Shown piece by piece: positions 1 through 64,000 of a DNA stretch of 64,000 nt (within the stretch, counting starts at the first letter, position 1; each line of letters starts with the position of its first letter). The translations under genes were made by a program, and so were the position numbers. A model generated the notes under the pieces. It saw only the letters and a list, made by a program, of their open reading frames with translations. It searched no databases and had not been told where the DNA came from. The stretch comes from Eledone cirrhosa. Lineage: Eukaryota. The stretch is from the NCBI GenBank assembly GCA_964016885.1, contig OZ024751.1:6882001-6946000 (forward strand), written 5' to 3'.

Positions 1-385
1 ATAAAGTGTATTTCAAAATACACTATATATGCATTCATATAATTATCGCTATTTCAGAGCACCAATTCTAATTTTCAATTTCTCTTGAACCGGCGACCGC
101 TCTGTATAATCAGTTCCTGATTATTACTGGAATTCTATAAGAATCCAAAACACATAATTTTCAGCAAGCAGGAGGGGTAGTGAACTTTCATTAGTACCAA
201 AAAATACGAAACAGAGCTCTGTCAGTTTATCTCCCCTGTTTGCTGAAAATTTAAATGAGTGTCATTGTCACTATTTTAAAACAATAGTGTATGGTCTTCA
301 AAATGATTTTAATTAAGCACACAGTGTATTGCATAATACACTATATATACATTTATATATATATCGCTATTTCAGAGCAACAATT

Positions 386-432
<47 letters not shown>

Positions 433-679
433 GCATGATTGCGTGTTCGTTTCTAAAATTAATTTTATTGAGGTTACACTTCATTATAATATTGAAACAT
501 TTATACATGAAAATATACATGAAAATATTGACCGTTCACTGTCTCTCTTGTTTACACACTCTAACAAATATACTCCCATTTAAGCACAGAAGTAGCTCGT
601 ACATGCACACATATATACGCACATACATGGACAAATATATACGCACATACATGGACACACATATACATTATATATATAT

Positions 680-850
680 GTAGATAAATCTACCAAAATA
701 TACGGTAGCGTCCAATCCCTATGAAGAACTCAATGGAATCCAAATATCATAAATAAAAAGATGCATTCAAAAATGTTCGATAAAAATCATAGGAAAACAG
801 AGTCAAGGTAAATTAATAAAAACAATGAAATAAAAACAAAGAACAAGTTC

Positions 851-853
<3 letters not shown>
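680..853 (-). repeat. Fragment of Naiad-type PLE terminal repeat (family A)
   Basis: Diverged reverse complement of ~2870-3045; also similar to 46940-47030, upstream of the Naiad ORF. Ends in (TA)n. Confidence 0.75.
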
Positions 854-918
<65 letters not shown>

Positions 919-1207
919 TAAACATGTACACACAAGCATACTCGAATGCATGCACACATATACATACACAAACCACAATCGTATTCGATAGTATTGTTTT
1001 TGACTTCCGATGTCATGCTGTGTCGAAATTAAATTATACATTTTTGCATGTGTGCATATATATATATGTAAAAGTATGTATGTGTATATATATATATATA
1101 TATCCCCACAAAGAAACTCGCACGTATGTATATACATAGTATAATTTACTTAAATTCTTACATGAATCGTACGACGCTCTTTGCGCATCAAATGTTATCA
1201 TTAACGA

Positions 1208-1411
<204 letters not shown>

Positions 1412-1930
1412 CCTATATTGTTCTATTCGTATCCCATCTATACTTCAATTTACTACTCGTCGTAGAATCTTTTTTCATCACTTGACATATAGTTGCAAAT
1501 GGGTATTATTCAACATGAGTATAATCAGCTTCTATTTAAACTATTTAGGCCTATGTAGTGATTTATAAATAGAAAATTGATCCACTTGACTATCCAATAT
1601 CGTAAGCCGTTATAGCGACCTTTACTTGAGTTAATCAATCAATACAAGTTGGTGAACAAAGCTATACGGCTCAAGTAATGCTCGCTTTGTCCCCTCAAAT
1701 CGCCTTCATATACTGACAATATTTAATTCCACAATATCTTAAGGATGTCTATGGAGAAGGATTTGAGATTTGTAAGAGGAGAGGAAATAACATTAAGCAT
1801 ATAGTTCGTGTGCTTCATGAATCAATTAATATCTCATTAATTTATACACTATATATAGGTACTTATATCTAGTTTAAGTATACAATATATTCCTACACAC
1901 TTTGAGAAACATGAAATAAATAGTTTAACG

Positions 1931-2043
<113 letters not shown>

Positions 2044-2480
2044 ATGGATCGATACATGGATAGATGGACATGTGGATAAATAGGAAAAACAGGTATATAT
2101 ATATATATATGCAATTCTTTCGGAAAAAAGTTTCTCACTGGGGTGTTATCATATATATATGTACATCTCACAGGAATATGTACGAATGGATTATATATTC
2201 ATGTTATTATATATTATTTTATCATATATATATATATAAAGGGACCGTCGAGCCGCCGATTATTGAGTCGGGTAGGATCGATACAGATCGAAACATGAGC
2301 TGATCAGTGGCGAAGCGCGCGTCACCTACCAATAAATGCAATGAAGGAATAATCAGTCGTCCTTGTTATTATTTCAATATATTACACTCTGTATATAGCT
2401 CTACACCTCATCACAGAAGTGAACCTAAACATCGAGTGCTCTCCCGGGTGAACCTGCAATAACTCCAAGTTACACTCCAT

Positions 2481-2554
<74 letters not shown>

Positions 2555-3080
2555 AAAGAAACAGTTCCTTATATTAAAAAAAATCATCATTTTACGATCG
2601 CTTCTAGGATATATATGTGTGTGTTGGTATGTATATCATATAGATCTATGTAAAAATTTTACAAACGATCAGAGGATATATACATACCTACACATATATA
2701 TGCTGTCTTCAGAAATAATTTATTTCTGAAGACAGCATATATATGTGTAGGTATGTATATTTCCTCTGATAGTTTGTAAAATGTTTACATAGATCTATAT
2801 GATATACATACCAACACACACATATATATCCTAGAAAAGATCGTAAAATGATGAATTTTTTAATATAAGGAAATGTTTCTTTGTTTTTATTTATTGTTTT
2901 TATTAATTTATCTTGACTCTGTTTTCCTGTGATTATCATCGAAAACATTTTTGAATACATCTTCTCTTTTCATGATATTTGGATTACATTGAGTTCTTCA
3001 TACGGATTGGACACTACCGTATATTTTGGTAGACTTATCTACATACTTTACTCCTAATTTTATACAGGTATTCATATTTT
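2555..3080. mobile_element. Fold-back pair of family A PLE pLTRs (arms ~2555-2718 and 2720-2882, right copy extended)
   Basis: Near-perfect inverted repeat centred at 2719; homologous to 50821-51012 at the 3' end of the Naiad element. Confidence 0.85.
2721..2850 (+). ncRNA. Type I hammerhead-like motif with ~100-nt stem/loop II
   Basis: attt-CTGAAGA(2726)...ccta-GAAA(2834)-agatcg-TA-aaat; the 50941 copy reads GAAA-cgatcg-TA (palindromic stem III). Confidence 0.6.
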
Positions 3081-3411
3081 AATATATATATATATATATT
3101 AATAAGAGGAATTCCAACTTTGTCTGATTTACTCGTTTTATTTACAATCCTTTAAAATTTATAATGGTATTATAATGAAATAGTATGATAGAATATTAAA
3201 AGTGTTAATTGAACAAGTACTTTCATGCTTTCGCAATAGTAATGTGTGGTGACAGTCAAGATTGCAATTTTCAACTGTAATGAGATGGGTAAATTTTGTA
3301 CCTTATATACAGTGAAAAGTGGCTCCAGAATGCTAAATCTTGCAACTGTATTTCGACCAATCGGTGTGTAGTTTCACTGAATTACTAAAGCTGATTGGTT
3401 TAGGCGTCACG

Positions 3412-4347
3412 CTAGGACCAAATTACCATTCCTAGATATAATGATAATCAAAAACAACACCACTATTACCACGGATATATATTATAAACACACAGACACC
3501 CATCAATATCTGAATTTTAAGTCGTGCCATCCACCTCGTACAAAACGCAACATCCCATACTGCCTAGCCAGAATAATTTGTACCATTGTAGAAGATACGA
3601 ATACCAGGTACAATCGCCTAACAGAACTAAGAGAATTTTTGCTCAAACAAAAATACCCATCTCTACTTATAGAAAATAACATACAGCGGGCTATAAAAAT
3701 ACCTATACAACAACTTAGGACAACCCAAGGAAGAAGAAACCAAGAACTGGTCATACCATTTATAATGACACATAACCCATGTCACCAGAATATTTTCAAC
3801 ACTGCCAAAGCAAACCTACCGATCATTGCTCAAGGTAATGAATTAAAAGGCTTAATCACAGATCGATCTTTGACTCTTAGTAAAAGACAGCCGAAAAATT
3901 TGAAGCAATTACTAACAAAAGCAAAGTTTGACCTTAACAACAAATACCAATCATTCACTGTATCTAAATGCAATGATCGTCGATGCGGCACATGTCAATC
4001 CGTACACGCCGGTCAATATATGAAAACAAAAACTGGAAAAATGTTCCCAAATGCAAATATAAACTGCAAAAGCAGAAATCTAATTTACTGCATTAAATGC
4101 CCGAATTGTGAAGAACCATATGTCGGTCAAACTGGAAATGCACTATCAGAACGTGCACGGGTACATCGTCAGCAAATCAGAGACCCAAATGTCCGTCAGA
4201 TACTCCTAAGTAACCATCTAGCAACATGTGGTCAGGGATATTTATAATATTCCCATTCTACAAATTACACAGCCCAAGTGAAATCAAGAGAAAATCAAAG
4301 AAAAGAATGTTATTGATAAATTCAAACCCAAGCTAAATGAACAATAA
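3412..4347 (+). pseudogene. PLE RT C-terminus/thumb + GIY-YIG endonuclease (truncated, frameshifted near 4247)
   Basis: LPFLDIMI, YYKHTDTHQYL..SCHP, CxxxxCxTC linker, NLIYCIKC..C..YVGQT...R..HR. Confidence 0.9.
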
Positions 4348-4732
4348 TAATGCTTAGGGGTATTACTTCTACTATGACTATGACTACGACCATGTCGACT
4401 ACGACCACTAACAACAACAACAACAATAATAATAATAATAAAAGTCATGTTGATAGTGATGATTATTAGAAAATGCTATTTTCGTCATTTCTAAAAATAG
4501 CAAAACAATTGATGCTTTGGATAGGATCAATTAGTGGTCGTTAAACATGCTCAACCAACCGTGACGCCTAAACCAATCAGCTTTAGTAATTCAGTGAAAC
4601 TACACACCGAGTGGTCGAAATACAGTTTGCAAGATTTAGCATTCTGGAGCCACTTTTCACTGTATATAAGGTACACAATTTACCCATCTCATTACAGTTG
4701 AAAATTGCAAACTTGACTGTCACCACACATTA

Positions 4733-4771
4733 TGAACCTGAAGATTGCGAAAGCATGAAAGTACTTGTTCA
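4733..4771 (+). ncRNA. Minimal type I hammerhead ribozyme in pLTR
   Basis: tgaac-CTGAAGA-ttgc(gaaa)gcat-GAAA-gtac-TT-gttca: 5-bp stem I, palindromic stem III. Confidence 0.8.
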
Positions 4772-4923
4772 ATTAACACGTAACATTTAATATTCTATCA
4801 TACTATTTCATTATAATACCATTATAAATTTTAAAGGATTGTAAATAAAACGAGTAAATCAGACAAAGTTGGAATTCCTCTTATTAATATAATCTTCTAT
4901 ACACAATCATACACACCCGTGTA

Positions 4924-4996
<73 letters not shown>

Positions 4997-4999
4997 CTA

Positions 5000-5833
5000 C
5001 GTATTCCTCACCGGACAACCGGTGTGCGCCCCGTTCGTGAGGCGAGACTTCCCAAGACTCGTCTCGCTGACGGAGCTGCAGTCCTGTGTCAAGCAAAGAC
5101 CGAGGAAATGGGCGACTGGAACATCGAATGTGCTCAGGCGCTCACAGCCCTCTGGCAGGCGGACCCGGCGATCAGTGGAGACTCCACTTCGTCATTCTAT
5201 AGAGGGTTGATCCGCAGCAAGTGCGACAACGCGCTCGGTGAAACTTTAGGCGTAGAGGAAGATGAACTGGCCAGTCTGTTCGGTAGGACCTTCCACCCGG
5301 GACCGATGGACAACTTCCAAAAGTCCCTGGCTTGGCAGTGCTACCGAGGAGCTCTACCAGTTTGAGAAAAGCTCTACAGCCATGGGCACCCGGGCAGGGA
5401 ACCTGCAAAAAAGATCTGTCCGAGGTGCGTGCGTAACGAAGAAACCGTCGCGCACGCATTCATACACTGCCCGGGCGTCACTGACATGTGGGGCTATGTA
5501 GAACGACTATTGTCGCGGGCGGGACCAATCCGGTTGACCACCGAGCCCATTGTCATGATCAAACCGCCACCCTCCTTCAAAAACGAAGGAGAGGCGGTTT
5601 TCCTTTGTGTGATAGCTATGGCGAAAGAGGTTATATGGTGGACAGAGTTGAAAGGGCTGAGGTCAGACACCTTTGTCTCCGGCCAACAGCTGATTCTTTT
5701 TTTCAAATACCACTTTGGAAGAAGAATCAGGATGGAGAGAGAGGTGCTGTACCCCAGCAAGTTTTATGAAAGGTGGGTGAAAGTGGCGAGAATGGCCCGA
5801 GTGAATGGGCCTTCTCTCTATATCAGCCTGTAG
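5000..5833 (+). pseudogene. 3' fragment of L1/Tx1-clade LINE ORF2 (C-terminal zinc knuckle)
   Basis: ORFs 4919-5365 and 5429-5833 share a frame across one TGA: KSLAWQCYRGALPV*...CPRC...EETVAHAFIHC...W. Confidence 0.8.
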
Positions 5834-6049
5834 TTGAGGAAAAGGAGGAGGAGAGGAAAGTACAAACTCTTCGTACTCCTGGAGATGAGGGCTGCACATT
5901 TTTGGGGGGTATGTGTTACCCATAAGAACTGTCTCCCCCTATTGTGGAAAATCGACTAATTTTTTTATTCACACTCCGCTCTGTAAGAATATTGAGTGCT
6001 AATTTTGGCATACCGCCTATGGAAGCATCATAGCTACCATTATAAACAC

Positions 6050-6095
<46 letters not shown>

Positions 6096-6230
6096 AGTGT
6101 AATTTTCTACACAAAACGAAGGTTATAGAGAAAATTGAGGTTGGTAATGGCACATGGAATATGTAAGAGACAGAATACTTTTTTGTGAAAAAACATAATT
6201 TTATAAGGTAAGGAAATAATAAAGGGTATA

Positions 6231-6280
6231 AAAAATGACCGGTTTCGATGGGTCTGCAAAAGCCATCTTTTCAAATGTTG
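6231..6280 (-). ncRNA. Hammerhead ribozyme (U3-A8 core variant) in 3' pLTR
   Basis: Reverse strand TTGAAAA-gatgg..ccatc-GAAA-ccgg-TC. Confidence 0.75.
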
Positions 6281-6731
6281 ATTAATATTAAGAAAAATTA
6301 ATAATACGAAGAGTTAAAATTTGAGACTTGAAAATTCAAGTATAAAATTCATTGTGGGATTTCATAGCAGTTTTCATCTAGGTAGCAACAACAGGTTGAC
6401 TGCTGTGTCCCTTTCTGGTAGTGAATGAGAAGTTATTTGGGGTGTGGGTTATTTTATAAAGGTCAGATTTAGCAATCGCCAGCTGCTGGTCAGTGAGGGG
6501 GTGGAAGCAATATACACACACATATCTTCCTGTGATGGGTAGGAGAGTGGAGCGTGATAGAAAAGGATTTAGTGCACTTACACCTATATATACACACATA
6601 CCTTCATCCACACATACATACATATACATATACATATATATATATATATATATATACATATACACACATACATACACACACACATACATATACATACACA
6701 CATACACACACACACACATATATATACACAT

Positions 6732-6786
<55 letters not shown>

Positions 6787-6825
6787 TATATATACATACA
6801 CATACATCCAGATACACACATACAT

Positions 6826-6911
<86 letters not shown>

Positions 6912-7083
6912 CCCCACACATACATACACACACACATATATATATACATATACATACACACATACAAACATACACACACACACACACACATATATATACA
7001 CACATACACACACATATATACACACACACACACACACACGCATATATATATATATATACACATACGCATACATCCAGATACCC

Positions 7084-7122
<39 letters not shown>

Positions 7123-7514
7123 CAATACATACATCCACATGCACACACATACTCACACACACACACACACACATACATACACCCACACACAGAGAAATGG
7201 CCTTCAAATATATATATATATATATACATACAGACACATATATTTTTTCCATAATATAAGAAGTTGGGGCAGTGAAATTAAAATACAAGTCATTCTGATC
7301 TTCATGTAGATTGGGCCCCGCAACCGACAGTGGTGAATTCTGTGTGCGCATATATATATAGATATATGTGTGTGCACGTGCAGGGTTTAACATGGATGTG
7401 TTGGTCACACAAAGGCATGGTCTGTCAATGAATAAACCTGATTCTACAGAATTGGTCTCTGGTCTTTAATAGTAGTGATTCCGTGCGTATGTGTGTTTAT
7501 ATTTTATGACAATT

Positions 7515-9791
7515 CTATTGGGGTGATAACCCGTTTAGTTTTGGTTTCAATTTGTTAAGGAATAGATTTTCTTTGTTTATTCTTTGTTGTTGTGTGAACG
7601 AATCTGAGCACTTGTAGAAGGGGAAGATTTTAAAGTTGGGTAGTGTCATTCCTGCGCAGTTCGCAATATGGCTGCTCAAGGGGATTTTTCTTGTGTTAGC
7701 GTCCCGGATTTGTTGGCGGTGGATGGTCATTCTTTTGCGTAATGAGGTGCCCGTCTGTCCTATGTAGTTGTGTTTGCACCCACCGCAAGTTATTGCGTAA
7801 ATCAAGTTCTCCGAGTTGCAGGTGAAATTGTTTTTTACTGTAAATGTTTGGCCATCTTTGAATGTAAATGTTTGTCCTTCAGTGAGGTAGAGGCACGTTC
7901 CACAGTTTGTTCTACCACATTTGGTAACTGTAGGGTTGAGAATTGGTTTGGGTATATTTGGTCCAGTGAGAATGCGTTTAAGTGATTTGGGTTGTCTTTT
8001 ACTTTTAAGGATCTTGTGTGTTTCAAGAATAGACTTCATTTTTACATCTTTAAGTAGGATGGGGAGGTTTTTGTGCAGGTGATCAAACATTTCGGTATTT
8101 CTGGGGTTGAAAGTGGATACATATGGCAGGGTGTTGAGTGTGGTTTTCTGTTTTGGATTGTTAAGTTGATGGGGATTTAGGTGTTTTGCCCTGTCTATTC
8201 CATTGTTGATTATTTCAAGTGGAAAGGCTCTTAAGATAAGGGTGTCTTTTAGTTCCTTTAGTCTTTGCTCCCGTTTAGGTGGATCTGATACTATGGTACA
8301 TATACGTTTGGCCAAATTGTAAGGAATGTTAAGTTTTGTATGTTTTGGGTGACTTGATGTGAAAAAGAGGTATTGCTTGGAATCTGTGGGTTTATAGAAT
8401 ATATCTGTATCTAATTTCCCGTCTATTACAGAGATGAGAATATCCAAGAAGGCTAATTCCTTAGGATTGGATTCCATTGTGAATTGTATGTTATTATCTA
8501 TGTTGTTTATCATGTTTTTAAACGTAGTAAGTGAGTTCATGTCTTCTTGCCATAGGATAAAGCAGTCGTCTAGATATCTTTTCCAATTGGCTTTGAGGTG
8601 TGTGTGGAAAGAGTCTCCAAATAAGAGAAGGGACTGACTGTATATTTGTTGTTCATGGAATCCCATGACTAGGTTGGCATATGTGGGTGCTACTTTCGTG
8701 CCCATTGCCGTACCTGATACTTGTCTGTATGTTGAACCATTGAATGTGAAGTAGTTATTTTGTAGGATAAAGCGGAGTCCGTCAGTGATAAAATCTGTGT
8801 TGATGCGTGTCGGTATTTCTGATGGGTGTGTGTTAAGCCAGTATTGGACTGCTGTTATTCCATAGTTGTGAGGTATGTTTGTGTAGAGGTTTATTACGTC
8901 AAAGGAGACAAGAATTGTATTTGCACTTACTGTTTTAGGGAGGTGTTTCAGCATGTCAAGGTCATCTCGTATGTAGCTCTGTATATGTTGTAGAAAGGGT
9001 TTCAGTAGGATGTCCAGAAAGTTGCTAAGTCTGTGGGTTTCACATGTAGGGCCTGCTATAATTGGCCTGAGTTTTAGGTCTTCTGGTGGTGTTAGTTCAA
9101 TGTAATTGTTGGTTGAGGTGTCACATGCATCGTTTATGGGTTTACATTTGTGAAGTTTCGGTAAGCCGTAAAAAGAGCTTGTATTGCATTTGAAGTGGCT
9201 TATATAGTTAAACTCTTTTGTGGTTAAGCTGTTGCGGTATTTATTCAGTAAGGTCAAAAGGTTCCCCATTGTTTTGGTGTGTTTGTAGTTTTCTGTTTTT
9301 TCATAGTATGTGTTGTTTTCTAAAATGTTAAGTGCGAGGGTCCTATAGTAGTCCGTATTCATAATCACAACAGTACTGCCTTTATCGGCTTCTTTGATAG
9401 TTATCTCAGGGTTGTTTCTAAGTGTGAATAATTCTTCCCATTCGTGTGTAGATAGGTTTGATTTCGTGTGTTTATTTGTAATTTTTTCATAGGGAAAGTT
9501 GGTGATGTGTTCGCAGTACGTGTCCAGTGCTTTATTTCTTCCCTTTTGTGGGCAGAAATTGCTTTTATTTCTAACCAGTGATTCGTCTTCAGTGTTGGTG
9601 TCGTTGTGGAAGAATTCCGTTAGTCGCAGCTTTCGGCAGTATTCCATGATGTCATCCTTCATTTCGGGGAAGTTTGGTTTACGTGGTGTAGGTGTAAATT
9701 TCAGGCCCTTACTTAAAATGTTGATTTGTGTGTTGGTTAGAGGTGTCTTTGAGAGGTTGATTATTTTTGGTTTCTCCTGGGGGGGGGCCAT
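7515..9791 (-). CDS. Penelope-like reverse transcriptase + GIY-YIG endonuclease (758 aa from first ATG)
   Basis: IINLS..L...L.KGLKF.PTP, ADKG, YGLPKLHK, RPII, SFDVINLYTNIP, GTAMGT..AP.YAN, RYLDD, FLD, CGRTNCGTC, LIYAITC..C...YIGQT. Confidence 0.95.
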   Translation of the reverse strand: MAPPQEKPKIINLSKTPLTNTQINILSKGLKFTPTPRKPNFPEMKDDIMEYCRKLRLTEFFHNDTNTEDESLVRNKSNFCPQKGRNKALDTYCEHITNFPYEKITNKHTKSNLSTHEWEELFTLRNNPEITIKEADKGSTVVIMNTDYYRTLALNILENNTYYEKTENYKHTKTMGNLLTLLNKYRNSLTTKEFNYISHFKCNTSSFYGLPKLHKCKPINDACDTSTNNYIELTPPEDLKLRPIIAGPTCETHRLSNFLDILLKPFLQHIQSYIRDDLDMLKHLPKTVSANTILVSFDVINLYTNIPHNYGITAVQYWLNTHPSEIPTRINTDFITDGLRFILQNNYFTFNGSTYRQVSGTAMGTKVAPTYANLVMGFHEQQIYSQSLLLFGDSFHTHLKANWKRYLDDCFILWQEDMNSLTTFKNMINNIDNNIQFTMESNPKELAFLDILISVIDGKLDTDIFYKPTDSKQYLFFTSSHPKHTKLNIPYNLAKRICTIVSDPPKREQRLKELKDTLILRAFPLEIINNGIDRAKHLNPHQLNNPKQKTTLNTLPYVSTFNPRNTEMFDHLHKNLPILLKDVKMKSILETHKILKSKRQPKSLKRILTGPNIPKPILNPTVTKCGRTNCGTCLYLTEGQTFTFKDGQTFTVKNNFTCNSENLIYAITCGGCKHNYIGQTGTSLRKRMTIHRQQIRDANTRKIPLSSHIANCAGMTLPNFKIFPFYKCSDSFTQQQRINKENLFLNKLKPKLNGLSPQ

Positions 9792-11026
9792 CGAGTATCC
9801 TGGTATTTCAGGCTTTTCCCTAAAAAAGGAATGTAGTTTTGTGTGTGATTATATTTTGTTGGTCTGTTGCGTGTGGGTCTGTAGCTTGTTGTTTCATGAG
9901 GGTGAATGTGATGGTGGGGGTGGTATGTGTTGTGGTTGTTGATGAGCAAGGGTTCTGTTGTTGGTTCATGTGGTCTGGGTGCGTTATTTCTGTGGTACAG
10001 AGTGTTGAGGCTGGGGGGTTGTCTTTTGTTGGATTGAGGGTGATGTCTGGTGTGGTTGTGGGTAAGTTCTGTTGTGATTTCAAGTGGCCTGGGTGGATTT
10101 CTTCTGAGGAATGTGGTGTGTGTGTTGTGAGTTGGATCTATGTTATTTCGTCGTTGGTTTATGTAGGGGGCATTTCTACGGAAACCTGTGTTGTGGTGGT
10201 TGGGTGTGTTTCTTTTGGTGTAGTTGGCCGTATTTGGTTTGTGTTGGTGGGGGATGTGCCTGTGGTTAGTGTGTGTTGGGTTTGGTGGTGTAAATGTGTC
10301 TGTTGTAGTTCTTGTTATGTTCAAATGCTTTATAAAGGGGTTACCTGTTTGGTGCGTCCTTTTAAAGTCTTCTTCATATTTGAGGAACCAGTTTTCGGAT
10401 TTTTCCTACCGTTTAAGGGAAATAGTTTCTGCATTCTCGCAGTCCTGTTTCCACGATTTGATTAAATTTTGTAGGGTTGTTCCCTCGGCCTTTTTAGTGC
10501 ATTCTTCCTCCATATTTTTATCAGTATCCTTATACTCTTGCTCGTTTGAGGTGGCCCTTAATTTTAGGAGTTCTATTTCCATGTTTATCCTGTTGAGTGA
10601 CATTTGTTCACGGAGTTTTCTTTCTGGTTGAGGTTCGTTTGTAATATGCTTTATTTGGAATTTACGTGGTAAAACTATCGGTGCTGAGTTAATCCATTTT
10701 TGGTAAATTCTAGCTTTGTTGAGGTTTTTTATCATATTCCAGAAAGTGAATTTTCTGGTTTTTAGATGTTTTTTCCAGAGGTGTCCCATTTGGTTTTTGA
10801 TATGGAGCAATGTCGTTTGTTCTGTGTTGGTATTCATAAGTTTTTCGATGGAGTTGCATACGTTTTGAACGTATAAATAAATTTGGTTGTCAGTCGGTGT
10901 GGTGGTTTGGGGTATATCCTGTTTTTTTGTCAGAATGGTGAGTTTTCCATTTATCTCTTTTAGGATTTTCAGGATTTCCTCATTGATATTGGAGTTTGAA
11001 GTGGTGTTGTCTTGTTCCAGTGCCAT
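9761..11026 (-). CDS. Upstream ORF1 (~421 codons; helical/coiled-coil-like N-half, low-complexity N/T/P/H/R C-half) interrupted by one TAG at 10406-10408
   Basis: ORFs 10406-11026 and 9761-10324 are in the same frame and the linker is open after the TAG; overlaps the RT frame. Confidence 0.7.
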
Positions 11027-11194
11027 TTTCCGGATTTGCGTAGGTTAGTATATATGAAAAGTGTAATTTTCTACACAAAACGAAGGTTATAGAGAAAATT
11101 GAGGTTGGTAATGGCACATGGAATATGTAAGAGACAGAATACTTTTTTGTGAAAAAACATAATTTTATAAGGTAAGGAAATAATAAAGGGTATA

Positions 11195-11244
11195 AAAAAT
11201 GACCGGTTTCGATGGGTCTGCAAAAGCCATCTTTTCAAATGTTG
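11195..11244 (-). ncRNA. Hammerhead ribozyme (U3-A8 variant) in 5' pLTR
   Basis: Identical to the 6231-6280 copy. Confidence 0.75.
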
Positions 11245-11693
11245 ATTAATATTAAGAAAAATTAATAATACGAAGAGTTAAAATTTGAGACTTGAAAATT
11301 CAAGTATAAAATTCATTGTGGGATTTCATAGCAGTTTTCATCTAGGTAGCAACAACAGGTTGACTGCTGTGTCCCTTTCTGGTAGTGAATGAGAAGTTAT
11401 TTGGGGTGTGGGTTATTTTATAAAGGTCAGATTTAGCAATCGCCAGCTGCTGGTCAGTGAGGGGGTGGAAGCAATATACACACACATATATTCCTGTGAT
11501 GGGTAGGAGAGTGGAGCGTGATAGAAAAGGATTTAGTGCACTTACACCTATATATACACACATACCTTCATCCACACATACATACATATACATATACATA
11601 TATATATATATATATATACATATACACACATACATACACACACACATACATATACATACACACATACACACACTCACACATATATATACACAT

Positions 11694-11746
<53 letters not shown>

Positions 11747-11777
11747 TATATATACATACACATACATCCAGATACAC

Positions 11778-11888
<111 letters not shown>

Positions 11889-12414
11889 TCCCCACACATA
11901 CATACACACACACATATATATATACATATACATACACACATACAAACATACACACACACACACACATATATATACACACATACACACACATATATACACA
12001 CACACACACACACACGCATATATATATATATATACACATACGCATACATCCAGATACCCACATACATACACACACACACACACACACACGCACACACAAT
12101 ACATACATCCACATGCACACACATACTCACACACACACACACACACATACATACACCCACACACAGAGAAATGGCCTTCAAATATATATATATATATATA
12201 CATACAGACACATATATTTTTTCCATAATATAAGAAGTTGGGGCAGTGAAATTAAAATACAAGTCATTCTGATCTTCATGTAGATTGGGCCCCGCAACCG
12301 ACAGTGGTGAATTCTGTGTGCGCATATATATATAGATATATGTGTGTGCACGTATATATGTGTGTGTGTGTGTGTATGTATGTGTGTATCTGGATGTATG
12401 TGTATGTATATATA

Positions 12415-12469
<55 letters not shown>

Positions 12470-12918
12470 ATGTGTATATATATGTGTGTGTGTGTGTATG
12501 TGTGTATGTATATGTATGTGTGTGTGTATGTATGTGTGTATATGTATATATATATATATATATATGTATATGTATATGTATGTATGTGTGGATGAAGGTA
12601 TGTGTGTATATATAGGTGTAAGTGCACTAAATCCTTTTCTATCACGCTCCACTCTCCTACCCATCACAGGAATATATGTGTGTGTATATTGCTTCCACCC
12701 CCTCACTGACCAGCAGCTGGCGATTGCTAAATCTGACCTTTATAAAATAACCCACACCCCAAATAACTTCTCATTCACTACCAGAAAGGGACACAGCAGT
12801 CAACCTGTTGTTGCTACCTAGATGAAAACTGCTATGAAATCCCACAATGAATTTTATACTTGAATTTTCAAGTCTCAAATTTTAACTCTTCGTATTATTA
12901 ATTTTTCTTAATATTAAT

Positions 12919-12968
12919 CAACATTTGAAAAGATGGCTTTTGCAGACCCATCGAAACCGGTCATTTTT
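12919..12968 (+). ncRNA. Hammerhead ribozyme (U3-A8 variant) in inverted pLTR
   Basis: TTGAAAA(12925)-gatgg cttttgcagac ccatc-GAAA(12953)-ccgg-TC. Confidence 0.75.
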
Positions 12969-13201
12969 TATACCCTTTATTATTTCCTTACCTTATAAAA
13001 TTATGTTTTTTCACAAAAAAGTATTCTGTCTCTTACATATTCCATGTGCCATTACCAACCTCAATTTTCTCTCTCTCTATATATATATATAAAATTTCAG
13101 GTTATCAATAATGTAGTGATAATATATCGTTACGTTAGAGATGAACAGCGTACGTGCAGGTTTGCTCAACGAGTATAAATTATATTCCGGAGAAAATGTA
13201 G

Positions 13202-13481
13202 AAAGGATGAATATAAAATGAAAGTGCTTTTTTTAAAAAGGAATTTATTAGGTATTGACATATGTTTCTGTAACAGACGGAATACCTATGTATCGCTGCT
13301 TGCGTAATCATATAATGTTAGCAAGTATTCGATAGCAAATTTATACATTTGCTATCGAATACTTGCTAACATTATATGATTACGCAAGCAGCGATACATA
13401 GGTATTCCGTCTGTTACAGAAACATATGTCAATACCTAATAAATTCCTTTTAAAAAAAAGCACTTTCATTTGATATTCATC

Positions 13482-13485
<4 letters not shown>
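13202..13485. repeat. Near-perfect ~140-bp-arm palindrome, probably a fold-back pLTR carrying the 3' half of an HHR
   Basis: Arms 13202-13340 and 13347-13485; the right arm has GAAA-catatg-TC followed by AATAAA. Confidence 0.8.
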
Positions 13486-13555
<70 letters not shown>

Positions 13556-13570
13556 ATATATATATATATA

Positions 13571-13745
13571 TATGAAAAGTGTCAGGACCCCCGACAGCTG
13601 ACCTCCGGCCGTTTCGGCGGCGAGATTTGTTGGAGCTCAGCCGTCGGGGTCCTGACACTTTTCATATTACCCACTCTATATCCTAAGTATGGAGTACTCT
13701 GGCGCGTTATGGTCCACCTGGTATCTTACCACACTCTGTTTGTTA
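13571..13745 (+). mobile_element. Short hairpin-headed non-autonomous element (family C) in (TA)n
   Basis: GC-rich fold-back plus conserved ~80-nt tail; six copies in the window. Strand is arbitrary. Confidence 0.8.
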
Positions 13746-13824
13746 TATATATATATATATAAATATACATATAAATATATATATATATTATATATATATA
13801 AACATACATGTATTTATATAGATA

Positions 13825-14015
13825 TTCAATGATATTAAATAAATGGAAACTATATTTATAAAACCATATTTATTATATTATATATATAGTTTCAATTTAT
13901 TTAATATCATTGAATATTATATATACTCCAGAAAACTTGTCGAGTGCTCTGAATCAGTTATAAACATTTATATTTTTTGAATTACCAACAAATTGAATAT
14001 CCCTTTTGCCTAGTT
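13825..14015. repeat. Family G pLTR 3'-end fragments in inverted arrangement
   Basis: Matches the tail of 23810-23910 (atatagtttccatttgtttaatatc...gagtgct...atcagttata). Confidence 0.65.
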
Positions 14016-14017
14016 AT

Positions 14018-14081
<64 letters not shown>

Positions 14082-14600
14082 GCCAGGACGACTTTACTCC
14101 AGTAACATTTCTGAATTTGGATTAGATGTTTATGTGTGCAGGGGCTGTAACTATGGAAACATCTGGTGAAAGTGGTTTTTCTATTTTTTATAAATCATAG
14201 TACTTGTAATTCCATTGATGATATGATGTCTGTGACGAAGATTACAATTAAAGTTTAAAAGAAAACGAACTACAACCTTATACACTGGTTACACACATTC
14301 GAAACTTATGTTAACGAGTGTATAGTTTCCTATATTGGAGCAATATCACAAATACCATGTTGACATCTTAACTTTATCATAAAAGCTACTATACATTGGT
14401 GTCCGAAATGTTAACATAAGCAAGCTAATAGCGTATTTCTTTAAATATGTGATCTAGTAAGACATTATCAAAAACCGTAACAGTATTTTTTAAGTCAACT
14501 GTAGATTGTTCTGTTTTTTTTTTCCTTCTGTAAATTTCTAATAGAATAGAGCTCTTGCTAATACATTAGTAAATATTTCCTGCATCAACAATGATTTCAG

Positions 14601-14654
14601 GATGTCGACGATATAGTTGAAAGCTTTGGTTACAGGAGCGAAATGATCGATGAG
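14601..14654 (+). CDS. Candidate 54-nt internal host exon (DVDDIVESFGYRSEMIDE)
   Basis: TTTCAG| acceptor, GAG|GTATGG donor, open phase-0 frame, within a non-repetitive stretch. No homology recognised. Confidence 0.25.
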
Positions 14655-15690
14655 GTATGGACAATATTATGTTTCAAACGTATTAAACCACCATAAATCA
14701 TTGAATTGGTAACTACAATTCCAATATATCTGGCTGTCTTACCATTATTGAATAGCCACCATTGACAGCGTTCTAAAATGGTGTCACGAGCCAAATGATA
14801 TTTCAAATAGCTATGTATGGTATCAAAATGTTTGAAGATAACAACTCTTTAATGACTTAAAGTATTATGAAGATTGCATCCACTGTATAAAAATAATATA
14901 TTCATGATAGTACGATAACTGATTAGTGATAGAGCGAATGAAGCTCGTGTAATTTGATGTGTTAAATATAAATAGATGAGACCTAACTGTGAGCAACTAA
15001 ATATCTAAAGAATTACTGATGAAAGAGGTGGCTGCTTCGTAAAAGAGAACATATTTTGATAAAAGCAGGTAGATATTTATATGTAATACAGGAACGACAT
15101 AGGTTATAGAAAGCTAGCCTGATCGAGTCACATAATATACTTTCCAGATCTCGTTATCTTGTTTGAGCTGTTCTTGAATTAAAGTTTCAAAAATTAACAC
15201 TAATTTTACAAAAACAGACAGATATGTGTACGCACAAACACATTGGCAGGACCATATACACACATATAACAACCTAGAATGTTATTGCAGTGAGAGGGTG
15301 ATAGATACAATGGTATCGATGTGATGCGGAAAACATTAGGAATCTCAAAAACGTGTAAAAAAACAAAATATGTAAAAAAGGATTAAGAGGAATTGTTCTG
15401 TATCAGCATGCATCGTTCATAATTCAACATTTATCCGCAAGGTTTATATACAAATACGAACATTCGGAAATATTTCTGCATCAGCAATTTATTTACCGAA
15501 CAAATAATATTGGTTAGTGATTTAGAAACTACATATTACTCTACTTCGAAAATGTGTGTAGGTTTGTGTTTCTGAGTGTGAGTGGCTATATATAAATATA
15601 ATTATAAAGTTATATGTACATATATATGTACATACACGCACACCCACCGACACACACCCACACACACCCACACACACACACACACACATA

Positions 15691-15822
<132 letters not shown>

Positions 15823-16879
15823 ATATATATATGTTATATACATTATGTATATATAATGTATATTCCATATACATTATGTATATGCGGTACATACAATATA
15901 CCTTATACATATATGAGGTACATGCAATATACCTTACATATAGATGAGGTACATGTAATTTACCTTATATATATATATATAAATGTATGTATGCATATAT
16001 ACGTATGTATGTATGTGTGTGTGTTTGCGTGCAATTGGAAACATAAGCACCAGACAAGGATAAAGATAAAATGCTGGTAATATTTTGAATCCTCATTCGT
16101 TGTTGCATATCAATGACTGAAAATATGATGTGGAAGTAAGGTAAACAGAAATATGTACTAATTAGTGTGTTTCTAAGCCTGGTGTTCTATTGGTACATAG
16201 CATTTCTTTCTACATCATCACTACATATATACGTAACTGATCTCTAAATATACAAACGTAATTTCCAGTATGTTTTCTGTATATAACCTCAATGGAATAT
16301 TGTCCATGTGGGGAGAAAAAACGAGAAAAATATTAGAAAATGAGTACATTTCACTAATGGAGACGGTTCACATTCGCAGTAATAATTGGTGCAATATTTT
16401 CAATAATACTTACGAGACCACCCGAATATATAGTTTGCTTTGCTGACTGATCAGTTCAATGAAATTATATACACAAAATAAAAGTTAAAAAAAGAGAAAA
16501 ACAAATTAAAGAAAATACATTTTTGAAAATTGGAAATTGATATTTCACACATGGAAAACTGCACAGACAGGGTAGGTGAATATTAAAGATTACATAACGC
16601 TGCTGGCTAGAATTCGTATTCATTACAATAATAAGATCATTTAGGAAATTGTTGTGAAAGTGTAAACGGATTATATACTTTATTTCAGTGCAATATTGAC
16701 CTTGTTTTAATTTCATGTATTCCAACTGCCAGTGCTCTTACAAACATTGTTATAATGAAACCGCTCCATCAACATATATCACCAAAATAATTGAATAACA
16801 TCGAAGAGAATAGTTCACTATATATACGTACCAAGTATACATTAATTCGTAATGAGAATCACCTTATATATATTTACAA

Positions 16880-17030
16880 GACGGCGAATTGGCAGAACGG
16901 TTAGAAAGTCTGACAGGATGCTTTTCGTCTCTCTGTTCTTTGAGTTCAAATTCCGCCGAGGTCAACATTGCCTTTCATCCATTCGAGGTCGACAAAAAAA
17001 GTTCCAGTCTAGTACTGGGATCGATTCTTC
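16880..17030 (+). mobile_element. tRNA-derived SINE family 1 (Nin/Deu-like central domain)
   Basis: A-box-like TGGCAGAACGG, B-box GAGTTCAAATTCC, then gcctttcatcc..ggtcga..aaa.gt.ccag. Confidence 0.8.
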
Positions 17031-17509
17031 CTCTATATCTCTTTCTCATTTCTTTTCTCTCACTTTCTATCTTTCGCTGGAAGAAATTCTCTCGCTGTGT
17101 TCAGTCCTGGAGACGGATGGACTCCGCCAGGATTAAAATGCCCAAGAAACGCCATATATCAATATGGTGCCCTTACCACTTTATCAGGTGTTATGAGACC
17201 CTATATACATATATTTACTAAAAGGAATACAATTAATTCATGATAGAATATTTTGAATTTATAAGAATATATATATTTGCATGTAGTTAGGAGATTGGGA
17301 TTGGTGCTGTGCAAGGCCTTCGTCACCCTTGAGAAGGTTCCATGTACAGTAATCACTTGATTTAAATAACTTTCAGGAGAGTTGCGTGAGTATGCCCTTT
17401 TTGTCTTTTGCTGCAACATATGCAGAACGTTATCAATGTCCTTGCCAGGGCTAAAACGTTATGTTCGTGCAACTTGAAACTGAGAGGCAGCCATTATGTA
17501 TGTATGAAT

Positions 17510-17752
17510 GACGGGTCACTCTTGAGTGCTACAGGTAACATGTAACGCAGTACAACCTGTCGCATGGGCGTGCCGTCGGCGACTAAACCGGTAACCCCAC
17601 CATATTTACTTGGTGAGGAGGGTGATTGTGGACACCCTCTGGACAAAAGAACAAAACCTGACAGAGGGCGGAAGAACTCATAAGAGTCAACGGCCATCCA
17701 AAAATGTGTAAATATGTATATACATGTATGCATGAATATATATATATATGTA

Positions 17753-17844
<92 letters not shown>

Positions 17845-18190
17845 TACATATATATATATACACACACATATATATATATATATACACATATATATATATA
17901 TACATACACATGCAGATATATACCTATACCCACACACATATATATATATATAAATAAATATATATAAATATATATATGTGTGTGTGTGTGTAGGTATATA
18001 TCTATGCATGTGTATGTATATGCGCGGGGACAGAAATAATCGAGCTGGATACCCATTAGCGCGGTTAAACCATTGGGAGTGAAGGACCCCTAGCCTTTGC
18101 CAGGGCATTCTTCTAAAGAGAAGGCACCCCTGTAAACTGGGAAAACTCTGATATAAAACCTGCTGCTCGGTAGTTACCGATGATGTTGAT
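17510..18190 (+). mobile_element. RTE-type LINE 5'UTR-like repeat split by a microsatellite
   Basis: 17650-17701 recurs inverted at 31524-31575; ggaaaactctgatataaaacc resembles the RTE 5'UTR near 31430-31455. Confidence 0.4.
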
Positions 18191-18417
18191 CCTTTCTTTT
18201 TTGGAGGGTTATAGGCTACTGTCCTCAGAGATTGAGCTTGGCTCAGTGCACTGTCTTTCTGCACTTTAAAAACATCTTCACACACAGGAATTACACGCTA
18301 GCTTCATTGATAATTATTAGTAATGTTATATCGTTCAATGGCCACACTCGATAACTAGAGGACAGCCATCATGTATGTATGTATGTTCTGGTTATATAAT
18401 TTTATAAAGTTTTAACA

Positions 18418-18499
<82 letters not shown>

Positions 18500-19122
18500 C
18501 GTTTCTAACATAGACAAGACTCCCATTGGAATCTAAACATCATCCACTACGTATGCATGTATACAGATCTGCATCCATGCGTGTGCGTGCATGTATGGAT
18601 GCTATTGTTTGTGTGTATGTGTATGTATGTAGGTAGGTATGTGTGGATGTATATATATGTATTTACTTAAGTATGTATGTAAGGTAATATTTAGTTTTAA
18701 CTTGATTTATATTGCATAAACATATGTTTAGAGTTTATATCAACAGCAGACACGTTTGTAATTGATCCTTGCTGCGAGGATTAGTCTTAACCATTCTCAT
18801 TCCATCTCCATAATCAATGTAATAAGGCAATACTTTGTCTACTTGTTTGCTAGCCTTTACTAATGTATATATGTATGTTTTCATAATGAAAACCATCATT
18901 CATTGTGGAATGCTCCTTCTCTTTCCAATTTGTTCTTTACGTTCTCTATTATGATATATTTTTTTATTTGTTGTTTACATTGTCTATTAAAATATGTTCA
19001 CTATTTACACATACTTTTAGCACTGTCACATATCTAATGAGGTAATGTAGACATAACTTGCTTTCGCCTTTTATCTATGATGTCATATGATATACTTTTA
19101 TCTATGATTCCCAGACATTGGA

Positions 19123-19305
19123 TTGGTAGTATCGGTAGAGGGTCGGACGCCATGCTTTGCGGCATAGAGTTACGGCCCTTGCTATTCTGAGTTCAAATCC
19201 CGCCGAGGTTAACTTCGCCTTTCATTCTTACGGGGTCGATAAAATAAAGTACCAGTAATACACTGGTGAATTGCGGGCCTTGTGCCAAAAAGTAGAAACA
19301 ATTAT
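19123..19305 (+). mobile_element. SINE family 1
   Basis: B-box GAGTTCAAATCCC, shared core, 3' end gggccttgtgcc.aaagtagaaacaattatt. Confidence 0.85.
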
Positions 19306-19500
19306 TTGAATGTCTCTATCTGCTCACATAAACGTATGTAGATATGTCCTAATGATGAGGTATGAAATTATCTACAGTACATTGATGTTAGTGTCAATAA
19401 ACACCATCGATTAATTTCATTTCAATTAGCAACATATACCTTCACATACACATACACATATCTGAATGGAAGATTGTATATATATATATATATATATATG

Positions 19501-19729
19501 ACACTGTAGGGCGTAAATCTGGCTGTTTGTTTACAAACAAACCGAGGATTATAATAAATTTTCTGTAAACCCATACGTACATATATATATGTGTGCATGT
19601 ATGTATATATATACATACTACAGTACGTCTGTATACATATATGTATGTACGTATACATACATACTTACATTTAAGTACCAGCCGTACTAAGAGTGAGAAA
19701 TGAAATTTCGTTTCATTCTTTTCCATTTA
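19501..19729 (+). repeat. Partial unit of retrozyme-like family B
   Basis: Homologous to 60050-60212 and to the reverse complement of 35200-35520. Confidence 0.8.
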
Positions 19730-19754
19730 TATATATATATATATATATATAAAA

Positions 19755-19873
19755 TATTAAAAAAATAATGAATAAAACAAAGAAACAGTTCCTTATATTA
19801 AACAAAAAAAGTTCATTATTTAACGATCGTTTCTAGGACATATATGTGTTAGAATTGGCATGCATATTCATAT

Positions 19874-19916
<43 letters not shown>

Positions 19917-20070
19917 ATATATACACATATATATATATATATATACATATACGTATTAAAAAAATAATGAATAAAACAAAGAAACAGTTCCTTATATTAA
20001 ACAGAAAAAGTTCATTATTTAACGATCGTTTCTAGGACATATATGTGTTAGAATTGGCATGCATATTCAT

Positions 20071-20075
<5 letters not shown>
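19755..20075 (-). repeat. Two tandem truncated family A pLTR ends (19755-19880, 19955-20075)
   Basis: Reverse complement of 50900-51012, including GAAAcgatcgTT. Confidence 0.8.
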
Positions 20076-20144
<69 letters not shown>

Positions 20145-20218
20145 TATACACACATATATATATATACATATACGTATATTTATATACATATATATACATA
20201 TATATATATATATATGTA

Positions 20219-20416
20219 TAACGAAGGAGGTGTGGTAAGGAACCAGATGGACCATAACGCACCAGAGTACTCAATAGTTAGGGTAGTAGAGTGGGTTATA
20301 TGAAAATGTTTGACCCCGACGAGAGAGCTCAAGCCGTTTCGACGGCTATTTCTGGAGTCCAGAAATAGCTGTCGAAATGGCTTGAGCTCTGCCGTCGTGG
20401 TCAAACATTTTCCTAT
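20219..20416 (-). mobile_element. Family C hairpin element
   Basis: Tail plus ~55-bp-arm hairpin, flanked by (TA)n. Confidence 0.8.
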
Positions 20417-20726
20417 ATATATGTATATATATATTATAGATATATATATAGGCTCACATACACAGACGTATATATATACATATATGTTCACTCACACAGA
20501 CGCATATATATATATATGTTAAGTATTTCAGTAGAAAGGGTAAGGGAAAGAAGAATGCTCTATGTAAAGTACAGAGATATTTAATTACATAAACAAAACA
20601 ATATAATTATTCCATTACCAAAAGTTTCATCAGATTAACGAGCTGGACATTTATGTAAGCATCGTCTAGTCTCCTCAAACCGTTGGTAATGGAATAATTA
20701 TATTGTGTTGTTTATTATGTAATTAA

Positions 20727-20876
<150 letters not shown>

Positions 20877-21055
20877 AGAAGTTATATTTAATTTGGTTGG
20901 ATACAAGAAGCAAATATTTTTATAACTGATATAAAGCACTCAACAAATTATTGGAGTAAAAATACAATATATAAGCTCCCAGGAGCTTCCAACCGGCATG
21001 GTCGCATTCTTTAAGGGTATGTCAATATTTGTTTATAAAACTTATCTATATTATT

Positions 21056-21116
21056 TTTTATCTGATGAAAGCGCAGCATAATTTGCTTTGGTGTCCTTGA
21101 AATATGTATAATGAAA
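21056..21116 (+). ncRNA. Hammerhead motif in family G pLTR
   Basis: ttttat-CTGATGA-aag..ctt-GAAA-tatgta-TA-atgaaa. Confidence 0.7.
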
Positions 21117-21182
21117 TAAATATGGTTATATAAATATAGTTTCTATTTGTTAATATATTGTATATATATATATATATATATA

Positions 21183-23020
21183 ATATATAAGAACAAAAGA
21201 TGGTTAAAAGAGTTCCATGTATTTTATTATGCGCATTTCAAAAACAAATATCATCATGCAATAATATTTGTTTTCATCAGATAAAACAGGAAGACACGAT
21301 ATGAAGGTTAAAAAACACTTGTGGATAGTGCAGTTTTAAATCAACATATGAGAAGTAGTTTTAGATTGATGTGTGATATTGGGAAAAATATTTTATTTTG
21401 AGGGGGGGTTGGAAAGGATGAAAAAGAGGAGGAGATGAGAGTAAAAAGTGGAGAGGGAGGAGTATAATGAGGAAGGATGAGATAGGAGGAGAGATGGGTG
21501 ATAGAGAGAGAGAGATAGCTTTTATAACTGAGAAAGGTATATTGTTTTACATAGAGAGATTGAAAACCGTTGGAAGATAATGTATAAATTAAAAGAATTT
21601 GAAAATTAACGAAGAGAAAAATAATGTAAAGTTAAGGTTTGTATATTGAGGGGTTTAATAATATGTGCGATGAAAAGAAAATGTTAATATGTATTAAGAA
21701 TAATATTTAAGGGTTTAATAACATGTGCGATGGAAAGAAAAAGTTAATATGTATTAAGAATGATATTTAAGGGTTTAATAATATGTGCGATGGAAAGAAA
21801 ATGTTGATATGTATTATTAAAAAGAACAACAGGTAATTTAAGTCAGGATATATTGTGAGATGAGCATGAATGAGTTAGATGAAAGGGAGAAAAGAATAAT
21901 GAATTAAGGATGAATAATCTAACGTCAAAAAAATGTTTATGTTTACGAAGGATTTTTACAAGGTGATAAAGAGTAAGAATGTATTGTATTATGTAATAAT
22001 TGATTCTATGTTAGGCAACAGTGAGAAAAGATACAGATTAGGGGTTAGACATTAAAAGAAATAGAGAAGAAAGGGAAGTGATAAATAGGAGCGATATAGA
22101 ATGAGTAACAAGTATTATAGAATGAGTCACAAGTATTATATAATGTATAATAAAACCTTTGAAATAAGGTAGAAAGATGGGCATAGTTTTAAAGAAGTGT
22201 ATATATATATATGTGTCTTTGAGAAAAAGATTCTAAATTGATAAAGATTTGGATATGAGCTGTATACTTTGTGGAATGTTTTGTGGAATTTATGTAAGCA
22301 GATAGAAAACAAGTCAGTGCGTCTATTTATTATAGAATCTAAATTAGATATAATGGTACATTTCTCATTTAGACAGAGATTGCAAATCTTGGATAGAGAA
22401 CTGTTCAACTGTTCAAGACGCAGAAGAAAGCTTCTTCCAAAAGATGGTATATTTAATATTTTGTCTTTCAAGGACCATATGAGTTCTGAGAGAGCCGTGT
22501 TGGTTCTTTTAAGTTTGTATTTAAAAGACGAATGATGGTTATAAAGACGAGCTTTAAAATAGGTGGAAGTGGAGCCAAAATAGGTGAAAGAATTGGTGTC
22601 AGTTATAACTTTACATTCGTAAATTAAGTTTTTATCAAGACAATGGTTGTTGAGAGGACATTTATTTTTAACAGGGCAATTGCAATTGCGATTAGAGAGA
22701 TTATTAACGAGTGACCTAGTGTTATCTATAGAAGGAATTGGATTGGAGAAGTTGTTTGCGATAGGAATAATAGTTTCTTGATTTAGAATGGGATTAAGAA
22801 CATTTAGCGAAGTTATGTTTCACGTTGTATTTGGGTTTGCAGAAATTAGCCTAGGGTTTACAATGACGTCGGGAGTACTATTACTATTATTATGATATTC
22901 AGTGTTAGAAGGAAGAGATTTAGTATTTAGTATTTTATTGTTGTGTTTAGAGATAATGTTGGAAATGTTGGAGGATGTAGAATAGGAACATTTTATAGTG
23001 TGTTTGTTAAATATTTTACT
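21183..23020 (-). mobile_element. 5'-truncated Naiad-type PLE (GIY-YIG region ~22260-22700, long 3'UTR, pLTR)
   Basis: Reverse strand CNCPVKNKCPLNNHCLDKNLIYECKV...YFGSTSTYFKARLYNH, then CNLCLNEK. Confidence 0.85.
21222..21286 (-). ncRNA. Hammerhead ribozyme with long stem II
   Basis: ttttat-CTGATGA-aaacaaatattatt..gatatttgttttt-GAAA-tgcgca-TA-ataaaa. Confidence 0.8.
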
Positions 23021-23027
23021 ATAGATA

Positions 23028-23111
23028 TGTATACTCCAGTCCTACAAACTGTAGAGTGCCTCTTATCCGATATTTGCATTGCTTTATTGTACTACAATAA
23101 AACTCACCTCC

Positions 23112-23117
<6 letters not shown>
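23028..23117 (-). repeat. ~90-bp repeat (family H) starting TGTAGG, with internal palindrome
   Basis: Reverse complement of 62668-62756. Confidence 0.75.
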
Positions 23118-23142
<25 letters not shown>

Positions 23143-23146
<4 letters not shown>

Positions 23147-23333
23147 CGAAGGAAATGTGGTAAGGATCCAGATGGACGATAACGCCCCAAAGTACTCAAT
23201 ACTTAGTGTAGTAGAGTGGGTAATAGGGACAAGTAGGAACCCGACGGCTGAGCTCAAGCCGTTTCGACGGCTAATTCAGTCCAGAATTAGCCGTCGAAAT
23301 GGCTTGAGCTCAGCTGTCGGGGTCATACTTGTT

Positions 23334-23337
<4 letters not shown>
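23143..23337 (-). mobile_element. Family C hairpin element
   Basis: ~55-bp-arm hairpin with a 6-nt loop (agtcca), flanked by (TA)n. Confidence 0.85.
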
Positions 23338-23388
<51 letters not shown>

Positions 23389-23391
23389 ATA

Positions 23392-24174
<783 letters not shown>

Positions 24175-24980
24175 ATATACAGACATACATAAATCCATAA
24201 ATAGATGCATACATATGTATATGATTCAGTACGTAGGTGTGCAGTTTATTGTATAGCAAACACAATTTCTCACCAACAGTTATCTCCATGCTTTCAGATC
24301 GTTCAATATACACCATTATTTGAAATAGTATCTGATTCAATATGTCATCAAAGCGAGACTTTACTCATGTTTCAACCAAATATATTATTATCCGTCTCAT
24401 ATTAAATGAAACACACACCGCTTCAGCTATTGCAATTTCATCAGCGAACGTTTAAGAATCTGAATTGTTCTGAAGCCATTCATTATGAAGCTATATATAA
24501 ACTTAGGGCATGATCTTTACAAATGTAATTTATGCAAGGTATTTCAACTCTTCGCTGGGACAAGCTTGCTTTATTATGTATTATATAACGTGGAAATATT
24601 TCAAACAAATTATTTATATCTTTATAATAAACATCAACTACTGAATCATCATGTGTATATAATAGGCCTCAGAATTCCAGATTATTTGCCATCTGACCAG
24701 TCTAAACATCAGAATATTTATTGGTTTTCAAGGGATTTTAACTGAAAAGACATTTTGAAATTCCAATGGATTACAAGTGAGATGTTTTAAAATAATGAAG
24801 CTTCTTTAAATAGAATGTTAAATAGAATGTTCTCGAGGTTGTTGACCGGAATACATTCTTAGTATACAAACAAGGTATTTCATAGAGGTAATTGTATTTG
24901 GATTAGAATGAATATATAAAGGACATATAGCATGTTGGTAATTGTGTGTATGGGTGTGGGTGTGTCTGTGTCTGTGTGTG

Positions 24981-26909
<1,929 letters not shown>

Positions 26910-27082
26910 TTCAAATAATTTCACACGGATGAAACATGTCTAGTTCTGTAGAAGTTATTTTTATACATAATAAAGTTTCCGATATTATTATGTACGTATT
27001 GAATGACTTACATAACTGTGGTTAGCTTCCCCGACACCACTGGGGAATTTTCATATATATACAAATTTATATACATACGTAC

Positions 27083-27133
<51 letters not shown>

Positions 27134-27989
27134 GTATGACTAAATGATGAGTCATGATGATGGACAGGATCATTAAACAAGGTTAGATATTCGATAAGAA
27201 AGTCAGGATAAACAAGGGAAAACAAGAGAATTATTGGGATGGATGTTTTTTGTTTGAATAGTTCATGTATGGAGGAATACTTATATAGGAGATGTCATCA
27301 GTAATAGAGAATATATGAGGTAAATGCAAAAGAAGAAAGGTACAAAAATATATAATAATCATATGTTCAAGGTGGTCTCAAAGGAGTAGGAAAAAATAGA
27401 GGGAAAATCAAGTAGGGACCAAGAAAGGAAGGGAGAAAATGTATGGAGGAAGAAAATAAATTATAAGAATAAAGAATATAAGTAGCAGGGAAAGAAAGAT
27501 AAAGGAAGAAAAAAGAAGAGAGGGTAAGAGGTGGAATAGGAATACAGGAAACGAGAATAAATGTGTGTGTGTGTGTATAGTTGTTAAAAAACAAAAACAT
27601 AAACACCAGAGATAAGCAGCTTGAGAAGCATCTAGTGAAAAGAAGCTATATATAAGAATGTATTACCTACAAAATGGAGATTATGTGAGTTGCAATTGTG
27701 ATAATATGTTTATTGTTACAATATAAAAATATATAAATATTTTAGTGGTGAAAACCAGAAGTAAACAAATGTTTCGAATTTTCGAGGCGTTTGCATGATT
27801 TGGATATTTAAAACTTTCAAATTTGAACACAATGTCACACATGTAATTCGTGTAAAATACATTTAGAGACAGAACTTAGGTACCAAATTTCAATCCTTAC
27901 GGATATTTTCACAAACTTTCTAACGCTATTGTCACTAGCAACTCTCTGTTTCGATCCCACTACTGTCATATACAAATAATATTATTTCT

Positions 27990-28171
27990 ATTGGCAGTAT
28001 CGGTAGAGAGTCGGACTCCATGCTTTCCAGCATAGTTACGTCCCTTTACAGTCTGAGTTCAAATCCCGCCGAGGTTTACTTTGCCTTTCATCCTTACGAG
28101 GTCGATAAAATAAAGTACCAGTAATGCACTGGGTAATTGCTGGCCTTGTGCCTAAAGTAGAAACAATTATT
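27990..28171 (+). mobile_element. SINE family 1
   Basis: Homologous to 19123-19305. Confidence 0.85.
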
Positions 28172-28298
28172 TCTCTGACCAACACGTTACAACATTGAAC
28201 GGAATAAACTTTCCAACATTCTGAATTCAATGCATTTCGCAGAAATTTGCTATATCTCTTTGGATTTTAGTCTTCATATTTATTATTATTACTATTAT

Positions 28299-28334
<36 letters not shown>

Positions 28335-28696
28335 GTTTTTTTTATTACAAACGCACTGAATGGTGGATATATTTCTAAAATGTCTCATAAGATTCCACTA
28401 ATAGCTGAAATATTTACGAAAGTGTCGTTTAGATATGTAAATGATATGCAATTCGCCGGTCTGTCAGTTTGTATTTACATCATTGTTAAAGGTGCTATGC
28501 CCATGTAAATATTTCGCAGGCAAGTAGGAACCATACAATATTTCCTTGTTGCGCAACGACTACTCACTCTCTCATTCTCTCACACAGAAATCGGTGTGAG
28601 ATGAAAGTGAAAAGTTAACTGGTTAGAAATATTCCACAAGTACCTTCTTGGAATTCAAATAGGTTCGGCTCGAGTAACAAGCATCCATACATATAC

Positions 28697-28747
<51 letters not shown>

Positions 28748-28899
28748 TATATATCTTTATATATATATATATATATAAAGTCGAATTAAGACTATTCCCT
28801 GCTGACAACATTAAATTATTCCTAACAAGCTCATATGTCCCAAGGCTCTGATACCATCAACACTATAAACACAGAGCTGGCATATCTAAGAACTGACTA

Positions 28900-28955
28900 A
28901 CTGCCTGATGAGGTCATATCCATTCAATAGCTATCATCGAAATATATATAGCAGT
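28900..28955 (+). ncRNA. Hammerhead motif in an orphan pLTR-like fragment
   Basis: actgc-CTGATGA-g..c-GAAA-tatata-TA-gcagt, followed by AATAAA and then (TA)n. Confidence 0.7.
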
Positions 28956-29033
28956 AAATAAAGGATTATGAGTTCATGCAATTGACTTATGTTTCGTCAC
29001 TATATATATATATAGTGTATATATCTTTATATA

Positions 29034-29525
29034 TAAATGTAAGTATGTATACGTACATACATATATGCATACATACGTACCGTAGTATATATATACATAC
29101 ATGCACACATTTATATATATGTACGTATGGGTTTACCGAACATTTATTATATTGCTCGGTTTGTTTGTAAACAAACAGCCCGAATTATTAGCCGTACAGT
29201 GTTCGGTAACTATCGTTGCCAATTTGTTCAACACTGACAAAGGAACGATGAACTAGTTTATAGCTTTTTAGCTATCATCAGCACAATATACCTTCCTGTC
29301 AGTTGATTGAACATTTGAAAGTATATACTTTCCTTATGCATATTAAAGGCTGAGCAGCCTAATTTGCATATCGAGTGAGTTAGTCGGCCGGGCGTACCGA
29401 AAACGCTAAATGGAAAAAAATGAAATTTCATTTCCCACTCTTAGTACGGCTGATACTTAAATATAAGTATGTATACTAACATACATATATGTATACAGAC
29501 ATACAGTAGTATATATATATATATA
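29034..29525 (-). mobile_element. Retrozyme-like family B, ~1.15 units (period 424 bp)
   Basis: Unit restarts at 29462; HHR near 29245-29290 with GAAA mutated to TAAA. Confidence 0.8.
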
Positions 29526-29544
29526 CATATATACATAGAATAGA

Positions 29545-31480
29545 AAACAATCCTGTGGCACATCTTCTTCATTCCAAACATTCACAAAGAGATCAGTGAG
29601 GCGGTTTAAGAAGTTATCACCAGCACACTTGAAAATATCGGCACTCAGTCCATCCATTCCAGGTGACTTGCCGCTGTTCAATTTGGCAATGTCCTTCGCC
29701 ACCTCATCAAATGAAGGAGGATCAGCCATTGCCAGCTTTGTAGGCCTGGATGGAATCGACCGGATGAACTCATCATCAATTTCTAATGGTCTTTTGAGAA
29801 GCTCATCAAAGTGGTCATGCCACCTGATCAGGATTTCCTTCGGATCTCTGAGCAATTCATGAATTAGTGAACCGGTCGGACCATACACCTCCCTGAGCAG
29901 AGTGTATAGGAGCTTTGTATCATGTCTTTCTGAGGCCATCTGGATTTCATCAGCCTTTTGGCTCCACCAGGTATCCTGCATGGCTCTCAATCGAAGTTGC
30001 ACACATGCCTTGATCTGCCTGAGGGTACGGTCACTCCTGTCAGAACGTGTCTAACACAACAATGATGTCAGCACTTTTTGTTTCTTTTCAAGCAAGGTCT
30101 GGATCACTGGATCATTTTCATCGAACCAGTCTTTATGCTTTTTATTGGTATGACCCCAAACTCCAGCACTAACATCATATACGGTTTTCTTCAATGATTC
30201 CCAAGTGTTTTCACATTCCATGAACTCAAGGGACCACGACAGCTCAGCTCTGACTTTCTCTGTTTTCAGACGATCCACGTTTAGTTGTTTTGGAAGTGCA
30301 ACCTTCTACCCCCTTACTTTGGGCTTCAGAACAAATTGAAACTCGGCGCCCACCAGACGATGATCAGTCCAACATTCTGCGCGTCGCAATACACGAACCA
30401 ATGTGATATCCCTGATATCACGTTTTCTCGTTAAAACGAAGTCAATAAGGCGCCACTTCTTGGAACCTGGATGCATCCAAGTTGTCTTATATTTGTCTTT
30501 CTGATGAAAGAGCGTGCTCCCAACAACAAGATCCATCTCAGTGCACATCTGCAACAGAAGTACGCCATTGTTATTGCACTTACCTAATCCATGCCTGCCC
30601 ATCACACTCCACCTTCCCAGTCATTAACAACACGTGCATTCAAATCACCAACGATGACAATCTTGTCTGCATAAGGTATACCATGGATGACCTCTCTCAA
30701 AGACTTGTAGAAACTTAGTTTTTCATCATCACTAGTACACATAGTAGAGCGTACACAAAGCGGTTTTGAATCAAAGGGTCTCTCATGGACATTATCCGAT
30801 CATTGAATCCACAAGGAATATTTTCCAGCTTTGAGACGATTCCATTCCTGACTGCAAATGCGACCCCTGCCTCTCTCCTACAACCCTCTGCTCCACCACT
30901 CCAATAGAAGGTATATCTTCCATTCTGTTCTGTGAATTGACCTTCTCCTGCCAATCTCGTTTCTGAAAGAGCAACGTTGTCCATACTTTAGCGATCGAGT
31001 TCCCTCGACACCAAATCAGATCTTCTTTCAGGGCGAGTTTTACTGGACTGGGAGTCCAGTAATGTTCTCACATTCCAACATCCAATATTCAGAGGTTTGA
31101 GCCTCCTTGTAGTTGTAGGATGACGACCGGGCCCACGCTGCGGTGCCATGGGACACCTGCCGGGCCAGACCCCTTCACAACAAGTTCCAGAGCCCCTACT
31201 GCCATTGACCTGAAGGTTATCATCTGTCATCATAGAGTTTGGTGCACTTTTAGGCTACAGCCAGCCACACGAACCTGTAACAGATCCTGAACAAGCGATG
31301 CCTGTGCTTTGAAGGTTTGTTAAGTGGGGAAAGGCCTTGCACGCGACTAATCCCACTCTCTGCGCATCGAAAACACTACCCGAAAAGGAGAACTGGTCAA
31401 CATCATCGGATGCTGCCAAAGCCTCAGGTTATTTTTTCAGAGTTTCTCTCTTCTAGAAAGGTGTTGTGACAACAACAGGG
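29545..31480 (-). pseudogene. RTE (BovB-like) LINE: 5'UTR, AP endonuclease and linker, truncated before RT
   Basis: LNIGCWNVRTLL, ALSETRL, GVAFAV, TTWMHPGSK.W.LIDFVL, TDHRLV, KSPGMDGL; multiple stops and frameshifts. Confidence 0.9.
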
Positions 31481-32229
31481 GGCCCTTCACTTCCAGGTAA
31501 AACAAAGAAAAAAAGGTACTATTTGGATGGCCGTTGACTCTGCTGAGTTCCTCCGCCCTTTGCCAGATTTTGTATCAAAACCACCTAATACATTTTGTAA
31601 CCTCTGTCTACTAGAGACCCATACTATCATCTTCTCAAACCATAACCTCCTTAATAAAAAAAATCAGAAGTGTTCGCGTCTTGCCAGCACCGCTTCCGAC
31701 ACTCCTTCCAAACTTTAAACCCAATATATAACAATGTCAGACTCGAACCCGTCACCACCTCTAGCAACAAACCTCAAGGGCACACCTTACACCACATCTC
31801 CACACTCATTGATCCACTTTAACACAAATAGTGACATCCTCCTAGTACCTTTTACCCTAGAGATATCCCCATGGATATCTAGTTTTGGTATAATTGCCTT
31901 CAATTACTTAGACTACATTACACCACTATATAATTAATGTAAACTGTAAACACTGAATTGCTTGTGCTAATGTTGTTCTGAGTATGTAGTGCCATCATTG
32001 GATAAATGGAAGATTAATTAATTTATTAACATAAAATAGCTATATAACCTATATGCTGAGTGCAATGAATTATGTACAAGTGATGTATGAGTTATACATA
32101 CATGTATGACTTGATGGTCAGATTAGTGTCATTGTAAGTGAGAATTGAACTCTGGTCTACCCTAGTGATATTTAACTTTGCCATGCAATCAGACATGCAC
32201 CGACCCAGAGCTTACCAGGAGTTATATAT

Positions 32230-32362
32230 GGATTAAATCGACCCCATAAGGATGAAAGGCAAAGTTAACCTCGGTGGGATTTGAACTCAGACCGTAAAGG
32301 GACGTAACTATGCTGGAAAGCATGGCATCCGACCTTCTACTGATACTGCCAAAAAATAATTC
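32230..32362 (-). mobile_element. SINE family 1 (truncated)
   Basis: Reverse complement of the head and core of 27990-28110. Confidence 0.8.
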
Positions 32363-32369
32363 TCCTTCT

Positions 32370-32690
32370 TCTGAAACACTCCAAGCGGATACTATCAGAA
32401 GCAACCGTCTCCAACTTATCCGGCTGGATCCTCTAACGAGATCATGGATGTTATCCAACCATCTTGCTCGGGGTCTATCTCTGGGTCTCCAGTGATTCTT
32501 TTCTGAGACATTCTAACCACATGCCCATAGTATCGGAGATGTGATCTCTCAATTCCAACCCAGCTGCGCATGTCAATCTTGTGCATGAAAATAATGAATA
32601 GGAGAGGTGACAGTACACATCCTTGGCGGAGTCCGACTACCACATTGAATGGTTATGATTTAGCGCTATTTATCCGAATGCAAATACCCA
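32370..32690 (-). pseudogene. Internally deleted RTE-type LINE remnant
   Basis: GLRQGCVLSPLLFIIFM joined to LRYYGHVVRM and RPRTRWLDNI-like C-terminus. Confidence 0.75.
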
Positions 32691-34045
32691 AGCCTTTGAG
32701 TCTATCTTTCGATCTAAGTTGGCTAATCTTGAGCGACTTTTAAAATATCTCGAGGTTATTGAGCCTCACGAAGGTTTTTTTTTATATTTTGGAATTATTT
32801 GTCGATTCCTAAGTTGCTGTATTTCCTTAGAGTTAGTCCCTCTTACATATTCCCGTCGTCTCGCCAACGCTTTGACGACTTCATTGAAGTCAAGGGATTG
32901 GTCTATGCCAGGCTCTCTCCAGAGTTCCGTGACCAGGCTCAAAATGGGATTTACGTATAAGCTAAACAAACTATAGCTTAGGGCCCCCACTTTCTTTGGG
33001 CTCCGAAATATTTGAAAAAAACGGTGTGTACATTTAATATTGAACGTTTTGCAGTTTTTATAACATTTTTTATAACATATAAAGGGCCCCATTATCTCAA
33101 ATAGCTTAGGGTAGACTACACTTACGAAGATCATTGATTTGGGGATCTGACTCTTCATGTAGAATATTCAGTTGTGGCACCCTATGATAGAGGGTAATCA
33201 TCCTAATATGAACACCTTTAGTACTTCTTGATAGACTACACTGTAATATATAGATAAGATACTTAAATTTAGAAACTGTTTATAACCTTATATGATAGGG
33301 ACTCATTTGAGACACCATTTAATGTACATTAGGATAATAAATTTAGTTATAGAAATCAGCTAGTTAACTCCCGTCACGCATTAACTCCCCTTAATCACAC
33401 ACACACTTCTGGAAAATAATTCGATGTTAATTCTCGCAACAAAAACAACCTGCTCTATAAAATTGGATTAAAGAACAGCAAGCTGTAATATTCTAACATA
33501 ATTCATCAAGTATCCAATATTGAATCATCGTAGATTATGTGAAGTGCATATAATGTATATATTACGTTTCCTGGATTGTGAAAACGGTGGTGTATACGAA
33601 AAACATAACATTGTTTTGCTCCTCATTTTTAATATCTTTAATATTTCTCTACACACAAGCTTCTATATCATACATATAAAAAAATACTTTACCAATACAA
33701 GCCCCATAATACACTTGATTGCCCGCTTAAAGTGCTTGAATTACATATAACACCTTGCCGCATTATAATGTTATATAAATAAGACACACGTGCATGCCCC
33801 ACGTGTAACTATTGCATACACTAACTACTTCATACTATCCTCTTGCTTTATTTTCGTAAACTGCCAATGTTGTATTTTAACTTTAATTTTGTTTTCTTTA
33901 ATATGACTTTAATCTTTGAATGTAAATTGCCATGCTAAAATATCATAATGGATGTCAACCCACTGTGCATCAATATATACATATGTTTCTGTATGTCTCT
34001 TGTGTTGAAAAGGAGGTCATGTATGTAAACAATCATTGAAAAAAT

Positions 34046-34090
34046 GCTCCGAAGACATCAAACCTCGGTTTGGAAGAAACAATTGTAAGC
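34046..34090 (+). ncRNA. Degenerate hammerhead motif
   Basis: gct-CCGAAGA-..caaacc(tc)ggtttg..-GAAA-caattg-TA-agc, then AATAAA; one core mismatch. Confidence 0.5.
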
Positions 34091-34125
34091 CAATAAATGG
34101 TTTAAACAGAACTTTGATTCATGTA

Positions 34126-34159
<34 letters not shown>

Positions 34160-34163
<4 letters not shown>

Positions 34164-34237
34164 CTCACTCTACTAACGTAAGTATTGAGTATTCTGGTGC
34201 GTTATGGTCCATCTGGTTCCTTACCACAACTTCTTCG

Positions 34238-34240
<3 letters not shown>
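34160..34240 (+). repeat. Family C tail only
   Basis: Matches 13667-13745. Confidence 0.75.
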
Positions 34241-34286
<46 letters not shown>

Positions 34287-34320
34287 TCTATTTACATCCA
34301 TCTATCTATCTCTATATATA

Positions 34321-34430
<110 letters not shown>

Positions 34431-34433
34431 ATA

Positions 34434-34517
<84 letters not shown>

Positions 34518-34526
34518 AGTATATAT

Positions 34527-34830
34527 GGATGTTACACGAGAATGTTGAGGATGGCTCTGAACATTAATCAGTATACACTGAGGGTGAAAACTCAGAGCTG
34601 TATGGGAGCATCCCAAAAGTCAACTCAAAAGTGACACAGAGGAGACTGAGGTTAGCTGGACATGGACACACTAGAAGAGGAAGACCAAGGTTAACGTATG
34701 TTGATGCCCTAAGGACAGACACTGGTCTGTTGGAGATGCAGGACATGGAAGCGATAATGTGGGACAGAGACCGCTGGAGAGAACTCGTCCATGGATCTCG
34801 GGAATTTTACCCGCCTTAGATAGATAGATA
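34527..34830 (+). pseudogene. 3' end of RTE/RTE-X LINE with (TAGA)n tail
   Basis: [45 protein letters not shown]. Confidence 0.8.
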
Positions 34831-35308
34831 TGTAAGTATGTATACGTACACATATATATGTATACAGACGTACAGTAGTATGTATATATATACATACATG
34901 CACACATATATATATGTACGTATGGGTTTCCCGAACATTTATTATAATGTTCGGTTTATTTGTAAACAAACAGCCCGAATTAACCCGTACAGTGTTCTGC
35001 AACCATCGTCGCCCTTTTGTTCAACACTGACAAAGGGACGATGAACTAGTTTCAAGTGTATTAGCTATCGTCAGCATCGTATAATTTCCTGTCAGATGAT
35101 TGAACGTTTGAAAGTATATACTTTCCTTATGCATATTAACGGCTGAGCAGCCTAATTTGCATATCGAGTGAGTTAGTCGGCCGGGCGTACCGAAAAGGAT
35201 AAATGGAAAAGAATGAAATGAAATTTCATCTCTCAGTCTTAGTGCGGCTGATAATTAAATGTAATTATGTATACGTACATACATAATGTATACATACGTA
35301 CAGTAGTA

Positions 35309-35389
<81 letters not shown>

Positions 35390-35396
35390 TTACATG

Positions 35397-35445
<49 letters not shown>

Positions 35446-35593
35446 GCATGGGTTTACCGAAGATTTATTATAATGTTCGGTTTGTTTGTAAACAAACAGC
35501 CAAAATTAAGCTGTACATTGTTCGACAACCATCGTCGCCCTTTTGTTTAAGACTGACAAATGATCGATGAACTAGTTTCAAGCTTATTAGCTG
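34831..35593 (-). mobile_element. Retrozyme-like family B, ~1.6 tandem units (period 429 bp)
   Basis: Head-to-tail repeat; HHR at 35038-35080 (acgatg-CTGACGA..GAAA-ctag-TT-catcgt) and a truncated HHR at ~35566-35593. Confidence 0.85.
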
Positions 35594-35686
35594 TACGTCT
35601 TAATTCGTGATGTTGTTTACAAACAAACCTAGTTGTTCGAAAATTAATAATTATTAATATTTTAGATACACTTACATACACATACA

Positions 35687-35763
<77 letters not shown>

Positions 35764-35812
35764 TTATGCATACCCACCCCCCACATATATATATACGCTT
35801 AATAATAATAAT

Positions 35813-35881
<69 letters not shown>

Positions 35882-36673
35882 CATAGACATGCCGAAACAT
35901 ACACACATACATATGACTGACTATATACATTTCCACAAAATATGCCAGAATACACACGCAATTATGAATAAATACATACAAAATTGCATATATACATGAA
36001 CATATATTCATACATATCTTGTTATCAATATATTGTTTGAAAAGTAGAAGTAGGGTTCCCGTAAATAAAATAATGAACTATAAGGGTGTATGTAGAAAGA
36101 GTGTAACAAATTATTAGAAGGAAAAAGGGATAATAGTAGTGATACTGTATGACAAATGATAGGTGAATAAAGTGAATATGTGGTTGTAGATAAAGGTAAG
36201 CTTAAAGGTTAAAAAAGGGGAAAGAAGTTTTCAGGATCTCTAAACGATTAAGGGAGGCCAGAAAGAAGGTGGCTGGTGTGTAAAAATATGACAGAAAAAG
36301 AGGGCGGGTATAATTAAAATAAATAAGCGGGAGTTAATTGTGTATAATGATTGTAGTAAAATTTATGTGTTCATGAAATGATCTGGGTAATGAGTGGAAG
36401 AGTTAATTTGTAAAAAGAGTAAGTTCACGGTGGTTGAGTGTTCGTCGGTATAGTGTAGCAGCTGGAAAGAAGATGTGATTTCAGGTGTGGACAACTCCTG
36501 ATGACCTCAGTTTTAGAATTGAAGCAAGTAGTAGCAGTATTCAGATCATTCAGTATTCTGTTCATTTCTGTTAAACACAAAGTACATTTCTTTGTGCATT
36601 TCTGATATTCTTTTGAGTAGTCTAAAATGGACCAATCAATACATGTTTCTGTGTGTGCGTGTATATATATATA

Positions 36674-37736
36674 TCATTATCTATAAAAGGCAGACTGTTG
36701 TTGTTGTGAGTGTGTGTGTGTGCATGTTCCATGTTTATACATTTGCACAATTTCAAACCGATTCGACTCAACGACTGTAAGAATGTTGTAAATGTCCGAC
36801 TTAGGTCTACGACTATTTATCTCATTCACACTGACCCACAATTACGGAAATAATCGATACAACTAAATACATGACGCTTTACCCATCTAATAGAATCTGA
36901 TTACCTCTCTCTACTCGCCTTACACTTTAAGAGAGAGAGAGAAAGTGAGAGGGAGTGAGAGAGAGAGCACGTTTGTTTTTGTGTGTGGAACGGTCAAATA
37001 TTTATTTACTTCAATGACAAAAGAACTTATTACATTTCATACGAAACAACAATTATTCAAAAGCAAAAGATAAATTTATTTGACAACAACAAAAAATAAC
37101 GATAAATCTTTTTTAAAACATCTATCAACGAACGTGGAAGAAAAAGTATCAGTTCATTCACTATACACAATAATATCCTCTATGAGGTCACTAAACCTGC
37201 TAGAAACAGCAGCTAACTCTCCCCCATATTCAAAAGCAACAGATAAATTTAATCAACAACAAAAAAAAATAGTGATAAATTTTTTTTAAAACATCTATCA
37301 ACGAACGTGGAAGAAAGAAGTATCAGTTCATTTACTATACACAATAATATCCTCTATGTGGTCACTAAACCTGCTAGAAACAGCAGCTAACTCTCCCCCA
37401 TATTACACCACTCCCTACTGTCTTAAATTTAGAAAACACACATTAGACCACCATGCAGAACAACTCCATCACAGCTCTGTTGTTCGGCTGGCATCGTCTA
37501 CGCGCGTGTTGTGCAAGTACTGTGAAACAATAAATTTCAACACTTCTTTGCACAGAGATAATATCCATAGGCGAAACTACAATTGTCACTCCTGGCGCAG
37601 CTCCTGCTTCCGCAGTCCAGGTCTGCAATTCATTCACCCAGTGCCTTGTAGACAAAAAAGTGCTTCCATAAAATGGGTGGTGCAACCTAACTTTGGTAAT
37701 TTACTGACCCCGAGCAACGCCGGGCTTTAATGCTAG
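36674..37736 (+). mobile_element. Non-autonomous Helitron
   Basis: A|TC..TCTATAAAAG 5' end after (TA)n; 3' hairpin cccgagcaacgccggg plus 8 nt then CTAG (37733-37736); internal ~180-bp tandem duplication. Confidence 0.75.
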
Positions 37737-38501
37737 TCTACTATATAAGTCCAGTTCTGTCTGTGTGTGTAAAGTATTATAACTTGCGTATTGTTTACCC
37801 GATCACGCTAAAATGTTACACATTGCCAAAGGAGGGCGCGAGACGTGTCACTAACAACTATTTATTGCATAATTGTTAATTGGAAAGTGATAATCGCTAT
37901 TTTTCTTGTGTGACTTTGCGTTAAAAAGTCTCCATTAGAACTGCCGTAGCGGGAACGCGGTTGAGAAAGAAAAGGAAATAGAAAGTGCAGAGTAGAAGAG
38001 AGAGAGGGACAGAAAAAGAGAAAGAGAGAGAATGTCTATAGGAGGGAAACAGCAACAGAATGAAAGAGATAAAGAAAAAAGGGAGAGTGAGAGAGAGAGA
38101 AGGCTGTGTGAGAGAAGGGACTGGCAAAAAGAGAGAGAAAGAAGAGGCTGGGTGAGAGGGGAAAGAAAGAGAGAGTGAGACAGTAAGTAATCACATGTTG
38201 TGAGAAGAGAAACAGACGACAATATAAAATATTAAACACGATATTAGACAAATATTTTTGTAAATATGACAATATTTTATATATACATACATGCATAGAT
38301 AAATCTACATATACAATTGCATGTGTATAGTAAAAAATATATGTGTAAGTACGCATATGAAAACACGTATATATAAATGAAGGTAGAAATAAAATACGTA
38401 TATAGTAGTTGATAGACGACTATATACGCACATATAAATAAGAATATATACATACATTAAATTATAAAAATGAAATGGTAAAATAATATAAAAATTAAAG
38501 A

Positions 38502-38662
38502 TAAAAATAAAAATAAAAATAAAAATAAAAATAAAAATAAAAATAAAAATAAAAATAAAAATAAAAATAAAAATAAAAATAAAAATAAAAATAAAAATAA
38601 AAATAAAAATAAAAATAAAAATAAAAATAAAAATAAAAATAAAAATAAAAATAAAAATAAAA
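38502..38662. repeat. (AAAAAT)n hexamer array
   Basis: About 26 direct units visible. Confidence 0.95.
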
Positions 38663-39537
38663 ACCCTTATGCAAAAAAATATATATATATAAATTATAAA
38701 TGAATAAAAACGAACATAAAATGATCAAAAATATAAAATACGAATAAAAATAAATATAAAAATAATAATAATAAAAATGAAATAAAAACACGCATGCAGA
38801 CTTACGAACGTAAGACAAAAAACCAAAAACAACAGGTGAAGAAATAAAAACACAAAAACACACTCATAGAAAAGCATGAAAAGTTAGGGCTAAACACACG
38901 CAGTACACACACATACAAACATGCATATATGGCGACGTACACAAATATACACATACAGAAATACAGACATGAACATTTGAAAGATGAGCAAGGGTAAGGG
39001 GTGTGTGATATAGTGAGAGACAATGTCAGACAAGGTATGGATACATATAATAATAAAAATAACGAATAAAAATATATATGAAAAATGAAAAAAATTAAAA
39101 TACAGTAAAAATAGTCAGGGGTGTTATAAAGTAAAACAATAAAGATAAAAATGAATATATAAATGTATATTTATATCTGTACGTATACGTGTGTATGTTT
39201 TTACTCTTAACTCCGATAAACAGAAACGCGGTACATTGAGAAAGAGAAGGAAGTAGAGAGTGCAGAGTAGAAGAGAGAGAGGGACAGAAAATTAAAGAGA
39301 GAGAATGTCTATAGGAGGCAAACAGCGACAGAAAGAAAGAGACAAAAAAGGAAGCGGAAGGGAGAGAGGGAGATAAGGATATGTGATAGAAGGGATTTGC
39401 AAAAATAGAGAGAAAGAAGAGGCTGTGTGAGAGGGGAAAGAAAGAGAGAGAATGTGTATAGGAGGGAAACAGCGACAGAAAGATAGAGACAAAAAAAGGA
39501 AGCGGAGAGAGAGAGAGAGAGAGATAGATAGATAGAT

Positions 39538-39611
<74 letters not shown>

Positions 39612-40598
39612 CTGTGTGAGAGAAAGGACTGGCAAAAAGAGAGAGAAAGAAGAGGCTGTGTGAGAGGGGAAAGAAAGAGAGAGTGAGACAGTAAGTAACC
39701 ACATGTTGTTATAAGAGAAGCAGACGACAATATTAAATATTAAACACGATATTAGAAAAATATTTTTGTAAATATGATAATATTTTATATATGCATGCAT
39801 AGATAAATACATACATATGTTTACAGGTACATATATATATATATATATATATATAACACTCTGATTCTGCGTTTCGTTTCGCTTTTTCTACCCGCCGAAA
39901 GGCGATTCTCGCTGAATTTATATTTATATATATATATATTATATATATACATACATGAATAGATAAATACATGCATTTGTTTACAGGTATATTTATATAT
40001 ATATATATCGCCATTTTTCTAATCCTTGTGTGACTTTGCATTCAAAATCTTCATTAGAAGATTATAAACAGCAACCAGGTAAATTTCTTTGATTTGATTT
40101 GTTTCAGACTTATTCAATTACAGATTTTCGATGTGATCGAGTCCCGTTCTGTCTGTGTGTATAAAGTATTATAACTTGCGTATTACTAACCCGATCTCTT
40201 AAAATTTTACACATTGCTAAAGGAGGATGCGAGCTGTTTTTATAAAAGAAGCATAACCACTTTAGATGACGCTGTATATTGTGTATTACAAGACTCTTTT
40301 ATTAATTAGCACTGATGAACTGTAATACTTCTAGAACCTACAAGGTAGACAAGTATTGTACTCAGTAATTTGATTGCCGATGTCACGGAATATAGTAGCT
40401 GTAAGCGACAATTCCTTAACGACATATACATAACATTTACAGCATTGTGTTTCACAATTTCTTCTCGGTGATCAGTCAGTTTGTAATGATATTTTCTTTA
40501 TAGCTCAGTGAACATTTGCAGTAGGTTCTGTAGTATCAGTCTCTGGTTGGCAGTTAATGATTTGTTTCAGATGTATTCAATTACAGGTTTTCCATAGA

Positions 40599-43500
40599 AT
40601 ACCTAAAAAAAGCAAGAGTCACATTGAAAGAAAAACAATAAATACTTTTGCTTTGTGTTCTTTGCGCGCAAGCGAGATAGAAGAACAATGTATGCTACGG
40701 CGTGCTCGCAATGCTGCTTCTACTTCGATCACAAGTGCATTACAGATAACTGAACAAGCAAAACTCCAGCTCGCTCGCAATGCTACTTCTACTTCGAAGG
40801 CCAGAGCATTACGGACTGCTGAACAAGCAGAACGACAGCTTGCTTGCGATGCTGCTTTTACTTCAAATAGTCGTGCTTTAGAGACTGTTGACCAAAGGGC
40901 AACAAGGCTTGCGGCTGATTCTCAACGGAAAATGCGTTCTTATGTCTTTCCGAGGGTTTCTTCCTGTTACTGGTCTAAGATGGCTTTTCATTACGCATCC
41001 CACCCACATATCATCATTGGTAGCATGCCAACTGTTTGCGTCAATTGTAACGCAATGAGGTGACCAGCTGAATCAACAGGTATATGCTGCTCCAATGGAA
41101 CGGTTAGATTGCCTCATTTACAAGTCGGTGCCGAACCTTTGAATTCTCTACTGCTTGGAGACCACCCTGATTCTAAACACTTTCTTAGAAATATAAGAGC
41201 CTACAATTCGGCTTTCCCAATGACAAGCTTTGGTCATAAAACATGGAAATTATATGCCCACATTCAAAGTGCATCAAATTGACTCCCTTATTCCACAATA
41301 TGGCGATGAACACAGTTTTCTCCAGATTTACTTTATTGGGAACGGACATGAAGAAACTGCACGAAGAGCTTCATTTACTAAAGGAACAATATCTTTTCTT
41401 CTGCAGCCCTTTCAATATATGCTTCATACCATAAACACCTATGTCACCATTTTCAAAATTGCTTTTCAGCGTAGAGATGCTAACACCAATCAATTCAAGG
41501 TTGTCATTCGAGGTGACCGCGCTCCACCAGGGCAGCATCAGGGTTTCTTTAACAGACCCCAAATCGATGAAGTTGCGGTGCTTATAACAAGTCCTAATGA
41601 GAGTGCTTCAAACCGTGATATTGTTCTTGATTGGCAGGACACGTGTCTTCAAAAAATAAATGAACTTCATCCTGCATATGATGCCCTCCAATATCCATTA
41701 CTGTTCCCCTTTGGCGACGATAGCTACCGCAAAAACTTGCCAAAGTGTAATCCAGTAAGTTTAATGCATCTTCAACCACGGAAAACCATTTCACAAATTG
41801 AATGTTATGCATTTAGGCTTATGTTTCGCAAAAACGACATCATCATTCTGCATAAAATACGGATGCTCCTAAATCAATACTGTGTAGACGCATTTGCTAA
41901 GGTAACTATTTATTATTTTATGATTTCGTTCAGAACATTTCCTTAGCCAGTTCACTCAATATTTACCACAACAATTTCTTCCTTTTCCAGATTGACACTG
42001 AACGCCCTCAATGGATAAGACACCATCAAAAGGAAATGCGTTCAGAAGAATACGGCAATCTACGTGATGAAGTCAACCGAAATGATTAGGTTATTGCTTC
42101 GGATGTTGGGCTATCTGTCATTGTCCCATCGTCATACACTGGAGGCTCCCGTTATATGCATGAACAAATGCAGGATGCTCTCACCTATGTCCGCCATTGT
42201 GGCCGTCCTGATCTTTTCATCACCTTCACAGGCAATCCAAAATGGTTTGACATCCAGTCTCACTTACTTCATGGCCAACATCCTTCACACAGGCATGATA
42301 TCACATCTAGAGTGTTTCACCTAAAACTTATGAAAATGATGGATGTTATAAAATACGGGCAACTTTTTGGACCAGTAAGGTGTTTCATGTACACCGTAGA
42401 ATGGCAGAAGAGAGGACTCCCACATGCCCCTATTCCCCTTTAGCTTCAAAAAGATCTCATGTCAACTGATGTTGATTCCGTTATAAGTGCTGAATTGCCA
42501 AATCCCCAAGAAGACCTTGTCCTTTTTCAAATTATAAAAGCCAACATGATCCATGGACTGTGTGTCCACCTAAATCCAAAATCTGCATGTATGGATAATG
42601 GGAAATGTACAAAGCGTTACCCACGTAAACTTATCCATGAAACCAAAACTGGTGATGATGGCTACCCTTTATACCGTCGCAGGGCACCGCAGGAGGGTGG
42701 CCATACGGCAACTATAACAATGGTTGGTGGTCAAGATTTCAATATCGACAACCGATGGGTTTTACCACATAAAAAGGTGCTTTGTAAAATGTGTTCAGCC
42801 CACGTTAATGTTGAATTCTGCAACTCCGTAAAATCAATCCAATACATCTGCAAGTATATTCATAAGGGAGCCGATCGAACAGTTATTGAGTTGGCTAAGA
42901 CCGATAACACTGAAGCTGCCACAGATGAAGTCACGTTTTTCCAAACTGGACGCTACATCTCTTCAATGAGGCATTTTGGCACATATTCAGTTTTCCGATC
43001 CATGAACGTGAACCTGCAGTTATTCACCTCAGCGTTCATTTGGGGAATGGTCAACGGGTATATTTTAACCAAGAAAATATGCTTGACTGTGCAAGACAAC
43101 CTCGAAAAACGACCCTTACCGGATTCTTTGAGCCCATGCATCTGACTCTGTTGCCAGAACACTTCTTTATGCGGAGTTGTCTACATTCTACACGTGGAAT
43201 AGATCTTCCCGCTGTTGGCAAAGAAGAAAGCGAGGGTGCATTTCACAAAGGGATGCTTCGATGCGTGAGTCTGATGCCCTCTCAAGAGTGTACACCTTCG
43301 TCTTCTATTGCACGTTGTCAAAGGTCCAACTTCCTTTGAAGACCTTCGTACCATCAATGGCCATATTTGTTCAACATTTAAAGAGGCCTGCTCCACATTG
43401 GGTCTTCTCGAGAATGATGACCACTATGACAACGCCCTCCATGAAGCATCATGGCTGCAGTCCCAATTGTTCTTCGTAAGCTTTTCGCCGTTATGCTGGT

Positions 43501-45126
43501 GTACTGCAGTCTTGGGAATCCACAGTCTTTCTGGGAGAAATATCGCGACAGCATGTGCTTGGACATCCTAATCCAATCTCATTTCGCGTCCACACACAAG
43601 AATTTACAGTTTACATCTGAAATGTACAACTGCGGTCTCATATTTCTAGAAGATATACTTTTGGAAATGGGTGGCCGTCCCTTGAAGAACTACTGTATGG
43701 ATTCCCCTAAAAGAGAAAATGCGGCTGTTTGTAACCGTCCCTACTAAGGGAGAAATGTTACGATGCTGCCAGACTTCTGTCCTACGTTCAAGAAAGAGAG
43801 AAACTTTTGACTCTTGAACAAGCTGATGTCTATCCTTTTGTTTTGACCATGCTTGAAGACACTAACGGTGGCATCCACTTCCTTGATGCGCCAGGTGTCA
43901 CAGGAAAGAAATTTCTTTCTCAACCTCCTTCTTGCCAAAGTTCACCAACGTGGATAGATTGCTATTGCAATGGCGTCTCTAGGATTAGCAGCAACACTGC
44001 CATTCAACATTTAAGCTTCCCCTTAATATCGGTCATGTTGAAAATCCGACCACCATTGTAAAGAAGAATTCTGATGAGGCTGCTGTCTTTCAAAAATGCA
44101 AATTGATTGTCTGGGACGAGGTAACAATGTCCCACAAGAGCACTTGATGCAATCAATAAAACGCTACAAGACCTGAGCTCCAGCCCTAAACCGTTCGATG
44201 GCGTCGTTCTGCTTCTTGCTGGGGATTTTCGTCAAACTCTTCCCATTGTCCAAAAGGCCAACAAGTTGATGAAATAGATGCTTGCATTAAACATTCTCAT
44301 CTTTGGCGCTTCGTCCAGTCGAAAAAGTTAACCATCAACATGCGATCGATTCTCCACCAACAAGACGGTGACAATTACTTTGCTTCAAAGTTACTGGATG
44401 TTGGTAATGGGAACTTACCAACCGGCGTAAACGGTTTGGTTGACATAAGTACCATCGGTAATTACTTCTTCAGCCCTGAGGACATTTGCACAAGACCTAT
44501 CAACAAATTACGTCAGTCATCAAAGGATGTGTGAAAGGGCAATCTTAGCTCCTTACAAATGCCACCGTCCAAGCTCTTAACACATGTCTGCTTCGTCAAC
44601 TTCCTTCCCAAGAGCGATGTTATGCTGCGATTGATTCGAGTACGGATCCGACGCAAGTAACATTTTATCCAACAGAGTTTTTAAACTCACAAGAGCCATC
44701 GGGAATGCCACCGCATAAACCCTGCCTAAGACTTGGAAGTCCCATCATACTCTTCAAAAATTCGGAACCTCCCCAGCTTTGCAATGGCACACGCTTGGTT
44801 ATAACGCAAATGTTGGATAATGGTCTCGAGGCTACAATATTTACGGGAAAAGGCGCCGGCGACTCTGTTATATTTCCCGAGTTCCACTTATTCCAACTTT
44901 TTCCGATGAAAAAAGTCCAATTCCCCATTCGATTAATTTTGCAATGACCATTAACAAATCCCAGGGGCAGTCACTAAAAGTGGTTGGGCTGGACCTCAGT
45001 ATTCCATGCTTTTGACACGGCCAACTGCATGTGGGATGTTCAAGAGTTGGAAACTCGGCCAATCTCTTTTACTATGCTCTCGGAAGATTGACAAAACATG
45101 TGGTTTACAAGGCATCCCTCCAATAG
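40599..45126 (+). pseudogene. Helitron RepHel (HUH Rep + PIF1-like helicase), many stops and frameshifts
   Basis: YDALQYPLLFPFG, GRPDLFITFTGNPKW, VEWQKRGLPHAP (HUH mutated), YICKYIHKG, DAPGVTGK, IVWDE, GDFRQTLP, LCNGTRL, AMTINKSQGQSL. Confidence 0.95.
41902..41990 (+). other. Spliceosomal intron (89 nt, phase 0) in RepHel
   Basis: AAG|GTAACT...ccttttccAG|ATT; removal joins AFAK to IDTERL. Confidence 0.8.
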
Positions 45127-45648
45127 TTTTTCCGTGGAGTTGAAAGCGCCTTCAGGTTGGTCCTTATTGCGATTACTTACTTTTCAAATAGGTAATGTTA
45201 CTATACCAACAAATTCCCATTGATGAAATCAACCATTTTTTCATTTCAATGGACACCCTTCCACATGCTCCAGGTTATTTCATAATTCAATTAAACATGT
45301 AGTTTCTTACAGATTGCCTTCATGTCAAGCGAACTGTCGTCTAAGCTTTTTGTACCGATTCTTCAGCCATTCAGTCAATTAAACGACATTCCAAACAATA
45401 TTTCCATTTTTCTCTATTTTCACATTTTTCTCTATTTTCTATTTTCGATATTTCTCTATTTTCAGATTTTAATGACATATATCTGTAAATTAAACATGCG
45501 CTTTTTGAATACCGTCTCATTTTTGATTGAAAGAGTTGATCACGTAAAATTATCCTCCATGATAAACATCGACAAAACGGAATTTCACCATTAAGACTGC
45601 AGTCCCACCAAGAACTAACACCGTCCAATGAACGGGGGGCATTTGCTA

Positions 45649-45719
<71 letters not shown>

Positions 45720-46351
45720 TGTGTATCTGTACGTATGTATATTCGCACGACATCCACTCAACATCATTTCGCCTATCATATATCTTATTTCTTTTCTTGT
45801 TATTGTTATCATTACTGTCATCTCTATTTCACACACCCACTTTCTCATCATTATAACATCAACTACCACCACCACTACTATTACTATTATCAGTAACCGT
45901 ATTTTTACTTATTTTTTACTTTTTTAATATTTTTATTTTTTATACTTTTTTTTTATTATCGTTTATTATTGGTGTTATTGTTTTCATTCACTTTATTCTT
46001 CGATGTAGCTATAAATACCAATGCCATGTGTTACACCCTCCAGTATTCCGATGTTTATATCAGAGACACACATTGCATTTAAGGTCGAGTGATGCAATTT
46101 CGAGTTTTCAGCGGCCTTTAGACTCACCTGATCAATGAAACAATTGTTAATACTGTAAATAAAATCCACTTTGTACAACCAACCATGTTATTCTTCACTC
46201 TTTCACTATTATTACTCCAAGAATAACCCACATGGGGATTCCCGCAAACTCGCTACATAACTACGGAAACCTCTTGTTGAGTCAAACAACGCTGTACGTT
46301 AAAACTATCCACAATTACCTAAAACGATAACGTATTATCCCATATATATAT

Positions 46352-46662
46352 AAGGATGAAATCGAAAATGCAACTGTAGTCTTCTTTTTTTAAATATATA
46401 TATTTATTCGGTTCCTTTACCGGTTTCGGAGTTCTTCTGCTTTTCAAAAGTAGAGTTGAGATGGAGAAACCACAGACCCTCCATGTTAACTCTACTTTTG
46501 AAAAGCAGAAGAAATGCGAAACCAGTAAAGGCACCAAATAAATATATATATATTAAAAAAAGACTCCAGTTGCATTTGTGATTTCATCCTTTTTCCTTAT
46601 ATCTTCACTCGTGTAGGACAGCTCGGTTATTTTTTATTTTGTAAAAATACCTCACTTTCTCA
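46352..46662. mobile_element. Fold-back pLTR pair (family D) with U3-A8 hammerheads at 46415-46450 (-) and 46495-46530 (+)
   Basis: Arms 46352-46458 and 46488-46592; ctt-TTGAAAA-gca..tgc-GAAA-cc(g/a)g-TA-aag. Confidence 0.75.
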
Positions 46663-46669
46663 TATATAT

Positions 46670-46790
46670 GTGAAGGCGTGTGGCCGAGTGGTTAGAGAAT
46701 TGGATTCCTAATCGTGAGGTTGTAAGTTCGATTCCCGGACCGGGCGATGCGTTATGTCCTTGAGCAAGACACTTTATTTCACGTTGCTCC
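46670..46790 (+). mobile_element. SINE family 2 head (3'-truncated)
   Basis: A-box TGGCCGAGTGG, B-box GTTCGATTCCC, tgtccttgagcaagacact core. Confidence 0.8.
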
Positions 46791-46888
46791 TTCTACCTGG
46801 AGTTGCGACCGATAGAGAGTACTAGCAATTGGAAAGACCAACGGAAACATTGTTTCCTCGGTCCGATTTGACGAAAGTCGATCGACTG

Positions 46889-46923
<35 letters not shown>

Positions 46924-47187
46924 AAGTGAGGTAATTTTTTTAATATAAGGAACTGTTTCTTTGTTTATTCATTATTTTATTAATTTATCTTGACTCTGTT
47001 TTCCGTTAATTTTTGGTAGATTTATCTACATACTTTGCTCCTATTTTATGGGGATATTCTTATTTTTGTGAATGTATATGCATTGTATGTGTATATATAT
47101 TTATATATATATACATATATGTGTATAACTTTATAACTCCATATATAAATACTTGAGTTCTTTTTCTTGTCCATTATCCATATCACA

Positions 47188-49689
47188 ATGGAAAAACAAT
47201 ACTTGGGAACTTCTTTAAAGAATATACCATTACCTTCTAAGGATGATTTCTTACTTCTTATGATACAAAAAACCAACCAATTTATCAGTAGAGTCAGATG
47301 GAGGGCCTACCACTTCGATAAAAAAAAACAAAATGTACTGATAGGAAATATTTGTATGATTTCACTACATATAAACATCCACCACACAACTCCTCACTTG
47401 AAAACTTTGAGAAAGACCTTTTTAATTTAATCAAACACCTCAAATTTAAGAGGTATAAATCTAATTTTCAAAAGGACCTTGATTCTACCCTATTGGACCT
47501 AAAAAAATCTAAAAAAAATCCATGTCCACTCGGACAAAACTGGAAATCTATATCACATGGATATTGAAAATTACAATGAGTTCATATATAAAGAACTCAG
47601 GAAAAGTTATAGAAAAACGAACAATGCGTCACTTACCAACATCAACAATAAAACACACAGCATAGTGAATAGACTTAATATTGAAGATATAACTGAACCT
47701 CTGGCACTGAAAAGACCACATTTCAACCTGAAAGATCATAAATCTAACTTTAACTCTAATCCTTCTATAAGGCTTATATGCCCTTCCAAATCTGATATTG
47801 GAATCATTAGTAAAAAAAATTTAGATAGAGTCATCCCACAACTAAGAAAACATGTTAATTTACCACTCTGGGAAAACACATCCCAGGTAATTAACTGGTT
47901 TAATAATATTAGAAATAAATCCTCTGCTTCATTTCTACAATTTGATATAGATAATTATTATTCTTCTATATCACCTATACTCCTGAACAAAGCCTTGATA
48001 TTTGCTAAAAATAGATCTAACTTAACTTTGGATGACATTAATATTATTACACATGCTAGACTAACACTATTGGAATTTCAAAATGAATACTGGACCAGAA
48101 ACACATATAGTAATCTATTCGATATTACTATGGGCTCAAGCGATTCTGCCCAAATTACTGATCTTTTTAACATAGATGCTTCCTTTCCCCACCTTTCCCC
48201 ACCTTTCCCCAAAGGTGCTTTATATCGTGACGACTGTCTTCTTCTTTCCAATAACCTTAATAAACCTTAATTCTTTCCAATAACCTTAATAAACCTTCTT
48301 TCCAATAACCTTAGCCTTTCAGAGATAGAAAAAAATAAAAAGCTTATTAGCACCTTCCTTAAAGACTATTATAGTCTAGATATTACATTTGAAAACACAA
48401 GTAAAGTAGTTAATTTCCTAGATATAACATTAGACTTATCTACGGGTATTTACCAACCTTTCCTTAAACCTAATAAAAATTGACACTACATACACTCAGA
48501 ATCTAATCACCCTAAATCTATCATTAAAAACCTTGCATATAATATATCACTTAGAATTTCTAACCTTTCGTCTAACCAGGATGTATTTGATAAAAATGCG
48601 ACCTTTTATAACGAAGCTCTAGCTAGAAGTGGCCACAAAAATAAATTAGTATATATACCTTCTACCAATAACACTACAAACATAGAACCTAATATTACCA
48701 ACAAACACCAAATGAAACATACACACCTAAATGCCACTCACACTATACCCCAAAACACCAACATAAAATCAAATTTGTCTAACTCTTCTAATATACAATA
48801 TAGTAACTCTCAAAAAACTACTCATCCTACAACTCTAATAAATGTTAATAATAAAACTTCTAATAAACAAGCTAAAACACCTAAATCAATAAATCTAACT
48901 AAAAATGTGTGTGGTGAAGTCATTAACAATAATTCTCTTAATAAACATCAGGATACATCCTATAAAAACAATAAACAACATCGAAACCGTAATAGACGAG
49001 TTACTTGGTATAATGCTCCATTTAATTTACAAATTAAGGAAAATATACCTAAAAAATTCTTTAATATCCTAGAGAAAAACTTAACGCCAAACCACAAATA
49101 CCATCAAATTTTAAATAGATCAACGGTTAAATTCTCCTACTCAACAACCAAAAACATAAAACAAAATATAAGTGCCTACAATGCATATAAATGTAAAAGA
49201 ACCATGAGTATACCACCAGTACATCAAACTAACCATAATATCTCCTCAGATACAGGATTCACGAAAAGTTGTAACTGTAGAAACAAGGCAAACTGCCCAT
49301 TAAAAGGAAATTGCCTTGTTAATAACATAGTATATAAATGTAAAGTTAACACTAAGGACTCAATTTATTCATATATAGGAGCTACCTCTAACAAATTTAA
49401 GGTAAGATTTAATACCCACAAACATAGTTTTAAAAAATGCCGCACTAGCTAATACAACATCTCTAGCTGAAATAATTAATAATTATAGAAAGAGGAATAT
49501 AGATTATGACCTGACCTGCTTAAAAGGGCCACCCCTTATCAAAATAAGAGATATGAATGTAGATTATGTTCCCAAGAACTTTTTGAAATAATGAAATCTA
49601 AGGATATCCTATTAAATAAGCGACAGGAATTAATAATATCGTGTAATCATAAACTGAGAAAAACCTTTAAATATTATAAACCTAATTAA
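47188..49689 (+). pseudogene. Naiad-type PLE RT + GIY-YIG
   Basis: SLKNIP.P, RVRWRA, DKTGNLY, LKDHK, RLICPSKSDIG, QFDIDNYY, FDITMGS, YRDD, NFLDITL, CNCR....CPL.GNCL..NIVYKC, YIG. Confidence 0.92.
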
Positions 49690-49948
49690 TATACACTTTA
49701 GAAATTAATATATAAACTGTTTTTAATTTAGTTAACCTATAATTAATATTCTACTACTGATGAACTACATAATTTTACTTTCCTTCTTACAACTATCATT
49801 TCCTAAAACTGATACCATTAAATAAACATATATAATGCTTTAATTTCAGGTTATGAATCTATGTTCCTTGAAATCTCTATATATTTATTATTTCTCAGTA
49901 ATATATTTAATCCCCCCCCCAATAATTATATGTATATGTATGTATGTA

Positions 49949-50081
<133 letters not shown>

Positions 50082-50820
50082 ATGTGTGTGTGTATGTATA
50101 TAAATATATATATGTATATATATATTATTTTTATATTCTTTTAATTTCCCCTCATCTTTAACAGCACTCTTCAACTACATTTAACTATTATTTATCATAT
50201 CTATATGCATTAGTGTAATTTTATAAATATAAATATACCCATCAATTAAATTAATTTATATTCTTTTAATAGATGTACTTTTTTCACTAACACTCTTATA
50301 GTAAAATTTTAGTCTCCTTAGATATTTGCATTGGCATTACTATTTTATAACAGCAACTGCTCGTATACCTTTTATTGCCCTGACCTATTTTCACCCCTAA
50401 AATAACCTTCTCATTCTTCACACTCCATTCAAAACTGAAATCTGCCTTATTCTACCCCTAAAATAAACTACAATTACTACTATTTTACCATTTGGCCAAT
50501 TATTAACTTTCTATTGGTTAACTCTAAACCTCTTACCAAACAGACAGACTATATTAGATCTTTGTTGGTTTTATTCAATGAACAAACATAATTATGTCTG
50601 AGGTCAGCATACGACCTATTTTCATCCCTAAAACAATCTTTCATTCATAATAATCTTTTCCATCCAAAACTGAAATCTACCTTCCTCTACCCATAATTTA
50701 AGGTTCTTCTACTACTATATTACTATCTTGACCCTCACTATCTTTTTATTGGTTAATTCAAAACCTGTTCCCAAACAGACCTATTGTATTGAATCTTTGT
50801 TTTATTCAATAAACAAATAT

Positions 50821-50960
50821 CATTATTTTTGAAGACATCATATATATGTGTAGGTATGGATATTCCCTCTGATAGTTTGTATAAATATTGTACATAGATC
50901 TATAGAATATGCATACCAACTCTAACACATATATATCCTAGAAACGATCGTAAAATGATG
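50821..50960 (+). ncRNA. Hammerhead-like motif with ~105-nt stem II
   Basis: cattattt-TTGAAGA...ccta-GAAA-cgatcg-TA-aaatgatg (8-bp stem I). Confidence 0.6.
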
Positions 50961-51026
50961 AATTTTTTAAATATAAGGAACTGTTTCTTTGTTTATTCAT
51001 TATTTTATTAATATATATATATATAT

Positions 51027-51183
51027 AACGAAGGAAATGTGGTAAGGAACCAGGTGGACCATAACGCACCAAAGTACTCAATACTTAGGGTAGTAGAGTG
51101 GGTAATAGGAACAAGTAAGACCCCGACGGCTGAGCTCAAGCCGTTTCGACGGCTAATTCTCAGCCGTCGGGGTCTTACTTGTT

Positions 51184-51187
<4 letters not shown>
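51027..51187 (-). mobile_element. Family C hairpin element
   Basis: Perfect outer arms ataggaacaagtaagaccccgacggctgag and its complement. Confidence 0.85.
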
Positions 51188-51223
<36 letters not shown>

Positions 51224-51377
51224 TAGATAGATATATCTATATATATATATCTATCAGTATATATCTATCTTTCTATATATATCTATATCTCTATATATAT
51301 GTGTGTGTGTCTACCTATATATCTATCTATATTTCTAGCTATCGATATATCTATGTATATTTTTATATCTATCTTTA

Positions 51378-51467
<90 letters not shown>

Positions 51468-51854
51468 AGGAAGGTAACACACGAGTTGATATACATAAAA
51501 ACAAATTGTAGCGAGGAAAAATAATTGTTTAGTCGAAAATGCTGAAGAGATTCTTTTAGTATAATATCAAAATATTTATTTATTCATAAAGTGGATATTC
51601 CCGCATTTAATAATACCCGTTTCAGCATTATATACTTTTTCAACTGTGGATAAGCACAATGTAGTTATGTTGCATATTTATACGAATAATAAGAAGGAAG
51701 GGGAAGAATAATTATTAGTTTTTTACATAGATATTTAGAGAGGAAAGACAAACACACACACGCATATATATATTTAAAGTTTAAACAAGGTTAAATGAAT
51801 AAATCAATTAATAAAGTTTTACAATAGATTAGAAGCACTCCATGCGTCTGTAGC

Positions 51855-54760
51855 AATCAAAACACCACTGGCAAATCTATTCTTTAAAGTTTTAGATAAA
51901 TGTTTTCCCCAAAAAACATAAATACCGTTCCATATTCAGCAGACACACATTTAAGCTTTTTTATTCTACACCTATGAATATGGCACAGCACATTGCAAAA
52001 ATAAATAGTAGAATTCTAAATCATAACCAACAAACAATTAGGGATAATGAATATATTAACACTAACAATATTAATACTGGGAATAACAATAACATTAATT
52101 TAAGCACTATCGATAGAATACTTCCAAGTACTAGCAATGTTAATGTCAATTGTTCAATTTATAGTAATAACAATCAATCGAAATGTAATTGTAGAAATAG
52201 ATCAAATTGCCCTCTGCAAAATAATTGTCTGGATAGCAATCTGGTCTATAAATGCACAGTAAAATCAAATAACATCACATACAACTATATTGGTGCAACT
52301 TCATCGACATTTAAATTAAGATTTTCGAATCACAAATATTCTTTCTCAAATCCTAATAGGAAACTTTCGACCTCTTTATCACAACTTATATGGTCATTAA
52401 AAGACAAAAATTTAAAATACTCGATGTCTTTGTCCAAGCTGTGTAATGGACAAATCTACTTGAATTCTTCAATATCACCTAACTGCAATCTTGTACTATG
52501 GAGACCCTATTAATAATGACTAATTATGATAATTTAATTAACAAAAAAAATGAATTATTCTCAAATTGCTTACATAAAGCTTCTTCTACATTCTAAGCCT
52601 CACAAAAAGTCAGGAAAAAACATTGAAAAACACATTGAATAAATAAGTTTTGATTTTGACGTTTATTATCAACTGAGTGCGTAAAACGATACTATAACAG
52701 ATTATAAAATCTTCTAATAATTTTTATTTATTTATGATATGATTAATGTTGGATTAAGGGTTCTACATAAACATATAAACTGTTAACATGATCTTTTGAT
52801 GAGTATGCATATCATTTGATTGTTTAAATACGTCTAATTTGTGGGGGTTTATTGTACTTTTAAAGTATATAGCTTATATGTTTGACAATTATAAGGAATT
52901 GTAAACCATTCGTTTATTTATTTCGAATATGTTGTTCTAAGATTCAAGAAGTTTGATTTATATATTTATGGTATATGTGTCGTACACGATCCTAGTTGAC
53001 TAACTTTTTCCACTTAACTTGATGTAAAACTTTATTTATAACACTATTAACAGTAATTGTATTTATTATATGTATATAATTGACTATTATCGTCTTAAAC
53101 TTTAAACAGTATACTCTGTATGTATTTAGACAAATGTGTATATCTAGTTTAATAATATCCTTCTTCAGTACACTTATAATGCCTTTGGATACTTAAGAGC
53201 ATTCTAGTTTTATAATTGTTAATTATTTTCTAAATTATATAATGATTATTTTTAATATAATTAAATAATATAATTAAATTTGTATTACCTTCGGGTTGCT
53301 GAAAATCTTAAGTCTTTTCTTTCTCATGTTTGGAAACACTTTAAATATGATATTATACTATAATATAAATCCTTACAAATTTTCTTGTATTTTTAAATTA
53401 TATAGCTTATATATTTGACACTTAGAGGATCGCAAACCATTTATTTATTAAGAATCTGTGTTTTATGATTCATAAAGTTTGATTTGTATATTTATAGTAT
53501 ATATGTATTACATCATCCTAGTTGAATAATATTTTTAATATAATACTTGACGTAAAACTTTATTTTTAACACTATTAACAGTAATTATATTTATTATATT
53601 ATATATAACTGACTAATATCGTCTTAAACTTTAAACAATGTACTCTTTGTATAAATTTAGACAAATGCGTATATCTAGTTTAATAATATCCTTTTTAAGT
53701 ACACTTATATGGCCTTTGGATACTTAAGGGCATTCTAATTTTAAATTTATAATTGTAATTATTTTCTAAATTATATAATGATTATTTTTAAATATAAAAT
53801 TTCTTTAATATAAACAAATTTTTTTAATATAATTTAATTTGGATTACCTTCTGCATGAAGAAAATCTTAAGTCTTTTCTTTCACATGTTTGCAAATACTT
53901 TAAATATGATATTATACTTTAATATAAATCCTTATACATTTTATAGTCAGAAATCATATGCCATTATATTAATTCACTATTTCTAACTAACATAAATATT
54001 AGAAATTTAACGGCCATCCGGATGCGCTGGGATATATCTATATTTGATTAATTGACTATTTATAATTAACTTAAGGATTCGAAAATAAACCGTCATATAA
54101 CTACACCCAGATATATATTTGATATTTTGATTGATTGATTATTTCTAAATAATTTAACGATTCGAAATTATTCATTCACAAAGCTATGCCCAAATATATA
54201 TTTATATATATATATTTTTACATCATCTAATTATACGCTGTTTATCCACGACAATACAAATATCCCTCCCTGTGTTTTATACTATAAAAATTATTTTCTC
54301 CTCCTTTCTCTATCTTTAATCAATTTTCTTTTGCTTTCGTGCATAATATATTTCTATACTTCTAGTCATTCTCTTTTTCCTCATCTGTTTTCTCTCTCTG
54401 TCTTTCACTACTTCTTTCTTCAATAATTTAAATTATTTAAATTTCTAACAGTTATGTAGGTTTATATTATATTAGTAGTTGTTTATTATTATGTATCTTT
54501 ATAAGCTATCTCACACGCACCCTCTGTATTATATGTAATTTGTTCATGTCTCAATCTTAAGGTATATAATATTGAGTTTTGTCCTATCTTATTCACTGCC
54601 ATGACCGAATTTTAACCATCTACTTAGTGAAGGTATGTCAAGCATCATCTTATTTTATCTGATGAGGACATACTATTGAAGATAGCTCAGTACCTCTGAA
54701 ATATGTATAATAAAATATACTTGATCACACGAATGTCTATATTTGATAATATTTTGAATT
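51855..54760 (+). mobile_element. 5'-truncated Naiad-type PLE: GIY-YIG (51974-52597), long 3'UTR with ~535-bp tandem duplication, HHR at 54651-54717
   Basis: CNCRNRSNCPLQNNCLDSNLVYKC..YIGATS; 52859-53380 resembles 53392-53938; tattttat-CTGATGA..GAAA-tatgta-TA-ataaaata. Confidence 0.8.
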
Positions 54761-54789
54761 AATATATATATATATATATATATATATAG

Positions 54790-56210
54790 GGAGAAAAAAT
54801 GGATTATTAGGAAGAAGAAAATATTTTTTGCTTATTTTTTTCTCTTTTCTCTAGGTTAGAAAATGTTTAAAACAAAATATTTTACTTTGTGTTAAGTGTT
54901 AAGGTATTAGTTAATTTATGTATTAATTAATAATAGCATTTATTTATTTATTTAATGATTATCAATTACCGGTATCAGCATTTTATGCATTATCAAATTA
55001 TGTGAGTGGAAGAGGAAAAAAAAGGGCGAATTTGTATTGGCTAAGTTGATGTTGAACATCTTATTGAAATGGGAAAGAAAGAATAATATTATTTACAAAT
55101 AAGGTTTTTGTAGTAAAAAAAAGGGTTCATGTGGAACATGATAAGGTAATGGGAAAGAAAGAATAATATTTACAACCATTGTTTTCTGAGGAAAACGGTT
55201 CACAAAATATTATTATGGCACGATCGCTTAAAGCAGTTGATCCTTGATGGAGGCAAATATCCGTCTGGGATTGGATGTGTGTTTACATTTTAGAGAATTA
55301 ATATGCAGGGGGGGGGGGTAATTCAGGGTAGCCGGGTAGGAGAAAGAGAGCAGAGGCAGTAATTCATTTATATGAGAAAGGGATTAGGTAGGGTGAAAGG
55401 GAGATAAATCTTTAGATAATGTAGGGATTTGGGATTATGGTTCATTGTTCGTTCCAGTTTTAGTTTAGTCCGAAGTTTAGTCCATTAAGTATAGGTTGGA
55501 ATTTGTTAATGAAGTACGTTTCCTTAGTACGATGGATGAAAGAAGCGTTGTCTATGAATTTGTAAATGGGGAAAATTCTAAAGATTGGTAGTTGGTTAGG
55601 TGCACAATTGGCGATATGTTCACTAAACGCAATCATTCTGTATTCCTGTATTTTGATATGTGATCTATGGCCGGTCATACGTTGTCGGGGCTGTTTTTGT
55701 TTTTTGTCTGTCCTAAGTAGTGCTCTCGACAACCTGAGCAGGGCAAAATATAAATTAGGTTTTCAGATGCACATGTAAAGTTGTATTTAACTGTGAAATA
55801 TTGTCCTTGTTTAAAGTGGAATGTAGAACTTTCTATTAGATTTATGCGTATCCCACAGTTGGGCCGTCCGTATTTCTTTACTGTGAACTTCATTGTGAGG
55901 GTTGGTTGGATTTTGGCTGTGTGAGGATGTTTTTTATGGATTTTGGTTGTTTTTTGCTCTTTATGATGATGTGTGATTGGAGAATTTTATTCATTCTTGG
56001 GTTTCCTTTTAGTAAAGGAATGTTCTGGAGGATGGTGTTGAATGCCTCATAGTTGAGGTGGTTGTGTGTGGAGATGTATGGGAGAGTTTTCTGTTTCGGT
56101 TCATACCTGGGTTTGGGGTCTCTGGGTTCCTGGATGTTGAGTTTTAGGGCACGTTGGAATGCATTGTTGATTAGGGATGGTGGGTAAATTCTGCTTTAAT
56201 TCTTCTAGTC
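54790..56210 (-). mobile_element. 5'-truncated, decayed Neptune-type PLE
   Basis: NFTCASENLIYILPCSGC..YLGQT, RMTGHRSHI; similar to the 7515-9791 C-terminus; degenerate HHR near 54964-54999. Confidence 0.85.
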
Positions 56211-56237
56211 GATATATATATATATATATACATATGC

Positions 56238-56278
<41 letters not shown>

Positions 56279-56364
56279 CATATGTATGTATATATATATA
56301 TATATTTATATATATATGTATATATATATATATTCACATATACATGTATATATATATATATATA

Positions 56365-56490
56365 AAATGATATTAAATAAATGGAAACTATATTGATAAA
56401 ACCATATTTATTTTATTATATATATTTCAAGGGCAACCGAGACAACATTGGTACGCTTTCATAAGATAAAATACACAGTTTGTTTTATAA
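56365..56490 (-). repeat. Family G pLTR fragment with HHR motif (core CTTATGA)
   Basis: Homologous to 21050-21160. Confidence 0.7.
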
Positions 56491-56505
56491 ATAGAGACGT
56501 ACACA

Positions 56506-57935
56506 TGAAAATATTACCTTATCGGTTGGAAATTCACCAGTGAATTTCCAACCGATAAGGTATGATTTTCAACGACCATTCCACATATTACAATGAAGCT
56601 CTTGCTCGGAGTGGATTTGTCGATAAGGTAGCATATACAGAGTACGAGAATAGACCTAGAAGAAATAGATCCCGACGCATTATATGGTTGGTAGTATTGG
56701 TAGAGAGTCGGACGCCATGCTTTGACGCATAGCGTTACGGCCCTTGCTATTCTAAGTTCAAATCCCGCCGGGGTTAACTTTGCCTTTCATCCTTACGGGG
56801 TCGATAAAATAAAGTACCAGTAATACACTGGATAATTTGCTGGCCTTGTGCCTAAAGTAGAAACAATTATATGGTATAACCCACCATATAATATGGAGGT
56901 GGCTACACCATTAGCTAAGATCTTTCTATCCCTTATTATGAAGCATTTTCCCCCTACACATAAATATAGTAACATTTTTAATAGAAATACTACAAATATT
57001 TCTTACTCTGCGACTCCTAACCTTGCACATAACATAACAGCTTCAAATTTAGCTAAACTACCTAGCCGTAGGAACACGTGCAACCCTGTAGTTAGTACTA
57101 ACTCTAATTGTAGGAATCGGGTTGACTGCCCCCTATCCGGGAAATGCCTCTCTAGTAACATTGTCTACAAATGTAAGGTTGAAACACCCACATCCCATAG
57201 GGCCTACATAGGGCTAACCGCCAATAGATTCAAGCAGCGTCTTTACATGCATAACCATTCTTTTCGTTACCCTTTAAGAAGGAATATGACGTCACATTCA
57301 GCTTATATTTGGAGTCTAAAAGACAACCACACCCAATATAAGTTACACTGAGAGATCCTAGCTAGGGGTAGATCGTATAACGGAAATAAAAGACCATGTG
57401 ACATTTGCGCCACTGAGGCCCTGGAAATACTCTACGCCAAAGACCACATCTTAAACAAAAAATCTGAGGCAATTTCGGCTTGTAAACATAAATTGCACAA
57501 AACTTTCCTGTATTACAGCCCCACATTTATACCCTAACGGATAGTACGAACTACACGCGGATATTTTACGTCTTGATGTGGTAGCTAAGTATATGTTATG
57601 TTTATACCATTACTTATTTGTATAGATAATTATATATTACCTGTATGTTTTGTGAAGGTACGTATACTTTCTCGTACGTATATTTGATTGTATATGTTAT
57701 GGCGTATATATTATATATTCTGATACATATGCTTTTGATTATGTGTATATGTGAGTTTTGCGTCTGTGTGAGTATGCGGGTTCGTACGTATGTAGGGTGT
57801 GTGTATATGTGTACTTTGTGTTTTGGTTGACGTTCGTCTCCGAACATATGTGTATTTACATGTAGGTATGTGTGTGCGCTTGTTATATACGTATTTATAT
57901 ATTTAAATACGCTTATTTAATTATATGTATACACG

Positions 57936-57972
<37 letters not shown>

Positions 57973-58770
57973 TTAATATATATGTTTATGTGTATTTGGT
58001 GTATACATTCGTATGCGTGCGGGTACAGGCGATGCGTGGGTTCTGTATGTGCGTGGTGTTTTTTATTTAATTTATATTATTGTTTTGTGTGTACGTGCGT
58101 GTATTTGTATACCTATGGCGAGTGCTTTCGCGTATGCTTGTGTATGTACATATATGGATGCGTGTATGTATTTATTTAATTTCAATAACCTTTGTATTTT
58201 ATTTACTTTATTCTTAACTCTGAAGCCGAGAATCATTCGGTTTCCTAGTTACAAATTTATTCTACGACTTCAGTTTTACCATGTACGTGGTTTGTCTTTG
58301 CGTGCAATTGTTTTCCACGCTCCACATATGACGTATTATCTTCGATTTTTTTTTCATTGCCAGCGAACGTCTATCTGAACCACCTAATAGAATATTAGTC
58401 TACGACTTCTTTCATACCATAAACGTGGTTTTGTCTTTGCGTGTAATTGTTTTTCACTGCTCCAAATAATGACGTATTATATTCGTTTTTTCCCGTTCTT
58501 TGCCAGGGAACGCTTCCACGAACCAAAGTATCGTCTTCCTGTCTTCCTCCGGTTGCAACGTTTTTAGAAATTTTCACTTCTGAGTTCACAGATTGACTTT
58601 GTTAGTTTCAGAAGATCCCGTTAAGGGTGAAAGCAGCGATTCTTTGCTTAAACTTTAATCTGTTATTTTAATAAATATTTGCTGTACGGTTCTTATATAT
58701 TTGATATATATTTATCCTTTTCGAGCCCTCTTCGGATTTTAGTCTTCAAATTTATTATTATTACTATATA
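56506..58770 (+). mobile_element. 5'-truncated Naiad-type PLE with short 5' fold-back (56506-56571) and HHR-like motif at 58604-58654
   Basis: YYNEALARSG, RRIIWYNPPYN, NCRNRVDCPLSGKCLSSNIVYKC, YIGLT; agttt-CAGAAGA-ccc/ggg-GAAA-gca..tgc-TT-aaact. Confidence 0.8.
56689..56865 (+). mobile_element. SINE family 1 inserted into the Naiad ORF with a 10-bp target site duplication (TSD)
   Basis: ATTATATGGT at 56679-56688 and 56866-56875. Confidence 0.9.
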
Positions 58771-58828
58771 TATATATACATATATATATGTATACACACA
58801 CACACATACGCACACACATACACACACT

Positions 58829-58884
<56 letters not shown>

Positions 58885-58913
58885 GTGGTAGGCTGTGTGG
58901 TTACTGAAACCGA

Positions 58914-59021
58914 AGTGTTAGAAGGTAAACGGGACGTAAAAAAGAGAAAAGTATCGCTTCATCAGCTGTTTACTACAGATCACAGATGTTTCGGGGCTGG
59001 ATACTTTTCTTCCCCTGTTTA

Positions 59022-59082
<61 letters not shown>

Positions 59083-59594
59083 TCTCTCTCCATTAGGATG
59101 TTTTCGGCCTGGTCTCACGTGTCGGAAAACCCTTATGGATTAACTCGCTTTTCCTTCTCCTCTCTCTCGCTCTCTCTGTCCCACTCGCTCACCCCCTATC
59201 ACTTCTGGTTTCTCCGTCTCTCTCTCTACCCTCACTTTACTGAGATCGCCCCGGAAAAACCTTTCTCCGCATTTATCACTGCCAATGGGCTTACCCCATT
59301 GGCTTATTATAACTTATTCCACTTTCTCTTCGGTTACTTACATACATGTGCCATTGTCCTATCTACAAACTTCTATCGGTATGTTTACGTCACCTTTTCC
59401 TCTTTTCCTTATTTTCTTCTTCCACTCTCTTCACTATCACTTCTTTCCCTCTTGGTCTTTTGACGGATAAAAGGCCATGGGGGCGCTACAGATCGATGTT
59501 CTGTTTTATTAACCGAAACTTCTATGATCTCTAGTAAACAGCTGATGAAGGGATATTTTTCTTCTCTTGTTTACGTGCCGTATACATTCTAACG

Positions 59595-59596
<2 letters not shown>
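58914..59596 (+). mobile_element. Family F non-coding ~550-bp repeat with inverted 5' partial copy and scrambled hammerhead (59486-59548)
   Basis: 58914-58994 is an imperfect inverted copy of 59513-59596; 59000-59022 resembles 59552-59574. Confidence 0.7.
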
Positions 59597-59640
<44 letters not shown>

Positions 59641-59642
<2 letters not shown>

Positions 59643-60208
59643 AAAAGAATGAAACGAAATTTCATTTCTCAATCTTAGTACGGCTGATACCTAAATATAA
59701 GTATGTATACGTACATATATATATGTGTACAGAGGTACAGTAATATGTGTATATGGGTGCATGTATACATACATGCACCCATATATATATGTACGTATGG
59801 GTTTACCGAACATTATTTATAATGTTCGGTGTATTTGTAATTACCCAGCTCGAATTACGCCGTACAGTGCTCGGGAACCATCGTCGCCCTTTTGTTCAAC
59901 ACTGACACAGAAACGATGTACTAGTATATACTTTCAAATGTTCAATCATCTGACAGAAAGGTATACGATGCTGACGATAGCTAATAAGCTTGAAACTAGT
60001 ACATCGTTCCTGTGTCAGTGTTGAACAAAAGGGCGACGATGGTTGCCGAGCACTGTACGGCGTAATTCGGGCTGTTTGTTTACAAACAAACCGAACATTA
60101 TAATAAATGTTCGGTAAACACATGGGTACATATATAAATGTGTGCATGTATGTATATATATCGATACTACTGTACGTCTGTACACATATATGTATGTACG
60201 TATACATA

Positions 60209-60212
<4 letters not shown>
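59641..60212. mobile_element. Retrozyme-like family B in inverted arrangement
   Basis: Left arm minus (59641-59925), right arm plus (59923-60212), flanked by (TA)n. Confidence 0.85.
59965..60007 (+). ncRNA. Minimal type I hammerhead ribozyme (intact core)
   Basis: acgatg-CTGACGA-tagct(aata)agctt-GAAA-ctag-TA-catcgt; predicted cut after 60001. Confidence 0.85.
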
Positions 60213-60296
<84 letters not shown>

Positions 60297-60621
60297 TTAG
60301 AAAGCAAAACAAGACCACACATTTCACAAGGAATACATTATTTAAAGATTGTCATCTTAGTTGTAGCTTAATGTAAGGAATGAAAAGAATAATAATAATA
60401 ATACTAATAATGTCCTTTTACAATTGTTTCGCTGCTCCATATAATATTTCTGGATCAAATGATTATAGATCATTATTGATCTGGTTCAGATGAAGATAAT
60501 TAACTCAGGTAAGGATGGAGCAGTTCATCGGAACTTCAAAAGGAATATAAATTAAGGTAGAGAAAGATGGTTACATGAATGTAATGTTTCACATATTGGT
60601 ATTTCACGATTTATATATATA

Positions 60622-62365
60622 CTAGCAGATTTACCCGGCGTTACTCGGGGTTTGACATTATGCTAATAATATACAGCTAGGAAGTAAAAGAAGAACATTG
60701 TTTGTCCCCTTGAAGCTTTTAATGTAGCTATTGTTCGAGTGAAGCATGTCTTGGAGGTCAATCAAGAGTTCCAGTTTAGTGTCTGAAGTGTATGATTGCC
60801 GTCGATCTGCTTGCTGATGACAGTTAACAATAAAGTAAACCTGTAACAATGGTGGCTCTTCAGTAGGCAACGGTTGCAGTGATCCAATGAGATGATACAC
60901 CTGGCCCTGTACTTTGAAAGTGGGCATAAATCCCTCTTCCTTCATACGTTTTACACCGAAAGTGGTCATTTGAAACGCAATGTTGTACTGTCGGATATGC
61001 TTCAGAAAATCAAGTGATTTTGAATGATTACCTGTTAGAAGCATCTGGAGAGGTTGCGGTGGTTCCCTAAGGGTGGGCAAATTAACCTTACGTTGGAGCA
61101 GCACATTCCAGCTGATTCCCCCCCCCCCCCCCACATACTTTTTAGCTTTACAATGTTGGCAAGTATTTGACATTGGATATATTTGAATATCAGGATGGAT
61201 TTGATAGTTTACATTAGGGTCATAATTAACTGCATTCAGGTAATATAGTAGGCGTGATGCCTTTGAAATACCCCGCGATAAAGCTCTACGTTGAGCGTTA
61301 TCCTCCAACTTGTTACAGTCTCTATAGCTCATACCGTAGCAGTAGCTGAAGCATTTTTCAAATGCCGACTTTGACGTTCTTGCTCAGTCTCAATTGCTCT
61401 TGCTGCAACATAGCTGAAACATTACCCGCACGGTGTCTTTCATACTTTTGTACTGTCTCTGCAGATCTTGCTGCAGCAGTATCTGTAGCATCCATAGGAT
61501 GGCATGTTTCACGTTGCTCTGTAGACTCTGCAGCTCGTGCTGCAGCAGTTGCTTTAGCATTATTGGTTTGCCGCACTAACCGACGCTCAGAGGCGTACAA
61601 AGATGTTGAAATAACTGTACTCACCGCATTTAGTGATTGTCTATTTTCGGTTATCGGCGGAGCGTCATTTACACGCATTTTTTTCTTCGACCGATAGCCA
61701 ATATATTCATACTTTCTTTTACGTGGCATATTTGGTGAAATGTTGTAAAGTCAAAATGTATGAATTGAAGCGTTACAGTTAACTTTGAAAGTGCAACAAA
61801 TTATATTTTTGTAACAACATGGCTTATGAAAGTTTTTAAAATGTAGAAGTTGTAGGACTCAATGGTTGAATGGAAAGTCCCATAACGATTGTTCTAAAAA
61901 TAAACAAACCATCATAAAAATCTCGTCAATTCGAGACTGCTGCGAGATTAGTGCCTTAACGCGAAAATTAACACTTAATATAGTGAAACAAGTTAAAACA
62001 ACAAGTGTTTTTTTTATTTTGAAAGTGCAACAAAGAATAAACAAGAAACAAACAATAATATTAGTTATTTATCTTCAAATGAATGTGATGTTATATTTCT
62101 GAAAAGTTGGTTATCTCCCTTTTTTATAAGGATTATCAATAAAGTTGGTTATCTCCCTTACATCAATTTTGCGACCGATAATTTTGATATCGGTTCTTAA
62201 TTGCTCAACGTTGCTCGATTTGAAAAATGTTTCTGATGTGACAATCTTAGCGACCTGTGCAACGAGCACAAACAATTTGGTCAAATTCAGTTGGTAATTG
62301 TAAAAGCCTTAAGTATGCAAAGTTGTACACAGACACACACATCCTAGCTTTTATATATATAAAGA
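60622..62365 (-). mobile_element. Internally deleted Helitron retaining the RepHel N-terminus (61729-60658, frameshifted)
   Basis: A|TCTTTATATATATAAAAG 5' end; cccgagtaacgccggg hairpin then CTAG|T; MPRKRK, CQHCKAKK, FLKHIRQYN.AFQMTTFG, FMPTFKVQGQVYH.IGSL. Confidence 0.9.
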
Positions 62366-62366
62366 T

Positions 62367-62571
62367 ATAGGAAAAGAGTCAGGACTCCGGCGGCTGAGCT
62401 CCGGGCGTTACGATATGTACATCCGAAACAGTTCGATTCTAGCTGTTGAAAGGGCCGGAGCTCACTCGTCGGGGTCCTGACACGGTACGTATCACACACT
62501 TTACTACCCTAAGTATTAATTACTCTAGTGTGTTATGACCCACCTGGTATCTTACCACACCCTCCTTGCAA
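62367..62571 (+). mobile_element. Family C hairpin element (diverged)
   Basis: gtcaggactccggcggctgagctcc...ggagctcactcgtcggggtcctgac plus tail. Confidence 0.75.
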
Positions 62572-62617
62572 TATCTATATGTATCTCTCTATCTATCTCT
62601 CTATCTCTCTCTTCCTT

Positions 62618-62667
<50 letters not shown>

Positions 62668-62671
<4 letters not shown>

Positions 62672-62755
62672 GGAGGTGAGTTTTATTGTAGTACAATAAA
62701 GCAATGCAGATATCGGATAAGAAGCACTCTACAGTTTGTAGGACTGGAGTATACA

Positions 62756-62756
<1 letters not shown>
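62668..62756 (+). repeat. Family H ~90-bp repeat
   Basis: Reverse complement of 23028-23117. Confidence 0.75.
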
Positions 62757-63332
<576 letters not shown>

Positions 63333-63345
63333 TATATGTTTGACC

Positions 63346-64000
<655 letters not shown>

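Follow-up and report, generated by a model that had tools for sequence, protein, structure and literature searches.

A hammerhead-type split-core RNA fold, probably self-cutting, in a Penelope-like repeat of Eledone cirrhosa

The F repeat and its motif in the window

We analyzed a 64-kb stretch of the Eledone cirrhosa genome, referred to here as the window. Towards its end, at 59091..59590 on the plus strand, lies a truncated copy of a non-coding repeat, family F. This copy has lost the 5' part of a unit that measures about 650 nt when complete, ends at a short tail site (about +41) and is followed by a (TA)n tract at 59595-59641. Its BLAST span (59058-59617, including flanking (CT)n/(TA)n) is 86.5% identical to a natural copy, L011. 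An inverted, 5'-truncated F copy at 58881..58998 (minus strand) starts about 8 nt past the predicted cut described below and keeps the GAAA and CUGAUGA blocks and a long tail of about 95 nt. A lone 80-nt piece of the junction/tail region of the F unit occurs at 34755-34834 (minus strand, 91% to L011). The same fold is carried by three copies of a related family, E, all with approximate ends: 26691..26796 (plus strand, core 26783), 26106..26211 (minus strand, core 26119), which leads a head-to-tail pair, and 25478..25583 (minus strand, core 25491). The single contig run compared with the window contains related copies and shows nothing beyond that.

The window contains 24 copies of CTGATGA, where 9.1 would be expected. 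GAAA lies 23 nt ahead of this string in the F motif, in the inverted partial copy and in the three E copies, so that the common spacing proposed in the original prediction holds. An Rfam scan of the window gave no match at the gathering threshold.

The original prediction placed a scrambled hammerhead at 59486..59552. The letters there are as quoted, and the inverted copy does supply the pairing alleles catc and gatctgtag. Its bounds were too short: based on the letters and on pairing counts over F copies, the full motif covers 59446-59553 on the plus strand, beginning 40 nt further upstream. The first drawing also missed a helix (X), a hairpin (Y) and a kink-turn signature present in most sister families, and F, taken there as the second of two families, is one of at least 10.

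From sequence and comparison, the strand order is X5'-Y hairpin-II5'-P0-III-UH-I-linker-II3'-GAAA-III'-3-nt bulge-P0'-1 nt-I'-CUGAUGA-X3', all on the plus strand. The 5' strand of helix X (59446..59450) pairs with the bases immediately after CUGAUGA (59549-59553). Hairpin Y (11 bp, 59451..59479) sits directly between this strand and the upstream-supplied 5' strand of stem II (59480..59484), whose partner is 59510-59514. The segment 59486..59494 holds the P0 5' strand (59486-59491, partner 59529-59534) and three bases opposite 59526-59528; these pair Watson-Crick in F and form tandem G.A kink-turn pairs in most sister families. The cleavage-site block (59495..59506) is made up of the stem III 5' strand (59495-59498), U16.1 (59499), H17 (59500) and the stem I 5' strand (59501-59506). 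The hammerhead analogy, together with insertion starts, places the predicted cut at the 59500/59501 bond. The GAAA block (59510..59522) comprises the stem II 3' strand (59510-59514), GAAA (59515-59518) and the stem III 3' strand (59519-59522). Next comes the bulge/P0' region (59523..59535), with the 3-nt bulge at 59523-59525, the three bases at 59526-59528, the P0 3' strand at 59529-59534 and a single-nucleotide linker at 59535. The CUGAUGA block (59536..59553) closes the motif with the stem I 3' strand (59536-59541), CUGAUGA (59542-59548) and the helix X 3' strand.

The window copy differs from the F majority at 11 of 121 positions. It retains the core, helix X (5/5 pairs), stem I (6/6) and 10/11 pairs of hairpin Y. 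It has lost three of five pairs in stem II, one of four in stem III (a U-U mismatch) and one of six in P0 (a C-C mismatch). Because of these losses, this decayed copy is probably inactive as a ribozyme.

Several other hammerhead-like sequences lie in the window. A canonical type I hammerhead at 59965-60007 (plus strand), with a pyrimidine mismatch at the base of stem II, is part of a repeat with long inverted arms (59761-59925 / 59995-60159) and has relatives with cores at 35074 and 29281, both on the minus strand. At least two other repeat families contribute type I hammerhead-like motifs, with cores at 21062+, 21280-, 23598-, 23760+, 54659+, 62855-, 62978+ and 63307- and GAAA 30-36 nt downstream; these eight are missed at Rfam gathering thresholds. 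ORF fragments at 41224-43145 (plus strand) and 60658-61383 (minus strand) resemble, and may be, pieces of a Helitron Rep/helicase.

Pairing across copies and families

F is repeated genome-wide. Scoring 40 of 830 first-look candidates from a motif search yielded 39 other copies, 85-92% identical. Among 42 ungapped full-length F copies, the core CUGANGA + GAAA + UH is intact in 32, and N7 and H17 vary only or mostly inside the allowed bases. The original prediction looked to a family-level comparison for its pairings, and there stem I (237/252), stem III (152/168) and P0 (233/252) are kept in the 42 copies; one P0 pair changes from A-U to G-C in 6 of them. Helix X (179/210), hairpin Y (432/462) and the upstream stem II (185/210) are paired to a similar degree, with no spare bases between Y and its neighboring strands. 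The short gg/cc stem II first suggested is paired in 67/84 cells at two pairs and in 103/210 when lengthened to five, and it gave way to the upstream strand. The complete set of X, II, P0, III, I and core survives in only 3 of the 42 copies; L061, L006 and L159 are natural F copies with full pairing. Selection acts on source lineages rather than on inserted F copies.

Pairing was also compared across families. In 20 representatives chosen for good P0/III/I pairing, 91.2% of 419 cells are paired and 18 of 21 pairs show double changes, against 31-49% pairing in slid controls. Across families, P0 is 91.7% paired. Stem II, which is the only selection-free part of this test because the rows were picked for P0/III/I pairing, reaches 82% with double changes in 3 of 4 pairs. 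A set of 11 representatives of F, E, K and H gave 44/44 for X (slid 13-35) and 44/44 for the upstream stem II (slid 2-27), against 19/44 at best for the direct stem II. MAFFT misregisters X and Y between families, and these counts were made without it. Stems I and III, P0 and the 1-nt linker are thus borne out both within F and across families. The proposal that the F and E stems have diverged while staying complementary stands as covariation across families, except that P0 of E needs one bulged C. Invariant columns in the 20 representatives are the hammerhead catalytic set, one linker A and one post-bulge G.

The families differ in detail. The 10.1-11.1 position is a G-C pair in F, in the HERO-like family described below and in a metagenome locus (L365), and is mismatched or unpaired in E and H. 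A simple X/Y search over 23 rows made no call in six (M, P, P2, I1, I2, O) and weak or mis-anchored calls in three more (N, N2, F4), so that the wiring of older families may be different. Families I and O (L226, L236, L241, L109) seem to have an X-like strand about 3 nt past the core, with no clear Y hairpin found there; their wiring is possibly simpler or intermediate.

A kink-turn consists of a 3-nt bulge followed by tandem G.A / A.G pairs. H, K, M and L365 have these letters where P0 meets stem III. Family E and two F-related copies (L158, L044) have one G.A pair plus A-U. F itself has a plain 3-nt bulge with Watson-Crick pairs at the kink-turn positions, and its 1n base is C in 40 of 42 copies.

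Nested folding recovers only Y and P0/III, in keeping with a pseudoknotted fold. The short motif from the window folds no better than shuffles (z 0.9), and a full intact F copy folds better (z -3.8).

Families in the genome and the same fold elsewhere

We searched the 3.0 Gb genome with two disjoint spacing patterns for F and related families. They gave 6,056 + 17,764 = 23,820 matches, compared with 29 + 164 = 193 for reversed patterns. Together with the covarying helices, these counts uphold the view of the original prediction that the motif is a selected scrambled hammerhead-type fold and not a product of chance. F-type rows make up 4 of the first 100 matches listed for the 17,764-match pattern. 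A narrower pattern exposed older families (210 matches vs 18 in the control). Anchored parsing left 137 distinct well-paired copies in at least 10 families (F, E, M, K, H1-H6, I, O, P, with N added separately). Common to all of them are a 6-bp P0, a 3-nt bulge, a 4-bp stem III, UH, a 6-bp stem I and a 1-nt linker. Another candidate, family G (L073-L108), came from a pattern with other spacing and was set aside: it is the 3' end of an abundant PLE with a C-terminal endonuclease and is not parsable as the split-core fold. Its GAAA lies 19 nt ahead of CTGATGA, and by the parse used it fits neither a type I hammerhead nor the split-core fold.

F is a non-coding Penelope-like repeat of about 650 nt. 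Its longest sense stop-free stretch is 119 codons, and no ORF was linked to F, E or H copies in the loci scanned. Units occur as head-to-tail pairs (14 in F; spacing 615-749), as head-to-tail arrays of up to 9 units and as head-to-head inversions. Among 79 copies, 3' ends cluster at two sites past the core (18 at +40-49 and 27 at +90-99), giving an optional 3' tail, and 50 of 68 terminating copies are followed by the (TA)n target. Beyond the ribozyme region, F shares only short matches (11-24 nt) with E and H. An ORF of 603 aa (L213; RVT_1 + GIY-YIG) upstream of a family-M motif was rejected as a partner and read as a separate insertion, because its own type I hammerhead-like tail and (TA)n precede the motif.

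The fold was also sought out of sample, in metagenome and viral sequences, with a pattern of core letters, spacing and kink letters from which X, Y and II were absent. At least 146 matches were found in at least 145 loci. Among the matches listed, P0/III/I pairing reaches 16/16 in two and no more than 11/16 in any other. X is present in both at 9 bp, Y at 8 bp and II at 6 bp, with G-C beside GAAA. The two represent an unrelated metagenome repeat from a single assembly and are counted as one. All 25 viral-contig matches were rejected as chance matches, as were, among the matches listed, 118 of 120 metagenome loci. The L365 copy of the fold and the end of an ORF overlap; full-length homologues of that ORF have RVT_1 and a C-terminal restriction-like endonuclease motif.

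This REL-type element group, which we take to be HERO-like, is also present in the E. cirrhosa genome, with 68 matches among 150 scored of 10,109 candidates. In its main family (20 loci fetched) the fold lies in the 3' UTR, and single 3'-UTR copies retain it whole. Pairing in 11 copies is 127/132 for X, 73/77 for Y, 54/55 for II, 55/55 for P0, 51/55 for III and 62/66 for I, and 12/44 for the direct stem II. The F unit has no similarity to this 3' UTR. These LINEs share the terminal fold with F and encode RT and REL, whereas F is non-coding; they have one 3' end site, with (TA)n after 5 of 15, and F has two. One locus (L413, G000:C2:317445500-317455400, junction near 5590) is a partial tandem in which a full-length copy, 5' end first, directly follows the endonuclease end, ribozyme fold and tail. 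The 3' ends of a second REL-type family (L395, L401, L405, L409), read by eye in decayed copies, seem to carry the fold with other stem sequences.

For Naiads, we read by eye 60 of the 62 CTGATGA occurrences, plus part 24, in the supplement of Craig et al. 2021 (PMC8557442). In eight published Naiad consensus 3' ends the blocks appear to run S-G-C, with P0 present. Besides Naiad_Obim and Naiad_Ovul, these are a related trio near parts 10-11 and single sequences near parts 12, 19 and 25. Five of the eight show X, Y and the upstream stem II with different sequences. X pairs only partly in Naiad_Obim and Naiad_Ovul, and the upstream pairings are weak in the part-25 Naiad. Two of the eight share the N23 spacing and the kink-turn letters. 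In that paper, Naiads are reported to lack canonical hammerheads, with 8 'half-core' cases that include Naiad_Ovul and Naiad_Esco. Two further Naiad 3' ends near parts 14-15 (by position, the nematode section) read by eye as type CSG with full stems; Eckert et al. (PMC10085705) knew this type from only two sequences, both metagenomic. Neither a motif taken from the tail of the published octopus Naiad, allowed up to 2 mismatches, nor a degenerate motif for the Naiad RT had any match in this genome (0 each), which does not imply absence.

The F repeat resembles Naiads in its (TA)n targets, tandem and inverted insertions and optional tail, as PMC8557442 describes them; it differs in having no ORF, and no sequence likeness of F to a Naiad was established. 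The same paper describes (TA)n targets, an optional tail, partial tandems and inverted 5' copies for Penelope-like elements generally. A Penelope study (PMC11167929) traces the tail to two internal RT start sites. Metazoan non-LTR retrozymes (PMC7229834; Li et al. 2026, bioRxiv 10.64898/2026.07.22.740005) are likewise non-coding tandem units with one hammerhead each and Penelope-like mobilization. They are type I hammerheads in units of 150-450 bp, whereas F, E and H have the split-core fold in units of about 460-800 bp.

Architecture, insertion ends and alternatives

The F fold has the conserved hammerhead core (CUGANGA/GAAA/UH) and stems I, II and III beside it. It lacks the direct link of 0-2 nt from A9 to the stem II 5' strand; what follows A9 pairs instead with an upstream strand as helix X. 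Its closest known relatives are type-SGC ribozymes (HRIMA-1 and the SGC variant; Eckert et al. 2023, PMC10085705), which share the order cleavage site > GAAA > CUGAUGA, pseudoknotted stems I and III and a short stem I-stem II link. There, block C is an uninterrupted run of I'-CUGAnGA-stem II strand that pairs with block G, as the Eckert patterns require. In F, what follows CUGAUGA has its partner upstream, on the far side of hairpin Y, and a different upstream strand supplies stem II. A further difference lies in the linker from III' to I', which pairs upstream in F (P0, via the bulge or kink) and downstream in SGC. We initially filed F under type SGC and withdrew the assignment: the block order agrees and the uninterrupted block C is missing, so the fold falls outside the SGC definition because the four-way junction opens the core. 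In the literature searched, where subscription papers are mostly missing, SGC, CSG and GCS were found only in Eckert 2023, and we found no description of the split-core wiring, nor any of Naiads or HERO-like elements with permuted hammerheads.

Insertion 5' ends at or just after the predicted cut are indirect evidence that points to cleavage in vivo. Of the 99 matches recovered around the first 100 matches listed for the 6,056-match pattern, 92 are H copies. Of the H copies, 57 are truncated within 500 nt; the start falls at -9 to +14 of the predicted cut in 11 of these and within the adjoining 50 nt upstream in 4 (binomial p 0.002). By eye, two of the latter four are fold-backs beginning at about +3 and +5, which changes the counts to 13 vs 2 (p 4e-5). 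In six H copies the start lies within microhomology at the predicted cut, and five of the six continue into the next unit. By analogy with these related-family insertions, which begin at exactly that bond, the cut originally predicted after 59500 appears to be supported. In head-to-tail pairs, the leading copy is without the cleavage-site block in 8/14 cases for F, 5/15 for H and 2/5 for E. The F leaders of this kind start at about +3 to +15, none exactly at the cut. Breakpoints were taken by anchored extension and reading by eye in place of BLAST ends, which were dropped because indels confound them. With this procedure starts past about +16 (H) or +25 (F) are invisible, and indels inside the unit may account for some apparent breaks. 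A promoter at the site of the cut would produce the same 5'-end pattern. For an anole Penelope, PMC11167929 reports that the ribozyme is dispensable for insertion in vitro and that no reads end at its cut.

As a whole, the evidence is best explained by a hammerhead-type split-core fold that is likely self-cutting and mobilized in trans as tandem units. We put this reading, drawn from sequence comparison, at roughly 80%. In the proposed mechanism, Y and the P0/III hairpin would form first, after which the catalytic core would be locked by stems II, I and X. In place of the usual link from A9 to 10.1 there would be a four-way junction, made by X, Y, II and the A9-G12 end of the core. P0 would be bent back at the bulge, which is a kink-turn in most families, such that the 1-nt linker reaches stem I. 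A transcript running across a head-to-tail junction would be cut at the upstream ribozyme. An RT acting in trans would then start at either of two internal sites, about 45 or 95 nt past the core of the downstream ribozyme. It would come probably from a Penelope-like element rather than the REL-type LINE, because of the two-site tail and (TA)n bias of F. It would copy one unit back, run off at the cut end and insert into (TA)n, regenerating a partial tandem. The downstream ribozyme would have to stay uncut in the template, or the template would be a ligated circle; arrays of up to 9 units permit either.

We weighed three other explanations. The motif might be an ordinary type-SGC hammerhead with a minimal stem II of 1-2 bp formed by the bases after CUGAUGA, leaving X, Y and the upstream strand as accessory or alternative structures. 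The two-pair gg/cc stem is possible in F, and SGC ribozymes of the same block order cleave in vitro (PMC10085705). We nevertheless think this very unlikely, since the direct stem II is not kept across families, including those of REL type, X would compete for the same bases, and in unrelated families X and the upstream stem II differ in sequence and are almost fully paired. A slimmer chance goes to a fold that is real and functional only as a dimer or across tandem units, with X5'-Y-II-P0-III from one unit and the CUGAUGA block from another. Head-to-tail arrays, the failure of nested-only folding to find the pseudoknots, and animal hammerheads that cut better as dimers (some, according to PMC7229834) all lend it some credit. 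Against it stand the 1-nt linker and the bulge or kink, which do not vary between families and fit a cis geometry, the 600-750 nt between units, and the single REL-type copies that retain the whole fold.

The slimmest chance we give to a non-catalytic signal, protein-binding or RT-stalling, with hammerhead-like letters, the clustered 5' ends arising from an internal promoter or RT stalling. Penelope pLTRs do contain promoters (PMC8557442), the 10.1-11.1 pair is missing in E and H, and F leaders begin a few bases past the cut. Against such a signal stand invariant columns that coincide, but for two bases, with the hammerhead catalytic set, and H copies that start at the predicted bond, with few starts in the structured 50 nt upstream.

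Taking the self-cutting, trans-mobilized fold as the preferred reading, a wider conclusion seems reasonably probable from the same sequence comparisons, at less assurance than the reading itself. This previously undescribed hammerhead architecture, in which a four-way junction and a kinked helix close a core that is open between A9 and stem II, would be an active and widespread animal ribozyme. It would be the missing hammerhead of Naiads, common also to REL-type (HERO-like) LINEs, and would set the 5' ends of tens of thousands of insertions in vivo.

Hammerhead searches presume that CUGANGA runs straight into stem II, which leaves three unbreakable blocks and six orders. Current descriptors and Rfam models miss this fold, with more than 20,000 copies in one genome, because it breaks that assumption. 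If the predicted cutting is true, it would explain the apparent lack of hammerheads in Naiads as against other Penelope-like elements, add a 3'-end ribozyme to a LINE group and suggest a module common to unrelated retroelements for making partial tandems. The 5' ends of insertions would then be a genomic record of cleavage in vivo, one that bears on the role of hammerheads in Penelope-like elements.
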